Shown here: piece by piece, positions 1-64,000 of the stretch
How the letters are laid out: each line of letters starts with the position of its first letter
Numbering within the stretch: position 1 is the stretch's first letter
The notes under the pieces: model-generated
What the model saw: the letters and a program-made list of their open reading frames with translations, nothing else
The model's database searches: none
What the model was told of the DNA's origin: nothing
Assembly: GCA_963830365.1 (NCBI GenBank)
Contig: CAWHMU010000021.1
Coordinates: forward strand, 1-64,000
Length of the DNA: 64,000 nt
Reading direction: 5' to 3'
Source of the DNA: an uncultured Chlamydiae bacterium
GTDB lineage: Bacteria; Chlamydiota; Chlamydiia; Chlamydiales; Parachlamydiaceae
Program-made: the position numbers and the translations under genes

Positions 1-1021
1 GCACCGGACCCAGAACCTGGCGATCCGCCGGAATTTCAGCGTCGATACAAAAAAGCCAATGCCAAGCGTGATGAGCAAGGCCGGGGCATTGCCCAATTTG
101 CCTTGCGAGGACTTCGTTGCGCAGAAATTGAGCAAATAGCGATGTCAGCACGATAGCTGTCGTCAGGCAGGCAAAGACCACCGCCAAGAGACACACAGGG
201 CGCTGCCAAAGGTCCTAAAGCTTCCATGGCGATCAGACCAAGCATCTCCTGAGGCGGTTTATCAATGAATAGCGGGGAATAGTCCAGCCCAGCGATACCA
301 GCACGAAATACACTGCCGACAGAATGCCGGCACCGACCAGGGAGGCGAGGCAGAACACTCTAAGAGGCGATGCTTCGCCTGGACTTGCCGATGTGCTATC
401 ATAAAGATATTTGATGACAAATTGCGAAAGAAAAAGGCTGCCAACAGATCCATGGTCTGATATCCCTGGAAAAAGCCATTTGTCAGTGCATCCCAGCGAT
501 GTATATTGCTGGCAGGTAGCATGGAACCTTGACTCAACGCTACATAGGCGATGGTGGCGATGGCCCCCAGCAGGAATGGCGTCAATACCGTCCCGATGAT
601 AGTGACAACTTTATTTTTATTTACCGTCAGCAAATAGATGACAGAACACAGACATAGGCTCGTCACGGGCAGGGAGGCCTCAGGAAATAGCAATAGCAAG
701 GCGCCATGCGCCACTGTCAGGCAGCGGGCCAGCACGCCGAACGGCCCCATCAAGGCCAGCGCCAAAAAGGAAAATATAAAGGTACCTCTTTTGCCGAAGG
801 CACTGAAAACTATAGATATCCCCTTTGTACAGCATCATGCCCAGCACCCCCAGAAAGGGCACCGCCACGCCGGTAAGCAAGATCCCTAAGGCCGCCGGTA
901 AATAATGGCCTTCACTTTCCAATCCGACGGTGATCGGGAATACCAGATTTCCCGAGCCGAAGAACATCGAAAACAAGGCAAAACCTGTGCTGACCACCAA
1001 CCATGTATTTTTCATCATCAA
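1..1021 (-). pseudogene. brnQ: Branched-chain amino acid transport system II carrier (BrnQ), split by several frameshifts (decay or sequencing error); runs off the window start
   Basis: N-term TGFALFSMFFGSGNLVFP (680..1021), continuing in 262..765 with GFFQGYQTMDLLAAFFF and in 36..245; typical LIVCS/BrnQ motifs. Confidence 0.85.
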
Positions 1022-1075
1022 TCATCCTATCCTTTGAGAACCTATAAAATTATTTTTGCCTAAACCTCAAAAGGC

Positions 1076-1107
1076 AAAAAAAAACCGCACCTCTGGCGAG
1101 GTGCGGT
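1076..1107 (-). terminator. Intrinsic terminator in the brnQ leader (attenuator terminator)
   Basis: Minus strand ACCGCACCTC-GCCA-GAGGTGCGGT followed by a run of 8 T, ~55 nt upstream of the brnQ start. Confidence 0.85.
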
Positions 1108-1139
1108 CTCAACATTAAATCCATATCCGGCCAAGCCGA

Positions 1140-1217
1140 TTACATAGATCCGCACCTCAAATGAGTGGGATGAATAATAATCAGGTTAATAATGGCGCGG
1201 CAGCTGTTAAAGCACAT
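1140..1217 (-). CDS. Putative Ile-rich leader peptide MCFNSCRAIINLIIIHPTHLRCGSM
   Basis: 25-codon ORF with 5 ATT and 1 CTG codons in 7 positions; AAGGA upstream; contains GAGGTGCGG complementary to the terminator 5' arm. Confidence 0.75.
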   Translation of the reverse strand: MCFNSCRAIINLIIIHPTHLRCGSM

Positions 1218-1326
1218 AATGCGTATATATCCTTATGAATGCTTCAATGTATCACACGCCAAAAATATTGGCAAGGCCAAAATCGTGTTCGCATCCCAAA
1301 TGAACGAAGCGGGCGTAAGTTAATTG

Positions 1327-2545
1327 CTAAAATTGGTAGGCAAGGTTTACAAAATAACCTTGATAACTCTTTTGGCCGAATTGATAGGAGAATCCGAGCG
1401 TCAGGCAGTCGTAATCAAGCCAAGGATTGATCTTGCTGGCAATCAGCGATACACCGATTTCATCGTAGTGGTTCATATAGAGTCCGCCGCGTTCAAAATC
1501 GGAATCCACCACATAGATGCTATAATTGATCGGCCGGCCGCACATCTCCATGCCTTGGCATGAAGTGATGGATAGCCCGTTCTTAAAAATATAGTTGTGC
1601 AGGTGATAGTTGAAATTAACGCCGCTTAACCACATATTGCCTGAGGCGTAATAGCCGGCAAAATTCGTCATCGATAGCACATAGTTGCACAGTTTGAAAT
1701 TCACCATGCTGTTTAATCCGGCAGACACAAAATCACCGGCCGTGCACAAATCAAACGATCCGCCAGCGCCAAACCTCACGATAGGCGTCACCGACCATAT
1801 CGACGTCACGGGAATTTGCAAGCCCACCCCCATGGAACTGAAAAGGGAATAGGCGCCGCCGTTGATGTTGAATGTCAGCGGCGCATCAAGAATTAAAGCC
1901 CCAACTCTGACAGGAAGAGTAGGAGTAGCGCAGCGGCAGCGTGATGGTGGTCGTATCAAATTCTCCTGAAAAAGCCCTGCCGACATATGTGCCGGCCTGG
2001 AACTGATGCACTATCGGCTGGGCACCCCCACAGTCACAGCCGCTCAAGGGCGATAGGCGCCCCAGTAAATAATCGGACTGGGCCATCTGCGCCAACAGGC
2101 TATTGGGATTACCGGCAATGGGGTCGATGGGTGAGTATTTGGCATAAGCTTTTAACAACTCATGTTTGCTGCCCCCGTCTCTTACGAACTCTTTGAAAAG
2201 CGCAAAGCTGGCATCCCTGGTCGCGCCCGCAAAAACCTCTACCTTCCCCGTCTGCGGGATGGCCACCACCAAGGCGGTGGAATTGGCGGCATAGGATCCT
2301 ATCGCCATGATGCCACGCAAATTGATATCGAGGGAGATTGGCGACATGGGGGTATAGGTAGGAATAAGCAGTTCTAGCGAAGCTTCCTGCAAATCCCGCT
2401 TCAGATCGACCAGGTTGGGAGCGCTCACATGCGCGCTGTCGGCACCAACGGTTACCGTCGCCTGATAGGGCTGGTGGGCCGGCAGGCTAATCGCCTGGCC
2501 AAGCAGTATCCCCATCAGTGCGTAGTTGCGTATTTTTTGAAACAT
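1327..2545 (-). CDS. Putative exported/outer-membrane beta-barrel protein, frameshifted near 1900
   Basis: Signal-peptide-like MFQKIRNYALMGILLGQAISLPA; overlapping ORFs 1886..2656 and 1327..1986; alternating aromatic strands and C-terminal VNLAYQF. Confidence 0.55.
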
Positions 2546-2613
2546 GCCGTCTGCCTCTTTGAAAATGTTTGTTATATTGAAACCATAAAACCATTTAAAT
2601 GACAAAATATTTC

Positions 2614-3111
2614 GGGTCATCACACAAATGAGTGGTTGACAGAGATGACTACTCAAGAACTTATGACGTGAAAGGACTTTGAGGGTTGGGGTCAGGCTTG
2701 TGATTTGTGATTTGAAAGTCCTAAATACATTAGAAAGCCCGACTCATTTCAAATCGCAAATCGCAAGCCTGACCTCAATCCGTTCAGCCAAAGCCTACAT
2801 GATGAGTTTTTGAGGTTCATCCGGTTTTATAGGACCCACCTAGAAAAGGATGCGTAGAAATGGGGAAATGTAGGTAACACATCGGAGCAAAAATAACAGG
2901 ATATTAGGATGGACAGGATGAAAGATTTAAACTTTAGTTTGCCAACTTTGCGATTTATGTAGGTCTTGGGTGATCATCCTATTTTTCATATCCTGACCAT
3001 CGTAATATCCTTTTATTTTTGCTTACTCTTTTCTCTTTACAAGTCCTGCAAAACCGGAAGAACCGTTTTTAAGATGTTAGCTCTGTCAACCACTCGTTTG
3101 TGTGATGACCC
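2614..3111. mobile_element. 498-bp non-autonomous MITE with a nested inner MITE (copy 1)
   Basis: 31-bp TIR GGGTCATCACACAAATGAGTGGTTGACAGAG; 8-bp flanking duplication AATATTTC (2606-2613, 3112-3119); near-identical copy at 44818-45315. Confidence 0.85.
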
Positions 3112-3139
3112 AATATTTCCCACGCATATCTCTTTTCGG

Positions 3140-3335
3140 TGGCAGAGCCCAAACTAAAATTACGTGCCCGAGCCCATGCCCGAATTCCAAAATACTTAGA
3201 TCTTAAAGGAAAATGGCTCAAGTATTCATTGGTTCTGACTTTGCCACGCTAAGAATGGATGGTCTAATGATTTTGGAATTCGGGCACGGGCTTGGGCACG
3301 GGCTCGGGCACGTAATTTTAGTTTGGACTCTGCCA
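3140..3335. repeat. Palindromic element with GTGCCCGAGCCC-type arms (family C)
   Basis: TGGCAGAGCCCAAACTAAAATTACGTGCCCG ... CGGGCACGTAATTTTAGTTTGGACTCTGCCA; related copy at 7923-8060. Confidence 0.75.
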
Positions 3336-3435
3336 TGTTAAGAATGGATGCTCTAATTTCTCCTTTGACAAATTAAAGGCAAGCTCCCTAATGTAAGCTT
3401 TTAGCCAGAGATATAAATTTTAGGGGATTGACTGC

Positions 3436-3828
3436 ATGCCAAATTCGTTCTTACATCAGCCCATTTTATCCAAAAAGAAAACCGAAGCCATTGCCAACGG
3501 CGCCTTTCTGATCTGCCTGGGCATCCTCTTTGCCACAGACGCTTGGTGGCCGGGCATCTTATTAGCTATCTGGGTATCGCTGGCTGTGCGTCAGTATTTC
3601 AGCGGCCGCCTGTACGATCTGATGATGTCTTCGTTCATTCTGCTTGGGTTGTTTGTCATTTCCCTTTTAAAACTCGACTGGTCAATCTTGATGCCGGTAT
3701 TATTTGTTGTCGGCGGGATATATATCATCTTCCGCGAGTATTTCTTTGCCGAAGATACCAATGGGGAAGACAAATCACAGGAAATACTTGATGACATCGA
3801 CAATGACAGAAAAACCCCCAAACGCTAA
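3436..3828 (+). CDS. Small integral membrane protein (about 4 TM helices)
   Basis: 130-aa hydrophobic ORF with GGGGA RBS. Confidence 0.75.
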   Translation: MPNSFLHQPILSKKKTEAIANGAFLICLGILFATDAWWPGILLAIWVSLAVRQYFSGRLYDLMMSSFILLGLFVISLLKLDWSILMPVLFVVGGIYIIFREYFFAEDTNGEDKSQEILDDIDNDRKTPKR

Positions 3829-4227
3829 GCTGATCCACGCCGCCAGCATCTTTGTCGATGATGGCAGAAATCGTTTCCTTTTTCTGCGTAGAAGACCCCC
3901 ACCCACTTTTGCTGGTATCAAGAATCAGGGGATGGAGTTGAAAATGAGACGGCCGTATCAGCGCCCACCATCGAAGAGGCGCTGCGCCTGGCCGCCCGCC
4001 ATTTCAAGCGCTATTTTTTCCGCACGCTGATTTGCGGATTCCGCTATACGCTGCCGGAACGCGATGAACATGGCATCAATGCCTTATTCCATCAGATGGC
4101 AGCTTCCTGTAGCTCGATGAATGGCGTCTACTATGATGAAGAACTGGGCAACAACTGCTTTGTCCAAAATGCCTCTAATGAAGCCTATCAGCTATGGCAG
4201 CGCTTGAAGGCCCAACAGCGTTTGTAA
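3803..4227 (+). CDS. Hypothetical protein, frameshifted near 3888
   Basis: MTEKPPNAKLIHAASIF...LFLR continues in another frame as CWYQESG...CGFRYTLPERDEHGINALFHQM...QQRL to TAA 4225-4227. Confidence 0.6.
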
Positions 4228-4245
4228 GCGCAAAATGATCGCCTT

Positions 4246-7200
4246 ATGATGAAAGAAGAAATTACCTGCCCCATCTGCCACGTTTCCTTTGCCCTGCAAA
4301 CAGCTTCCGGCAGCGACGCGCATTACTGCCCTTTCTGCCGCAGCGCCCTTTACCCCGCGCAGACCACCACGCTGTCGGCTGAGACGCAAAAAGATGTCCA
4401 AACGCCGGCCAGCACAATGTCTATTTCCTTTCTGGCCGAACATGTACCGGCCTCTGAAAACATCCAATTTGTCATCGGGCCCTATCAAGCCTTGCACAGC
4501 ATCGGCAAGGGGGGGATGGGAGAGGTTTTTCTGGCCTATGACACTACTTGCGGACGGCGCCTGGCATTAAAAAAGATCCGTCCCGATCTGTTGGCGCATA
4601 AGCAGTTGCACAACCGTTTCCTCAAGGAAGCTCGCATCACCAGCCAGCTGACACACCCTGCCATCATCCCGATCTATGCCATCCATAGCGAAGCCGATTT
4701 GACCTACTATACCATGCCCTATGTCGAAGGCGAAACTTTGAAGCAGATCCTGCGCAAGGCCCGCCAACAGGAAAAAAATGGCGAGAAAATCGATCCGCTG
4801 GCCCAGTCGATTCCGGGGCTTATCCGCATATTCCTGAGCATCTGCCAGGCTGTCGCCTATGCCCACTCCAAACACGTCTTGCACCGCGATCTCAAACCAG
4901 AAAACATCATCGTCGGTCAATACGGTCGAATCGTCATCCTGGATTGGGGCCTGGCCAAGATGCTTAAAAACTCCACTGAAAGCCCAAGCGATATCGCCGA
5001 TGGTTTTACAGCTGATGAGGAGGAAGAAGAAGAACACCCCATGCATCACCTGACCCATATTGGCAGAGTAGTGGGCACAGTCTCTTATATGGCGCCTGAA
5101 CGGGCCATGGGCAATCCTGCCAACTTCCAAACCGACATCTATGCCCTCGGGGTCATCCTCTACCAGCTGCTGACCTTAAAACACCCCTTTCATCGTCCGT
5201 CGTTGAAAGAATTCCGCCGCCGCATGCATCAGGAAAAGCTGATCGACCCCATTGAAATCGCCCCCTACCGCGATGTGCCGCGTTCCCTTTCAAGAGTGGT
5301 TATTAAGTGTCTTTCGCCAAACCCTGAGTTGCGCTATCGGGCTGTCGACGAGCTCATCCACGATCTGGAAAACTACATTGAAGGCCGCTCGGAGTGGTTC
5401 CAGATCGGCGAATTGGATATCAACAACAAAGCCGATTGGGAATTCCAGGAAAATGTGCTGATAGCCGAACATGTGGCCCTTGCCCGTGAAACAGAAGTTT
5501 CAAATTGGGTCAGCCTGATGATCTCTAAAGCCTCCTTCCAAGCCAATATCAAACTGCAGGCCAGCGTCAAAATCGGCGAGCACGGACACGGTATAGGCTT
5601 TATGCTTTGCATTCCGGAGGCTGCCGAACGCACCCACCTGAACGACGGCTATTGCCTATGGCTGGGCACCGATAGCAGTAAATCGACAAAACTGTTGCGT
5701 TCCACCGTCGAAGTGATGCACTCCCCTGAAGTCTTTCTCAAACGGCATGAGTGGCATACCGTCAGTATCGAAAAGATCGAAAACAACATCCATTTTTATC
5801 TCGACGGCATACTGCAGTTTTCCTACATCAGCCACCTGCCCCTGGCAGGCACCCACGTGGGATTGCTAGCGCGCGATGCCGACTTTATGATCAAAGACTT
5901 CTTTACCTATATCGGCAGCCAGAACGTCACGGTAAACTGCCTGGCGGTGCCCGATGCCTTCCTCGCTCACAAGGACTATACCACGGCCCTGAATGAATAT
6001 CGCCGCATCGGCTACTCCTTCCCGGGAAGGGCTGAAGGACGCGAAGCCATGTTCCGGGCCGGCATCACCTTATTGGAGCAGGCCAATGATACAGAAGACA
6101 AAGCCAGGAAACTAGAGCTTTACGATCTGGCGCTGGAGGAATTCCATAGACTTTACAATACGCCAGGCGCGCCTTTGGAATATCTCGGCAAGGCCCTGGT
6201 ATACCAGGCCCTGGATGATTATGAAGAGGAGGCTAAATGCTTTGAGCTGGCCTACCGGCGCTATCCCCGCCATCCCTTGCTGCCGGTCTTGCAGGAGCAG
6301 ATCATCTACCGCATGTATGCCAATTCGCGCCATCACCGCCAGGCCACCTTTAATTTTATCCTACTAACACTTAGATACCTGCCTGATGTCGCTACCAACC
6401 CCAACACAAAAAAACTGCTTGCCAATCTGGAAAAATTCTGGGAGCCGCTATTTTTCTTTGAAAATGACCCGGCTGCCGCCACGGATGAAAACCTGTCGAA
6501 TTTCGCCATCTCCCTAAAGCTAGCCTTCTGGCTTGCCCGTCCTTACGCCATCAGCGAAATCATCGACGACATGCTTAAAGCAAGCCCGTTCCATCCCGTC
6601 ATGCTTGGCAACGCCCTGTTCTGCCTGCTTGAACTTGGCTGCTGGCAGCTTGCCAAAGCCAAGCTTGCCCAAATAGCCTACCTGCACCCGGTCTCCCAAG
6701 AGTTTTTACAGATTAAAAGCCTGCTTGACATCGCCCTGCTGCGCCACACCTCATCCCTGGAGGCTGCCGTCGAGGCCTTTACGGCTTACCCATTCCCCAT
6801 GCAGTCAAGGGCAGATGAAAGAATCTTGTGCTACCTGATAGAACAAGCTCTAGATGCCGGCAAGACGCCGCTCGTGCATCTGCTTTATCAGCATGTCAGC
6901 GCTCAACAGCTAACACTTGACATGCAGCACATCATCCATGAATATGCTGTCTGGGCCTATCTGCTGGATAAAAATCTGGCAGAAGCCGGTAAAATCCTGC
7001 ACCACTATCCGCCCGAACAGCTCAGCCAAGATACCACCCTGCTGCATTTCGTCTATGGCTGCTGGCTGTATGTCACCGAAGGCAAAGAAATCGCATCGAT
7101 CCACTTCTCGGGCATTTATGAAGTCCCCTATCCCCGCACGTGGAACCTTTTCAGCTATTACCTGAAAGGCAATATCTTTGACAGCCGCGGCTGGCTGCCA

Positions 7201-7335
7201 AAGTCCTTCCTATGGGAAAGGCGCCAGCTCTTCAGGCAGCTGCACCTGTTTTACCAATGCGCCGGCGACACCAAGAAGGCGCTGGACTACCAGGAGCGTA
7301 TCCAGCAGGAGGCTGTAGATGCCCCGACAGTCTAA
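4246..7335 (+). CDS. pknD: Ser/Thr protein kinase, chlamydial PknD type
   Basis: N-terminal CPIC/CPFC Zn ribbon; GKGGMGEV, HRDLKPEN, DWGLA, GTVSYMAPE motifs; long C-terminal region with TPR-like helices; near valS. Confidence 0.85.
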   Translation: MMKEEITCPICHVSFALQTASGSDAHYCPFCRSALYPAQTTTLSAETQKDVQTPASTMSISFLAEHVPASENIQFVIGPYQALHSIGKGGMGEVFLAYDTTCGRRLALKKIRPDLLAHKQLHNRFLKEARITSQLTHPAIIPIYAIHSEADLTYYTMPYVEGETLKQILRKARQQEKNGEKIDPLAQSIPGLIRIFLSICQAVAYAHSKHVLHRDLKPENIIVGQYGRIVILDWGLAKMLKNSTESPSDIADGFTADEEEEEEHPMHHLTHIGRVVGTVSYMAPERAMGNPANFQTDIYALGVILYQLLTLKHPFHRPSLKEFRRRMHQEKLIDPIEIAPYRDVPRSLSRVVIKCLSPNPELRYRAVDELIHDLENYIEGRSEWFQIGELDINNKADWEFQENVLIAEHVALARETEVSNWVSLMISKASFQANIKLQASVKIGEHGHGIGFMLCIPEAAERTHLNDGYCLWLGTDSSKSTKLLRSTVEVMHSPEVFLKRHEWHTVSIEKIENNIHFYLDGILQFSYISHLPLAGTHVGLLARDADFMIKDFFTYIGSQNVTVNCLAVPDAFLAHKDYTTALNEYRRIGYSFPGRAEGREAMFRAGITLLEQANDTEDKARKLELYDLALEEFHRLYNTPGAPLEYLGKALVYQALDDYEEEAKCFELAYRRYPRHPLLPVLQEQIIYRMYANSRHHRQATFNFILLTLRYLPDVATNPNTKKLLANLEKFWEPLFFFENDPAAATDENLSNFAISLKLAFWLARPYAISEIIDDMLKASPFHPVMLGNALFCLLELGCWQLAKAKLAQIAYLHPVSQEFLQIKSLLDIALLRHTSSLEAAVEAFTAYPFPMQSRADERILCYLIEQALDAGKTPLVHLLYQHVSAQQLTLDMQHIIHEYAVWAYLLDKNLAEAGKILHHYPPEQLSQDTTLLHFVYGCWLYVTEGKEIASIHFSGIYEVPYPRTWNLFSYYLKGNIFDSRGWLPKSFLWERRQLFRQLHLFYQCAGDTKKALDYQERIQQEAVDAPTV

Positions 7336-7374
7336 GTTTAAGTTCCCCCCCCAACGATCATAGAAAGCACCTTA

Positions 7375-7878
7375 GTGCTGGATGCCTTTTTCATGGTGCA
7401 CCGCGACCGGCTGGCGCTCTCCGATACACAGGAATACACATATTACTCCGTCAAGACACACCATGCCGGCGTGGTCGTCATCGCACAGACTAAGGCCGGG
7501 CTGTATGTAGTCAATGAGGAATATCGCCACCCTGCGCAGCAGGTGTTGCTCAGCCTACCCTGCGGCTGCCTCATGGCGGATGAAACGCCTGAAGGTGGCG
7601 CTAGGCGCGAACTCTTGGAAGAAACAGGCTATACGGCCAAAAATTTTGCAACCATCGGCACAGCCTATCCCTATCCAGGCATTAGCGGCCAAAAGCTTTA
7701 TTATGTGGCGGCCTTTGAGGCCGAAAAAACCGGCCAACCTGCCCTTGAACCCAGCGAAGTGCTCACCACCGGGCTCTTATCCCCCTCGCAGCTGCAGGCA
7801 CAAATTTCGCAAGGCCGGCCTGTCGATGGCAATCTATGCACCGCCCTCTTCTTCCTGCAAAACCGGCCAGGTAGCTGA
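7375..7878 (+). CDS. NUDIX hydrolase (ADP-ribose pyrophosphatase-like); true start may be ATG 7319 across a C8 run
   Basis: Nudix box GCLMADETPEGGARRELLEETGY. Confidence 0.85.
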   Translation: MLDAFFMVHRDRLALSDTQEYTYYSVKTHHAGVVVIAQTKAGLYVVNEEYRHPAQQVLLSLPCGCLMADETPEGGARRELLEETGYTAKNFATIGTAYPYPGISGQKLYYVAAFEAEKTGQPALEPSEVLTTGLLSPSQLQAQISQGRPVDGNLCTALFFLQNRPGS

Positions 7879-7922
7879 TAGTTTTTGAATACAGTTCCGT
7901 TGGAGTTCGTCGCTTTTTCGCG

Positions 7923-8060
7923 CCCTAGTCCAAATACTAAAATTACATGCCCGTACCCGAGCCTGTGTCCGTGCCCGAATTTCAAGACACTTGGCCGAAG
8001 TATTTTAAAATTCGGGCTCGAGCTCGGGCTCGGGCATGTAATTTTAGTTTTGGCCCTGCC
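7923..8060. repeat. Palindromic element family C (copy 2)
   Basis: ACTAAAATTACATGCCCG ... CGGGCATGTAATTTTAGT. Confidence 0.7.
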
Positions 8061-8120
8061 AGCATACCAATAATGAGTGATTTACGCTTTCTTGAATTCG
8101 GACACGTAAATGGACCGGCA

Positions 8121-8163
8121 AAAAAAAGCAGCCATACCTTGTAAGAGGTATGGCTGCTTTAAT
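8121..8163. terminator. Bidirectional intrinsic terminator
   Basis: AAAGCAGCCATACCT-loop-AGGTATGGCTGCTTT between convergent genes. Confidence 0.75.
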
Positions 8164-8206
8164 TTATGGTCAGCGTGGCTGATGGCTTACACTAAGTAGC
8201 TACAAG

Positions 8207-9322
8207 CTAGGCAGCTATCAGTTGAGACTTTTTTTTCAGTTGTTCCATTACTTTTCCAAACTGCTGTTTACTCGCAAGTTCCAACTCTATTTGCTTGATC
8301 AGCTTCGTCCATTCGCTCACTTTCCCGGGCTTATGCTGATCGGCTTTGGCCTTAAGCTGAAGCTGTTCAGTGATCGCTCTATGATACACCCCTTCGATGT
8401 CTTTATTGAACTGCTTTTCCTTCCTCTTGTCGTAGATGAATTTCTTGCCTAGCGAGAACACCGATATGCCTATTACCAAGGCCAAGCCAAGCGGTGCAAG
8501 CGGCGTGAACGTTAGGATCAAACCGGCCACCAAGCCGACGATGCTGGCTATCAGACTAAGCGTTTGCGACCATTTCTTGGTGCTGATACGCTTGCTTAAT
8601 GTCTCCATGGTCGTCTTCAAGATTTCCTTACCTTCTTTCTTCACGTCAGGGTTGGCAGAAGCAATTCTCTCTTTAGCGCAGGCTTCAATCATCATCAGGC
8701 GGTGAGCAAATTGAGTCTCATCTTTACTGAAGTTGGCTTTGATGAAACCCTTATCTTTTTTGCGTTGATTTTCAATCACGCTCATGCCACTGCGATAATC
8801 TTCCTCAGTATAATCTTCGGTTTGCTTTTCCAAGACGGCGGCTTGGGTGAGCTTGCTGGCAAAGCGGCACGTCTTCACCAAGGCTTTAATATCCAGGCCA
8901 AGGCCAATCACTTCCAACGGGATACAGGCAATTCCCAAAGGGGCTGTCCAAGCGATAGCGCTTTTGCTCACTGCGCCCACCCCTTTAAGGAAACTAGCCA
9001 TACTCTTGGCCGCGCCAGCCACATCGCCTGTTTTTGAAACGATACTCAGCGTGTTCTCGATATTTTTCAAAGTTGTGGCATTAGGCATTTTTTTTATCAC
9101 GTCGGCAATGTCTTGCAGAGAAAATATGCCCTTCAAAGCGGACAGGCATTTCAGATGATGCAAGTGTGTATTGCCGCTGCCCCTGATGGCATTAATAAAG
9201 CCTTCGGTATTGCGGGCAATGCCGGCAAGTGTCATCCCTGTCTTAATGTCTTCTTTTTTTGGAACAGGAATCATTGTCCAGCAGTCCGGTTGTTGTATGA
9301 TGCCTATGTTGGTGACCGTCAT
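8207..9322 (-). CDS. Inc-like putative secreted membrane protein, paralog 1
   Basis: 371 aa; bilobed hydrophobic segment LSLIASIVGLVAGLILTFTPLAPLGLALVIGISVFSLG followed by a charged helical tail. Confidence 0.7.
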   Translation of the reverse strand: MTVTNIGIIQQPDCWTMIPVPKKEDIKTGMTLAGIARNTEGFINAIRGSGNTHLHHLKCLSALKGIFSLQDIADVIKKMPNATTLKNIENTLSIVSKTGDVAGAAKSMASFLKGVGAVSKSAIAWTAPLGIACIPLEVIGLGLDIKALVKTCRFASKLTQAAVLEKQTEDYTEEDYRSGMSVIENQRKKDKGFIKANFSKDETQFAHRLMMIEACAKERIASANPDVKKEGKEILKTTMETLSKRISTKKWSQTLSLIASIVGLVAGLILTFTPLAPLGLALVIGISVFSLGKKFIYDKRKEKQFNKDIEGVYHRAITEQLQLKAKADQHKPGKVSEWTKLIKQIELELASKQQFGKVMEQLKKKSQLIAA

Positions 9323-9377
9323 TAGCTCTCCTTACTATTCTATTTAAGTTTATTAACTTTATTCTGTTTATACACTT

Positions 9378-9414
9378 ATTATAAACAACGATTATTAAGA
9401 TTGCATAAATATAG
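9378..9414 (-). promoter_or_regulatory. Candidate promoter with conserved motif TATATTT-ATGCAA-17nt-TATAAT
   Basis: Same architecture at 12212-12248 and 44756-44792. Confidence 0.6.
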
Positions 9415-9431
9415 ATAAAATTCTTATTTAA

Positions 9432-10133
9432 GATTCATCACGCAAATGAGTGCCTCATTAACAAAACCCTAAAAGCAAGCTCCATTTCCCTTCTCTGTGC
9501 CTCTGTGTCTCGGTGGCAAAGCTTTTCGTAACACACTGATTGATAATACTATACCACCAGCAAACCGATTTCACCACAGAGTCACAGAGAGTGTCGGGAA
9601 AACCTCATGGGAACTCTCATTTACATCATGAGCAAGTTTTGACTTGTGTATTCTCGATTTGATTGGTATGGAGCAACAGTAAGTCAGTCGTGTAAATTAA
9701 TTTTCACCTCAAGAGGATTAATAAATGTCTTTTCTGGCTCATAGCGCAAATGAGTACCTGACCGAGGAGAACGGAGAAAAGGACCTAGTTTAGACTAGTT
9801 GAAAAAGAGAAGCAGACAATTTATTAAGGCTCATCACGCAAATGAGTACCCATGAGGTTTTCCCGACCTTCTCTGTGACTCTGTGCCTCTGTGGTGAAAT
9901 CTGCTTGCTGGATGTATAGTATTATCAATCGGAGTGTTACGGAAAGCTTCACCACCGAGACACAGAGGCACAGAGAAGAAAAATGGAGATTGCTCTTAGG
10001 GTTTTGTTAATTAGGTACTCATTTGCGTGATGAACCTCTTTTCTCATTTTTCAACCATTTCAAACTATACCACCCACGGCATAAACCATTTTTCCCATTC
10101 ACCTAAGGCTGGTACTCGTTTGCGTGATGAGCC
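9432..10133. mobile_element. Cluster of family-A MITEs (9432-9632, 9828-10036 inverted, outer ends 9736 and 10133)
   Basis: Repeated ends GG(C/T)TCATCACGCAAATGAGTACC; 9736-10036 is flanked by TCTTTTCT on both sides. Confidence 0.75.
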
Positions 10134-10279
10134 TTATTTATTCCGACAACATTTATTAGCGAATATTGACATGACCTTTTAATATAATCTCAAAGGCTGG
10201 TATAACCCAAAAAAAATAGAACTTCACGAGAACTCATAATAATGGTTTGTGACTGGCCGCAAACGAATACCATGATTTT

Positions 10280-11350
10280 TTAGACCACACAGGCGTGTAT
10301 TTTCAACTCGGCCATAACTTTTTTATGTTGTTCTTTATATGCTTTTTCCAGGCGCTCTTGTTTAATATCTTGCATGGCTTTTTTTGAAACCTCGCCGACA
10401 GCCTTGCGATACTGGTCTTCCATAGCCTTTTGAAATTGTTTGTCCATGATCCTCTTATAGATGAAGGTCGATCCGAGCGAGATGACAGATCCCAGCACCA
10501 TCAGCCCCAAGCCAAGCGGCGCCAAGGGGGTGAACAAGAGGACCAAACCGGCGACTAGCGAGATGACGCCGGCTACCAAACTAAGCGTGTGCGACCATTT
10601 CTTGGTGGTAAGGCGTTGGCTTAATGTCTGCATCGTTATTCTCAAGCTGCGCTTGCCTTCAGCCTGGTCTTTAAGATCGGCGGAAGCAATTTTTTGCTGG
10701 GCACAGGCTCCAATCACCATCAGGCGATGAGCAAGTTCCGTTTCATTTTTATAAAAATGATCTTTGATGAAATCTTGGTCTTTAACGCGGTGGTCAAGAA
10801 TGAGCTGCACTCCTTTTTGATAATCTGCAAAAGTATAGTCGTCATCTTTCTTTTCCAAGCCCGTGGCTTGCTTGAACTGGGTGGCCATGCGGCAGGTGTT
10901 CACCAGGCGTTTGACATTCAAGCTGACACCTATCACCTCAAAACCTGTACACACGATCCCTAAAGGTTTTATCCAAGCGATGGCCTTTTCTGTCACAGCG
11001 CCGGCGCCTTTAAGAAAACGGGCAAAACTTGACACCGAAGCGCCAACGTCTCCGATGTTTGAGGCAATCACAAAGGCGCTCTCGATTTTTCTGGGGGCTT
11101 TGGCATGCGCAAACTTTCCCGCCGTTTGCACAATATCTTTAATAGCAAATAAACCACCGATCACGGACAAGCATTCCAAGTGCTTGAAACACCCCCCGTC
11201 AGTTTTCATAACTTCTTTTACTAAAGCTTCTCCGCCAGTGGCAATGCCGGTGGCGTTTAAAACCAGCGGGGTATTTTCTTTGATGCCTGCTGCAATTTGC
11301 AGGACGGAATCCCAGCTTGGCGATGAAGAGATCATGTGGATACTGGTCAT
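10280..11350 (-). CDS. Inc-like putative secreted membrane protein, paralog 2
   Basis: 356 aa; shares HLxCL, AIAWxxPLGI, AHRLMxI and KKWSxTLSL motifs with 8207..9322. Confidence 0.7.
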   Translation of the reverse strand: MTSIHMISSSPSWDSVLQIAAGIKENTPLVLNATGIATGGEALVKEVMKTDGGCFKHLECLSVIGGLFAIKDIVQTAGKFAHAKAPRKIESAFVIASNIGDVGASVSSFARFLKGAGAVTEKAIAWIKPLGIVCTGFEVIGVSLNVKRLVNTCRMATQFKQATGLEKKDDDYTFADYQKGVQLILDHRVKDQDFIKDHFYKNETELAHRLMVIGACAQQKIASADLKDQAEGKRSLRITMQTLSQRLTTKKWSHTLSLVAGVISLVAGLVLLFTPLAPLGLGLMVLGSVISLGSTFIYKRIMDKQFQKAMEDQYRKAVGEVSKKAMQDIKQERLEKAYKEQHKKVMAELKIHACVV

Positions 11351-12159
11351 TGTAACACCTTTATAATGACTCTGCAGACGGCAAAGGCGTTGATTAACAA
11401 ATTGAGAACGTGGGACCGTTGTTTGGAGCAGATGCGCTGACCAAGAGCTTCCATCTGCGTTTTTAAATAGCGCTTGCCTTCGGCTTGCACTTTGGGATCG
11501 GTAGAATCCAATTGCTGGCCGGCTGTTGACTCAATCACCATTAAGCTATGGGCGAATTCAACACCCTCGTGCTTGAAATGCTCATTGATGAAATCTGGAT
11601 CTTTAACCTGTTGATCAAAAATCAGCTGGATGCCGTTTCGATAATCTTGCAACGTGTAGTCGTCTACGTTTTTTTCAAAAGCAGCGGCTTGCTTAAACTG
11701 GTTAAAGCACCCATACGTCTTCGCTAGATTGCTAACAGCCAAACCCAAACCTATCACCTTGGCAGCCGAACTTGCGACATCCAACGATTTTGTCCATGTG
11801 ATGCTTTTAGAGGTCAATGCGCCAAGTTCGCTGAGATAGCAAGCAAAGCCTGAAACCGATTCGCCCACGCTGCCGCTTTGGGTAGCGATGACAAAGACAT
11901 TCTCTATTTTTTTGGAAATCGGGGCCTCAGCGGTTTTTTCAAGCGTCTGAAAGAGGGATTTGATAGTAGAAATGCCACTATAAATAGTTAAACATCCCAA
12001 ATGCTTCACATTATCTGAAATTTTTTGGAGGCAGCTTTCCCCATAAGCGGTAATACCGGTGGCTGATAAACCTGCCGAGACCTTGTCTTTCACACCGCTG
12101 GTGATTTGCATCACTGTATCCCAGCTGACTGACTGAGAAATACTGCCGATACCTATCAT
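11347..12159 (-). CDS. Paralog 3 of the same family, truncated before the hydrophobic hairpin
   Basis: Shared motifs (DDYTLQDY, AHSLMVI); ends RSHVLNLLINAFAVCRVIIKVLQ overlapping the next start (ATGA); GAGGGG RBS. Confidence 0.65.
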   Translation of the reverse strand: MIGIGSISQSVSWDTVMQITSGVKDKVSAGLSATGITAYGESCLQKISDNVKHLGCLTIYSGISTIKSLFQTLEKTAEAPISKKIENVFVIATQSGSVGESVSGFACYLSELGALTSKSITWTKSLDVASSAAKVIGLGLAVSNLAKTYGCFNQFKQAAAFEKNVDDYTLQDYRNGIQLIFDQQVKDPDFINEHFKHEGVEFAHSLMVIESTAGQQLDSTDPKVQAEGKRYLKTQMEALGQRICSKQRSHVLNLLINAFAVCRVIIKVLQ

Positions 12160-12211
12160 TAGACCCCTCATCTTAATAGATTCCATAAGCTAATTAACTG
12201 TAGTAAATAAA

Positions 12212-12248
12212 ATTATAACTTAATAGTATTAAGATTGCATAAATATAC
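12212..12248 (-). promoter_or_regulatory. Candidate promoter TATATTT-ATGCAA-17nt-TATAAT
   Basis: Matches 9378-9414. Confidence 0.6.
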
Positions 12249-12304
12249 TGTTTTTGCTGTTAGATTGCTATCTCATTATTGATTTATCATATAAATAAGT
12301 ATTG

Positions 12305-12512
12305 ATTCATCACATAAATAAGTGCTTAATTAACAAAACTCTAAGCGCAAACTCCATTTCCCTTCTCTGTGCCACTATGTCTCGGTGGTGAAGTTTTAGG
12401 TAACATATTGATTAATAATACTATACCACCAGCAAGCAGATTTTATCACAAGGCACAAAGTTACAGAGAGGGGCGGGGAAATTTCATGGATTCTCATTTG
12501 TGGGATAAAGCC
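12305..12512. repeat. Degenerate family-A MITE copy
   Basis: Aligns with 9432-9632 (AACAAAAC.CTAA...CTCCATTTCCCTTCTCTGTG...ATACCACCAGCAA). Confidence 0.7.
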
Positions 12513-12677
12513 TTACTTTTGGTTCATACGATTATACCACCTTGCCTGTCGCCAGGCGGAATAAAATTGAAGAGCAAAGCCATTGCGATCGGAGTCGAAC
12601 CAATTTCTCCCTTTCATTTTGGCCTTCACTGTGTTAAAATTTAGCCAATTTTCACCTATGAACTAAGGAATCTTCCC

Positions 12678-15533
12678 ATGCCAGAACTCCCCATCCCCAT
12701 CGAACTCCCGAAAGCATACGATGCTAAAATTGTGGATGCGAAATGGTATGAATTCTGGGAAAATCAGGGCTTCTTCAAAGCCGATCCCGCCTCAAAAAAA
12801 CCACCCTATTGCATCGTCATGCCGCCGCCGAATGTCACCGGCGCACTGCATATGGGACATGCCCTAGTCAGCACTTTGCAGGACGTACTGATCCGCTGGA
12901 AACGCATGAGCGGTTTTGAAGCCCTCTGGATCCCCGGCACCGACCATGCCGGCATCGCCACCCAGACCGTCGTCGAGCGCCACCTGATGCGCACACTGGG
13001 AAAAAAGCGCAAAGACTTCCCCCGCGAAGAATTTTTGGCCCATGTTTGGCAGTGGAAAGAGGAAAAACAAAGCAACATCTTAAATCAGCTAAGACGCGTC
13101 GGCAGCTCATGCGACTGGTCGCGCCTGCGCTTCACCATGGATGACGGCAATAATAAAGCCGTGCGTGTGATGTTCAAAAAAATGTATGACGCCGGACTGA
13201 TCTACCGCGGCGACTACCTCGTCAACTGGGATCCTGTCACACAAACGGCCCTGGCTGATGACGAAGTAGAATATGAAGAGCGCCAGTCGTTCCTCTGGCA
13301 TTTCAAATACCCCCTAAAGGACGGATCAGGCTTCATCAGCATCGCCACCACGCGGCCTGAAACGATGCTTGGCGACACCGCCATCGCCGTCTCCCCCAAA
13401 GACACCCGCTACACACATTTGATCGGCAAGACGGTCATCCTGCCGCTGATGGAAAGGGAAATCCCCATCATCGCCGACCACCATGTAGACCCCGAATTCG
13501 GCACCGGCATGGTCAAGGTGACCCCGGCCCATGATCCCAACGACTACCAGATGGGACTTGCCCATAACTTGCCTTTCATCAACATCATGACCCCCGATGC
13601 TAGGATCAATGCCAATGGCGCAAGCTTCCAGGGACTTTCCATGGAAGAAGCCAGAAAAGCCGTCGTGGATGCCATGCAGAAGCTTGGCTTGCTAGTAAAA
13701 ACCGAACCCCACCTCAACCGCGTCGGCATCTCATACCGTTCAAAAGCCATCATCGAACCATATATGTCCAAACAATGGTTCATCCGCATGCAGGGCTTCG
13801 CCGACAAATTGCGCGCCGCCGTCCAGACAGGCAAAACGCAGCTGATCCCAAAAAACTGGGAAAACACCTATTATCACTGGATCGACAACCTGCGCGACTG
13901 GTGCATCAGCCGCCAACTGTGGTGGGGACATCGCATCCCCATCTGGTACCGCTGCGACGACCCCTCCCAAATGCTCTGCCATGACGGCGAAGGCATGCCT
14001 CCCGAAGTCGCAAAAGAGCCTGAGGCATGGGTGCAGGACGAGGATGTACTTGACACATGGTTCTCCTCGGCACTTTGGCCCTTCTCCACCCTGGGATGGC
14101 CTGAAAAGACCCCCGAACTGGCCCGCTTCTATCCCAATGCCGTGCTGGTGACCGGCCATGACATCCTGTTCTTCTGGGTGGCGCGCATGATCGCCATGGG
14201 AGAATATGCCATGGGCACAGTCCCCTTCCCCGATGTATTCCTAAATGGGCTGATCTATGGAAAGTCCTATTGGCGCTCGCAGCCGGGCGGCGGCATCGCC
14301 TATCTAAACGACCAGGAACGCAATGAATATGAGCTTGGCAAGCCCACCCCCAAAGACGTGCATTTCAAGTGGGAGAAGATGTCCAAAACCAAAGGTAATA
14401 TCATCGATCCGCTTGAAATTATCGATGACTTTGGCACCGACGCCCTGCGCATGGCCCTCTGCGCCAGCGCCACCCAAGCCCGCGAAATCGATCTGGAACG
14501 GCGCCGCTTTGAAGATTTTAAGAATTTCGCCAATAAGATATGGAATGGCGCCCGCTTTGTCTTCATGAATCTGGACGGCGACGCCCCCTTGACCTCAATG
14601 GAATTGGCACAAGGCCTCGATGAATCTTTGCTCGGTCTTGAAGACCGCTGGATCCTTTCGAAACTGAATCACACCGTCCAAAGCGTCAACGGCAAGCTCG
14701 GCCAGTACCTCTTCGACCAGGCGGCTTTGGAAGCCTACGATTTCTTCTGGAAGGAATTCTGCGCCTACTACCTTGAGATTGCCAAGCCCATCCTGTTTGG
14801 CAAAGTCGGCACGCCAGCCCAGCGCAAAAATAAACAGCGCCTACTGGTCATCATTCTCTGTCAGGCCATACGCCTGATCCATCCCATGGCGCCCTTCATC
14901 ACCGAAGAACTGTTCCAACTGCTGAAAGAGCGCTTCAGCCATCTTAAGGCCCTGCCAAATATAGACCCCTATACCGCCGAGGCCATGGCCGCCCTGCACG
15001 CCCCTGCCTGCCTGGTGGCAGCCTATCCGCAGGTCGTGCGCGCAGGCGACCTCAATCCGGCCATTGAACAAAGCTTCGACCTCATCGAAAAAGTCGTCTA
15101 CACCATCCGCAATATCCGCGGCGAAATGAAGCTTGCCCCAAATATAGCCACAGATGTGCATATCACAGGCTCTCCCCAAGATCCCCACTTCTGCATGGTC
15201 AAAGAGCACCGCCATATCATCGGCGCTCTCGTCAGGACCAATGCCGTCGAGATGCACCACACGGAACCTGAGCTCGGCTTTGCCAGCACCGGCATGCTCA
15301 ACAGCCTAAAAATCGCCATTCCCCTACCCGAAGAGCTGCTAAAGCAGGAAAAAGTGCGTCTGGCAAAAGAAAAAGAACGCCTGGCAGGCGCCATCGAAAA
15401 ATCCCGCATCCAGCTTGCCAACCAGGAATTCATCGCCAACGCCCCTGCCCAACTCGTCGAAAAACAGCAAAACCAGCTGCTACAGGCCGAACGCGAATGG
15501 CAAGAGATATCCGACAAGCTCAAGCTGCTCTAA
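12678..15533 (+). CDS. valS: Valine--tRNA ligase
   Basis: PPPNVTGALHMGHA, DWCISRQLWWGH, KMSKT motifs; C-terminal coiled coil. Confidence 0.98.
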   Translation: MPELPIPIELPKAYDAKIVDAKWYEFWENQGFFKADPASKKPPYCIVMPPPNVTGALHMGHALVSTLQDVLIRWKRMSGFEALWIPGTDHAGIATQTVVERHLMRTLGKKRKDFPREEFLAHVWQWKEEKQSNILNQLRRVGSSCDWSRLRFTMDDGNNKAVRVMFKKMYDAGLIYRGDYLVNWDPVTQTALADDEVEYEERQSFLWHFKYPLKDGSGFISIATTRPETMLGDTAIAVSPKDTRYTHLIGKTVILPLMEREIPIIADHHVDPEFGTGMVKVTPAHDPNDYQMGLAHNLPFINIMTPDARINANGASFQGLSMEEARKAVVDAMQKLGLLVKTEPHLNRVGISYRSKAIIEPYMSKQWFIRMQGFADKLRAAVQTGKTQLIPKNWENTYYHWIDNLRDWCISRQLWWGHRIPIWYRCDDPSQMLCHDGEGMPPEVAKEPEAWVQDEDVLDTWFSSALWPFSTLGWPEKTPELARFYPNAVLVTGHDILFFWVARMIAMGEYAMGTVPFPDVFLNGLIYGKSYWRSQPGGGIAYLNDQERNEYELGKPTPKDVHFKWEKMSKTKGNIIDPLEIIDDFGTDALRMALCASATQAREIDLERRRFEDFKNFANKIWNGARFVFMNLDGDAPLTSMELAQGLDESLLGLEDRWILSKLNHTVQSVNGKLGQYLFDQAALEAYDFFWKEFCAYYLEIAKPILFGKVGTPAQRKNKQRLLVIILCQAIRLIHPMAPFITEELFQLLKERFSHLKALPNIDPYTAEAMAALHAPACLVAAYPQVVRAGDLNPAIEQSFDLIEKVVYTIRNIRGEMKLAPNIATDVHITGSPQDPHFCMVKEHRHIIGALVRTNAVEMHHTEPELGFASTGMLNSLKIAIPLPEELLKQEKVRLAKEKERLAGAIEKSRIQLANQEFIANAPAQLVEKQQNQLLQAEREWQEISDKLKLL

Positions 15534-15824
15534 TAAGCGTTACAAAATGCACCACAGAGACACAGAGAAGAAGGAAAAGGCCACAGTCTTAGATAGAGCC
15601 CCATAGTGCCACATGAAGCCCATTGGAAACCGATAATAATTACAAAATATGCATGATCGCAAACGGCAGGATAGGCAGGCATATGCCATCTATATATTTA
15701 TATCCATCCTTATACTTGTTGCTCATTTCCCTCTATGTCTCGGTGTCTCGATGCCTCTGTGGTTGAAAATCATACAACCACAGAGGCTATAAAGGGGGAA
15801 TTCGGCAAGCAAACCTGCAGGCGC

Positions 15825-18134
15825 TTAACTATCGCTTTTAGGATTATCTTCGCCGACCGACGGTTTGGTAGACAATGTCTCGATGAACATGTCATCCAGC
15901 ATGATCTCGGCCGCCACATTCTCTTCAGGCTGCGCATCACTATCAGATCCTTCAACCGGCATGCCTGGGAGCTCACTTGCTGCCGGCTGTGCCGACAGCA
16001 TCTCGATGAACGTGTCATCCAACATGATCTCGGCCGCTACATCCTCTTCAGGCTGCGCATCACTATCAGAACTTTCAACCGGCATGCCTGGGAGCTCATT
16101 TGCTGCCGGCTGTGCCGATAGCGTCTCGATGAACATGTCATCCAGCATGATCTCGGCCGCCACATCCTCTTCAGGTTGCGCACCACTATCAGAACTTTCA
16201 ACCGGCATGCCTGGGAGCTCATTTGCTGCCGGCTGTGCCGACAGCATCTCGATGAACGTGTCATCCAGCATGATCTCGGCCGCCACATCTTCTTCCACCT
16301 GTGCATCACTATCAGAGCCTTCAACCGGCATGCCAGGGAGCTCACTTGCTGCCGGCTGTGCCGATAGCGTCTCGATGAACATGTCATCCAGCATGATCTC
16401 GGCCGCTACATTCTCTTCAGGCTGCGCATCACTATCAGAACTTTCAACCGGCATGCCTGGGAACTCATTTGCTGCCGGCTGTGCCGATAGCGTCTCGATG
16501 AACATGTCATCCAGCATGATCTCGGCCGCCACATCCTCTTCAGGTTGCGCACCACTATCAGAACTTTCAACCGGCATGCCTGGGAGCTCATTTGCTGCCG
16601 GCTGTGCCGACAGCATCTCGATGAACGTGTCATCCAGCATGATCTCGGCCACCACATCCTCTTCAGGTTGCGCACCACTATCAGAACTTTCAACCGGCAT
16701 GCCTGGGAGCTCACTTGCTGCCGGCGCGATTTTGACATCTGCATTATCGGTGGTGCCACAGACAAACCCTCCGCCACTGCCGGCAGCAAAACTTGACAAA
16801 AGATCGCTTGGCGCTACCGCGGGGTAAATATCTATCGACAGTGTCGCAGTGGCACTTGGCCCGCCATTATTGCTGACAGTCTGGCCGGTGAAAATTTGCC
16901 CGGTAGATGTCCCTGCCGAATTGGTTACTGTGAGAGTCACACTATAAGTCCCTTCCATCTCATAGGTATGGTCGGTTAAGGGCGATGCCGTGATTTCGAT
17001 GGGACTGCCGTCGCCGAAATCCCAGACGTAATTGCTGATAGTGATATCTTCAGGGGAGTTCTCCGAGGCAAATGAGGCTGAGGCATCAAATAATGCCGGC
17101 GAATTCGCCGTAGAAGCTTCGACAGTAAAAACTGCCGTGGGTGCCTGATCCGGTGTAATAGCAATCCCCCCCAGGTTATGTCCGGCTTTGATCAGGCCAA
17201 TATAACTATCAGTCGACACATCGATAACGGCCACGCCCTGCTGATGGCAGGCAGCATAGGCCAGCAGCCCATCAGGGCTAAAGAAAACACTTCTTGGTCC
17301 GCCAGGAAGTTCGATGGTGGAAGAAACAGCATGCGTAGACAATGAAACAACACTGATGTCTTTTCCCCATTCATTGGCTACATAGGCTTTGGTGCCATCT
17401 GGAGCAATGGCAACGGCGGCAGGCATAAATCCCACCCTGAACTCGGCAATGATGGCATCGGTTGCCAAATTGATCACGCTTAAGCTGCCGCGCCCGACAT
17501 TATGTTCGTCTCTATTGAGCACATAGGCTGATAAGCCATCGGGCGAGATGGCAATATCGCAAGGCCAATCTTCCACCGTGATATTATTCAACACCGTATA
17601 GGTCGTCAGATCGATAACACTGACCTTTCTTTTCAATTTGTTCGTCACATAGGCACGCAAACCATTGGGTGAAATGCCCACACTTAGGGGACAAGTAAAA
17701 GGAAATGACGGATCTGAAGGAATGGTATAGATAACGGTATCTGTATCTGTATCGATGATACTGATGTCATTGGAGTCCCTGTTGGCGACATAAACCTTGG
17801 TGCCATCAGGTGTAATGGCAATGCCCTGCGGACGGCTGCCGGCTGGAATACTTGCTACGACGCTATTGGTGGCAAGATCGATGGCGCTGACGCTATCAGA
17901 GTCGCGATTGGTGACGTAGGCTTTGCTGCGGTCCGGCATAATGGCAATCCCTACCGGCCCATTTTCCACCTCTATTGGAAAATCGGCATTAAAGCCGGTA
18001 TCAGCGTCGATAGCAATGACAGCATTTGATGCTGGATTTGTTGCATAGGCCACCCAATCCAACGCACACACGCCATTTCCGCAGAGCAAAAACATGCCCT
18101 GTACAGCAAAGATAAGTTTCCGCAGTTTCATCAT
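15825..18134 (-). CDS. Secreted YVTN beta-propeller + PKD domain protein with acidic tandem-repeat tail
   Basis: Signal peptide; AYVTN/VYVAN repeats; YVWDFGDG PKD motif; 7 x 41-aa repeats. Confidence 0.85.
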   Translation of the reverse strand: MMKLRKLIFAVQGMFLLCGNGVCALDWVAYATNPASNAVIAIDADTGFNADFPIEVENGPVGIAIMPDRSKAYVTNRDSDSVSAIDLATNSVVASIPAGSRPQGIAITPDGTKVYVANRDSNDISIIDTDTDTVIYTIPSDPSFPFTCPLSVGISPNGLRAYVTNKLKRKVSVIDLTTYTVLNNITVEDWPCDIAISPDGLSAYVLNRDEHNVGRGSLSVINLATDAIIAEFRVGFMPAAVAIAPDGTKAYVANEWGKDISVVSLSTHAVSSTIELPGGPRSVFFSPDGLLAYAACHQQGVAVIDVSTDSYIGLIKAGHNLGGIAITPDQAPTAVFTVEASTANSPALFDASASFASENSPEDITISNYVWDFGDGSPIEITASPLTDHTYEMEGTYSVTLTVTNSAGTSTGQIFTGQTVSNNGGPSATATLSIDIYPAVAPSDLLSSFAAGSGGGFVCGTTDNADVKIAPAASELPGMPVESSDSGAQPEEDVVAEIMLDDTFIEMLSAQPAANELPGMPVESSDSGAQPEEDVAAEIMLDDMFIETLSAQPAANEFPGMPVESSDSDAQPEENVAAEIMLDDMFIETLSAQPAASELPGMPVEGSDSDAQVEEDVAAEIMLDDTFIEMLSAQPAANELPGMPVESSDSGAQPEEDVAAEIMLDDMFIETLSAQPAANELPGMPVESSDSDAQPEEDVAAEIMLDDTFIEMLSAQPAASELPGMPVEGSDSDAQPEENVAAEIMLDDMFIETLSTKPSVGEDNPKSDS
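15865..16725. repeat. Coding tandem repeat, 7 x 123 bp
   Basis: Unit ELPGMPVESSDSGAQPEEDVAAEIMLDDMFIETLSAQPAAN. Confidence 0.9.
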
Positions 18135-18222
18135 ATCCTCTCAAAGTTAAAGATAAAAATGCGGTTGTAACTAAAAGAAAATATATAGACAAGCGATATG
18201 TATTAAATTTTAATTCACCCTG

Positions 18223-18849
18223 TCACACCTGTAACAGAACTTCAAGCGCCGCTTTGGTGGCCTTGACGTCCTGATGGCAAATGCCATGCAGTCCAAGATC
18301 TGTAGCCACCTCGATAAACAGCTGCCGGTCGTCGATGTAGGCTATCTGCTCTGGCGGCACATGCGCCATATCAATGGCCATGCGGAAGATTTGGCGGTCC
18401 GGCTTGCGTACGCCGACAAAACAGGACACCACAAAGAAATCGGCAATGCGCCCTAAATCAAAGCTGCGGATGCGATGCTCCGTCAGTTCCCGCCCTTCAT
18501 TACTCAAAATCACTACTTTCAGCCCATACGCCTCTTTCAGGCCGCGCACCATCGCCAGCATCTCCGGATGGGGCTGCGATTGGGCATACATAAAGTCTTT
18601 AAAATCCTTCAGCGAAAAAGCCCGCGGCTTAAAAAAAACGGTATAGCGCAAATAGTCATCCAAAGAGATTTTACCCACCTCATAATCGCCAAAAATCATC
18701 TGGTGGCGGATATCGAACTCTTTCTGGTCGAAACCGAAATCTGCCGCCGCCTTGATCCGGCTAATATGCCCCCAGCCATTGGTAAGCAAAACGCCCCCCA
18801 CATCGCAAAATAACGTCCGAATTTTGCTGTCTTCACTTGTGCTATTCAT
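18223..18849 (-). CDS. HAD family phosphatase
   Basis: FCDVGGVL, LSN, KPD and YIDD motifs. Confidence 0.9.
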   Translation of the reverse strand: MNSTSEDSKIRTLFCDVGGVLLTNGWGHISRIKAAADFGFDQKEFDIRHQMIFGDYEVGKISLDDYLRYTVFFKPRAFSLKDFKDFMYAQSQPHPEMLAMVRGLKEAYGLKVVILSNEGRELTEHRIRSFDLGRIADFFVVSCFVGVRKPDRQIFRMAIDMAHVPPEQIAYIDDRQLFIEVATDLGLHGICHQDVKATKAALEVLLQV

Positions 18850-19829
18850 CTCTCCACCTGTGTCTCAGCTTGACGGACCGCAAAAGCGGCCGCACCGACA
18901 ACACCGGCGTCAGCCTTTAACTGCGCCACCACAATCTGCAGATTCCGCGTCGCAGCTTTCAAGCTGTGCGCAAACACTCCCTTGGAAATAACTTCTATCA
19001 GCTCCAAATCGTTCAAAATGACCCCACCGCCCAAAATGACACGGGCCGGATTAAACGCATTGACAAGACCCGAAATGCCCGCCACTAAGGCTTCTTTCAG
19101 TTCTTCAATAACCTTTCTGGCCATTGGCAATCCCTGGCGATAGGCTTCAAACACATGCTTGGTAGTGATATCTTCAAGCTTGCCGCCGGCAAGTTCCAAC
19201 AGCTGCCGTCCGCCGCCGGCATCCACAGCCACAAGCTCCCTTGCGCGCCGCGCAATCGCCCATCCTCCAGCCAAGGCCTCAAAGCAGCCGCGATTGCCGC
19301 ACGTGCAGGCAGGCCCACGCATATCGATCGTGACATGTCCCACTTCACCGGCCGCATTGTCATTGCCTATCAGCATCCTGCCGCCGCTCACCACCCCGCC
19401 GCCGATGCCTGTGCCGACAAACAGACACAGTAGATCGTCACAGCCACGGCCCGCTCCATATAGCCATTCGCCCCAAGTGGCGGCCCGCACGTCGTTGGTC
19501 ACAAAGACCGGCATCTTCAACGCTTTACTGACCTCCGCCTGTAGAGGAAATTCCTGCCAGCCCAGATTCGGCGCGAAATGCACACTGCCTGTGACCTTGT
19601 CAATCTGACCCGCCATGCCGATGCCGACGCCAAAGACCTTGCCTGATGCATCCTGGCTGCGCAACCGCTTGATTGCCGCGACAATATCTTCAACCACCGC
19701 CTGCGGTCCGTCTTTAACGCGGGTTTTGATCAGCTCACGCCGCTGCACCTTGCCCGCCATATCGACCATGCCGATATCCGTCTTGGTGCCGCCCAGATCT
19801 ACGCCAAAAGTCCAGCCTGTCTTTGCCAT
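18846..19829 (-). CDS. ROK family sugar kinase (glucokinase-like)
   Basis: GVDLGGT, NDVRAAT, GTGIGGG, GEVGH and CTCGNRGCFE motifs. Confidence 0.9.
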   Translation of the reverse strand: MAKTGWTFGVDLGGTKTDIGMVDMAGKVQRRELIKTRVKDGPQAVVEDIVAAIKRLRSQDASGKVFGVGIGMAGQIDKVTGSVHFAPNLGWQEFPLQAEVSKALKMPVFVTNDVRAATWGEWLYGAGRGCDDLLCLFVGTGIGGGVVSGGRMLIGNDNAAGEVGHVTIDMRGPACTCGNRGCFEALAGGWAIARRARELVAVDAGGGRQLLELAGGKLEDITTKHVFEAYRQGLPMARKVIEELKEALVAGISGLVNAFNPARVILGGGVILNDLELIEVISKGVFAHSLKAATRNLQIVVAQLKADAGVVGAAAFAVRQAETQVER

Positions 19830-20147
19830 GATTTCACCTCTTTAATATTTGGCCATCGCTTTAACTTCTTCGTGTAAACGAAAGGGACCTAAATGACCTA
19901 AGGGACCTTAGGGACATTTAAGCGAAGTTAAACCAATAGCTTAAAAATTAATATATATGTAGCTTAGATAAAGAAATACAGGAAATTCTACACAAGGGGA
20001 GGATCAGTGTATTGATAGGCGTAGTCTAATAATTTAACCACCGAGACAAGGAGGCGCAGAGATAAAAATGGCCGCAATTCAACCTTGACAGCGTGCTTTC
20101 CTCTGGTTCTTTATGCCTCTGTGGTTATTTTTGGTTATTTTTACTTT

Positions 20148-21554
20148 TTACAAACCTTCGGCGTTGCGGGCCGACAGCCTTTCGCCGGCCAGGATTTTTA
20201 GAAAAATACGTGTCTCGGCAATCACGGCGCCGGAGAGCGCGCACAAACCTATAAGGTTGGGAATGGCCATCAGACCGTTGCAGATGTCAGAGATTTTCCA
20301 TACCACATCCAATTCCAGTACCGCCCCCGGAATGACGACCAGCGTAAAGACTATGCGATAGAATGGCACCAAGCGCGTGCCAAAAAGATATTCAATACAT
20401 TTCTCCCCGTAATACGCCCAGCCAAGCAAAGTCGTAAAGGCAAACAGCACCAGGCCTACCGTGACCACATAGCCGCCCCAAGGAAATACCGATTGAAAGG
20501 CCGCGAGCGTCAAGGAAGCACCATTGATTATCTTACCATTGATATCGACCGAACCAAAGACATTCGTAACCGCCAGCACAAGACCTGTAGCACTGCACAT
20601 GATGATGGTGGCAAGAAAACAGCCGGTCATGGAAACCAGCGCCTGCCGGCCAGGGAAGTCAGTCTTGGCTGCCGCGGCCGCGATGGACGCCGTGCCAAGC
20701 CCGGCCTCGCTGGTCATCAGTCCTCGACTGATACCCACTTGGATGGCGAGCACCACACTGGAGCCTAAAAATCCCCCTACGGCTGCCTGACCGCTAAAGG
20801 CCGCTTCGAAAATTGTCAGCAGGGCATGCGGAATGCGGTCATAGTGGGCGACCAAAATAGCCCCGGCCCCGCCGATATAGAGAATGGCCATCAGGGGCAC
20901 AAGCAAACTTGCCACCTTGCCGATGCTCTTGATGCCGCCAAGCAGCGTAAGTCCTGTCAGCAAAGCCACGACAATACCCGTCCACCAGGAATCAATATTG
21001 AACATGCTGCGCATCACGTCGGCCACGGAATTGGCCTGCAGCATGTTGCCTCCGCCAAAGGCGCCGATGGCGCCGAAGAGGGCGAAGCTGGCAGCCAGCC
21101 ACTTCCAACCCAATCCATTGGCGATGAAATACATAGGACCGCCGCACATCTCGCCGCGGTCGTCCGTCGTGCGGTATTTTATCGCCAGAATGGCTTCGGC
21201 ATATTTGATAGCCATGCCGATCAGCGCCGTCACCCACATCCAGAATAAGGCGCCGAAGCCGCCCACGGTAATGGCGGTAGCGACGCCTGCGATATTGCCT
21301 ATGCCTATGGTGGCGGCAAGGGCCGTCATCAGCGAGGCAAAATGGCTGATATCGCCTTCGCCGGCCTGATTCTGCTTGCCGAAGACCAGTTTAAGGGCAT
21401 AGCCAAGATAGCGGAATTGCAGCCCTTTGAGCGCAATCGTCAAATAGATGCCAATGCCCATGAGAAGTATGAGCAAAGGGGGCCCCCATACCCAGCTGTA
21501 GACAATGTCTAGCCCCTTCAATAGGGAAATATAAAAATCAGAAGATGACGCCAT
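20148..21554 (-). CDS. Sodium:alanine/glycine symporter (AGCS family)
   Basis: LAATIGIGNIAGVA, FWMW, GGPMY and SEAGLG motifs. Confidence 0.93.
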   Translation of the reverse strand: MASSSDFYISLLKGLDIVYSWVWGPPLLILLMGIGIYLTIALKGLQFRYLGYALKLVFGKQNQAGEGDISHFASLMTALAATIGIGNIAGVATAITVGGFGALFWMWVTALIGMAIKYAEAILAIKYRTTDDRGEMCGGPMYFIANGLGWKWLAASFALFGAIGAFGGGNMLQANSVADVMRSMFNIDSWWTGIVVALLTGLTLLGGIKSIGKVASLLVPLMAILYIGGAGAILVAHYDRIPHALLTIFEAAFSGQAAVGGFLGSSVVLAIQVGISRGLMTSEAGLGTASIAAAAAKTDFPGRQALVSMTGCFLATIIMCSATGLVLAVTNVFGSVDINGKIINGASLTLAAFQSVFPWGGYVVTVGLVLFAFTTLLGWAYYGEKCIEYLFGTRLVPFYRIVFTLVVIPGAVLELDVVWKISDICNGLMAIPNLIGLCALSGAVIAETRIFLKILAGERLSARNAEGL

Positions 21555-21557
21555 GCT

Positions 21558-22949
21558 TTATGTTTTTTTAAATACCTTAATTTTTTCAGAGGCTTGTTCC
21601 TGATGCACAACTTGTAAAAACAGGCGTGTTTCGGCTGCAATGACCCCCGAAAGGGCCAGCAGCGCTATCAAATTCGGAATCACCATCAGACCATTCATGA
21701 TGTCCGCCAGATGCCAGGCCACTTCCATTTTCAACGCGGCGCCCGGAATGACGATCAGCGCAAAGATGCAACGATAGATGATGATGGCGCGTTCGCCAAA
21801 TAAATATTCAAAGCACTTCTCACCATAGTAGGCCCAGGCAATGACGGTAGAAAAGGCAAACAGGATCAGCCCGATCGAAACGAGATACGCCCCTCCCGGC
21901 AAGGTGGAATTAAAGGCTTGAATAGCCATCTTGGCGCCACTGACGGCTTTGCCGTTAGCCGCCGTCTGGCCAAGTACATTCGTGACGGCCAGCACAAGAC
22001 CTGTAATCGAACATACAATGACTGTCGACATCAACGCCCCCGTCATGGTAATCATAGCCTGGCGTCCGGGACAATCCGTCTTGGCCGCCGCCGCCGCCAT
22101 CGACGATATACCCATGCCGGCCTCATTGGAAAATATGCTCCGCGATACGCCCATCTGGATGGACATCATCACACTGGCTCCCAAAAAGCCGCCCACCGCC
22201 GCCTGTCCTTGAAAGGCACTTTTGATAATCAAGGCAAACGCTTCCGGCAACTTATCGATATGCAGCGCGATGATGATCAGGCCGGCGCCGAGATAAAAAA
22301 CCGCCATTACCGGCACCAAGACGCCGGCCACATGACCGATGCTCTTGACGCCGCCCAAGATGACAAGACCTGTCAATGCCGCCAATACTACCCCGGTAAT
22401 CCAGGGATCTATCGACCAGACGCTGTCCACGGCTTCGGCGATGGCGTTCACCTGTACCAGATTGCCCGTGCCGATGGCCGCCACGGCCCCGAAAATGGCA
22501 AAAAGCACGGCCATCCATTTCCAGCCCAGCCCCTTCTCAATATACTGCATCGGACCGCCCATCATCTCGCCGCGCGCATCCAACTGGCGATACTTCACCG
22601 CCAATAGCGATTCGGCATACTTGGTGGCCATGCCTAGAAAAGCCGTCACCCACATCCAGAACATCGATCCCAGGCCGCCGGCGGTGATGGCTGTGGCCAC
22701 TCCGACAATGGTGCCGGTGCCGATGGCGCCGGCAAGCGATGTCATCAAAGCTTCAAACTGGCTGATATCGCCTGCAGCATTGACTTTGGAAGGTGTAAAA
22801 GCCTGCTTCAAGGCGTAGCCTAGATAACGGAATTGCATGCCGCGCAAAAGCACCGTCAAATACAGCCCCGTACCGGCCAATAACAGCAAAAGAGGTGGGC
22901 TCCAGATCCAATTCTTAATTTCACCCAGTATTTGATCGTATTGCTCCAT
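21558..22949 (-). CDS. Sodium:alanine/glycine symporter (AGCS family), tandem paralog
   Basis: LAGAIGTGTIVGVA, GGPMQY, FSNEAGMG motifs; start taken at MEQYDQ. Confidence 0.93.
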   Translation of the reverse strand: MEQYDQILGEIKNWIWSPPLLLLLAGTGLYLTVLLRGMQFRYLGYALKQAFTPSKVNAAGDISQFEALMTSLAGAIGTGTIVGVATAITAGGLGSMFWMWVTAFLGMATKYAESLLAVKYRQLDARGEMMGGPMQYIEKGLGWKWMAVLFAIFGAVAAIGTGNLVQVNAIAEAVDSVWSIDPWITGVVLAALTGLVILGGVKSIGHVAGVLVPVMAVFYLGAGLIIIALHIDKLPEAFALIIKSAFQGQAAVGGFLGASVMMSIQMGVSRSIFSNEAGMGISSMAAAAAKTDCPGRQAMITMTGALMSTVIVCSITGLVLAVTNVLGQTAANGKAVSGAKMAIQAFNSTLPGGAYLVSIGLILFAFSTVIAWAYYGEKCFEYLFGERAIIIYRCIFALIVIPGAALKMEVAWHLADIMNGLMVIPNLIALLALSGVIAAETRLFLQVVHQEQASEKIKVFKKT

Positions 22950-23167
22950 GCCGCTCCATGCCTTGAATTTTCGGTGTATAACACGCCAAGTGTAGCTCAA
23001 AAGACAGGTTTCTGAGAAGTCCTTTTTATCAAGCCAACCTTCCATATATGGCTTGACAGGGTAGAGTCTTTTCTCTCGGTATGCTTAGTTTATATTGAAT
23101 TAAAGTTAGGCTTCGGCTAGATTGCTCTCTTTTTAACCGGATTAACATCAACAAATGAGGTTTTATT

Positions 23168-23746
23168 ATGACAAATCCTATTAGCAATTCTACAATACCC
23201 ACCATCGAAGTGCCAGCAGCAGGCTGGTGGACTACCGGTACTGAAGCTGTGTCTTCAGCGATATCTTCTATCGGCGGAAAAATCAGCAATGCGGCTCATA
23301 GCACGCTTAACGCGATGAATGACGGCGCCAATTACGTCGGCGAAAGCTGCAGCGCTCTGAAAGGCCGTGTGGTTGACTTTGCAGCCTCTGTTAGATCACA
23401 TGAATATCTCAAAGGCTCCTTTGACAATCTCGCCGTGGTGATGCCTTTTGTTGGCGGTGCTGCTGCCGGCGCGCTTTCTACCCACGCAGTAATCAACCTC
23501 GCTAAAGCCGTCCATAGCAAAAATGATGTGCAAAAAAATGACCTGATCAAGCTTGCCGCAGCCGTGGCTTTTGCTAGTGTTAGCTATGCTGCAGCTGGCG
23601 ATGATCAAGTTAAGACCTTGGCCATCAGCGCCACGGCCACAGCCGTCCTGACCGGTCTTGCCGTCACATTTAAAGACTCGATCAGCTCCAATTTTCAAGC
23701 GCTGAAGGATAGATTCTCATCAGACAAATCTGCAAAGATTGCCTAG
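23168..23746 (+). CDS. Hypothetical putative secreted protein (Ala/Ser-rich with hydrophobic C-half)
   Basis: GAGG RBS; paralog of 24228..24950. Confidence 0.7.
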   Translation: MTNPISNSTIPTIEVPAAGWWTTGTEAVSSAISSIGGKISNAAHSTLNAMNDGANYVGESCSALKGRVVDFAASVRSHEYLKGSFDNLAVVMPFVGGAAAGALSTHAVINLAKAVHSKNDVQKNDLIKLAAAVAFASVSYAAAGDDQVKTLAISATATAVLTGLAVTFKDSISSNFQALKDRFSSDKSAKIA

Positions 23747-23774
23747 TACATAGCAGAATTAATTCGATTGATCC

Positions 23775-23812
23775 AAGGGTTGAAGGGGCTGATTGCCCCT
23801 TCAACCCTTTTT
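23775..23812 (+). terminator. Intrinsic terminator
   Basis: AAGGGTTGAAGGGGC-TGATT-GCCCCTTCAACCCTT-TTT. Confidence 0.8.
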
Positions 23813-24227
23813 CATTTCATTCCGTCAAATGCAGGCCCGCACCCATTTCATGGGTGCGGGCCAACCTATTGCAAAAGTATTTTAGATCATCATTACGCAG
23901 TTTTTATAAAAAAAATTAAGCATAGCCTAGTTTACGAGGAAGCTCTACTCTGTCCATTTTTGAACAAGCTAGCGCATTTTAAAAAAAATCAATACTGATT
24001 TATAAAATCTTAATATTCGTATGCTATACTCATTTCATAAAACGATAGCTTGGCGCGACAAATGCAACTTGCCTGAACTTGAGGCCATGCTATAGTCGCC
24101 AGTCTTTAGTGAATATATTTATTTTTATTGAATTAAATATGATACATGCGTTAAACTTTTTTAAACAAATTAAACTAATTTAAATATTAGCTAAATAAAT
24201 TAACCAAAACATAAAAAAAGGTTTTAA

Positions 24228-24950
24228 ATGACTAACATCACTAATTATACTAGTCTCTTAAATTTTAATCATACCGCAGGTTTTTGCTCAATCCACGAAG
24301 CCCCAAAAGCCAGCTTCTGGTCCATGGGTGCAGACTGGCTGTCTGCTATCGGCACAAAAGCCAACGGTGCTGCACAGTCAGCCTTTGCCTCAATCGGTGA
24401 CGCTGCCCAAACCGTCCGCGAAAAAGCCGGTGAAGCTGCCACAGTCGTCAGTGAAAAATTCGGTAATGCTACCGAAGCTACACTAACATCGCTGAAAGGT
24501 GCTAAAGATTATATGGCATCGACATTCGAAGCCGGTGCAAATGCCACCAGCACACATTATACAAACCTGAAAGGGCGTGTTTCAGAATTTGCCGCCGATG
24601 TTAAATCGAACGAGAAAGTACAAGCATTCCTTAACAACAGCTATGTAAAAGGCACCATCGAGACTGTCGCTCCTGTGCTGCCATTTGTTGGCGGCGGCAT
24701 TGCCGGCGCACTTTCAGCCAATGCCGTGATTAACCTGGCCAAAACTGGCACAAACAAACTGAGAGCCATGGCAAAACTTGCTACCGGCGTTGCGATCGGT
24801 GCCGTGTGCTATGCAAATAGTACTGATGAACAGGTAAAGACCTTGGCCATCACTACCGCCGCCGGCGCTGCGCTGTCAGCACTCAAGTCCGTGTTGCTAG
24901 CATCAGCCAAGCCTAGTTTTCAATCATTGAAAGCAAACAAGATTGCCTAA
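24228..24950 (+). CDS. Hypothetical putative secreted protein, paralog
   Basis: Shares LKGRV..FAA.V.S and PFVGG..AGALS..AVINLAK with 23168..23746. Confidence 0.7.
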   Translation: MTNITNYTSLLNFNHTAGFCSIHEAPKASFWSMGADWLSAIGTKANGAAQSAFASIGDAAQTVREKAGEAATVVSEKFGNATEATLTSLKGAKDYMASTFEAGANATSTHYTNLKGRVSEFAADVKSNEKVQAFLNNSYVKGTIETVAPVLPFVGGGIAGALSANAVINLAKTGTNKLRAMAKLATGVAIGAVCYANSTDEQVKTLAITTAAGAALSALKSVLLASAKPSFQSLKANKIA

Positions 24951-24980
24951 ATTTCAAGGTAGTCCAATTAAGTCAATGCC

Positions 24981-25017
24981 AGGATTGAAGGAGCAGTATG
25001 CTCCTTCAATCCTTCTT
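24981..25017 (+). terminator. Intrinsic terminator
   Basis: AGGATTGAAGGAGCA-GTA-TGCTCCTTCAATCCT, similar to the 23775 hairpin. Confidence 0.75.
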
Positions 25018-25125
25018 CATTTACGCATCCCTTTACTTTTCTCTCAATATTTCAATAAATTCGTGACAGCCAAATAAGCGCCTGCTAAGTTCCCGAATTA
25101 GCTATAATTTTTTTGGAGATTTTCT

Positions 25126-25551
25126 ATGAGCTTTGGAATTATGCCATCAAATATTATCCCCTCGGCAGCTGAAATACGAGAAACTCTCAACCACGTGCAT
25201 GACAATTTCAATGCTTTGGCCATGCTAGCTTCTCCTTTAAGAGATGCTGCCAAAACGTTAACTTCCCAATTAGTCTCAAGCGTCACTTCGCATATCTTTG
25301 CTCCCCCAATAGCCGGTGCTTTGGGTGGTTACCTCGCCGCTCAGGGCCTGATATATAGTTCCTGGATTTCGCGCAGTGCCGGTTTGGGACTGGCTGCCGG
25401 CGCCTGCTTGATCACCTCCTCGGAAGACGAACAAGAAAAACCCTTCACTCAGGCCCTGGAGGGCATCGCTTTGGGCATCATCTACGGATTGGGTAAAGCC
25501 CTCATCGACAGAAGCAGGTGTCCGAGAAAAATCTGTCCTTTTAATAGGTAA
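25126..25551 (+). CDS. Hypothetical membrane protein, possibly a distant member of the same family
   Basis: GGAGA RBS; Gly/Ala-rich hydrophobic segments (PIAGALGGYLAA). Confidence 0.55.
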   Translation: MSFGIMPSNIIPSAAEIRETLNHVHDNFNALAMLASPLRDAAKTLTSQLVSSVTSHIFAPPIAGALGGYLAAQGLIYSSWISRSAGLGLAAGACLITSSEDEQEKPFTQALEGIALGIIYGLGKALIDRSRCPRKICPFNR

Positions 25552-25668
25552 AAACAGCCCCAGGCCATGCATTTTATTTGCGCGCAATCGCTGATCGGTT
25601 ATTATAAAGCTGTGATAGGCTAATTTTTGCAGCGATTCTGAATTTATTTTCCCTACTGCGAGGTTTTT

Positions 25669-26817
25669 ATGCAGGAAAACAAGGCCCCACTTTTACTTGC
25701 GCACTATAAGGCCAGCCATTCTTTTGAAGAGACATTGAATAGCATCGAAACCTTCGTCGCCAAGCAAGACGGCAGCAACTTAAATATCTGCCTGGCGACC
25801 CCCTTTTCATTCATTGAGCCGCTAATACAGCATTTTGCTGATAAAAAAGTGACTGTCGGCGCCGAACACCTGCTCAGCGTGGCAGAGGGAAGTTTCACGG
25901 CCTCTATTGCCGGCAGCATGCTTACAGAGGCCGGCGCGCAATTTGTGCTTATCGGTTCAAATGATGAACGCCGCGACAGCAGTTTCCAGATAGCAGCGCT
26001 TAAAAGCAAGCTGCAGAGAGCTTTATCTGCCGGCTTACGCCCCATCCTCTGCATCGGCGAGACCGAAGAAGAATTCCATAACGACGCCTCGCACACCGTT
26101 TTAACAAAGCAGCTGACTGAATCCTTAGCCGACATGCCGCCCGAAGAGCTTGCTAAGCTATCTCTGCTTTATGATGCCGCCTGGATCAATCGCATCCCAT
26201 GGGAAGCGTCCAATCCAGCGTTGCAAAAGGCCTATAAAACTTTTAACGACATCCTAGCCGCCACATTTACTCCAGAAGTTTTGCCCCATATTAAAGTCAT
26301 GTATGCTGTCCCAACCTACAGCAGCGAGCTGCCCCAAGTCATCGCCGCCCTGCCGGCGGCCGGTTACTCACTAGGGGAACTAAATGCCGCTGGCCAGCTG
26401 AACATCGCTTCCCTGCCGCCAGTAGTCTATCAACCTGTGCCTGCCGCGACAATCCCCTCACCAACCGTCAGCCGGACACCGCCCATTGAAAGACCTACCG
26501 CCAAAGAAGAGCCGCCGGCAATGACCCTAGAGGAGGGCCTGCCGCCTGAGTCTGCCATCAGTGAAGATCCCATGCTGCCGGCTGATGAGCTGCCCGCTCC
26601 ACCAAAAAAAGTAAGAAGAAGCAGAAAAAAAACGGCTGCCCCAACCCCTGAAGATGCCCCTGTCGAAACTGAAACCGCCAAAGAAGTGCTGCCGGCTGAT
26701 AAGCTGCCCGCTCCACCAAAAAAAGTAAGAAGAAGCAGAAAAAAAACGGATGCGCCAACCACTGAAGATGCCCCTGCCGAAACTGAAACCGGTCAAGAGC
26801 TAGATAAAAACCCGTAA
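25669..26817 (+). CDS. Triosephosphate-isomerase-like protein with degenerate active site and Pro/Lys/Arg-rich repeat tail
   Basis: GSFTASI, VLIGSNDERR, PILCIGET and LYDAAW resemble TIM; 2 x 114-bp repeat containing PPKKVRRSRKK. Confidence 0.8.
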   Translation: MQENKAPLLLAHYKASHSFEETLNSIETFVAKQDGSNLNICLATPFSFIEPLIQHFADKKVTVGAEHLLSVAEGSFTASIAGSMLTEAGAQFVLIGSNDERRDSSFQIAALKSKLQRALSAGLRPILCIGETEEEFHNDASHTVLTKQLTESLADMPPEELAKLSLLYDAAWINRIPWEASNPALQKAYKTFNDILAATFTPEVLPHIKVMYAVPTYSSELPQVIAALPAAGYSLGELNAAGQLNIASLPPVVYQPVPAATIPSPTVSRTPPIERPTAKEEPPAMTLEEGLPPESAISEDPMLPADELPAPPKKVRRSRKKTAAPTPEDAPVETETAKEVLPADKLPAPPKKVRRSRKKTDAPTTEDAPAETETGQELDKNP

Positions 26818-27091
26818 TTTTGCTTTAATTTTTAGGCTTATTCCGTTGCGACTTTGCACTTTTCCAAACAACAAGGCGTACAACATTTATTATCGTTGCG
26901 TTATACCGTGTTAGGTTGCCGCTTTGCGTTGAATCGAATGCACAATCTTATGATCCAAAGACCATAGTTTTCCTGTTCTAGAAAGGTTCCATAATGATTT
27001 AAATACACAAATTTGCTAATGTTCTACTCTTCCCCCCCTGTTATGCCACATGAGGGCCGGATTAAACTGAATTGAAGATGCACTAAAGCCT

Positions 27092-28144
27092 ATGCCTAAA
27101 GATTCCGCCTTCAACGCCATCGATATTGAAACCCTGCCTTCACCGGCAACTCTAAGACAGCAGCTGCCTGCCACGCACCAGCAACTGGCATTCATAAGGG
27201 ATGCGCGCTCACAAATCGCCCGCATCCTAAGCGGCCAAGACCCACGCCTGCTATTGATTGTCGGACCTTGCTCCATTCACGATCTGCCCTCAGCAAAGGA
27301 ATATGCTCTCAGATTGCAAAGCCTAAACCAGCGCTTTGCCGGCACGTTTCTCATCGTCATGCGCACCTATTTTGAAAAACCGCGCACGGTGCGTGGCTGG
27401 AAAGGCATGCTCTATGACCCTCATCTGGATGGCACAAATGATATGGCCTACGGCTTACGCCAGGCGCGCCAATTATTGCTCAGCCTTACCGATATGCAGA
27501 TAGCTGCCGCCACGGAATTCTTAGATCCCGTCACTCCCCGCTACTTTGGAGACCTCATCTCATGGGCCTGCATCGGGGCGCGCACCGTCGAATCGCAAGT
27601 CCATCGCCAGCTGGCCTCAGGCCTCGCCATGCCGGTAGCTTTTAAAAACAGCACTTCAGGCAATATCGAAGTGGCCCTCAACAGCATCCTATCTGCCACC
27701 CTCCCTCATGCCTTTTTTGGCACCGACAATAGTGGCCATATCGCCATCATGCGCACACAGGGCAATCCGCATGCCCACCTGGTCTTGCGCGGAGGGGAAA
27801 GCAAGCCCAACTACGATCCCCAGTCCATTGCCACCATCTTGGCACAGCTGGAGGAGGCAGCATTACCCCAACAGATCGTCGTCGACTGCTCCCATGACAA
27901 CTCATGCCGCAACTATGAAGCACAAACGACCGTTTTCAAATCTGTCATCGAACAGCACTTGCAAGGCAACACCGCCATCCGCGGACTTGCGCTGGAAAGC
28001 CACCTCTTTGCCGGCAGCCAGCACCTTTCAGCCGATAATTCCAAACTGCAATATGCTGTCTCGTTAACCGACCCCTGCCTGGATTGGGCTGCCACCGAAG
28101 CCCTGATCGGCTGGGCCGCCAGCCGGCTGGAAAACAAGGGTTAG
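27092..28144 (+). CDS. 3-deoxy-7-phosphoheptulonate (DAHP) synthase, class I-alpha (AroF/G/H type)
   Basis: VGPCSIHD, YFEKPRT, IGART.ESQ.HR, DCSH and TDPCL motifs. Confidence 0.95.
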   Translation: MPKDSAFNAIDIETLPSPATLRQQLPATHQQLAFIRDARSQIARILSGQDPRLLLIVGPCSIHDLPSAKEYALRLQSLNQRFAGTFLIVMRTYFEKPRTVRGWKGMLYDPHLDGTNDMAYGLRQARQLLLSLTDMQIAAATEFLDPVTPRYFGDLISWACIGARTVESQVHRQLASGLAMPVAFKNSTSGNIEVALNSILSATLPHAFFGTDNSGHIAIMRTQGNPHAHLVLRGGESKPNYDPQSIATILAQLEEAALPQQIVVDCSHDNSCRNYEAQTTVFKSVIEQHLQGNTAIRGLALESHLFAGSQHLSADNSKLQYAVSLTDPCLDWAATEALIGWAASRLENKG

Positions 28145-28145
28145 C

Positions 28146-28667
28146 ATGAAAGTTAAACATGGCCTTATGACCCCCTTTTCATCATGGCTGCTGGCCCTTT
28201 TTATGCTGTCGGGATGCAGCCAGCCATTCCTCACGGTCCATACCGACTACCTAAGCCATGAAAACCTTGCCAGCTACCATGTCAGAACCCCTGATCCGCT
28301 GCTAAATCATCCTCCCATCGGTCAACGCCTGATTGTCACCTGGTCCATCCCCAAAAATTACCTCGCCTTTGATGACCTGCATCTGGAAATCTCCATCCGC
28401 TTCCGCAATCGGGAACAACTGGTCGAAAATCTCAGCCTTTTAAAACGCAGCGGTACATATGTGTATGCCCTCTTAAATGAGGACTACACGGCCAAACGCG
28501 GCATCCTGACTTACAAAGTGAATTTAATCGGCAATGGCCAGCCGCTGGAAGAATGGCGCCATCAGATCTGGGCAGAATTAATCGTGATGGACCAAAGTTG
28601 TGCAGCGCCGCCTGAAGAACGCGGCAGTAGGGATTCTATTTTAGAGAATGTCGATGAATTCGAATGA
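28146..28667 (+). CDS. Putative lipoprotein
   Basis: Lipobox MLSGC after a hydrophobic stretch. Confidence 0.7.
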   Translation: MKVKHGLMTPFSSWLLALFMLSGCSQPFLTVHTDYLSHENLASYHVRTPDPLLNHPPIGQRLIVTWSIPKNYLAFDDLHLEISIRFRNREQLVENLSLLKRSGTYVYALLNEDYTAKRGILTYKVNLIGNGQPLEEWRHQIWAELIVMDQSCAAPPEERGSRDSILENVDEFE

Positions 28668-28893
28668 TTCTCTAGCGAATTAATACCACGCGTTGTTAGC
28701 AAGTCCGACTTCTTTCAAATAGCAAACCTGTGCCAGACATTTTGAATTTTTACTCCACCCCAATTATGCAACTAAACCGTGAATATAAGCTTTTCAAATA
28801 TTTAATATATTGTGCTATACAGAAATTAGCATCCTGTGGCGCTTCTTTTACCTAGGTTTATGCTTCTATACCCCTTAAATGAGGATTTAGGTA

Positions 28894-30072
28894 ATGATCA
28901 TACAAGCAAACAAACCACGACCTCATCAATTGTGCTGGCTGATGGCCCTGCTGTTGTTTTTTACTCTGCCAGCTCAGGGCGTGGAAAACGCCTCAAAAGC
29001 AGATGAACAAGCCTTCTATGCCCTATCTTCCATGCGTTTCCATGTGCACGATATGGACACCAACAAGGAAATTTCTGTCCCAAGCATCACATTTGACGAC
29101 GCCGAAGTAAATCATCTATGGGCCACGATAGCTAATACCGCCCCGGCTTCTTATCAGACAGCGCTTGAGCTGGCAAAAAGTTATTACTACGCTGCCTTGG
29201 AAAAAAACACCTACAGTATAAGCGCGGCTAAACTTCTTGCCAAAACCGCGCATATTTTAGACCAGACATGGCAAGATCTAAGCATCCCACCGGCTTGCAA
29301 ACATTCAGCCGCTCACCTCGCCTCGCGGCGCCTGCTAAAAGACTTCGATCATCATAATAAGAAGAAAATCAATCCCTATCTCTTGCCTGAAAATCATCCG
29401 ATGACTGCCCCCTTAAATGCAATTTTCATGGTTTACCAAGTCCTTGATGACCTCAATACCTTTATCCAAGCCGGCTTTATCCCCTTATATTACAATGAGC
29501 CTTCAGCCTTCGTCGTGGCAAGACATCCCCTCCTTCCTGGATATATCGTCAAGGCTTATTTAGATTCCCAACAGCAGCTAAAGGATGATTTGACAGGCTT
29601 TGAAAAGCTGGCCGCCCGCTGCAAGGGTGCCGCCAACGTGCGGCATTTAATCACTAAGAAGAATCTGCACCATTTCAGCGTACCGGATAAATGGATCTAT
29701 CCGCTAGCCAATCGGCAGCCCCCCCCTGTAACCAGCGCCAAAGCCGAGGAAAACATCTCTCGGGCCGACAGACAGACGATCATCCTGCTGGAAACCGATA
29801 TGCAGCTGGTAAGCCATGCCGAGAGCCAATATGTATGGAAAAACATTGTCACGACGGAAATTCTTGATGAACTCTACTGCATTCTAAGCCACGGCTTTGC
29901 GTCCTGCAACCTCCCGCTGAATATCCCCTATACCATCAGCGGGAAATTCGCCTGCATCGATACCGAATACCCACAGAGAATCATGAAATATAGCGATATC
30001 CAGCCCTATCTCTCCGACGAAATGTATCACTACTGGACCAAGCTGGTTAAAAACGGCGGCCCTTCCTCATAA
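28894..30072 (+). CDS. Hypothetical exported protein (possible atypical kinase-like C-terminal half)
   Basis: 392-aa ORF with GAGGA RBS and signal peptide; GYIVK, VPDKWIY and NIP...FACIDTE segments. Confidence 0.6.
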   Translation: MIIQANKPRPHQLCWLMALLLFFTLPAQGVENASKADEQAFYALSSMRFHVHDMDTNKEISVPSITFDDAEVNHLWATIANTAPASYQTALELAKSYYYAALEKNTYSISAAKLLAKTAHILDQTWQDLSIPPACKHSAAHLASRRLLKDFDHHNKKKINPYLLPENHPMTAPLNAIFMVYQVLDDLNTFIQAGFIPLYYNEPSAFVVARHPLLPGYIVKAYLDSQQQLKDDLTGFEKLAARCKGAANVRHLITKKNLHHFSVPDKWIYPLANRQPPPVTSAKAEENISRADRQTIILLETDMQLVSHAESQYVWKNIVTTEILDELYCILSHGFASCNLPLNIPYTISGKFACIDTEYPQRIMKYSDIQPYLSDEMYHYWTKLVKNGGPSS

Positions 30073-30103
30073 ATTGATCAAGGGGAGCGGAATTAGGATA
30101 CTG

Positions 30104-30322
30104 GTCCAATTTCGTCCAAAAAGAAAAAAGCGGAACCCATCCGGAGTTAACCTCGTAGCGATTGCATTCAGCAGTTGTGGATGATCTATGCTGCTGCTCG
30201 CAAGCCCTGGCTGCGGACTACATAATGAGGCGGAGCGGAAGCTGAGCCGCAGGTATACAAATATGAACGCCTCATCATAAACCCCGCATGGGGTTCCCTT
30301 TTTTTATTTTGGTCGAAATTAA
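30104..30322. repeat. Palindromic intergenic element
   Basis: AATTTCGTCCAAAAGAAAAAAGCGGAACCCAT ... ATGGGTTCCCTTTTTTTATTTTGGTCGAAATT. Confidence 0.65.
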
Positions 30323-30365
30323 GCCCTCATCAGGAATTAAACCCTCAATAAGGACTCTATGGGCT

Positions 30366-30779
30366 TTATTTCGCCGTTGACGAATCCTTTGGAATTTCCT
30401 TCTTGGTAACGTCCATCACGATTTTAGTGATTCTGTCCTGCCCGCCTATATTTGTCACCGAGAGGATTGAACGGTCAGTGTAGCTGAATCGTTTGCCATC
30501 CATATTCTGTGTCACTGTTAACTCATATTGACCGGCTTTAATATTTAAGTGGTCAACATGGATGGTATTTACAAGATCAAAATATTTCCTTTTAAAGGAC
30601 TCCATGACATCTTTTATGCCCTTGGCAGTCCAATCCGTTTTTCCGTTGGTGGCGTGAATGTATTCAACATCTCTTCCTAATAGTTTTTTGAATTCAGACG
30701 GTTTCTGGGCCCAAATGGCTGTAAGATAGCGCATCACCATATGTGTGCCAGCAGTTTCTGTCGAAAAGGTCATCATCAA
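30366..30779 (-). CDS. Small hypothetical protein, NTF2/SnoaL-like
   Basis: 137 aa; pattern KKLLGRDVEY...KGIKDV followed by beta strands; AAGGAG RBS. Confidence 0.55.
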   Translation of the reverse strand: MMMTFSTETAGTHMVMRYLTAIWAQKPSEFKKLLGRDVEYIHATNGKTDWTAKGIKDVMESFKRKYFDLVNTIHVDHLNIKAGQYELTVTQNMDGKRFSYTDRSILSVTNIGGQDRITKIVMDVTKKEIPKDSSTAK

Positions 30780-30908
30780 CTCCTTGGTATGTATTCGGTT
30801 TTAAGGGAATTACGTCGTAACATTTTATCATTGTAGAGTCAAGACTATCACATAATAATAATTTGTACTGGTCGATGATTCTTCCTGATCAGCCTTCTGT
30901 TTTCTCTT

Positions 30909-31685
30909 TCACATGCCGAGACCGCGCCTGGCCGGCAGCTTGTCTGCCAGCTGCTGGCTGGGGGATTCTTTAAGATGGATGCCAGAAAGTTTCAAACGCA
31001 GGCTTTCGGTGATGAGGAACAGCAGTTTCTCGGCCGCGATCGCATAAGACAGCCCTTCGGGCGGATGCACATTGGAAATGCAGTTGCGCTCGGCATCGCT
31101 GTGGCCGGCTTTGGGGTGGTATGTAAGATAGATGCCTAGGCTGTTGACTGAGGTTAGGCCTGGCCGTTCACCAACCAGGATCACGCTGAGTTTAGCGCCG
31201 AGAGTTTCGCCGATATCATCGCTCAAAGCTACCCTTCCATAAGGTGCCAGGACGATAGTATATTTAAAATCCGGCAATATGGCCTGCAGCATAGGTTTTA
31301 GAACCTTCCAAAACGGGATAGCGTGGGCGTTGATGGCCGGCACGGAAAGTCCGTCCGTGATGATGAATACAATGTCTGTCTGATGCCGCTGACTGTATTT
31401 GCTTACTTTAGCGCGGCTGTCGCTAGTTAGGATCCGGCCAAGGGTGGGGAATTTCAGATATTGCTCTCTGATGCTGACGGCGGTTTTTACATGGATCGGC
31501 TTTTCTCCCGCCGCTATCAATTTTTCTTCAAACTGCGCCACCTCCCAGACTTCTTGTACGGCATCGCGCGCCAAAGCGTGCGCGAGCTGAAAGTCCAACC
31601 AGTCGTTGGTGGATAGAGAATGTCCGCTACGCTGCAGTCCGATGCGCGCTTGTGTATGTTCTTTAAGCTGACCCCAAAGGTTCAT
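30909..31685 (-). CDS. eutC: Ethanolamine ammonia-lyase small subunit
   Basis: TQARIGL, FQLAHALARDAV, DGLS, GERPGL and RNCISN motifs. Confidence 0.95.
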   Translation of the reverse strand: MNLWGQLKEHTQARIGLQRSGHSLSTNDWLDFQLAHALARDAVQEVWEVAQFEEKLIAAGEKPIHVKTAVSIREQYLKFPTLGRILTSDSRAKVSKYSQRHQTDIVFIITDGLSVPAINAHAIPFWKVLKPMLQAILPDFKYTIVLAPYGRVALSDDIGETLGAKLSVILVGERPGLTSVNSLGIYLTYHPKAGHSDAERNCISNVHPPEGLSYAIAAEKLLFLITESLRLKLSGIHLKESPSQQLADKLPARRGLGM

Positions 31686-31688
31686 CAG

Positions 31689-33092
31689 TCATTCCTCACC
31701 GGAAATATGTGTCAGCAGCTTCATGGTTGAATTCCCCTTGATGCGGCCAGTGGCATGCAATTGCAGCTTGTCTGCATTCCATAGCCCCGCCTGCTCAAGC
31801 CAAGCCTCAAATTCCGGCGCCGGCCTCAAACCTAAAATTTTGCGTATATAGAGGGCATCGTGGAACGAGGTGCTTTGATAGCTCAGCATGATATCATCAG
31901 CGCCTGGCACACCCATGATATACGAACAGCCGGCCGCCGCCAGCAGGGTAAGCAGCGCGTCCATGTCATCCTGGTCGGCATCGGCATGATTCGTATAGCA
32001 GGCATCACAGCCCATGGGCAGACCCATGATCTTGGCGCAAAAATGGTCTTCCAGTCCGGCCCGCATAATCTGTTTTCCATTATACAGGTATTCAGGGCCG
32101 ATAAATCCGACCACGCTATTGATAAGAAACGGATCAAAATGCCGCGCGACAGCATAGCTGCGCGTTTCGGCAGTCTGCGCGTCCATGCCATGGTGGGCGT
32201 TGGCAGATAAGGCCGCCCCTTGTCCCGTCTCAAAATACATGACCTGATTTCCCACCGTGCCACGGCTTAATGCGCGCGCCTTTTGATTGGCTTCTGCCAG
32301 CAGGGAAAGCGATATGCCAAAGCTCTTGTTGGCTTGTTCAGTCCCTCCAATCGATTGGAAGACAAGGTCGATGGGGGCGCCTTTGTCGATGCACTGCAGC
32401 GTGGTGGTGAGATGGGCCAGCACGCAGGATTGAGTGGGGACAGCCAGTTGACTTCTGATCTCGTCCATCATTTTCAGCATCATGATGACGTGCTCAGGAT
32501 TATCTGTGGATGGGTTAATGCCGATAACGGCATCGCCACTGCCTAAAAGCAAGCCGTCCATGATGCTGGCGAAAATCCCCTTCGGATCATCAGTCGGGTG
32601 GTTTGGTTGCAGACGAGTGGAAAAATGCCCCTCCAATCCTATGGTAGTCCTAAAGCGGGTGATAATGCGGCATTTCTTGGCGACGGTGATCAGGTCTTGG
32701 ATGCGCATTAATTTAGAGACGGCAGCCGCCATTTCGGGGGTGATGCCGAATTTCACTTTGGCGAGCACATTGGCTGTCGTTTTGTAGCTTAGCAGCCATT
32801 CTCTAAATTCACCGACGGTCTGGTGAGAAATCGACTCAAAAGCCTCTTTGTCATGCGTGTCGATGATAAGGCGGGTGACTTCGTCCTGTTCGTACGGCAC
32901 AAAAGCTTCATTCAAAAAGGCTTTGAGCGGCACATCGGCCAGAGTTCTTTGAGCGGCAACCCTTTCGAGTTCATTTGCGGCGGCGATGCCGGCGAGATGG
33001 TCTGCCGAACGGTCGGGAGAGGCTTTTGCCAGCAGCGTCTTCAAATCCCGGAAGGAAAACTTTTTTTTCTGAAGGGTTATTTGGTACGGCAT
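31689..33092 (-). CDS. eutB: Ethanolamine ammonia-lyase large subunit
   Basis: RLQPNHPTDD, GDAVIGINP, YFETGQG, GFIGPEYL and CYTNH motifs. Confidence 0.97.
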   Translation of the reverse strand: MPYQITLQKKKFSFRDLKTLLAKASPDRSADHLAGIAAANELERVAAQRTLADVPLKAFLNEAFVPYEQDEVTRLIIDTHDKEAFESISHQTVGEFREWLLSYKTTANVLAKVKFGITPEMAAAVSKLMRIQDLITVAKKCRIITRFRTTIGLEGHFSTRLQPNHPTDDPKGIFASIMDGLLLGSGDAVIGINPSTDNPEHVIMMLKMMDEIRSQLAVPTQSCVLAHLTTTLQCIDKGAPIDLVFQSIGGTEQANKSFGISLSLLAEANQKARALSRGTVGNQVMYFETGQGAALSANAHHGMDAQTAETRSYAVARHFDPFLINSVVGFIGPEYLYNGKQIMRAGLEDHFCAKIMGLPMGCDACYTNHADADQDDMDALLTLLAAAGCSYIMGVPGADDIMLSYQSTSFHDALYIRKILGLRPAPEFEAWLEQAGLWNADKLQLHATGRIKGNSTMKLLTHISGEE

Positions 33093-33478
33093 AACTTATC
33101 GTCGCAATTACGGTAGATTAATATTTATTCTTACCAATCTTTGCCATTATACCCCAGAAAAAACAAAAACGCTAATCCGGTGACGCCCAAAAACTAATCA
33201 CATCCTGCGTCGTCGCGTTTCCTCCCCGTCTCTGCGTTGTATGTTCCAGAAAACAACACCGCCAGAAAACTTGCATCATTGTACCTTGTCAAAGTTCTGT
33301 GAATCCGATTCCAACTAAGAGGCGGGAAGGAAAAACGATGCAGGGCACCAACAAGGTTTGAGCCCGAACCGAATAATCCTGATATATATTTCCATTTTGA
33401 TGGACCACTTCTCAATTTTGTTTGATTTATTTTGAAATACAAAATAGCTTCATTGCGAAACAACCTCTGGAGGTCATC

Positions 33479-34984
33479 ATGACAGCACCATCTAATGCCA
33501 TACGCGTTAGCGATACCCAATTTGCTCAAGCCGTTCAGCTTCTCGGCCAGTTTGTAGCCATTCCTTCCGTCAGCCACCCTAACAGTCCTTACTATAATCC
33601 AAAAACCCTTGCCCAGGCAGCAACCTTCGCTGGCGCGCAGCTAGAAAAACTTGGTTTTACCGTCTCTTATCCCTGTATAGATAAATCGGCACCCTTTGTG
33701 ATTGCCGAACTCATCACCGATGCTACCAAGCCGACTTTATTGCTCTATGCACATTATGACGTGCAACCGGTGGACCTTTCAAAATGGAATACCAAGCCGT
33801 TTGTGATGACGGAACGCGACGGGCGCCTGTATGGACGTGGCGCCAGCGACGACAAGGCAGGTGTCATCGGTATCATTACAGCCTTAGCTGCTTGCAAAGC
33901 AGCTGAAGTGGCACTGCCTAATATCAAAATTCTGTTCGAAGGCGAAGAGGAATATGGCTCTTCGCATATGGATGCTTTATTGAAGAAGGAAGCTAAACGT
34001 CTGGACGCCCAAGCCTTGATCGTGCTGGATGGTTTGAATAAAGATGTAGCTACAGGCACATTAACCAGCTCCACGCGCGGTTTAATCAATCTCGAATTAG
34101 AGGTCAATGCACTCAAGAAACCTGTACATAGCGGTATCGGATGCCTGGTGTCTGATCCGGCGCAAGTGCTGACAGATCTGATCCACTCGCTGCGTCAGCC
34201 TCAGAACATCCCAGGCTTTATGGACGGATGCGACAAATTAAGTAAAGAGGAGCGCAGGATTTTAAAGGATGGTTCTGTCAGCGCAGAGCAATACGCCAAA
34301 GATATGGGCATAGTGCCCGGCGGCAAATTGAGAGGCAATGCCAATGCATCTGTCTATGAACGCATTCTGAGTGAACCCAGCCTTAGCGTCGTCAATATGA
34401 CATGCGGACAACCCAATGGCGGCAACTCCATCCAGGATACCGCCCGATGCACCATCGGCGTGCGCATCCTGCCCGGGCAGGATCCTGACCAGATAGCGGA
34501 AGCCGTGATGTCATATCTAAAAAAGCAGAAGGTCGATACCAATGTACAAGTACATGTAAATCAGTCCAGCAAAGGATCGTGGGCATGGAAAGCCGATTTG
34601 ACGGCCAAGTTTTCAAGCCTCTACTTCGAAGCTTTAAAGGCCAACTTTCCCAAAACATGTGCCATGCCATGCGGTGGCACGCTGCCCCTATTGCGCGAGT
34701 TCCAAGAAGCATTTCCCAAAATGGAAATGCTCATACCCGCCGTAGAAGATCCCAAAACCGATGCCCATAGCCATAATGAATCACAGGATATCGCCGTCTT
34801 TAGGCGATCTATCAATAGTTTGATCCATTTCCTGGATCAAAGCGGCAAAATGAAGGTTTCTGCGGCAAAAGACGCAAAGGCGGATGCCGCTAGCCCTGAT
34901 GCATTCCAAGGCGTTGGCATCTTTAGAAGAGCGATGAACTGCCTAAGCTCTTGTTTGCGTTGTCCAGGCAGCAAGACGGCTTGA
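33479..34984 (+). CDS. M20 family dipeptidase
   Basis: YAHYDVQP, GRGASDDK, EGEEEYGS, HSG and AHSHNE motifs; start at MTAPSN after GGAGG. Confidence 0.92.
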   Translation: MTAPSNAIRVSDTQFAQAVQLLGQFVAIPSVSHPNSPYYNPKTLAQAATFAGAQLEKLGFTVSYPCIDKSAPFVIAELITDATKPTLLLYAHYDVQPVDLSKWNTKPFVMTERDGRLYGRGASDDKAGVIGIITALAACKAAEVALPNIKILFEGEEEYGSSHMDALLKKEAKRLDAQALIVLDGLNKDVATGTLTSSTRGLINLELEVNALKKPVHSGIGCLVSDPAQVLTDLIHSLRQPQNIPGFMDGCDKLSKEERRILKDGSVSAEQYAKDMGIVPGGKLRGNANASVYERILSEPSLSVVNMTCGQPNGGNSIQDTARCTIGVRILPGQDPDQIAEAVMSYLKKQKVDTNVQVHVNQSSKGSWAWKADLTAKFSSLYFEALKANFPKTCAMPCGGTLPLLREFQEAFPKMEMLIPAVEDPKTDAHSHNESQDIAVFRRSINSLIHFLDQSGKMKVSAAKDAKADAASPDAFQGVGIFRRAMNCLSSCLRCPGSKTA

Positions 34985-35270
34985 AATAACAAGCCGTCGA
35001 AGCATACGGATATTTTATCCACTCCTCGGATTGTCTCAGCAATCCGAGGGGCTATCTCACCGCTACAGTGTCTTAATTATGTTCAATCTTCTCTGTGTCA
35101 CCGCGTCTCTGTGTTGAATTTTCTAGAAAGCAGCACTGCCAGACAACTTGAATCATTATCCGTTGTAATAGTCTGTTAATTCATTTCAACGCAGAGACAC
35201 GACCATACAGTGAGCTACAAAACCCATTGTGAAGGAAGTATGTAAAACCCTGTTAACCTGATGTGAATGG

Positions 35271-35936
35271 CTATTTCAGACGGATGACGGCCGTGCCGGT
35301 GCCTAATGAGGCGAAGTTGATGACAGGGTACCCCATTTGCTGGATCAGGACAGCCGTTTGCGCACATGGCCGGCCGGGGCCGGCATCGTGCAAAATGATG
35401 GTTCCCTCAGGCGACATATAGGGAAGATAATCCAGGAAATCCTGCAAGGCCCCTTTGGTTGAACGGTCGGCATCGATATGCAAGTAGTCGATTTGCCACC
35501 CTTTGGCCTGTGCTTTAGCCACATTGGCGGTAGTATCCATGATGATTTCGATTTCAGGATAATGTTCCCGGAAAAAGGCGCCTTTTTTCAACCACAGGGG
35601 CCTGCCCCATTGTCCTGTATTGCCATCGACCAATATCGTTTTGGCATTGGCCAGCTGCAGATCCCGCTGCGCCTGGCGCAAAACGCGCGGCACAAAACCA
35701 TCGCCCGAGCCCAAACATACGCATAACTGTGCCTTGGCAGTATATACCAAGGCATAATACAGCATCCCCGCCCCCAGATCCTCTCCATGCGCGGCATGCA
35801 GCTTGCACCAATAAGCCTCGCAGGTGAGGTTATCCTTGATAAAGGCGGGATTAATCAGCCTGTTTTCGTCGGCATACAATCCCATTATATGTATTCCAAG
35901 AGATACGCATGCCAGCCATATAAACACTATACGCAT
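35271..35936 (-). CDS. Class I SAM-dependent methyltransferase-like protein (Methyltransf_24 type) with signal peptide
   Basis: CLGSGDG, IDYLHIDAD and GTIILHD motifs. Confidence 0.75.
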   Translation of the reverse strand: MRIVFIWLACVSLGIHIMGLYADENRLINPAFIKDNLTCEAYWCKLHAAHGEDLGAGMLYYALVYTAKAQLCVCLGSGDGFVPRVLRQAQRDLQLANAKTILVDGNTGQWGRPLWLKKGAFFREHYPEIEIIMDTTANVAKAQAKGWQIDYLHIDADRSTKGALQDFLDYLPYMSPEGTIILHDAGPGRPCAQTAVLIQQMGYPVINFASLGTGTAVIRLK

Positions 35937-35939
35937 GGA

Positions 35940-37547
35940 TTAGGGCAGGCTGATGGTGGCAGGAGTGCTCAGCGCGCCATTGCCATCCACCGCTATCACC
36001 TGATAAGTGTATAACTTTCCTTTTTGCAGGTTATGGTCCTGATAGGCCAAAGGGGCGTTTGCTTGAACGACGGCGATTTGCAAGCCATCGCGCCAGATGT
36101 TATAGGCCACTATCCCCGGTGAGGAGCTGGCAGACCACTTCAATTCATCGATGATATCGGCTTGAGTCAGGAAGCTGTTATAGATCTGCCTGCCGGTCAA
36201 ATTTTGCGGCGGATTCAGAATCGTATTGGCGGTGTATACGACTTGGATCGTCTCCGTTGCCAGAGGATCAACCGCCCATACCACCGCCGCGCCGCCAAAT
36301 TCATTCATGGACAGATGTGGGTACTTTGAGGACGAGCCTATGGTGGAAAGGAGCTGTGGCGTCCCTAGCCAGGAGTTGGTGGCTTGCGTGTATTGGCTGA
36401 AATATACTTGCCCATTTGAGGAATTATCGTCCTTTTCCCACACCGCATAAGCATTGCCTAGCTTGTCTACCCCGATATTTGGGTGGTTTAAACTATTGCC
36501 GGCATCTGTAGTAGCCAGCGGGACAGCAGCTCCCCAGCTGCCGCCGGTATAACGGCTCGCCAGCACTTTATAGGTATCGGAGACATCAAAAGTTATCCAC
36601 AGCGCCAGCGCATTGCCGGCATTATCCAAAGCCGTCGCGACATCAACCAATGTTTCACCAACTGCCGGCACATACACAGATTGCTGACTGCCATATGTCC
36701 CGCCAAAAAAAAGCGAAGAGCTGATGCCGAAATCTGAATTGTTTTGCCAAAGCAGCATGGCCTGATTTGAGGCGTTCATGGAGACCGCAATCAGAGGCAC
36801 GCAAGTGTTAAAAAGATCTGTGGAGACGGGCTGCGTATTCCACGTCACACCGTCATAATAACTTCCATTGAGTGTGTACACGCCGCCGCCATCCGACCAT
36901 GCCAGCAGGGCTTGTCCCGAAGGGGAACCTGAAATTGCCACCCCGGATAAAATATCGGTAGCCGAACTTGCCAGGCTTTGGGGTGCCGACCAGCTGGGGG
37001 AAACATACTGACTAATCCTGATAAGTAAATCGCTAAGAATTTGACCGCTCCAGGCACCGATGGCTTTGGTGTCGTCATCAAGCGTTATGCCGGTTTGAAA
37101 AAAGGACACCACGTTCTCAGTTACCGGATCCGAGAGAGTCGTCGCGCTGCCCCAACTGTTATTTGTAAGGACGGCCCCGCGCACGATGTCATTGAATGTG
37201 CCGTTGTCGAATTCCGTCCATAGCAGGGCGCCATTGCCGGCGGCATTTACGGCGATGGCATTGATGTTATTGTCTCCCGCTAACGTTATCAGCTGGTATC
37301 TGTGCGTATTTTGCACTACCCCCTGCACAAGCTGCGCCCCTTCTTCATAAAAGGTGGATAAATCGTCCGAGGTGATGGCCGCAATGACGGCGTTGCCGGC
37401 GGCATCCACGCCTACCACGGGCTTTTGCGCATATTGCGTCGAAAAGACATCCACAGGGCCCTGCCAAGCAACCCCAGATAGCATATTGGCACTGCCCACC
37501 CCTATAAGAATGGCCGAAATGGATAGCAAGCTAAGCAGATTTTTCAT
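35940..37547 (-). CDS. Secreted beta-repeat protein with C-terminal FN3-like domain
   Basis: Signal peptide; repeated D.AGNA.A.W units; LKWSAS...YNIWRDG...YTYQV.AVD. Confidence 0.75.
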   Translation of the reverse strand: MKNLLSLLSISAILIGVGSANMLSGVAWQGPVDVFSTQYAQKPVVGVDAAGNAVIAAITSDDLSTFYEEGAQLVQGVVQNTHRYQLITLAGDNNINAIAVNAAGNGALLWTEFDNGTFNDIVRGAVLTNNSWGSATTLSDPVTENVVSFFQTGITLDDDTKAIGAWSGQILSDLLIRISQYVSPSWSAPQSLASSATDILSGVAISGSPSGQALLAWSDGGGVYTLNGSYYDGVTWNTQPVSTDLFNTCVPLIAVSMNASNQAMLLWQNNSDFGISSSLFFGGTYGSQQSVYVPAVGETLVDVATALDNAGNALALWITFDVSDTYKVLASRYTGGSWGAAVPLATTDAGNSLNHPNIGVDKLGNAYAVWEKDDNSSNGQVYFSQYTQATNSWLGTPQLLSTIGSSSKYPHLSMNEFGGAAVVWAVDPLATETIQVVYTANTILNPPQNLTGRQIYNSFLTQADIIDELKWSASSSPGIVAYNIWRDGLQIAVVQANAPLAYQDHNLQKGKLYTYQVIAVDGNGALSTPATISLP

Positions 37548-37865
37548 GGGGGAATCCTTAAACTGATAAAATTATCTTTTTATATAATTTCACTTAATCA
37601 AACAACGAGATTTCGTGCCGATACAGGGATTTCTGCATAAATGACCACTCAGCCAGTGAGATTAATGAGTTTATATGAGAAAATTGAGAAGTCCCTGTGG
37701 CTAAGTGGTGAATGATACCACAAAGCTCCGATATGGATCGCTGGCGTGATGAACCTTATATGGCTAGGAATTAAAATTCAATTTCGATTACAATACCACA
37801 GATATAATTCATTTTTCACAGCATATAACAATAAAACCGCAGTTTTACAAACAAAGGACATTAAC

Positions 37866-39236
37866 ATGCATCATTCCCCTTTATTGCCGATTAAAGCCAT
37901 TATTTTCGACTGTGACGGTACGTTGATCGACAATGAAGGTTCATATTTCTTTGCTTGGCAAAAAGTGGTGCTCGACCGCAATCACTTTTTCTCCATCGAT
38001 GATTATATCCAATGCATGGGCAGCGCCAATCCGCTGACGGCCCAACGGCTGGCTGCCAAGATGAACGCCCCTTCAGCCGAAGCGCTGCTCGCCGAATGCC
38101 GGGCCAATTACCGCGCACATGCCAAAAATGGCCTGAAGCCTATTCAACATACGGTGGATTTCGTGTTGAAATTAGCGGCAGCAAAAGACCGGCTGGGGAT
38201 CAAGCTTGCCGTAGCCTCGGCCGGCAACAAAGAGGAAATCCTGCGCAGCCTAAGACAGATCGGTATCGACGGCCTTTTCGATGCCATCATCTCCGGACAA
38301 GATGATCTGCACGACTATAACGACCCGCAAGGCGTAAACAAACCTAGCCCCTATATCTATTGGCATACCGCTAAAGTACTAGGCGTCGAACCTGCCGCCT
38401 GTGTGGTCGTCGAAGACAGCCTGCCCGGCTTGACAGCCGGCGTAAGGGCAGGCTGCTTCACCGTGGCTATCCCCACCCCTTCAACCAAAATCCAGGACAT
38501 GTCGGCCACCGATCTGAAATTCAAATCCCTTGAAAATCTATCTGTCGAGCAGTTTTTCCAGCTAGTGCAGGAAAAGCTCCTGCAAAAATCCGCCAAACAA
38601 ACGCCTACAGTCATTTTCCTAAACGGCACCAGCAGCGCCGGCAAAACAAGTATCGTCCAGCACCTGCAAGCGCAATTAGACCAGCCGTTTATGCATGTGG
38701 GCATCGACCACTTCCTCTTCATGCTCCCCTCGCGCTACCGGATGGATGGCGCAGAGTCACACTTGGGCTATTGCTTTGCAAGGCAAGACGACCATGAAGG
38801 CGCCAAAATCTCTATTTCGAAGGGATCTTACGGCCATAAAGTAAATGCCGCCATGCGCAGCTCAATGCAGCATCTGCTGACGCAGGGTTTCAATTTGATC
38901 ATCGATGAAGTCCTGTTTGCCGAAGACGACTTCCATGCCTACCTGGAGCTTTTGCAAGACTATAAAGTCTTTTTCGTCGCCGTCAAACCGCCTGTTGATG
39001 TGGCTGCGGAACGAGAAAAAGCCCGCGGCAGCCGCATGCTCGGTCTGGCCAGAGGGGTATATGATGACGTTTATCGCAACAAAACTTTCGACATCGAAAT
39101 TGACACCTCTCACTTGCAGCCTGAAGAGGCTGCATACCAAATTGTCCAGCATATGCAGGCACACCCACTGCCTCAGGCCTTCCAACATAACATCGCGGCT
39201 CACCTGCAGAGGGTAAACGCCGGAGGAGCGGTATAG
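37866..39236 (+). CDS. HAD phosphatase fused to a chloramphenicol-phosphotransferase-like P-loop kinase
   Basis: IFDCDGTL, KP.P and VVEDS motifs, then IFLNGTSSAGKTS, NLIIDEV and EREKARG motifs; AAAGGA RBS. Confidence 0.85.
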   Translation: MHHSPLLPIKAIIFDCDGTLIDNEGSYFFAWQKVVLDRNHFFSIDDYIQCMGSANPLTAQRLAAKMNAPSAEALLAECRANYRAHAKNGLKPIQHTVDFVLKLAAAKDRLGIKLAVASAGNKEEILRSLRQIGIDGLFDAIISGQDDLHDYNDPQGVNKPSPYIYWHTAKVLGVEPAACVVVEDSLPGLTAGVRAGCFTVAIPTPSTKIQDMSATDLKFKSLENLSVEQFFQLVQEKLLQKSAKQTPTVIFLNGTSSAGKTSIVQHLQAQLDQPFMHVGIDHFLFMLPSRYRMDGAESHLGYCFARQDDHEGAKISISKGSYGHKVNAAMRSSMQHLLTQGFNLIIDEVLFAEDDFHAYLELLQDYKVFFVAVKPPVDVAAEREKARGSRMLGLARGVYDDVYRNKTFDIEIDTSHLQPEEAAYQIVQHMQAHPLPQAFQHNIAAHLQRVNAGGAV

Positions 39237-39518
39237 GTGCGGTGTTTATCCTGATCACTCTAATATCTTGCTATTTTTTGGCCTTATTCACCTTCATTGG
39301 GAAAATGTTCGGTCACGATAAACTCACTTCTCCTCTCTCTGCGGGCTCTGTGGTTTTAAAAATTCACCATCACAGAGATCACAGAGAGGGGCTTGCCGGA
39401 ATCAGGCTACCACAGCACAGAAAACAATTATTTCATCGTTGGAACGCCATAAAACGCATTGCCTAATTATTGATTACTGTGACACTCTTTGCAAAAAATC
39501 CAACTTGGCTAAAAAAAA

Positions 39519-40451
39519 ATGCAATTTTACCACGAACTTATGCAGCGTTATCATTTCACTCTAAAATTGATCATCTGTCTTTTCGCTATTTGCCAACTAT
39601 TTATTTTCCCTAGTATGGTATCTGCCAAGACACGCTATGCTTATGACATCGCTATCTGTGCAATTTTCCGCGATGAAGCGCCCTATCTCAAAGAGTGGAT
39701 TGAGTTTCATAAGCTGGTCGGTGTGCAACATTTTTATTTGTATAATAATTTAAGCACCGATGATTATCTAAGCATTTTAACTCCCTATATTGAGAGTAAT
39801 GAGGTTGAGCTTACAGAGTGGCCTTTTGCCGCTGATTGCCCAATACGCTGGTATGAGATTCAGACCAGCGCTTACAATAACGCCCTAAAAAAAGCTTTAT
39901 ATAAAAGCAAATGGATTGCCGCACTTGACACCGATGAATTTTTATTCCCAATGAATACAGACAGTCTGGTGACATTTTTAAAACGTTACGAAAAATATGG
40001 CGGATTATGTGTTAATTGGCAGATGTTCGGTTCTTCAGGAATTTGGCAAATCCCATCAGATAAGCTACTAATAGAAATGCTAACGCTAGGCGCAGAAAAG
40101 CACGACAGTGATAATCTTAATGTGAAAACAATTGCCCGGCCAGAATGTGTGGCGTACTGTCCGTTATGCCCGCATTATTTTATTTATCACCATGGCTTTT
40201 TCCAGGTCACCGAGAACAAACAAGCTTTTGAAGGCGCATTTCCTCCATGCATTAGCGTAGATAAAATTAGAATCAACCACTACTGGAGTCGAAATGAAGA
40301 GTTCTTCTATCGAACCAAAGTAAATCGACGCAATCAATTAGGAGAGCAAAACCAAGAAGCCATCATTCGTCACAATCGTATGAATAAAAAAGAATCGACC
40401 GAAATTCTGCGCTTTGTACCGGCCCTGCGCAAGAAAATGCATTTATCTTAA
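39519..40451 (+). CDS. Glycosyltransferase family 92/2-like protein
   Basis: CAIFRDEAPYLKEWIEFH, YNNLSTD, LDTDEF and INHYWSR motifs. Confidence 0.85.
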   Translation: MQFYHELMQRYHFTLKLIICLFAICQLFIFPSMVSAKTRYAYDIAICAIFRDEAPYLKEWIEFHKLVGVQHFYLYNNLSTDDYLSILTPYIESNEVELTEWPFAADCPIRWYEIQTSAYNNALKKALYKSKWIAALDTDEFLFPMNTDSLVTFLKRYEKYGGLCVNWQMFGSSGIWQIPSDKLLIEMLTLGAEKHDSDNLNVKTIARPECVAYCPLCPHYFIYHHGFFQVTENKQAFEGAFPPCISVDKIRINHYWSRNEEFFYRTKVNRRNQLGEQNQEAIIRHNRMNKKESTEILRFVPALRKKMHLS

Positions 40452-40484
40452 TGCTTGGGGAAGGCTCCCCCGATCACCCCTAGG

Positions 40485-40730
40485 AAGTTGGTTTTGGAAT
40501 ATCATTTCTGAGTATGGATGAATCGGGGAATTTCAAAGGCTCGCGCGCATAAAAGTTGTTGCCCACTAGCCCGAGTTTCCTTGTTATTTTCTGAGTCTGA
40601 TGTAAGATTCTGGTCTGCAGCCGGTTATGTTTTTCGCTAGATTACCCTCTTCGGTATAGAATTTGATGGCAAAGCCGCGTACATCGCGTTCAACATCGGC
40701 CACGCCCACTTCTCCTGCGACAGTCAACAC
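40485..40730 (-). pseudogene. Catalase gene remnant
   Basis: [28 protein letters not shown], then after an insertion LVGNN...PLKFPD..IHTQK in shifting frames. Confidence 0.75.
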
Positions 40731-41014
40731 TAAAATCCTATCGCTGCGGCTAACGATAAATTGAAGGCAGTGATGCCTGGATGGCAAACCAGACAAAATG
40801 TTGTGCTTCCCAGCCAGATACGCCCTTATCTGCAAAAGCATCTTTCTGAAGATTATAACAAACGTCTCTTTGGCGCTGTGCCGATCAGTTACCTGCTTTT
40901 GAACCATGCCGAAAAATGGGCAAAAATGAGTGTGTTCGGTGGCTTAATTACCTTGTCAGTCAAATATTTTTTTGCTATGCAAAATAATTACATCATCCTA
41001 GCCCAAGGTTTTTT

Positions 41015-42667
41015 ATGCCCATTCTTTCACGCAAAGCCAGGTTGGCAGCATGCTATAGCTCTATCGGCTTTCTGTTTTCAATGCTGCTGATACAGCCCGC
41101 CTCAGCAGAAGAAGCAAATACACAAAAAGCCAAAAAACCCAATATCATCATGATCATGACCGATGACGTCGGTTATGGCGATCTCGGCAGCTACGGCGGT
41201 GGCGAAAACCGCGGCTGCCTGACACCCCACCTGGACCGCATGGCGGCGGAAGGCTTGCGCTTCACAAACTACTATGGACAAGCCAGCTGCACGGCAGGCA
41301 GAGCCTCTTTCATCACCGGCCGCATCCCGCTGCGCACCGGCCTATCGACAGTGCTGGCGCCTGGCGACCTCAACGGCTTGAAGAAAGACGATCCAACCGT
41401 CGCCGAAGCTTTGCAAAAGCTTGGCTACCGCACAGCGCAATGGGGAAAATGGCATTTGGGCGACCGCCCCGAAAACTTCCCCACAGCCCATGGCTTTGAC
41501 GAGATGAAATATATGCTGCCGTACTATGCCGGCGTGTATGCTTACGACTATCTGCCGCTGCAGCCAGATTTTCCGGTGCACAACAAGGCCTTCATGGAAG
41601 TTTGGAATCAGCTGGACTTAAGCCAGTGGGAAGGCAAAGCCGGCCAAGACCCAAAGGTCATGAAGAAAAAATTCAGCTATGAAGATCTGGCGACAGTCGA
41701 CGACATCATCCGCGAAGATGCCGTTAAATACATCAAAGCGCACGCCAATGATGAAGACCCCTTCTTCATGTATGTATGCTTCATGAAAGTCCACAATCCA
41801 AACAACCCCTCTCCCCGCTTCAAAGGCAAATCGATGGGCGGCGGCAACTATCTGGATGCCCTGATGGAGCTGGATGACAATTCAGGACAGCTCCTGCAGG
41901 CAGTGCGCGAAGCTAAAATTGATAAAAACACGCTTGTCGTCTGGACCACCGACAATGGCGCCTGGATCGATGCCTGGCCGGACGCCGGCTACACCCCTTT
42001 CCGCGGCATGAAAGGCACAAGCTTCGAAGGGGGCTTCCGCTGCCCGGCAATTGTTTGGTGGCCCGGACATATCAAAGCCGGCAGCGTTGCCAACCAGATG
42101 ATGAGCCACATGGACTGGTGGCCGACATTTGTCAAATTGGCCGGCGGCACACCACCGACGCGCATCTGGAAGGACAATTTCGGCAAGGATATCGTCTTTG
42201 ACGGCATTGAAAACAGCGACTTCATCCTTGGCAAAGGCCCGTCAAAGCGCAACTCTTTCATCTATACCAACGACCTGTCATTTGGCGGCATCCGCGTGGA
42301 TAATTTCAAGATCCTCTATACTGCCAAAGACACCTGGCTGGGCCCTGAGTTGAACCTGGCCTTTCCGGCGGTATACAACCTGTGGTGGGATCCCGGCGAA
42401 TGCTACGACTGCTGTTTTAACGGCGCCGCTCCCACGCGCGGTGATCTGAAAACCTCACCCGGCAGATTCTCGGGCAGCGACCACGGCTGGATCGGCATCT
42501 TGACCCAACCTTATTTAGCACCGTTCTTTGAAGAACTCGTCAAATACCCGAACCGTCCCACTATCCCCTCGGCGGGATCGACAAACCAGCTGGTGGAACA
42601 GGTGAACAACCCGGCCCAACTAAAACGCCTGCTACTGCTTTTAGAGCCCTCATACCAAAACAAGTAG
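41015..42667 (+). CDS. Arylsulfatase family protein, exported
   Basis: PNIIMIMTDDVG, SCTAGRASF, GKWHLG, TDNG and KGTSFEGG motifs. Confidence 0.92.
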   Translation: MPILSRKARLAACYSSIGFLFSMLLIQPASAEEANTQKAKKPNIIMIMTDDVGYGDLGSYGGGENRGCLTPHLDRMAAEGLRFTNYYGQASCTAGRASFITGRIPLRTGLSTVLAPGDLNGLKKDDPTVAEALQKLGYRTAQWGKWHLGDRPENFPTAHGFDEMKYMLPYYAGVYAYDYLPLQPDFPVHNKAFMEVWNQLDLSQWEGKAGQDPKVMKKKFSYEDLATVDDIIREDAVKYIKAHANDEDPFFMYVCFMKVHNPNNPSPRFKGKSMGGGNYLDALMELDDNSGQLLQAVREAKIDKNTLVVWTTDNGAWIDAWPDAGYTPFRGMKGTSFEGGFRCPAIVWWPGHIKAGSVANQMMSHMDWWPTFVKLAGGTPPTRIWKDNFGKDIVFDGIENSDFILGKGPSKRNSFIYTNDLSFGGIRVDNFKILYTAKDTWLGPELNLAFPAVYNLWWDPGECYDCCFNGAAPTRGDLKTSPGRFSGSDHGWIGILTQPYLAPFFEELVKYPNRPTIPSAGSTNQLVEQVNNPAQLKRLLLLLEPSYQNK

Positions 42668-42680
42668 CTAAGGAAAATAT

Positions 42681-43688
42681 ATGTCATATCATAGAAACTC
42701 TCTAAAGCATCTCCTTGCCAGCATCCTACTATGTCTTGCGTTGTTTTCCCATCCGCTAGCTATGGCTGCTGATGACCCCCTCCCCTCCTGGCATGATGGC
42801 GTCGCCAAGCAGGCCATCTTGACTTTCGTCAACGAAACGACAGCCAAGGGCAGTCCGTCATTTATCCCTGCAGAAGACAGAATCGCCACCTTCGACCAGG
42901 ATGGCACGCTATGGGTGGAACAGCCGATCTATACCCAGATGGCCTACGCCTTTGAAGACATCAAAACACTGGCGCCAGCACATCCGGAATGGAGAGACAA
43001 AGAGCCCTTTAAAGCTATCCTGGCTGGCGATAAAAAAGCCATCGCCGACCTTAACGAGCATAGCATCGAAGAGATCATCGCCGTCACACATGCCGGCATG
43101 AGCATCGACAGCTTCCATCAAAGTGTCGCCCAATGGCTAAAAACAGCCCTCCACCCACGCTTTAAAAAGCTCTATACCGATCTCATCTACCAGCCCATGC
43201 TGGAAGTCATGCAGCTGCTGCGCACACACGGCTTCAAGGTCTATATCGTGTCTGGCGGCGGACAGGAATTCATCCGCGCCTACGGCGATAAAGTTTATGG
43301 CACGCCGCCCGAGCAGGTTATCGGCACGGCCGGCAAAATCAAATACGCATATCAAGATGGAAAGCCGGCATTGTTGAAACTGCCGGAAATACTGCTGATC
43401 GACAACTTTGCCGGCAAACCGGAAACCATCAACCTGATCATCGGCAAGCGCCCGGTTGCCGCCTTCGGCAATTCCGACGGCGACCGCCAAATGCTCGAAT
43501 GGACCCAAGGCGGCTCAGGTAAAAGACTTGAACTGCTAGTCAGCCATGACGATGCCGCGCGCGAATACGCCTACGGCGCAGACTCCAAAGTCGGCACCTT
43601 CTCCGACTCCCTAAAGGCCGAAGCCAAAAAGAAAGGCTGGATTGTCGTCAGTATGAAAAACGACTGGAAAGTTATCTTCCCAAAATAA
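42681..43688 (+). CDS. Exported HAD-family hydrolase / acid phosphatase
   Basis: Signal peptide; DPLPSW, FDQDGTLW, VSGGG and FGNSDGD motifs. Confidence 0.88.
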   Translation: MSYHRNSLKHLLASILLCLALFSHPLAMAADDPLPSWHDGVAKQAILTFVNETTAKGSPSFIPAEDRIATFDQDGTLWVEQPIYTQMAYAFEDIKTLAPAHPEWRDKEPFKAILAGDKKAIADLNEHSIEEIIAVTHAGMSIDSFHQSVAQWLKTALHPRFKKLYTDLIYQPMLEVMQLLRTHGFKVYIVSGGGQEFIRAYGDKVYGTPPEQVIGTAGKIKYAYQDGKPALLKLPEILLIDNFAGKPETINLIIGKRPVAAFGNSDGDRQMLEWTQGGSGKRLELLVSHDDAAREYAYGADSKVGTFSDSLKAEAKKKGWIVVSMKNDWKVIFPK

Positions 43689-43691
43689 AAA

Positions 43692-43721
43692 AACTCACCG
43701 CCCCTTGCGGGGCGGTGAGTT
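43692..43721. terminator. Hairpin terminator between convergent genes
   Basis: AACTCACCGCCCC-TTGC-GGGGCGGTGAGTT with an upstream A run. Confidence 0.8.
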
Positions 43722-43763
43722 AGACTTGGTATGGTCGCTTAACTTAGACTTCAATCTCAACTT

Positions 43764-44699
43764 TTAAGCGGCTCTGAGCGCGGCCGGGACTGAGCGGACT
43801 TGGGCTGGAGACGGATACGACATGTAGAAGACACCGCCTGCCAAGGCCAGTTTTTTTGCCGCCAGCCAGCATTTTCCGGCTTTATGACTCAGCCAGTTTT
43901 CCGACTTTATATTTACGACATTTTTTTCAGTCGTAACTATTTTTTTAGGCACACTCAGTACATCATGGCAAGCACTGATAGTCAGACCGATACTGGCCGC
44001 AATACCAACGACGGCGGTATTGTTTTTTACCGTTTCAATTGTCCAGCTTACCATTCCGGGGAGTGTGCTTGCAGCCACTTTACCTACCTTATAGGCGACA
44101 CCCGCAGCGGTCGATGCCGCCGAATGGGCCGCATCGCACGTCAATTCAGAAATACTTCTTAAAGTCACCCCTTCGGCTGCAGCCATATAACCGCTAACCG
44201 TGCTTACTTTGCTCATGGCTCCAGCTGCTACCGTTACAGGCAGTAATAATTTACCGGTGGCTGTCCAGAGCTCTTTTACTGCGTCGCCAATCCTTTCGCC
44301 TAATGCTTTATCTTCATGAACCACCACGGTAGCACCATTGATCACGATTTCTTTAGTCTTCGTGCCTGCCGATAGATTATGACAGGCGCTTTCCAAATTG
44401 TTGATCCCCAGCACAAATTTGGCCGCACTAGCCGTATTGGATACAGCCCCAGAAGCTAAATCACATGCGCCACCAACCACACCTCTTACAGCACCCTTTG
44501 CCATATTTAAGGGCAAGCTGGCCACGGCCCCTAAAACGCCAACTGAAGCTGCAGCGGTTTTCTTTGTTATGAAATAGCCGGCAGCCGCTGTATTTCTTAC
44601 CATAGCCCCGGTCGCTCTTACCGCTAAAGAGGTGGCATTCACTGTTTGTCTGGCCAAGAAGCTCGACGGAGTAGTAACTATAGATCTTAGAGAAACCAC
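43764..44699 (-). CDS. Ala/Thr/Val-rich hypothetical protein, putative secreted effector
   Basis: GTG start after AAGGAG; low-complexity amphipathic and hydrophobic helices. Confidence 0.65.
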   Translation of the reverse strand: MVSLRSIVTTPSSFLARQTVNATSLAVRATGAMVRNTAAAGYFITKKTAAASVGVLGAVASLPLNMAKGAVRGVVGGACDLASGAVSNTASAAKFVLGINNLESACHNLSAGTKTKEIVINGATVVVHEDKALGERIGDAVKELWTATGKLLLPVTVAAGAMSKVSTVSGYMAAAEGVTLRSISELTCDAAHSAASTAAGVAYKVGKVAASTLPGMVSWTIETVKNNTAVVGIAASIGLTISACHDVLSVPKKIVTTEKNVVNIKSENWLSHKAGKCWLAAKKLALAGGVFYMSYPSPAQVRSVPAALRAA

Positions 44700-44755
44700 A
44701 TAAACTCCTTTTATTAATTTTATATTTATATTTATATTATCAGTTCGTAAAATCA

Positions 44756-44792
44756 ATTATAGCAAACAAATATAAAGAATTGATAAATATAC
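44756..44792 (-). promoter_or_regulatory. Candidate promoter TATATTT-ATCAAT-17nt-TATAAT
   Basis: Aligns with 9378-9414 and 12212-12248. Confidence 0.55.
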
Positions 44793-44817
44793 ATATTTTT
44801 TTAAATTATTTTAATGT

Positions 44818-45315
44818 GGGTCATCACACAAATGATTGGTTGACAGAGATGACTACTCAAGAACTTATGACGTGAAAGGACTTTGAGGGTTGGGGTCAGG
44901 CTTGTGATTTGTGATTTTAAAATCCTAAATACATTAGAAAGCCCGACTCATTTCAAATCGCAAATCGCAAGCCTGACCTCAATCCGTTCAGCCAAAGCCT
45001 ACATTATGAGTTTTTGAGGTTCATCCGGTTTTATAGGACCCACCTAGAAAAGGATGCATAGAAATGGGGAAATGTAGGTAACACATCGGAGCAAAAATAA
45101 CAGGATATTAGGATGGACAGGATGAAAGATTTAAACTTTAGTTTGTCAACTTTGCGATTTACGTAGGTCTTGGGTGATCATCCTATTTTTCATATCCTGA
45201 CCATCGTAATATCCTGTTATTTTTGCTTGCGCTTTTCTCTTTACAAGTTCTGCAAAACCGGAAGAACCGTTTTTGAGATGTTAGCTCTGTCAACCAATCG
45301 TTTGTGTGATGACCC
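44818..45315. mobile_element. 498-bp composite MITE (copy 2), with an extra right end at 45376
   Basis: Near-identical to 2614-3111; inner element 45018-45268 flanked by GTTTTTGA on both sides. Confidence 0.85.
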
Positions 45316-45969
45316 ATGCTTCAAACTTCGACTATACAATTTACACAAACTCAACCACTCATTTGTGTGATGAACCAAAAATTTGAATAGTTTTTCAAAG
45401 ATTATATCAAATTTTTCTAATAAAAATGGCTGGGTGGACTGGCCGCGATGAATGAAAGAATGCAATATGCTGACTTTGCAGCGTAAACTGCAGATATGCA
45501 AGCTTCGACGCAGACCAGACGTCAAATTCTCACAAAATCACGCAATAAACTGCACACGGTCTAATTCTGCATAAAAAAATATGCATTACCTAACCTGATT
45601 GAGCCTAGAAACGGCAGTTGCGCTGGGAAAATCTGCCGTTTCTAGGTTGAATGAAGCCTTGGTAGCTAAAAAGGCATCTGGGAGAAATACGAAAAATCGT
45701 TTGGATTTTGAAGCCGGCGTATTGGGGGCTGTGGCCTTCTACTAGGTATTTGCACTTGCATGCCGCCTATAGTTAGCGTAACAGCCTAAAGTGGTCCCCT
45801 TTGTCTAGACAAAAAATGGGAAAAGTTAAGCTAATAACCTCAAGTTTTTGTTGTTCTTGCAGCTAAAGGGGGAGTTTGAGGGGGCTTGCCCCCTCAAGTT
45901 CCTTTAAAAATCAAGGTAATCCAAGTCCAACGAAGGCGGAAGGGGGGTAAGGGGGCTTGCCCCCTTTTC

Positions 45970-46812
45970 CTAAAGGCTCTGCCTAGAAAAATACACCTCC
46001 GCAGGCGTTTTATAACCCAGTCCTTGGTGTGGCCTGCTCTCGTTGTAAAACTTAAAATAACTCTTAAGTCCATTACGGACATCTTTTAAGCTTTCATACC
46101 CTTTTGGATAAATCTCTTCATACTTCACGCTTCTCCAGAGCCTTTCAATAAACACATTATCAAGGGCTCTGCCTTTTCCATCCATACTGATTCTGACTCC
46201 GCCTGCTTCTAATCTCTCTACAAACCGACAGCAGGTGAATTGAACTCCTTGGTCTGTGTTGAATATCTCAGGACTAGCTCGAGAAAGCCCTCTTTCTAAT
46301 GCATTAATGCAAAATTCCGCATCCAGCAGATTCGAAAGTTCCCATTCGATCACATACCTGCTAAACCAATCGATGATCGCAAAAAGGTATCCAAATCCTT
46401 TCAACAAAGGAACGTAGGTGATATCTGCAGCCCATGCCAAATCGGGTTTATCTACTACAATCCCTCTTAGTAGGTAAGGAAACTTTTTATGCTCCTTATT
46501 TGCCGCACTCAGATTGGGCTTGGGATAGATTGCTTCTAAACCCATTGTCTGCATCGCCGTTCGAATCCTTTTTCCTCCTACAAAAAAACCTTGAGCTCTC
46601 ATTGCTATCGTCATCCGTCTTCTTCCATAGAAGGGAGTTTGAAGATATTGTTCATCAATAGCCCGCATGAGTGCCAAATCTTCCTCGTTGGGCTGTTTGG
46701 CCTTATAATACAACCCAGATCGTGACATTCCAAGCAAATGACACTGACTTGATAGCGACAACTTCTTATGATCTGGCTCTATTAGAAGTCGTCGAGAATT
46801 TAAGTCAAACAT
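45970..46812 (-). CDS. IS3 transposase OrfB (DDE)
   Basis: WAADITY, FNTDQGVQF, DNVFIERLWRSVKYE and YNESRPHQGL motifs. Confidence 0.95.
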   Translation of the reverse strand: MFDLNSRRLLIEPDHKKLSLSSQCHLLGMSRSGLYYKAKQPNEEDLALMRAIDEQYLQTPFYGRRRMTIAMRAQGFFVGGKRIRTAMQTMGLEAIYPKPNLSAANKEHKKFPYLLRGIVVDKPDLAWAADITYVPLLKGFGYLFAIIDWFSRYVIEWELSNLLDAEFCINALERGLSRASPEIFNTDQGVQFTCCRFVERLEAGGVRISMDGKGRALDNVFIERLWRSVKYEEIYPKGYESLKDVRNGLKSYFKFYNESRPHQGLGYKTPAEVYFSRQSL

Positions 46813-47099
46813 CCTAACTTTTTTTTAAGCCACTCCACCTCCATTTTAAGACGTCCGATTTGCTCGAAAAGTTCTGCCTTTTCTTTAACTTCCTGTGCTG
46901 TCCCAGTCATCTTGCTCGGTTTTTCAAATACAGTTGTGGCAGTTGATAAAAAGTGTTTTTTCCACTCCGACAACACGATAGGATGCACTCCCAGTTCACC
47001 GGATAATTGACTTGCAGTCTTTTCTCCCTTCAAAATCTCAAGCACGGCTTTGACTTTAAATTCTGGGGGATATTTTTTTCTTGTTCGGCTCATTTTCAC
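46800..47099 (-). CDS. IS3 transposase OrfA (HTH)
   Basis: RKKYPPEFKVKAVLE...LFEQIGRLKMEVEWLKKK. Confidence 0.93.
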   Translation of the reverse strand: MKMSRTRKKYPPEFKVKAVLEILKGEKTASQLSGELGVHPIVLSEWKKHFLSTATTVFEKPSKMTGTAQEVKEKAELFEQIGRLKMEVEWLKKKLGCLT

Positions 47100-47340
47100 C
47101 TCTTTTCTTAAAGAGGGTATTAGCTTAGACCATTGTCCAAATTTCCGGGACCATTATAGCCGGCAATTGCGCAATCATACCTCCCAAGCTGAATGTACGA
47201 CCCCTCATCTGCAAAGACGCACATTTCTGTTCAGCTTGCCAGGATATTTCTGTCCCTGATAAATACTTACCGCCGCAGCTTTGATTGACATAAGGAATCT
47301 GATTGTTGGCATAGTTAGCTTGACATGAAGACATAAAAAA

Positions 47341-47879
47341 GGTTCATCGCACAATCGCGTACCTCCCCATATGTAAACTAATGGAGGATGTTAAATAAAT
47401 CATACATAATGGCAAATTGCGCATTCGATCCTGTGAAGGAAGGATTTGAGTTGGCACTGTCATACAAGAGATAGGGCACAAGCCATGAGAACATTTTTAC
47501 AGCCTCGATAGAGGCGAAAGCATGTAGCCACATGCGTCAGCGTGTGGTAATCGCATGTTTAGAAACAAAGCCGTGAATACGGCGGCAGCAATGACTAAAG
47601 GATAGTATATACTATAATAATTGCATCTAATTCAGCTTCCATCGAAATTGCTGTCGCCGTATTCACGGCTCTCTTTATACTACATCTTATTCCATAGGTT
47701 GACACCTATGGCTACATGCTTCCGCCTCTATCGAGGCTAACTAGACCTTCTGTGCTAGAATGCCGATTTGTTTCAAAGAGAACATTACAAATAGATCATC
47801 ACTTCTCATATTTCAACCATCAATTACTAGGGCTTTTTGACGAATCATCATGGGCAGGTACTCATTTGTGCGATGAACC
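47341..47879. mobile_element. Family-A MITE carrying a REP-like palindrome (47501-47738)
   Basis: Ends GGTTCATCGCACAA...TTGTGCGATGAACC; 8-bp duplication ATAAAAAA on both sides. Confidence 0.8.
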
Positions 47880-48124
47880 ATAAAAAACTCTTTTAATTGT
47901 GTTTTAAAAATGGTAGTTTTATATAAACGCCAATAAAATAACAATCAGTACTTTTCACGATGCTGTGGCAACTTAAAATGGCAGGTTGACGAAATGCGAA
48001 AAACCCGGCTCAGAAAAATCCGTTGCCTTGTTTTCGATTTCGGCATGGTTTCTCGATTCTTGAAATAAGACATATACCGTGATCTAGTGAGAATTTGACA
48101 TATTGGACTGCGCGAAAGCTCGAT

Positions 48125-48280
48125 TTCCCTTCTATTAGCCTCTGTGTCTCTGTGCCGGTGCGATCGGCGTCTCGGTGAAGTTTTTCTTAACACATTGATT
48201 AATAACATTATACCACCAGCACAAGCAGCTTTCACCACAGAGTACAGAAAATGTCTGAAAAACCTCATGAGTACTCATCT
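48125..48280. repeat. Partial family-A MITE body
   Basis: TTGATTAATAACATTATACCACCAGCA...TTTCACCACAGAG...AAAACCTCATG as in 9432-9632. Confidence 0.65.
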
Positions 48281-48553
48281 GAGGGAGTTGCATGTGTGAA
48301 AAAGTGCGCATATACACGCCTACGAATTGGGTGGATTTTAGAAAAAGAGAAAGTGCTGACGGAGTATGGACCCCATGCCCCATGTCAATCATAGGTATGG
48401 TTAAAATGGGGCATCCCAAGGATTTTTAAAAGCTTTTCCGGCCTAGCCAAGCGTCCACCTCTCCACTAACTGTGCGTTAGAGAGGGTGGAATTGCTACGA
48501 TGCAAAAAAGCTGCTAACTGCTAACGCTGGCTATATCGTCTAAGGCTTTTAGC

Positions 48554-48775
48554 TTATTTCAAGCGCAAAGCATATGGCAACAGCAACAGCCAGGCATGCG
48601 CTGGCGTTTCGGCTGGTGTGTGGTTAACTTTTTCGGCAGCCGTGCTTATGAGGCTCTTAAAAAAGGCCACGACTTGATCTGCCCATGAGACAAGCGTTTT
48701 AAATGAATCGGGAAAGAACATCCAGATCAAATAAAAAAGGATTCCGAAAAAGAAAAAATTCAAAATAAATCTCAT
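48554..48775 (-). CDS. Small membrane protein
   Basis: GGAG RBS; N-terminal TM segment. Confidence 0.6.
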   Translation of the reverse strand: MRFILNFFFFGILFYLIWMFFPDSFKTLVSWADQVVAFFKSLISTAAEKVNHTPAETPAHAWLLLLPYALRLK

Positions 48776-48897
48776 AATCCACTCCTCTTATCATCTATGA
48801 TCAATATATGGCGGACCCAGTAGAGCCGGCAGCATACACCCATCTTTGCAACATAGCAGACCATTCAAATTAAATAAATAGCTATAGGCATTAATTT

Positions 48898-49551
48898 TTA
48901 CTTTTCGCTTTTGCTTTTTTCAAACGAGGGGCTTAACTGCTTCTGCAAACGGCTTAAGACGACCAGCAGCAAGATGGAAGGCAGGAACAAAAGCACGAGA
49001 ATTGCCAGTATAACAATCATGAAAATACTGCGATTCCCCTGCAAGTTATTGAGTTTGCTTACCAGCGCCGTTGAGTCTGCGATGGCTTTGGCATTTTGAT
49101 TGATGGCGGAAGTAGTCTCTTCTATCGCCCGCTTATTGGCTTCAATCGCCGTCTGGTTATCCATGATGGCTTTCGTCGTTCTTTCCACAGCCAAGCGGTT
49201 TAAACGAATTGCTTTTGAACTCTGTTCAACCACCTGTTGGTTGCCGCGAATGGAATCGGTACTGGCAGATACCACGGCGCTGTTGTTTTGAATGGCTTGT
49301 GAAGCTTTTTGCACCACCTGACCATTATTGCTGATCAATTGAGAGCTTGTCTGCACAGCCTGCATATTTGATTGGATAGCCTGCGTGGTAGATTGAATGG
49401 CGTGCGCATTTTCCGTAATCCCTGCAGTGCTCAATTCCACGGCTTGCAGGTTATTCTCGATGGCATCGGTGCTCTTCTGCATCTTTTCAACCAAGCCGCA
49501 TCCTGTCAGCAACGGCAGCGCCAACAGCATCATCCAATATTTTGATCTCAT
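48898..49551 (-). CDS. Lipoprotein with 14-residue coiled-coil repeats and C-terminal TM helix
   Basis: LLTGC lipobox; (S/T)TxAIxxNxxA(V/I)xx repeats; IFMIVILAILVLLFLPSILLLVVL. Confidence 0.75.
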   Translation of the reverse strand: MRSKYWMMLLALPLLTGCGLVEKMQKSTDAIENNLQAVELSTAGITENAHAIQSTTQAIQSNMQAVQTSSQLISNNGQVVQKASQAIQNNSAVVSASTDSIRGNQQVVEQSSKAIRLNRLAVERTTKAIMDNQTAIEANKRAIEETTSAINQNAKAIADSTALVSKLNNLQGNRSIFMIVILAILVLLFLPSILLLVVLSRLQKQLSPSFEKSKSEK

Positions 49552-49906
49552 TTTCAAATATCTAACGTCGTTCATCTTTGCCTGCATTGTTTAATCATAA
49601 AAAAAGCACTATAAACTTATAAGGAAAAGAGATCTCTAAAAAAATGCAATTTCCCCAATCTGGAAGTAAAAACTGCGCGCCTTGCATCACGATATGATGC
49701 GATAGTTAAGTCCCTTTACACTCCAAGCCTGCATCCTAAACCCCATCAAAATGTTAAACATTTACTGCTAAGCCTCTTGGAATTGGTCATATTTGCAACC
49801 CATGGTCTAGCGTCAATGATGCAGAACATGGATCACAATGAAAAACAATTCAGCCTCAGCGGGTCGCTATGATTCCTTCGCTTGTATAAGCAAAAATCTG
49901 AGAATG

Positions 49907-50076
49907 TATACCACACGCGGCTAGGTTTGGCGATTTTCGGCAACGCCAAACCTAGCCGCGCGTAGTATAGTTATAACGCCCCCTTGGGGCTTGTTTTCTT
50001 AATATAATGACACCCATGGTTTGCGCCGTTGGCGTTACACCATGGGCGATACATATGGCCGCTCGCTAAGGAGCTT
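49907..50076. repeat. Palindrome plus REP-like element
   Basis: CGCGGCTAGGTTTGGCG ... CGCCAAACCTAGCCGCG; CCCATGGT...ACCATGGG. Confidence 0.6.
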
Positions 50077-50191
50077 AGTACCATTGCCGGCATCAACATT
50101 CGATTTTGGAAAATTGAGGCCGGCTGCAGTATAACCTTAGGGGAATAGGATGCTGGCCCGAGACCATACCCTTGCCAGAATTCTAAAATGC

Positions 50192-50455
50192 CTAAGATTT
50201 AGTTTCATTCTCTGATGAAGATACATCGGAAGATTCTGTCGGTGCATGAAATGTTTTACCAGTAGAGGAGATGACATTGCCGAAAGTACGCTCGATGAGG
50301 TTTGGACCTGCCGGGGCATTCAGCCATTTGGCTGTGATTTTGTGCTTCCCTGTTGAACGCTTTCCTTCCGGGGTTTCTTTCAGCAAGCAGCAGCTTTTGT
50401 ATTTCTTTCCCGAGCCACAGGGGCAAGGATCATTTCGTCCAGGTTTCTTATGCAT
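50192..50455 (-). CDS. SEC-C motif protein
   Basis: [19 protein letters not shown]. Confidence 0.85.
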
Positions 50456-50651
50456 AAATCGCCCTCTCAAAAAAGTAGTCTTTCTACACCACGCGAGGTA
50501 TAGATTTCATATATCATTAGATAATTAATTATTTATCACGCATACATTTTAAATGCAAACTCGAGATAAAGTAAAGCATAAGCCATACCCCATTACCCAG
50601 ATTCAGTAATTTTTCTTTGACAAAGTGCCTATTTCCATCTACGTTGGGGTT

Positions 50652-52151
50652 ATGAGTACGCCAAAAGCGCCCCATATCATCTTGCTTGATGGCAAGAGTT
50701 TAACTCTTGCACGCGCCGAAGCCATCGCCAACGGCGCCCCGCTACGCCTCGCCTCCACCGTTAAACAACGCATCGATAATTCTCATAAACTTGTCAAGCA
50801 TTTGGCCAAGCAAGACACCCCTATCTATGGCCTAAATACAGGTTTTGGCTCGTTTGCCGACAAACACATCAGCCATCACCAACTGCAGAAATTGCAAATC
50901 AATATCCTACGCAGCCATGCCGCCGGCTATGGGCCGCCGCTCTCTATTGGCGAGACACGCCTGATGATGGCGCTACGCCTCAACGTCTTTTTGCAAGGAT
51001 ATGCCGGCGTGAGTTATCATCTATGCCAGGCCTTATGGGAGCTCATCGAAGCCGAGATCTATCCCATTATCCCCGAATATGGCTCCGTCGGCGCAAGCGG
51101 CGACCTCATCCCGCTGGCCCATTTAGCCCTACCCCTCATCGGCGAGGGAATGGTACGCTATAAAAACCAGACGATGGCGGCTGAAAAGGCTTTAAAAGCT
51201 GCAGGCCTACAGCCCATCAGCCTTGAAGAAAAAGAAGGCTTAAGCCTTATCAACGGCACCCAAGCCATGCTGGCCATGGGCAGTTTGGCACTTGCCAACG
51301 CCCGCCGACTTTACCTATACGCCGATAAGATCGCGGCTTTAAGCTATGAAGCCTTAAGCGCCTCCGCCGACAGTCTAAACCCGCAGATCCATGCACTTAG
51401 GCGGCAGACTGGCCAAATAGATTCCGCCACGCAGATATTACAGGAACTCCAGGGCTCTCCCTTGCTAAGGGCCACACATCATCCGCGTGTGCAAGACCCC
51501 TATTCCCTGCGCTGCGCCCCGCAAATTCATGGCGCCAGCCGCGATGCCATCGAGTATGCCGTCGCCATCATCGATAAGGAACTCAATGCCGTCACCGATA
51601 ATCCCTTGGTATTCTATGAAATGGAAAAAGTCCTTAGCGGCGGCAACTTCCATGGACAGCCCCTGGCCATGGCCTTTGATATCGCCTCGATCGCCATATC
51701 TGAGCTGGGAAATGTCTCTGACAGGCGCCTGGAGGTTTTGCTGAATCCCCAGATGAGCGGACTGCCCGGCTTCCTGGCCGCCCATGCTGGCATTGATTCC
51801 GGCTATATGGCCTTTCAATATCTCACCGCAGGCCTCGTCAATGAGACAAAAATCCTGGCCAACCCCGCCGTGACGGATTCCATTCCCGGCAATGGCGGCA
51901 TCGAGGATTTCGTCTCCATGGGCATGACCTCGGCGCGCAAATTAAAAACCATCGTCGCGCATGCAAAAACGATACTTGCCATCGAATTGATGGCAGCAGC
52001 CCAGGCTATTGACATGCAGCATATCAAACATTTAGGCAAAGGCACCGCCAAGACTTTTGCAACCATCCGCGCCCACGTGCCGCCACTCAAGCACGACCGC
52101 ATCTTGGCCGATGATATCCCAAAAGCCTTGGCTGCACTTGACACACTATAA
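50652..52151 (+). CDS. hutH: Histidine ammonia-lyase
   Basis: YGLNTGFG, GASGDL (MIO), QDPYSLRC and SGGNFHG motifs. Confidence 0.95.
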   Translation: MSTPKAPHIILLDGKSLTLARAEAIANGAPLRLASTVKQRIDNSHKLVKHLAKQDTPIYGLNTGFGSFADKHISHHQLQKLQINILRSHAAGYGPPLSIGETRLMMALRLNVFLQGYAGVSYHLCQALWELIEAEIYPIIPEYGSVGASGDLIPLAHLALPLIGEGMVRYKNQTMAAEKALKAAGLQPISLEEKEGLSLINGTQAMLAMGSLALANARRLYLYADKIAALSYEALSASADSLNPQIHALRRQTGQIDSATQILQELQGSPLLRATHHPRVQDPYSLRCAPQIHGASRDAIEYAVAIIDKELNAVTDNPLVFYEMEKVLSGGNFHGQPLAMAFDIASIAISELGNVSDRRLEVLLNPQMSGLPGFLAAHAGIDSGYMAFQYLTAGLVNETKILANPAVTDSIPGNGGIEDFVSMGMTSARKLKTIVAHAKTILAIELMAAAQAIDMQHIKHLGKGTAKTFATIRAHVPPLKHDRILADDIPKALAALDTL

Positions 52152-52164
52152 GGGAGCGTGATCC

Positions 52165-53853
52165 ATGCCTCTAAAGCCAAACTCGCAGCTTAAAGATTTC
52201 CTGGCCGCCTATGCCACCCACCCCCACTATAAAGCTCCTAGGGGCACCACGCTGCACGCCCTGTCCTGGCAAAGCGAAGCCCCCTTGCGCATGCTGCTCA
52301 ACAATCTAGACAGCGAAGTGGCCGAAGACCCCGCCAACCTCATCGTCTATGGCGGCACCGGCCAGGCCGCCCGCAATGTCGATGCCTTGCAAAAAATCAT
52401 CAACGCCCTGCTAAATTTGCAGGACGACCAGAGCCTACTCATCCAATCCGGCAAAGCCGTCGCCATCCTACCCACGCACACTGAAGCGCCGCGGGTGCTC
52501 ATCGCCAACAGCAACCTTGTCCCTCACTGGGCTACCTGGGAACATTTTAATACCTTAAAAGAGAAGGGGCTGATCATGTTCGGCCAGATGACGGCCGGCA
52601 GCTGGATCTATATCGGCACTCAAGGGATATTGCAAGGCACCTATGAGACGTTTGCCGCTCTGGCGCGCAAGCATTTTGGCGGCACACTGAAAGGTAAATT
52701 GATCGTTTCAGGCGGCTTGGGAGGCATGGGCGGCGCCCAGCCACTGGCCGTGACGCTCAACGGAGGCATCTTTTTGGGCGTCGATATCGACCCCTGGCGC
52801 ATCGATAAAAGGCTAAAGACAAAATACCTTGATAAAATGACCCATAGCTATGAAAAAGCCCTAAAATGGATCCGGGAAGCTCAAGCAAAAAACAAACCTC
52901 TATCCATCGGCCTGGTCGGCGATATAGGCACCATCTTGCAGCGGCTATTAGATGACAAGATCACGCCTGATGCCGCTACCGACCAAACTTCCGCCCACGA
53001 TCCCTTGAACGGCTACGTACCTGCCAACATGACGCTTGCCGGCGCCAAAGAGTTGCGCGCCGCCGATCCTGTGCTATACCGTCAAAAAAGCCTCACGAGC
53101 ATGGCAGTGCAGGTGCACGCTTTACTGGAGATGAAAAAAAGAGGCAGCGTCGTCTTTGAATATGGCAACAACCTGCGCGAGTTTGCCAGGATTGGCGGCG
53201 AAAGCCGCGCCTTTGAAATCCCCGGCTTTGTCGCCGAATACATCCGACCGTTGTTTTGCCAAGGCAAAGGGCCCTTCCGCTGGGTGGCCCTATCCGGCGA
53301 TCCCGAAGACATCTACCGCACCGACGAAGCGCTCATCACAGCCTTTCCAGAAAATGTCCACCTCCACCAGTGGCTGCGCAAAGCTAAAGAGAATGTCTCT
53401 TTCCAAGGACTGCCGGCACGCATCTGCTGGCTTGGTATCAATGAGCGCGCTACCGCCGGCCTGCTTTTCAACGATCTAGTCAGACAAGGCATCGTCAAAG
53501 CGCCAATCGTCATCGGGCGCGACCACCTTGACGCAGGCTCTGTGGCCTCGCCATATCGGGAGACCGAAGGCATGCTCGACGGCTCCGATGCCGTCTCCGA
53601 CTGGCCGCTACTCAACCTGCTAAGCAACTGTGCCGGCGGCGCCACCTGGGTATCGTTCCACCATGGCGGCGGCGTCGGCATCGGCTACTCCCAGCATGCC
53701 GGCATGGTCATCGTTGCCGACGGCACAGAGCGCGCCGCGCGCTGCCTGAAGCGCGTGCTCTTCAACGACCCAGCCACCGGCATCGTGCGGCATGCCGATG
53801 CCGGCTACGAACTGGCCGTGAAGATGGCTATGGAAAACGACTTGCTATTATGA
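52165..53853 (+). CDS. hutU: Urocanate hydratase
   Basis: [26 protein letters not shown] and HHGGGVG motifs. Confidence 0.97.
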
Positions 53854-53891
53854 TGTAAGTGCTATACCTGAAGCTGATAAAAACACTTATT

Positions 53892-53981
53892 CTTTCTCTG
53901 TGTCTCTGCGCCTCTGTGGTAAATTTGTTTTATTAATTCTATAATCAAGCTCACCACAGAGGCACAGAGACACAGAGAAAG
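53892..53981. repeat. CACAGAG-type palindromic element between hutU and hutI
   Basis: 29-bp arms with one mismatch: CTTTCTCTGTGTCTCTGCGCCTCTGTGGT / ACCACAGAGGCACAGAGACACAGAGAAAG. Confidence 0.8.
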
Positions 53982-54040
53982 TAAAAATTTGTCTTTTATG
54001 TTGCTCATTTTTGACAAACCATGGTTTATACGGGTTGCCA

Positions 54041-55279
54041 ATGGGATTTAACACCGACTCTCACGAATATGTCATCGGTCCATTTGCACAGGTTGTGACC
54101 ATGCACGGGCTGCCCGCAAGCGGTCCCATTGATGACAGCCTGCTGACCATCAAAGCCGATGCCGCCATCCATGTGCGGGGCGATCTCATCGTCGATATCC
54201 TCCCCTTCAATGCGCCTGAAATCCGCCATCTCAAACATCTGGAGATGGCAACGCCATGCGTGGCTATGCCGGGCTTTATCGATACGCATACCCACCTGTG
54301 CTTTGCCGGCTCGCGTGCCGCAGACTATACCCGGCGGCTAAGCGGCATCAGCTACCGACAAATAGCCATGCAGGGCGGAGGCATTCTATCCACCGTTATC
54401 CAGACCCAAGCCGCCAGCCAGCCAGCCCTCGTCGATGGACTGATAAAGCGTTTAAAAATAGCCTGCCAGCAAGGCGTCACTACCTGTGAGGTCAAAAGTG
54501 GCTACGGCTTAAATACCGGTGATGAAATCAAAATGCTGCAGGCCATCAACCAAGCCAGCCAACAGCAAGCCGTTTCCCTCATTCCCACTTGCCTCGCCGC
54601 CCATGCCCTGCCAAAGGAATTTCCTTCCGCCACATCCTATCTCGACCATCTCGGCCATGAGTTGCTGCCGAAACTCATCCAGCAAAAGCTTTGCCGGCGC
54701 ATCGACATCTTCGTCGACAGCTGCGCCTTCACGATAGCTGAAGCACGCCCTTTCCTGGCACGCGCCAAGCAAATGGACTTTGCCATTATCGTCCATGCCG
54801 ACCAGTTCGCGCGCGGCGGCGCCAAGCTGGCAGCCGACATCGGCGCCCTTTCCGCCGACCACCTGGAAGTTTCCACGCCTGCCGATGCCGCCCTCATGAA
54901 AGCTTCAGGCGTCATCCCCATCGTGCTACCAGCCTCAAGCCTCGGCCTCGGCCTGCCCTTTGCACCGGCACGCATGCTGCTTGATGCCGGACTGCCGTTA
55001 GTCATCGCCTCGGATTGGAATCCGGGCTCAGCCCCTTCAGGCCGGCTGCTCATGGCTGCGGCCTTTTTGGGAGCTGCCCAGCACCTCACCATGGCAGAGA
55101 CTTTTGCCGCCTTGACAGTGAGGGCAGCCAAAGCCCTTGAACTTAACGATCGCGGTATGCTACAACCCGGCAAGCGCGCCGACATCATCGTTTTCCCTGT
55201 CAGCGACATGCGTGAAATCTTATACCAGCAAGGTGCACTGTTGCCATGCACTACCCTTATCGGAGGAAAACCTCAATGA
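54041..55279 (+). CDS. hutI: Imidazolonepropionase
   Basis: PGFIDTHTH, KSGYG, HADQF, SADHL and SDWNPG motifs. Confidence 0.95.
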   Translation: MGFNTDSHEYVIGPFAQVVTMHGLPASGPIDDSLLTIKADAAIHVRGDLIVDILPFNAPEIRHLKHLEMATPCVAMPGFIDTHTHLCFAGSRAADYTRRLSGISYRQIAMQGGGILSTVIQTQAASQPALVDGLIKRLKIACQQGVTTCEVKSGYGLNTGDEIKMLQAINQASQQQAVSLIPTCLAAHALPKEFPSATSYLDHLGHELLPKLIQQKLCRRIDIFVDSCAFTIAEARPFLARAKQMDFAIIVHADQFARGGAKLAADIGALSADHLEVSTPADAALMKASGVIPIVLPASSLGLGLPFAPARMLLDAGLPLVIASDWNPGSAPSGRLLMAAAFLGAAQHLTMAETFAALTVRAAKALELNDRGMLQPGKRADIIVFPVSDMREILYQQGALLPCTTLIGGKPQ

Positions 55280-56268
55280 CTATGCACTTAGCACAGGCTA
55301 CACTCAAAAACTATCAGGCCACACCAACCAGTCTCTGGCAAGGACGCAGCGATGGACAGGGCGCCGAACGCTACCACGAATGCATCAAATGTCTTGATCT
55401 AAGCCAGGAAGCTCCACCCCTTGCTATCAAAACGACTTTCGCCTTGCTGGGCTTTGCCTGCGATGAAGGTGTGAGGCGCAATCAGGGCCGCGTCGGCGCA
55501 GCCTATGGTCCGGCAGCATTGCGCGCATCTTTGGCACCTTTTCCAATGGCCGGCGATATCGTGCTATATGATGCCGGCGATATCGTCTGTCATAATGGAG
55601 ATCTTGAAGGCGCTCAAAAAGCTTTGGGTGAAGTGGTGGCTGGCCTGCTACATAAAAAAATCTGCCCGATCGTATTGGGCGGCGGACATGAATTGGCTTG
55701 GGGTACCTATCTGGGACAGGCAGCGGCCTGCGAGCCTGTCGATTGTGCTTTTGTCAACTGCGACGCCCATCTGGACCTGCGCCCCCAGCTGGCGGGAGAT
55801 AGGGGCAGTTCCGGCACATCCTTTGCGCAAATAGCCTCCCACCGTCTGGCCAACAATATGAAATTCGATTACACCTGTCTGGGCTTGCAAGCCTGCGGCA
55901 ATACGCCAAGCCTTATAGCCAAAGCCAAAGACAACCATGCCCACCTGCTCTTTGCCGACGAATTCCATTTGGGAGGCACCGAAGCCAGCGTAGAAGTCAT
56001 TGATGAGATCATCATCCGCAGCGATATCATTTCGCTGTCGCTATGCCTGGATGTTTTTGCCGCCCCCTTCGCCCCAGGCGTCAGCGCTCCACAGCCCCTA
56101 GGACTGCTCCCCTGGCATCTGATTCCGGCCTTGCGCCGCCTGGCCATTTCCAAAAAGGTGGTGACTTTCGGTATCGCCGAGCTTTGTCCGCCGCATGACG
56201 ACAGGCATGTCACGGCCAGGCTTGCCGCCAGCCTCATCGCGGACTTTCTCGCCCATGTCAACAGCTAG
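55276..56268 (+). CDS. hutG: Formimidoylglutamase
   Basis: DEGVRRNQGR.GA, GGGHE, DAHLDLR and CLDV...APGVSAP motifs. Confidence 0.93.
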   Translation: MTMHLAQATLKNYQATPTSLWQGRSDGQGAERYHECIKCLDLSQEAPPLAIKTTFALLGFACDEGVRRNQGRVGAAYGPAALRASLAPFPMAGDIVLYDAGDIVCHNGDLEGAQKALGEVVAGLLHKKICPIVLGGGHELAWGTYLGQAAACEPVDCAFVNCDAHLDLRPQLAGDRGSSGTSFAQIASHRLANNMKFDYTCLGLQACGNTPSLIAKAKDNHAHLLFADEFHLGGTEASVEVIDEIIIRSDIISLSLCLDVFAAPFAPGVSAPQPLGLLPWHLIPALRRLAISKKVVTFGIAELCPPHDDRHVTARLAASLIADFLAHVNS

Positions 56269-56345
56269 TTCTTGATTACTGTTATGTTGATAATGTCCGG
56301 CCGCTTAGCTTGATGTACATCTGTCCATCCGGCCGCTTGCGATCT

Positions 56346-56530
56346 TTGTCGTTACCTACAACTATCAATCGAATATTTTAAGTCATTTTTTTTCCCATTA
56401 CCATCTTCGTAGGGAAAATATTCGATCAACAAAGTAAAAAGAGAGGAACTCCTACGGAGTTAAACAAGAATATGCGTTTTCCCGTAGAAATGACTTAAAA
56501 TATTCGCTTGATAGCTGTGGGTAACGACAA
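56346..56530. repeat. MITE-like inverted repeat element
   Basis: About 43-bp arms TTGTCGTTACC...AATATTTTAAGTCATTT / AAATGACTTAAAATATT...GGTAACGACAA. Confidence 0.7.
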
Positions 56531-56576
56531 GCTTGCGATGCTGCCTATCCTGTAATGTTTCATCTCTTGCAGCCTG

Positions 56577-58013
56577 TTATGGCGTGGGCGTGATTGTCAC
56601 TTTGAAGATATAGGATGAGGCTGTCGAATCCGTGATCACATTGGTATTCGGCAGCGTGCTTTGGATGCCCCCTACAATATAGCCGATGACGGTAGGATTT
56701 GCCCCCAAAGCATCCAGGTCGACCACGCCATTGCTAAAGACAGGCATGTCCTCGGCCATGAAGAAATGCGAACCGGCGCCGAACAAGAGCTGGTTGCCGG
56801 GGTTGGACTGGGTCGAAAGGATCACCGGGTAGCTGCTATTCATCAAATATTGCGTGTAGTTTCCATGATTATCCCGTTTGATAGTCGTCACTTCGTTAAT
56901 AAAGGGTATTTCCTCATCCACCTGAAAGGCGCCGTTCTGGATGAATCCGTAGCTGATGCCGCCAAAAAGCACGCTGTACATATCCTTACTTTTTTTGGAG
57001 AACAATTCCAGATTGGACGCTTGATAATGGTTCATGGCCTGCTTAAAGGCCTTATGAGGCTTTTCCATATGCGGCTTGCCATGGCGGTCGATCTCCACCG
57101 GCACCGTCCACACCCCTGTATCCAGGGTAAACACGCCTGCAAAAGCAATCAAGCCGGGCTGATAGCTGCCGCCTTGATGAAAGATAGCAGGCACGATATT
57201 CAAATCGCGCCGGCGATAATAGTTTTTTTTCTCATCGGGCTTGGCGGGAAGGAATTTGACATCCAGATTGACGCCGTCATCCTTCAGGCGGAAACGGCGC
57301 ACCTGTTCGCTGTACATCCCATTGGATTCGTCGAAATAAAAGCCCGTAAAATTCTGACCGAACACCAGCAATATAATGTCGTCGTCGATTTGAAACATAT
57401 CGCCGCCGGTGATTTGGAAAACGGGATCGGAAATCTGACGGATATATTGCGCGGCCGTCTGTCCGGGCGAGGGGTTGATCACCCAGCTCATCAGACCGGG
57501 GATGTTGATGGCTGTCAGGGTGTCTTTGGTGGAAAACTGACCGGTAGCGGTGATGACGCCATAGCCGCCGGTGATGTATAATGTGTCGCCGTTCCATTCG
57601 GATTGTGGGGAAGTGACCGACAGCGTATCGATCTGTTCCTGAGTTAAACCTGAAGAAGGATCGTATAAGGAACGTGAATAGGTCGTGCCGGTAGCAGGAT
57701 TCACCACGTAGATGTCAGTATTTTGCGCCGTGGGGGGGAAGTTATCGTCCGTATTGCTGAAGTCGTGCAAACCGTTTGTGCGCCCCGCTAAAAAGAGCCA
57801 TTGCCCATTATATGACGCCCAGGCATATGATTGGAGGCCATTCGGCAGGCTAAAATCCGCCTGTACGATCTGCAGTTGGAAAGTATCGAATGCATTTTGC
57901 AGAACAGGGCTCAACTCCTGGGTTTGATTCGGCGATGGGCTTGCAGCAGAAACTAAAGTTACGGAGCTTACCAGGTAGGCCAAGCACAAACGTTTAAAGG
58001 CTGTCATCAACAT
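56577..58013 (-). CDS. Exported Kelch-like beta-propeller protein
   Basis: Signal peptide; LYITGGYG, LFGG and YIVGG Kelch-like motifs. Confidence 0.7.
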   Translation of the reverse strand: MLMTAFKRLCLAYLVSSVTLVSAASPSPNQTQELSPVLQNAFDTFQLQIVQADFSLPNGLQSYAWASYNGQWLFLAGRTNGLHDFSNTDDNFPPTAQNTDIYVVNPATGTTYSRSLYDPSSGLTQEQIDTLSVTSPQSEWNGDTLYITGGYGVITATGQFSTKDTLTAINIPGLMSWVINPSPGQTAAQYIRQISDPVFQITGGDMFQIDDDIILLVFGQNFTGFYFDESNGMYSEQVRRFRLKDDGVNLDVKFLPAKPDEKKNYYRRRDLNIVPAIFHQGGSYQPGLIAFAGVFTLDTGVWTVPVEIDRHGKPHMEKPHKAFKQAMNHYQASNLELFSKKSKDMYSVLFGGISYGFIQNGAFQVDEEIPFINEVTTIKRDNHGNYTQYLMNSSYPVILSTQSNPGNQLLFGAGSHFFMAEDMPVFSNGVVDLDALGANPTVIGYIVGGIQSTLPNTNVITDSTASSYIFKVTITPTP

Positions 58014-58016
58014 ATA

Positions 58017-59075
58017 CTAATTTCCATCTGTTAAATTTTTGGGCATTAAAAAATCTGCGATAAAGACTTGGCTGGTCTTATCGGAACCCCGCTTGGAAGT
58101 CCATAATAGCTTATGGCCATCATTGCTAAACACGGGCAGGCCGTCAAAAGTCGGACTATGCGTCAAACGATATGATGCCCCTGTCTGCACATTGAGCAGA
58201 TAGATTTCATAATGGGCATGTCCATGCAATGAAGTGGTATAGGCGATGACTTTGCCTTCAGGATGCCAGTATGGTGCCCAGTTGACGGCAGCATTATGTG
58301 TCAATTGCCTTAAGTTTGTGCCGTCGGCATTGATAACATAGATCTGCAGATAATCGGGTTTGTCGTAATCGGCCCTGAAGACAATCTGGCTGTTGTCGGG
58401 GGAAAAGAACGACCCTCCATTATAGCCTTGTGTTGTATCTGTGACAGGCTGGACAGCAGAGCCGTCAGCTTGCATGGTATAGATGTTCATGCTGCCACTT
58501 TTGTTGCTGGCAAACACAATGCGGGAGCCGTCGGAGGCATAGGCGCATTCGGCATGGTAAGCAGGACCTGTCGTCAAGGGCTGCAGATGGGAGCCATCCG
58601 GATCGGCTTCATAAATATTCATATAAGGAGTGAATTGCCAGGCGTAGCGCCCTCCCTGGCGTTGATATCCCGGCACATCTATGTGGGTATCGCCAAGCTG
58701 TGGATCGTCATGGCTGGAGGCGAAGATGATCTTTTTGCCATCGGGTCTGAAGAAGGCACACGTACAGGCCCCGCGTCCTGTGCTTACCATCCTTGGCACT
58801 CCCTCATCGAGATTTAACGTATAAATCTGATAGTGTTCTTGTCCGGCGGCAACCGCCTGGAAGATAATGGTCTTGCCATCCGGCGAAAAATAAGCTTCTC
58901 CGGCTTTCTCAAAACCCATCGCAGGGAAAGTCACCTGCCGTATGTTTTTTAAGGATATGGCTTCAAGCATAGTGTCGAAGATTTCTTCAGCATAAACTTC
59001 TCCTGCATAGCAGAAAGACTGAAACCCGGATACGCAGAGGCAGAAAAATAGGACATGAAATCTAATTCTCATCAT
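58017..59075 (-). CDS. TolB-like PD40 beta-propeller protein
   Basis: Repeated FSPDG / IVFAS / IY.M.ADG units; signal peptide. Confidence 0.85.
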   Translation of the reverse strand: MMRIRFHVLFFCLCVSGFQSFCYAGEVYAEEIFDTMLEAISLKNIRQVTFPAMGFEKAGEAYFSPDGKTIIFQAVAAGQEHYQIYTLNLDEGVPRMVSTGRGACTCAFFRPDGKKIIFASSHDDPQLGDTHIDVPGYQRQGGRYAWQFTPYMNIYEADPDGSHLQPLTTGPAYHAECAYASDGSRIVFASNKSGSMNIYTMQADGSAVQPVTDTTQGYNGGSFFSPDNSQIVFRADYDKPDYLQIYVINADGTNLRQLTHNAAVNWAPYWHPEGKVIAYTTSLHGHAHYEIYLLNVQTGASYRLTHSPTFDGLPVFSNDGHKLLWTSKRGSDKTSQVFIADFLMPKNLTDGN

Positions 59076-59078
59076 ATT

Positions 59079-59465
59079 TTAGCCTTCAACAGATTGTTCA
59101 TTAGAAGCAAGTGGAGGTAGGAATAAGCCGAGTGTACCCAAGGCCAAGATTTCAATCATGGCAATGCGCACCAAGTTATACTGTTGATGGAATGTCACAG
59201 GCATCCCAGCTCCTTGTGTCAGCCAGGCGGCTGTTTGCATACCTGCAGCAAGGGAAATGAGCTGCACAGGGATTTGCAATATCGATTCCTGGGTTTCTGT
59301 CGCCTTGGTTAAAATCTGGGCAATCACACTGCCTGCCACCGATTGTGTCAGTGATGCCAAGGCGATGGCTTTCACATCTAAATTATAGTTTGCGAAGAAC
59401 CTGGCATTGGCCGCATTAATCAGAAATTTCGAGAACTCTAACGTCGTATTAAACGCAATACTCAT
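59079..59465 (-). CDS. Hypothetical membrane protein
   Basis: 128-aa ORF in operon-like spacing. Confidence 0.55.
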   Translation of the reverse strand: MSIAFNTTLEFSKFLINAANARFFANYNLDVKAIALASLTQSVAGSVIAQILTKATETQESILQIPVQLISLAAGMQTAAWLTQGAGMPVTFHQQYNLVRIAMIEILALGTLGLFLPPLASNEQSVEG

Positions 59466-59533
59466 GGCTACCTTCTATGGCTACCTTCTTACTAGAAACA
59501 TGACATGCAGCACCTTCTTCCGAGGCAGGGGCG

Positions 59534-60262
59534 CTATTTTTCTCCTCCCTCTTTCACTACCTGCACATAGACGTCAGCCTCCCCCCAAGTGAAGGTGGCG
59601 GTGAAATACTTCATCACCTCAAAGCATGGCTTGTCCGTGTAGTCTGTCAGAGGATAACTGACAGTAATAATCTTAGTCCCCACCGGCAGGCGCGAAAACT
59701 TTGCAGCCAGCGCCTTGATGGCCTTGTCTTCCAGGCATGTCCCATACAGATAACACACCGTAGCTCCTGTGAAGTTGCTATCGCAAATATCTGCCAAACG
59801 GAATTCGATGCCTTTGACGCCAAGTTTGTTTTTTATGCGGTTGGCGCGTTCGACAAATTCGGGCACATATTCGATGCCTACGACCTTGCAGCCGATGATG
59901 CTATGCAGCCAAAAACACCCCCGTCCCCGACCTGCGCCAAGCTCATAGACGCAATCTTTAGGGCCGATGCCGCTTGCGCGCGCAATCAGCTCCAGCGTCG
60001 TCAGGGGCGTTTCACCATAGGCGTAGATATCCTTATCACCCTTATGCATCAAAAAGCGCTTGCTGATGGAATAGGGGTTGTGAAAGAGATACATCAGCCG
60101 CAAGGCAATATCTGCCTTGAGAAACGACAGGTTGCCATAGTACCGGCAGGCTACTTTAATAAATTCTATGATATTGCGCAAACACACCACAAAATTTATC
60201 CAGAGAAGGACTAAAAACTCTCTGATACTCATGTGTTCGCTTTTCTCGATGGAATGGTGCAT
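59534..60262 (-). CDS. Class I SAM-dependent methyltransferase
   Basis: YGETP, YELGAGRG and VGIE motifs. Confidence 0.8.
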   Translation of the reverse strand: MHHSIEKSEHMSIREFLVLLWINFVVCLRNIIEFIKVACRYYGNLSFLKADIALRLMYLFHNPYSISKRFLMHKGDKDIYAYGETPLTTLELIARASGIGPKDCVYELGAGRGRGCFWLHSIIGCKVVGIEYVPEFVERANRIKNKLGVKGIEFRLADICDSNFTGATVCYLYGTCLEDKAIKALAAKFSRLPVGTKIITVSYPLTDYTDKPCFEVMKYFTATFTWGEADVYVQVVKEGGEK

Positions 60263-60288
60263 TGAGTCTCTCCAAATAGATTGTCGTT

Positions 60289-61779
60289 TCAAGCAAAAAT
60301 AGGATAGATAACGCGGGCGATAAGAAAAAACATCAACGTCGATAGCACGTCATTGAAAGCCGTTACAATCGGTCCCGAGGCCACTGCCGGATCTATGCCG
60401 AAACGGGCAAAAAAGAACGGCGAAAATGTCCCCAGCCCCGTGGCCATCAAACAAGCTCCCAGCAAACCGACACTGACTGTCGTACCTACGGCCAGCGGAT
60501 CGCCGCCGGAATTGTGGATTTGAAAATGATTGAGGAGATAGACGACAAGGCCGCAAAAAACGCCAAAGACACACCCAATAAGCAGGCCGATGCCAAGCTC
60601 CTGACTCACCGCATTCATGCGCGAGCCGCTGGAAAGTCCGCCGGTTGACATCCCGCGCACGAGGATAGTACTGCACTGCAGGCCCACATTTCCGGACATG
60701 CCGGCGATCAACGGCACAAAGAACGGCACATAGACAAACCATAAGCGGTCTTTGAAATGCGCCATGGCAGTGGCTGTCACCAATCCGGCACAAAGGGTCA
60801 CTAGCAGCCATGGGGCGCGCAAAATAAAACGCTCTAGGATGGGGGCCTGTTCGCTCACATCCTCGGCGGTACCGGCGATATTGGCGATCGTTTCATCGGC
60901 GATATCTTCCATGGCCTCTACGACATCTTCATAGGTGATGACGCCGATTAGATGGTCTTCCTCATCAACCACCGGCAAGGCGGGGATTTTATATCTTTCC
61001 ACTAGATCGACGACCTCATCACGCGAATCATCGGCGGTCACCTTGTGCAAAACAGGGCGCATAACCTGTCGCAGGGGTAGATATGCAGGATTTACCATCA
61101 GGTTGCGTCCAGGCACAAAACCGGCCAAGGCGCCATCGTCGGTGAGTACAAAAATGCAGCGGGTCAATTCAATACCCGGATTATCGCGGATGCAGGCCGT
61201 CACTTCACCGATGGTGGCATGCATATGGAAAGCAAAAAATTCGTTGGTCATCAGGCGGCCGGCGCTATGCCTGTCATGTTGCTGCAAATCGCGGATGCGG
61301 GCAGCTTTTTTCGGATCGAGCTGCTCTAAAACGCGCTTCAAGCGCCGATCGGACATATCGTCCAGGATCCAGACGGCTTCATCCGGCGGCATCTTTTCAA
61401 TCAGGCGGTTGATCTCTTTATCATCGATTTGACGGAAGATGGCACTGCGGGTATTGCTACCGGTATTGATCATGAAAATTATCTTAGCATTCAAATCGGG
61501 CAGGTTGTCATAGACGACAACGCGGGCGCTGGGCGGCAGCCGTGTAACAGCATGGGCAAGGTCGATGGGATCGTGTTCGCTTGCGATTTTGGCAACATCA
61601 TGCAGCAGAACTTGCGATGTCTGCTTATGGAAAGCGCTTTCAAGTTTTTCATTAAGTACATCATCGAGGTGGCTAATCTTTGAATCCATAAGATTGCCCG
61701 TCGACGTGCTGTAATCATCCAACTCTTGATGTCTGCCCTCAAAATCAGCTGTGTGCTCACCATGGGATTTACTTTCCAT
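60289..61779 (-). CDS. mgtE: Magnesium transporter MgtE
   Basis: MgtE N-domain, CBS pair (AGRLMT, LPVVD), GNVG.Q and DPAVASGPIVTAFND motifs; GGAGG RBS. Confidence 0.96.
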   Translation of the reverse strand: MESKSHGEHTADFEGRHQELDDYSTSTGNLMDSKISHLDDVLNEKLESAFHKQTSQVLLHDVAKIASEHDPIDLAHAVTRLPPSARVVVYDNLPDLNAKIIFMINTGSNTRSAIFRQIDDKEINRLIEKMPPDEAVWILDDMSDRRLKRVLEQLDPKKAARIRDLQQHDRHSAGRLMTNEFFAFHMHATIGEVTACIRDNPGIELTRCIFVLTDDGALAGFVPGRNLMVNPAYLPLRQVMRPVLHKVTADDSRDEVVDLVERYKIPALPVVDEEDHLIGVITYEDVVEAMEDIADETIANIAGTAEDVSEQAPILERFILRAPWLLVTLCAGLVTATAMAHFKDRLWFVYVPFFVPLIAGMSGNVGLQCSTILVRGMSTGGLSSGSRMNAVSQELGIGLLIGCVFGVFCGLVVYLLNHFQIHNSGGDPLAVGTTVSVGLLGACLMATGLGTFSPFFFARFGIDPAVASGPIVTAFNDVLSTLMFFLIARVIYPIFA

Positions 61780-61795
61780 CTTCCCTCCTGATACA

Positions 61796-62677
61796 GGCAC
61801 TCAATATACTGGCACTCAATATACTGGCACTCAATATACTGGCACTCAATATACTGGCACTCAATATACTGGCACTCAATATACTGGCACTCAATATACT
61901 GGCACTCAATATACTGGCACTCAATATACTGGCACTCAATATACTGGCACTCAATATACTGGCACTCAATATACTGGCACTCAATATACTGGCACTCAAT
62001 ATACTGGCACTCAATATACTGGCACTCAATATACTGGCACTCAATATACTGGCACTCAATATACTGGCACTCAATATACTGGCACTCAATATACTGGCAC
62101 TCAATATACTGGCACTCAATATACTGGCACTCAATATACTGGCACTCAATATACTGGCACTCAATATACTGGCACTCAATATACTGGCACTTAATATACT
62201 GGTATTCAATATACTGGTATTCAATATACTGGCATTCAATATACTGGCACTCAATATACTGGCACTCAATATACTGGCACTCAATATACTGGCACTCAAT
62301 ATACTGGCACTCAATATACTGGCACTCAATATACTGGCACTCAATATACTGGCACTCAATATACTGGCACTCAATATACTGGCACTCAATATACTGGCAC
62401 TCAATATACTGGCACTCAATATACTGGCACTCAATATACTGGCACTCAATATACTGGCACTCAATATACTGGCACTCAATATACTGGCACTCAATATACT
62501 GGCACTCAATATACTGGCACTCAATATACTGGCACTCAATATACTGGCACTCAATATACTGGCACTCAATATACTGGCACTCAATATACTGGCACTCAAT
62601 ATACTGGCACTCAATATACTGGCACTCAATATACTGGCACTCAATATACTGGCACTCAATATACTGGCACTCAATAT
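61796..62677. repeat. Tandem array of GGCACTCAATATACT, 58 full units plus 12 nt
   Basis: Directly visible; only four variant units, at 62186-62245. Confidence 0.97.
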
Positions 62678-62720
62678 TGTTTGCCATGACGGCATTGTTC
62701 ACAGATAAGTTGGTTTTGAC

Positions 62721-62749
62721 AAACTATGATGCAACCTATATTGCGACAA
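62721..62749 (-). promoter_or_regulatory. Candidate sigma-70-type promoter for mgtE
   Basis: TTGTCG-17nt-TAGTTT on the minus strand, just upstream of the array. Confidence 0.35.
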
Positions 62750-63004
62750 GATATTCTTTTTTACGAGTTTCTCTGGGGAGAGTGTACTTCTAAAAAAACA
62801 ATTCCCACAAGCAAAAAGCGCCATGGTGATTTGGCATGGTGATTTGGATTGCAGTCAGGCTGCCCCTTTAATCCAAGCCCTATCTGGCTTGCCCCCCTTG
62901 CCATATACAGCGGCTACCGTCATTATTTTAACTTTAATATTGTAATTTTACAAAGTTACTGCTATGATTACTTCTTTTTAAACCTAAAAAATAACAAAAA
63001 TCCT

Positions 63005-64000
63005 ATGTATTCACCAAAAAAAATTCGTAATATCGCCATTATTGCCCACATTGACCACGGCAAAACAACTATGCTTGACAGCATGCTCAAGCAATCCCAT
63101 GTCTTTAGAGACAACGAAGCTGTCCCCGAACGTGCTATGGATTCCTACGATCAAGAAAAAGAACGCGGCATCACCATCTTCGCCAAACACACCTCGGTAC
63201 GTTTCATTGATGACGCTGGTGACGATTACAAAATCAATATCATCGATACACCGGGTCACGCAGACTTCTCAGGCGAAGTGGAGCGCATCCTCGGCATGGT
63301 CAACTCAGTATTGCTGCTGGTCGATGCCCAGGAAGGCCCTATGCCGCAAACGCGCTTTGTGCTGTCCAAATCCCTGAAAATGGGCCTGCGCCCTATCGTC
63401 GTGCTGAACAAAATCGACCGCCCACATGCTTCTCCGGATGCCGTGCTGGATGCCACCTTCGATCTATTTAACGAACTCGGCGCAACCGATGCCCAGCTCG
63501 ATTTCAGCTATTGCTATGCCTCCGGGCTTTCCGGCTTTGCCACGCACCAAGTCGACGATAAGCGCGTTGACATGCGTCCGCTTTTCGAACTCATCGTCTC
63601 GGCTGTAGATGCACCGCAGGGCAGCCTGGAAGAACCGTTCCTCATGCAAGCTGCCACGATCTCTTATGATGATTATGTGGGCAGACAAGCCTGCGGCAGG
63701 ATTCTTGAAGGCTCCGTCAAAAAAGGCCAAATCGTCATCCATTGTGATGCCGAAGGCAAGCAAACCAGATGCCCCATCACGCGCGTCGAAGGCTATTTGG
63801 GTTTGCATAAAATCGAAATGGATGAAGCTGGTGTAGGCGATATCGTCTCCCTTTCCGGCATTCCTGAAGTCATGATCGGCGATACGCTATGCGATCCAAA
63901 GAAAATCGTACGCCTGCCTCCTATCAAGCTGGATGAGCCCACCGTTTCTGTCGATATCACCGTCAACACCAGCCCCTTTGTCGGACAAAGCGGCAAACAT
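63005..64000 (+). CDS. typA: Translational GTPase TypA/BipA (partial, runs off the window)
   Basis: [48 protein letters not shown] and NKID motifs. Confidence 0.96.

Follow-up and report, generated by a model that had tools for sequence, protein, structure and literature searches.

The leader region of brnQ

The window, the whole 64,000-nt stretch of DNA that we analysed, comes from an uncultured chlamydial genome and opens with brnQ, a gene of the LIVCS family on the minus strand (1–1018; start at 1018 or 1015) that runs off the end of the contig. The product was identified as BrnQ by its match to PF05525 and by alignment with orthologues. All elements of the leader described here lie upstream of this gene on the same strand, and the window contains a single unit of them.

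A sigma-70-type promoter-like site, TTGCCA-17-TACATT with an extended TG, occupies 1274–1246 and predicts a transcription start near 1240. A weak Shine–Dalgarno-like AAGGA (1234–1230) is found 12 nt 5′ of the ATG of a short upstream open reading frame (uORF) of 25 codons and a stop (1217–1140). The uORF has counterparts in 47 of 47 homologous units (see below) and reads MCFNSCRAIINLIIIHPTHLRCGSM*. Its codons 9–15 (1193–1173) are ATT ATT AAC CTG ATT ATT ATT, that is, five Ile codons, one Leu and one Asn, and both this sequence and the enrichment of Ile in the homologues mark them as the control codons.

Segment 1 (1171–1163) is a weak protector that pairs with the antiterminator box; in the window this helix involves about 1171–1163 and 1158–1148, as seen in the minimum-free-energy fold and in an alignment of the homologues (A2). 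Segment 2 is the box itself, GAGGTGCGG (1158–1150), which extends from the third base of codon 20 to the second base of codon 23 and pairs with 1106–1098, an assignment based on sequence, folding and covariation. The same GAGGTGCGG recurs at 1093–1085 as the 3′ arm of an intrinsic terminator whose 5′ arm, CCGCACCTC, lies at 1106–1098, and box and 3′ arm therefore compete for CCGCACCTC. Two inner helices of the antiterminator rod (1149–1119), formed by 1149–1142 with 1126–1119 and by the hairpin 1139–1127, span the uORF stop and are supported by folding and compensatory changes. The terminator (segments 3 and 4, 1107–1084) was located by a terminator search and is supported by covariation. Its stem, 1107–1098/1093–1084 with a GCCA loop, can be extended to 1110/1081 and was scored as terminator-like with 13 pairs, seven of them G–C. 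It is followed by a U8 tract (1083–1076), where the terminated leader RNA is predicted to end. A further hairpin, 1080–1072/1061–1053, appears in the fold of 1240–1018 and is possible only after read-through. For brnQ itself, the best promoter candidate is a single 9/12 site that overlaps the U tract.

An earlier reading, made from the sequence only, had described an Ile-sensing attenuator at this place, and its elements hold up: the position given for the 25-codon uORF is exact, translation confirms the Ile run at codons 9–15, and we find both the 9-nt box complementary to the terminator 5′ arm and the GC-rich terminator with U8 before brnQ. A transcription start downstream of the uORF had been named as evidence that would speak against an attenuator; the promoter-like site lies upstream and not downstream of the uORF. 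The long antiterminator rod with two inner helices, the weak protector and five frameshifts in brnQ had not been noted.

Folding of the leader and the proposed switch

The leader (1240–1074) has a folding z of −3.1, which was equalled by none of 200 shuffles. A transcript that ends before the 3′ arm folds into one rod of about −29 kcal/mol, in which box and 5′ arm pair over the two inner helices, and the same rod forms in 47 of 47 truncated transcripts of the homologous units. In equilibrium folding, the full-length leader always ends in the terminator fold, as would also be expected of a plain terminator, or of the 3′ end of a gene for a small RNA or peptide, that carries a chance or duplicated copy of one arm and no switch; the comparative evidence on this point is given below.

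We modelled the translating ribosome by an assumed footprint whose edge lies 12 nt beyond the first base of the A-site codon, again with equilibrium folding. In the model, nine of nine box pairs are kept with the A site at codons 9–16, 7.7 at codon 17 and 3.5 at codon 18, and none from codon 19 to the stop, which would place the switch point just after the last Ile codon. The sequence-only reading had proposed that a stall at the Ile codons frees the antiterminator segment and that a ribosome at the stop masks the box, to be checked by folding with and without the footprint. The footprint model reproduces both states, in that codons 9–16 keep the antiterminator and codon 19 onward abolishes it.

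We consider it very likely that the element is a classical ribosome-dependent transcription attenuator before brnQ that senses mainly Ile-tRNA, with its translation, start site and regulation deduced from sequence. Transcription would begin at about 1240, and the uORF would be translated. With charged Ile-tRNA scarce, the ribosome would pause on codons 9–16, covering the protector and leaving the box free, so that the antiterminator rod could form before the 3′ arm is made and transcription would read through into brnQ. With ample Ile-tRNA, the ribosome would reach the stop (1142–1140) and cover the box and the inner helix, which would free the 5′ arm for the terminator, and transcription would end near 1076. 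Ile would be the main signal, to which the single Leu codon may add little.

The arrangement is rare in the genome from which the window comes. Of 150 terminator-like sites in the 2.73-Mb assembly, three have a copy of the 3′ arm of at least 7 nt upstream inside a short ORF, and the window site alone among the three reaches 9 nt and five of seven identical residues. Searching with a covariance model gave one copy in this genome.

Conservation of the uORF across relatives

A search with an N-terminal fragment of BrnQ, in which the uORF was not used, gave matches in 68 of 73 family genomes, and the best 30 loci were taken. Eighteen of these 30 brnQ orthologue loci, the window included, carry terminator and uORF (22 units, four loci being doubled). 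The rest comprise one diverged version (L052), one locus without upstream DNA and ten loci without a terminator; these ten count against the attenuator reading. In an earlier search for relatives, whose 30 loci were mostly other brnQ paralogues, no such terminator was found.

Scanning GTDB species representatives for the pattern of box and terminator yielded 88 loci. Of these, 51 have no matching uORF and were rejected as chance or unrelated terminators, and two lie outside the group (L070 and L100). The uORF unit is present at 26 of 26 chlamydiae-labelled loci; nine loci with other labels were added, six for the brnQ that follows and three for the uORF, a selection that is partly circular. 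After removal of identical sequences, the final set comprises 47 units at 37 loci. Among the carriers is a cultured one, the record of Parachlamydiaceae bacterium HS-T3 (L125). The elements of the sequence-only reading (uORF, Ile run, box and terminator) recur in these relatives with compensatory changes, as it had suggested an alignment of leaders should reveal.

In all 47 units an ATG lies 14–30 codons upstream of the box, and the frame that it opens continues through the box to a stop at most nine codons beyond it. The box is read in the RCG frame in 43 units, in a shifted frame in four and in the third frame in none. In all four units with the shifted frame, the Ile/Val run keeps the frame of the ATG, and the triplets thus follow the ORF and not the RNA box. 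Since these four units read the box in another frame, the conserved RCGxM tail is the translated RNA box, and the leader peptide itself is therefore probably non-functional; it has no NCBIfam match. Judged from the sequences, the kept feature is an ORF with hydrophobic control codons that ends over the box.

These observations bear on the idea that the ORF is untranslated and that the AUU repeats bind a protein in a TRAP-like manner, or that the RNA binds a ligand, flipping antiterminator and terminator. Such a switch could account for the strong preference for ATT among the Ile codons (145 of 177, with 29 ATC and three ATA, compared with 29% ATT usage in the genome) and for the poor conservation of the ribosome-binding site, AGGA, GGAG or GAGG being found upstream of only six of 47 uORFs, which also counts against the attenuator reading. 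It leaves unexplained why ATG and stop are in frame with the repeats in all 47 units, the four box-shifted ones included, and why the first two codon positions are more constrained than the third. Moreover, a Thr/Ala version without AUU repeats (see below) keeps ORF, box and terminator, and we obtained no match to an Rfam riboswitch or T-box. We therefore judge a protein- or ligand-operated switch to be very improbable and retain the ribosome-operated attenuator.

By a hand count of consensus-like sites only, the best promoter candidate is a TTG-type −35 with a −10 ending 14–41 nt before the ATG for 23 of the 37 first or solo units and for one of ten second units of tandem loci. This suggests that tandem pairs probably share one promoter.

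A model built from alignment A2 matched in 24 of the 73 genomes of the family, although two matches are weak and not this element, and in 17 of 151 phylum genomes in five families, where some matches are plain terminators. No match was found in the 27 genomes of a family with 1.0–1.2-Mb genomes (inferred to be probably Chlamydiaceae), few candidates having been scored per genome. Held-out strong matches all had fitting ORFs, among them Ile-rich leaders before brnQ at L155, L161 and L183. Matches of at most 37 bits (L163–L166, L169, L230 and L235) were rejected because they are often plain terminators.

Covariation of the helices

In alignment A2, 89% of the 803 antiterminator cells are paired, and 35 changes are two-sided; none of 500 shuffles reaches this percentage or the score, and slid controls give 32–49%. 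The two-sided changes fall mostly in the inner hairpin and the outer pairs. The GUGCGG/CCGCAC core barely varies, and since it is nearly invariant and partly fixed by the search pattern, it can contribute little covariation. For the terminator, 96% of cells over the 47 units are paired; of its 27 two-sided changes, 25 fall at two base pairs.

The protector helix is paired in 84% of cells in A2, compared with 35–55% in slid controls. Its changes are one-sided only, and 223 of 500 shuffles do as well; its columns are biased towards transitions (58:50) relative to unpaired neighbours (28:106). Folding of the naked RNA keeps the antiterminator in 39 of 47 units, and the protector wins in only eight of 47, a result that counts against the attenuator reading. 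On these three grounds (one-sided changes, shuffles not beaten and few wins in naked folds), we grade the protector as weak. By contrast, the E. coli trp leader has a strong 1:2 helix. A weak protector predicts that loss of translation may lead to read-through rather than super-attenuation.

With these results, the plain terminator introduced above can be weighed. Weak model matches are indeed often of that kind, and equilibrium folding of the full-length leader does not distinguish the two. A terminator without a switch would not be expected to keep its spacing from box and stop, which is conserved (the stop lies 27–36 nt before the CCGCAC arm), nor to covary in the inner rod. The downstream genes of amino-acid supply match the codons of their leaders in identity, and brnQ has no better promoter candidate than the 9/12 site over the U tract. 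A plain terminator or RNA 3′ end is thus hardly credible, and the data favour the attenuator.

Identity of the control codons

We counted codons −13 to −5 before the box, a core that was picked after the profile had been seen. Ile accounts for 177 of the 423 core codons in the 47 units, compared with 42.5 ± 5.9 (maximum 64) in 1000 base shuffles, with 15 and three in the other two frames and with a genome background of 6.6%. Because related genomes are not independent, these counts are descriptive contrasts and not P values. Val (45 of 423) is modestly above shuffles, Met (23 of 423) exceeds the eight seen in shuffles, and Leu (23 of 423) is below them (55). Some leaders are rich in Met, Asn or Val, and four units have no or one Ile in the core; given these four and the Met enrichment, the signal is not purely Ile everywhere. 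Val-rich leaders before some brnQ copies contain 13 Val and two Ile in 30 codons.

The Val and Met excess and the variety of leaders could also mean that the same ribosome-coupled switch responds to the overall speed of translation, or to a mixed Ile/Val/Leu/Met pool. In the window, however, five of seven control codons are Ile, and Leu is depleted across the units. The codon set also shifts with the downstream gene, which a generic speed sensor would not need. We regard a speed or mixed-pool sensor as improbable and Ile-tRNA as the main signal of the attenuator in the window.

Cys/Arg and His were rejected as signals. The apparent Cys and Arg codons belong to RCG, which is the RNA box and is read in another frame in four units, and a stall there would favour termination. 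His occurs at −4 in 25 of the 47 chlamydial units as part of the protector helix. A tRNA-Ile(GAU) gene was not found in the window's assembly, which at 82% completeness is uninformative.

The state of brnQ in this genome

The brnQ of the window contains five single-base frameshifts, near 800, 425, 280, 188 and 105, and no in-frame stop. A frameshifted target gene counts against the attenuator reading and raises the possibility that the attenuator, whatever its mechanism, is a relic before a dead gene in this genome. Decay of this kind would fit the concentration of five frameshifts within 1 kb when a 1029-codon kinase gene 3 kb away is intact, and an intact brnQ paralogue sits on another contig of the same genome. 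On the other hand, the gene lacks nonsense codons and retains about 72% identity to four intact orthologues over some 330 codons, as intact orthologues do. The breaks are of single bases, often at or near short runs or repeats, and lie in the last kilobase of the contig. Contig ends in this assembly are poorer in long ORFs (cover of 0.59 within 3 kb of ends, compared with 0.73 inside contigs), and the neighbouring gene upstream (1327–2656, minus strand) is likewise broken into two ORFs, which overlap and have no match in Pfam. We think it probable that the brnQ frameshifts are assembly errors, which are likelier than decay, and a relic is correspondingly unlikely. A look through sequencing runs listed no RNA run and one DNA run, whose reads do not extend over the leader. 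The gene at 1327–2656 is probably one frameshifted gene, and the aromatic-rich, Phe-terminal end of its predicted product, typical of outer-membrane barrels, suggests a protein of that type.

Neither ilvC nor ilvD was found in the 82%-complete assembly, and its one acetolactate-synthase-like gene is below the cut-off; the absence of ilvC and ilvD fits, without proving, a reliance on uptake of branched-chain amino acids.

Further upstream in the window, 3100–3340 contains near-identical intergenic stretches (around 3102–3206 and 3213–3341) with GCCCGT-type hexamer repeats. Similar stretches occur upstream of genes in L014 and L208, and they look like a dispersed repeat.

Gene context, tandem units and Thr/Ala-rich leaders

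Among the 35 named loci kept from the pattern scan, 28 precede a brnQ orthologue. The same platform is found before the acetolactate synthase large subunit gene ilvB (L082 and L124, with a second Ile/Val/Leu unit, L226, at the L124 locus), as an Ile/Val-rich leader before an ilvH-like gene and ilvC (L156), as two Leu-richer units before leuC (L228 and L229) and before the threonine synthase gene thrC (L114/L221; the L114 record is labelled Nitrospirales). Its occurrence before ilvB, ilvC, leuC and thrC supports branched-chain sensing. At L098 (90–899, minus strand), a tandem leader lies before a gene whose product resembles mitochondrial carriers weakly (PF00153, E = 0.002, below the cut-off) and is a possible amino-acid carrier. 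The proteins behind the leaders of L061, L134 and L145 have no Pfam match (two are related and hydrophobic, one appears soluble) and are candidates for branched-chain-related functions.

Two complete units in series are present at 11 of 37 loci (L032, L034, L043, L049, L063, L068, L082, L095, L098, L124/L226 and L129), and also at L228/L229. Second units often end in IVVIHVK or IVAIHVK and contain Val.

A version with other codons was found upstream of a different BrnQ-family gene. At the six closest homologues of this gene (L191–L196, family f5; six of six), an RCG-ending box and a GCCCGC terminator lie some 170–20 nt upstream, and the leaders have 41 Thr or Ala codons of 66, compared with 11 in shuffles, and one Ile of 66; at one of the six loci there is no in-frame ATG within the stretch read. 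Twenty-four more distant homologues of the gene have no such terminator. In a quick tree of 70 BrnQ proteins, which left out L009, L018, L027, L030, L032 and the broken copy of the window, the six genes with Thr/Ala leaders form a clade (support 99). Far from it, a 23-row clade (support 99) holds the genes with the Ile-type terminator, of which 20 have the leader and three have lost it. From its codons, the Thr/Ala leader predicts Thr/Ala control of, and perhaps transport by, the paralogue encoded at L191–L196.

A similar box and terminator with different codons occurs in Thermotogota, with strong matches in five of 81 genomes. In the Thermotogota loci L224, L231, L232 and L236 and L227, L233 and L234, uORFs ending in RHHSRCG or similar precede polar amino-acid ABC genes, and NNQPEPKVWP precedes citrate synthase. 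These are candidate His/Arg and Gln/Glu/Pro attenuators.

A broader and more tentative reading, to which we give slightly less than an even chance, is that all these leaders are one portable attenuator cassette, with box and terminator core unchanged, that has been copied round chlamydial genomes, reprogrammed by rewriting of the control codons alone and stacked as a two-step gate, with a relative in Thermotogota. Its control codons would be Ile at most brnQ genes and Val at others, a mix of Ile, Val and Leu at ilvB and richer in Leu at leuC; at a distant LIVCS paralogue, which would then be a threonine/alanine importer, they would be Thr/Ala. Pairs behind one promoter would act as the two-step gate. 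The Thermotogota relative would respond to His/Arg where it precedes the polar amino-acid ABC system and to Gln/Glu/Pro at citrate synthase. If true, the cassette would be a read-out of the amino acids that are scarce for host-dependent chlamydiae and a substrate predictor for orphan transporters.

Comparison with known attenuators

The element has the following features of the trp/thr/ilv-type class: a uORF, a cluster of cognate codons, a 3:4 terminator with U tract and a 2:3 antiterminator that overlaps the uORF end. Conserved anatomy and folding across relatives support the ilv/thr/leu geometry that the sequence-only reading had recognized, and in the footprint model a stall would free segment 2 and a ribosome at the stop would cover it. 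The mechanism is known; the sequence family and the phylum are new.

In the E. coli leaders ilvL, ivbL and leuL, as described in PMC6123439, the antiterminator is favoured when translation is slow and the terminator when it is fast. Like ilvL of ilvGMEDA, ivbL of ilvBN and leuL of leuABCD, the chlamydial leaders have a short uORF rich in branched-chain codons, and the platform also heads ilvB, ilvC and leuC operons. They differ in that the main chlamydial target is an importer, and in their leaders of 20–30 codons, which are Ile-dominant, Leu-poor and often doubled. The Rfam family Leu_leader (RF00512) does not match the chlamydial family.

Neither the window nor any of 39 related loci has an Rfam match that reaches threshold. 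A Phe_leader match in the window (15 bits, E = 8.9) is below threshold. The closest family, Thr_leader (RF00506), scores 26–34 bits in relatives, on either strand and mostly from the terminator, compared with a gathering value of 55, and it does not match the window copy at E up to 10. The resemblance is in the 5′ arm of its consensus terminator, GCCCGCAC, which is like the chlamydial ACCGCAC/GCCCGC arm. Enterobacterial thrL senses Thr and Ile. One chlamydial-type unit likewise precedes thrC, and one clade has Thr/Ala codons, a likeness that does not imply common ancestry.

T-boxes provide another way to couple tRNA charging to brnQ. Within 900–1400 of the window, no T-box was matched by Rfam at E up to 10, and the survey in PMC2494555 lists none in ten Chlamydiae genomes. 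In Firmicutes, as described there, Ile-, Val- and Thr-T-boxes precede different LIVCS paralogues, and the authors caution that LIVCS carriers may be multi-specific. By analogy, tRNA charging would govern brnQ transcription in both groups; a T-box, unlike the chlamydial unit, binds tRNA directly and has no uORF. The Firmicutes case is thus both a precedent for the Thr/Ala prediction and a caution on it.

For Chlamydiae, the sole proposal of leader-peptide attenuation that we found is a putative trpL of Chlamydia trachomatis and C. felis (PMC3937554 and PMC7755916). In the latter, it is described as unvalidated, atypical and a poor attenuator; C. trachomatis is stated to lack TrpL-mediated attenuation, and trp attenuation is attributed to YtgR. 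The brnQ element differs from it in having the full classical anatomy, conserved across families. Two uORF switches in one leader, mgtM and mgtP, are described for Salmonella mgtCBR in PMC3641672. Eleven of 37 chlamydial loci resemble it in having two switches per leader; mgtM and mgtP are unrelated and sense ATP and proline, whereas the two chlamydial units of a pair are complete and homologous to each other, and each has an intrinsic terminator of its own. The sections of PMC8632094 at hand describe no such motif. The sequence-only reading knew of no branched-chain attenuator in Chlamydiota, and our literature search also found no description of one, or of the element itself; subscription-only surveys and supplements, which could hold such a prediction, were outside its scope.

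Chlamydiae are usually described as being without classical leader-peptide attenuation, and a conserved and covarying family suggests otherwise for environmental chlamydiae. They likely sense tRNA charging directly and tune uptake from the host accordingly, and the family would imply tight coupling of transcription and translation in the phylum. It also contributes a small ORF that lacks annotation and an RNA family that Rfam does not contain, and its control codons are testable substrate predictions for BrnQ paralogues (Ile, Val and Thr/Ala).

Other leaders near related genes

Several leaders of other types were seen near related genes. At L054, L055, L057, L058 and L059, a uORF ending in IIGS or LIGS precedes a brnQ orthologue, with a GGCAG/CUGCC hairpin over or next to the stop and no intrinsic terminator; at L054 and L055, a C-rich tract follows. 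Leaders of this type are possibly a Rho-dependent version. The uORFs before the brnQ orthologues of L053 and L060 end in an Ile run before the stop (SIISIIIII and SIIISLII) and have no terminator. At L019, which is the second brnQ paralogue of the window's own genome, and at L024 and L204, uORFs of 37–38 codons end in LLVRSAHI, IVVRKAHI or VIVRLARI, again with no terminator; L019 and L024 have a GUGCGC/GCGCAC hairpin. The idea of a C-rich Rho site for terminator-less leaders held at L054, L055, L019 and L024, weakly at L060 (11/8) and not at L053 (9/9).

The diverged leader of L052 is duplicated about 2.5 kb apart in the same genome (L052 and L184, G010), before brnQ and before an unrelated ORF. 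At L070 (860–998; labelled Opitutaceae), an EamA transporter gene is preceded by a uORF rich in Ile, Val and Leu and by a similar box and terminator. This leader scored only 20 bits with the model and was not counted as a member; it may be an independent attenuator. At L185 (1470–1620), a Phe/Tyr-rich uORF and a terminator lie upstream of a hisC-like aminotransferase gene (Phe_leader, 34 bits, below threshold), a candidate aromatic attenuator in a chlamydial genome.
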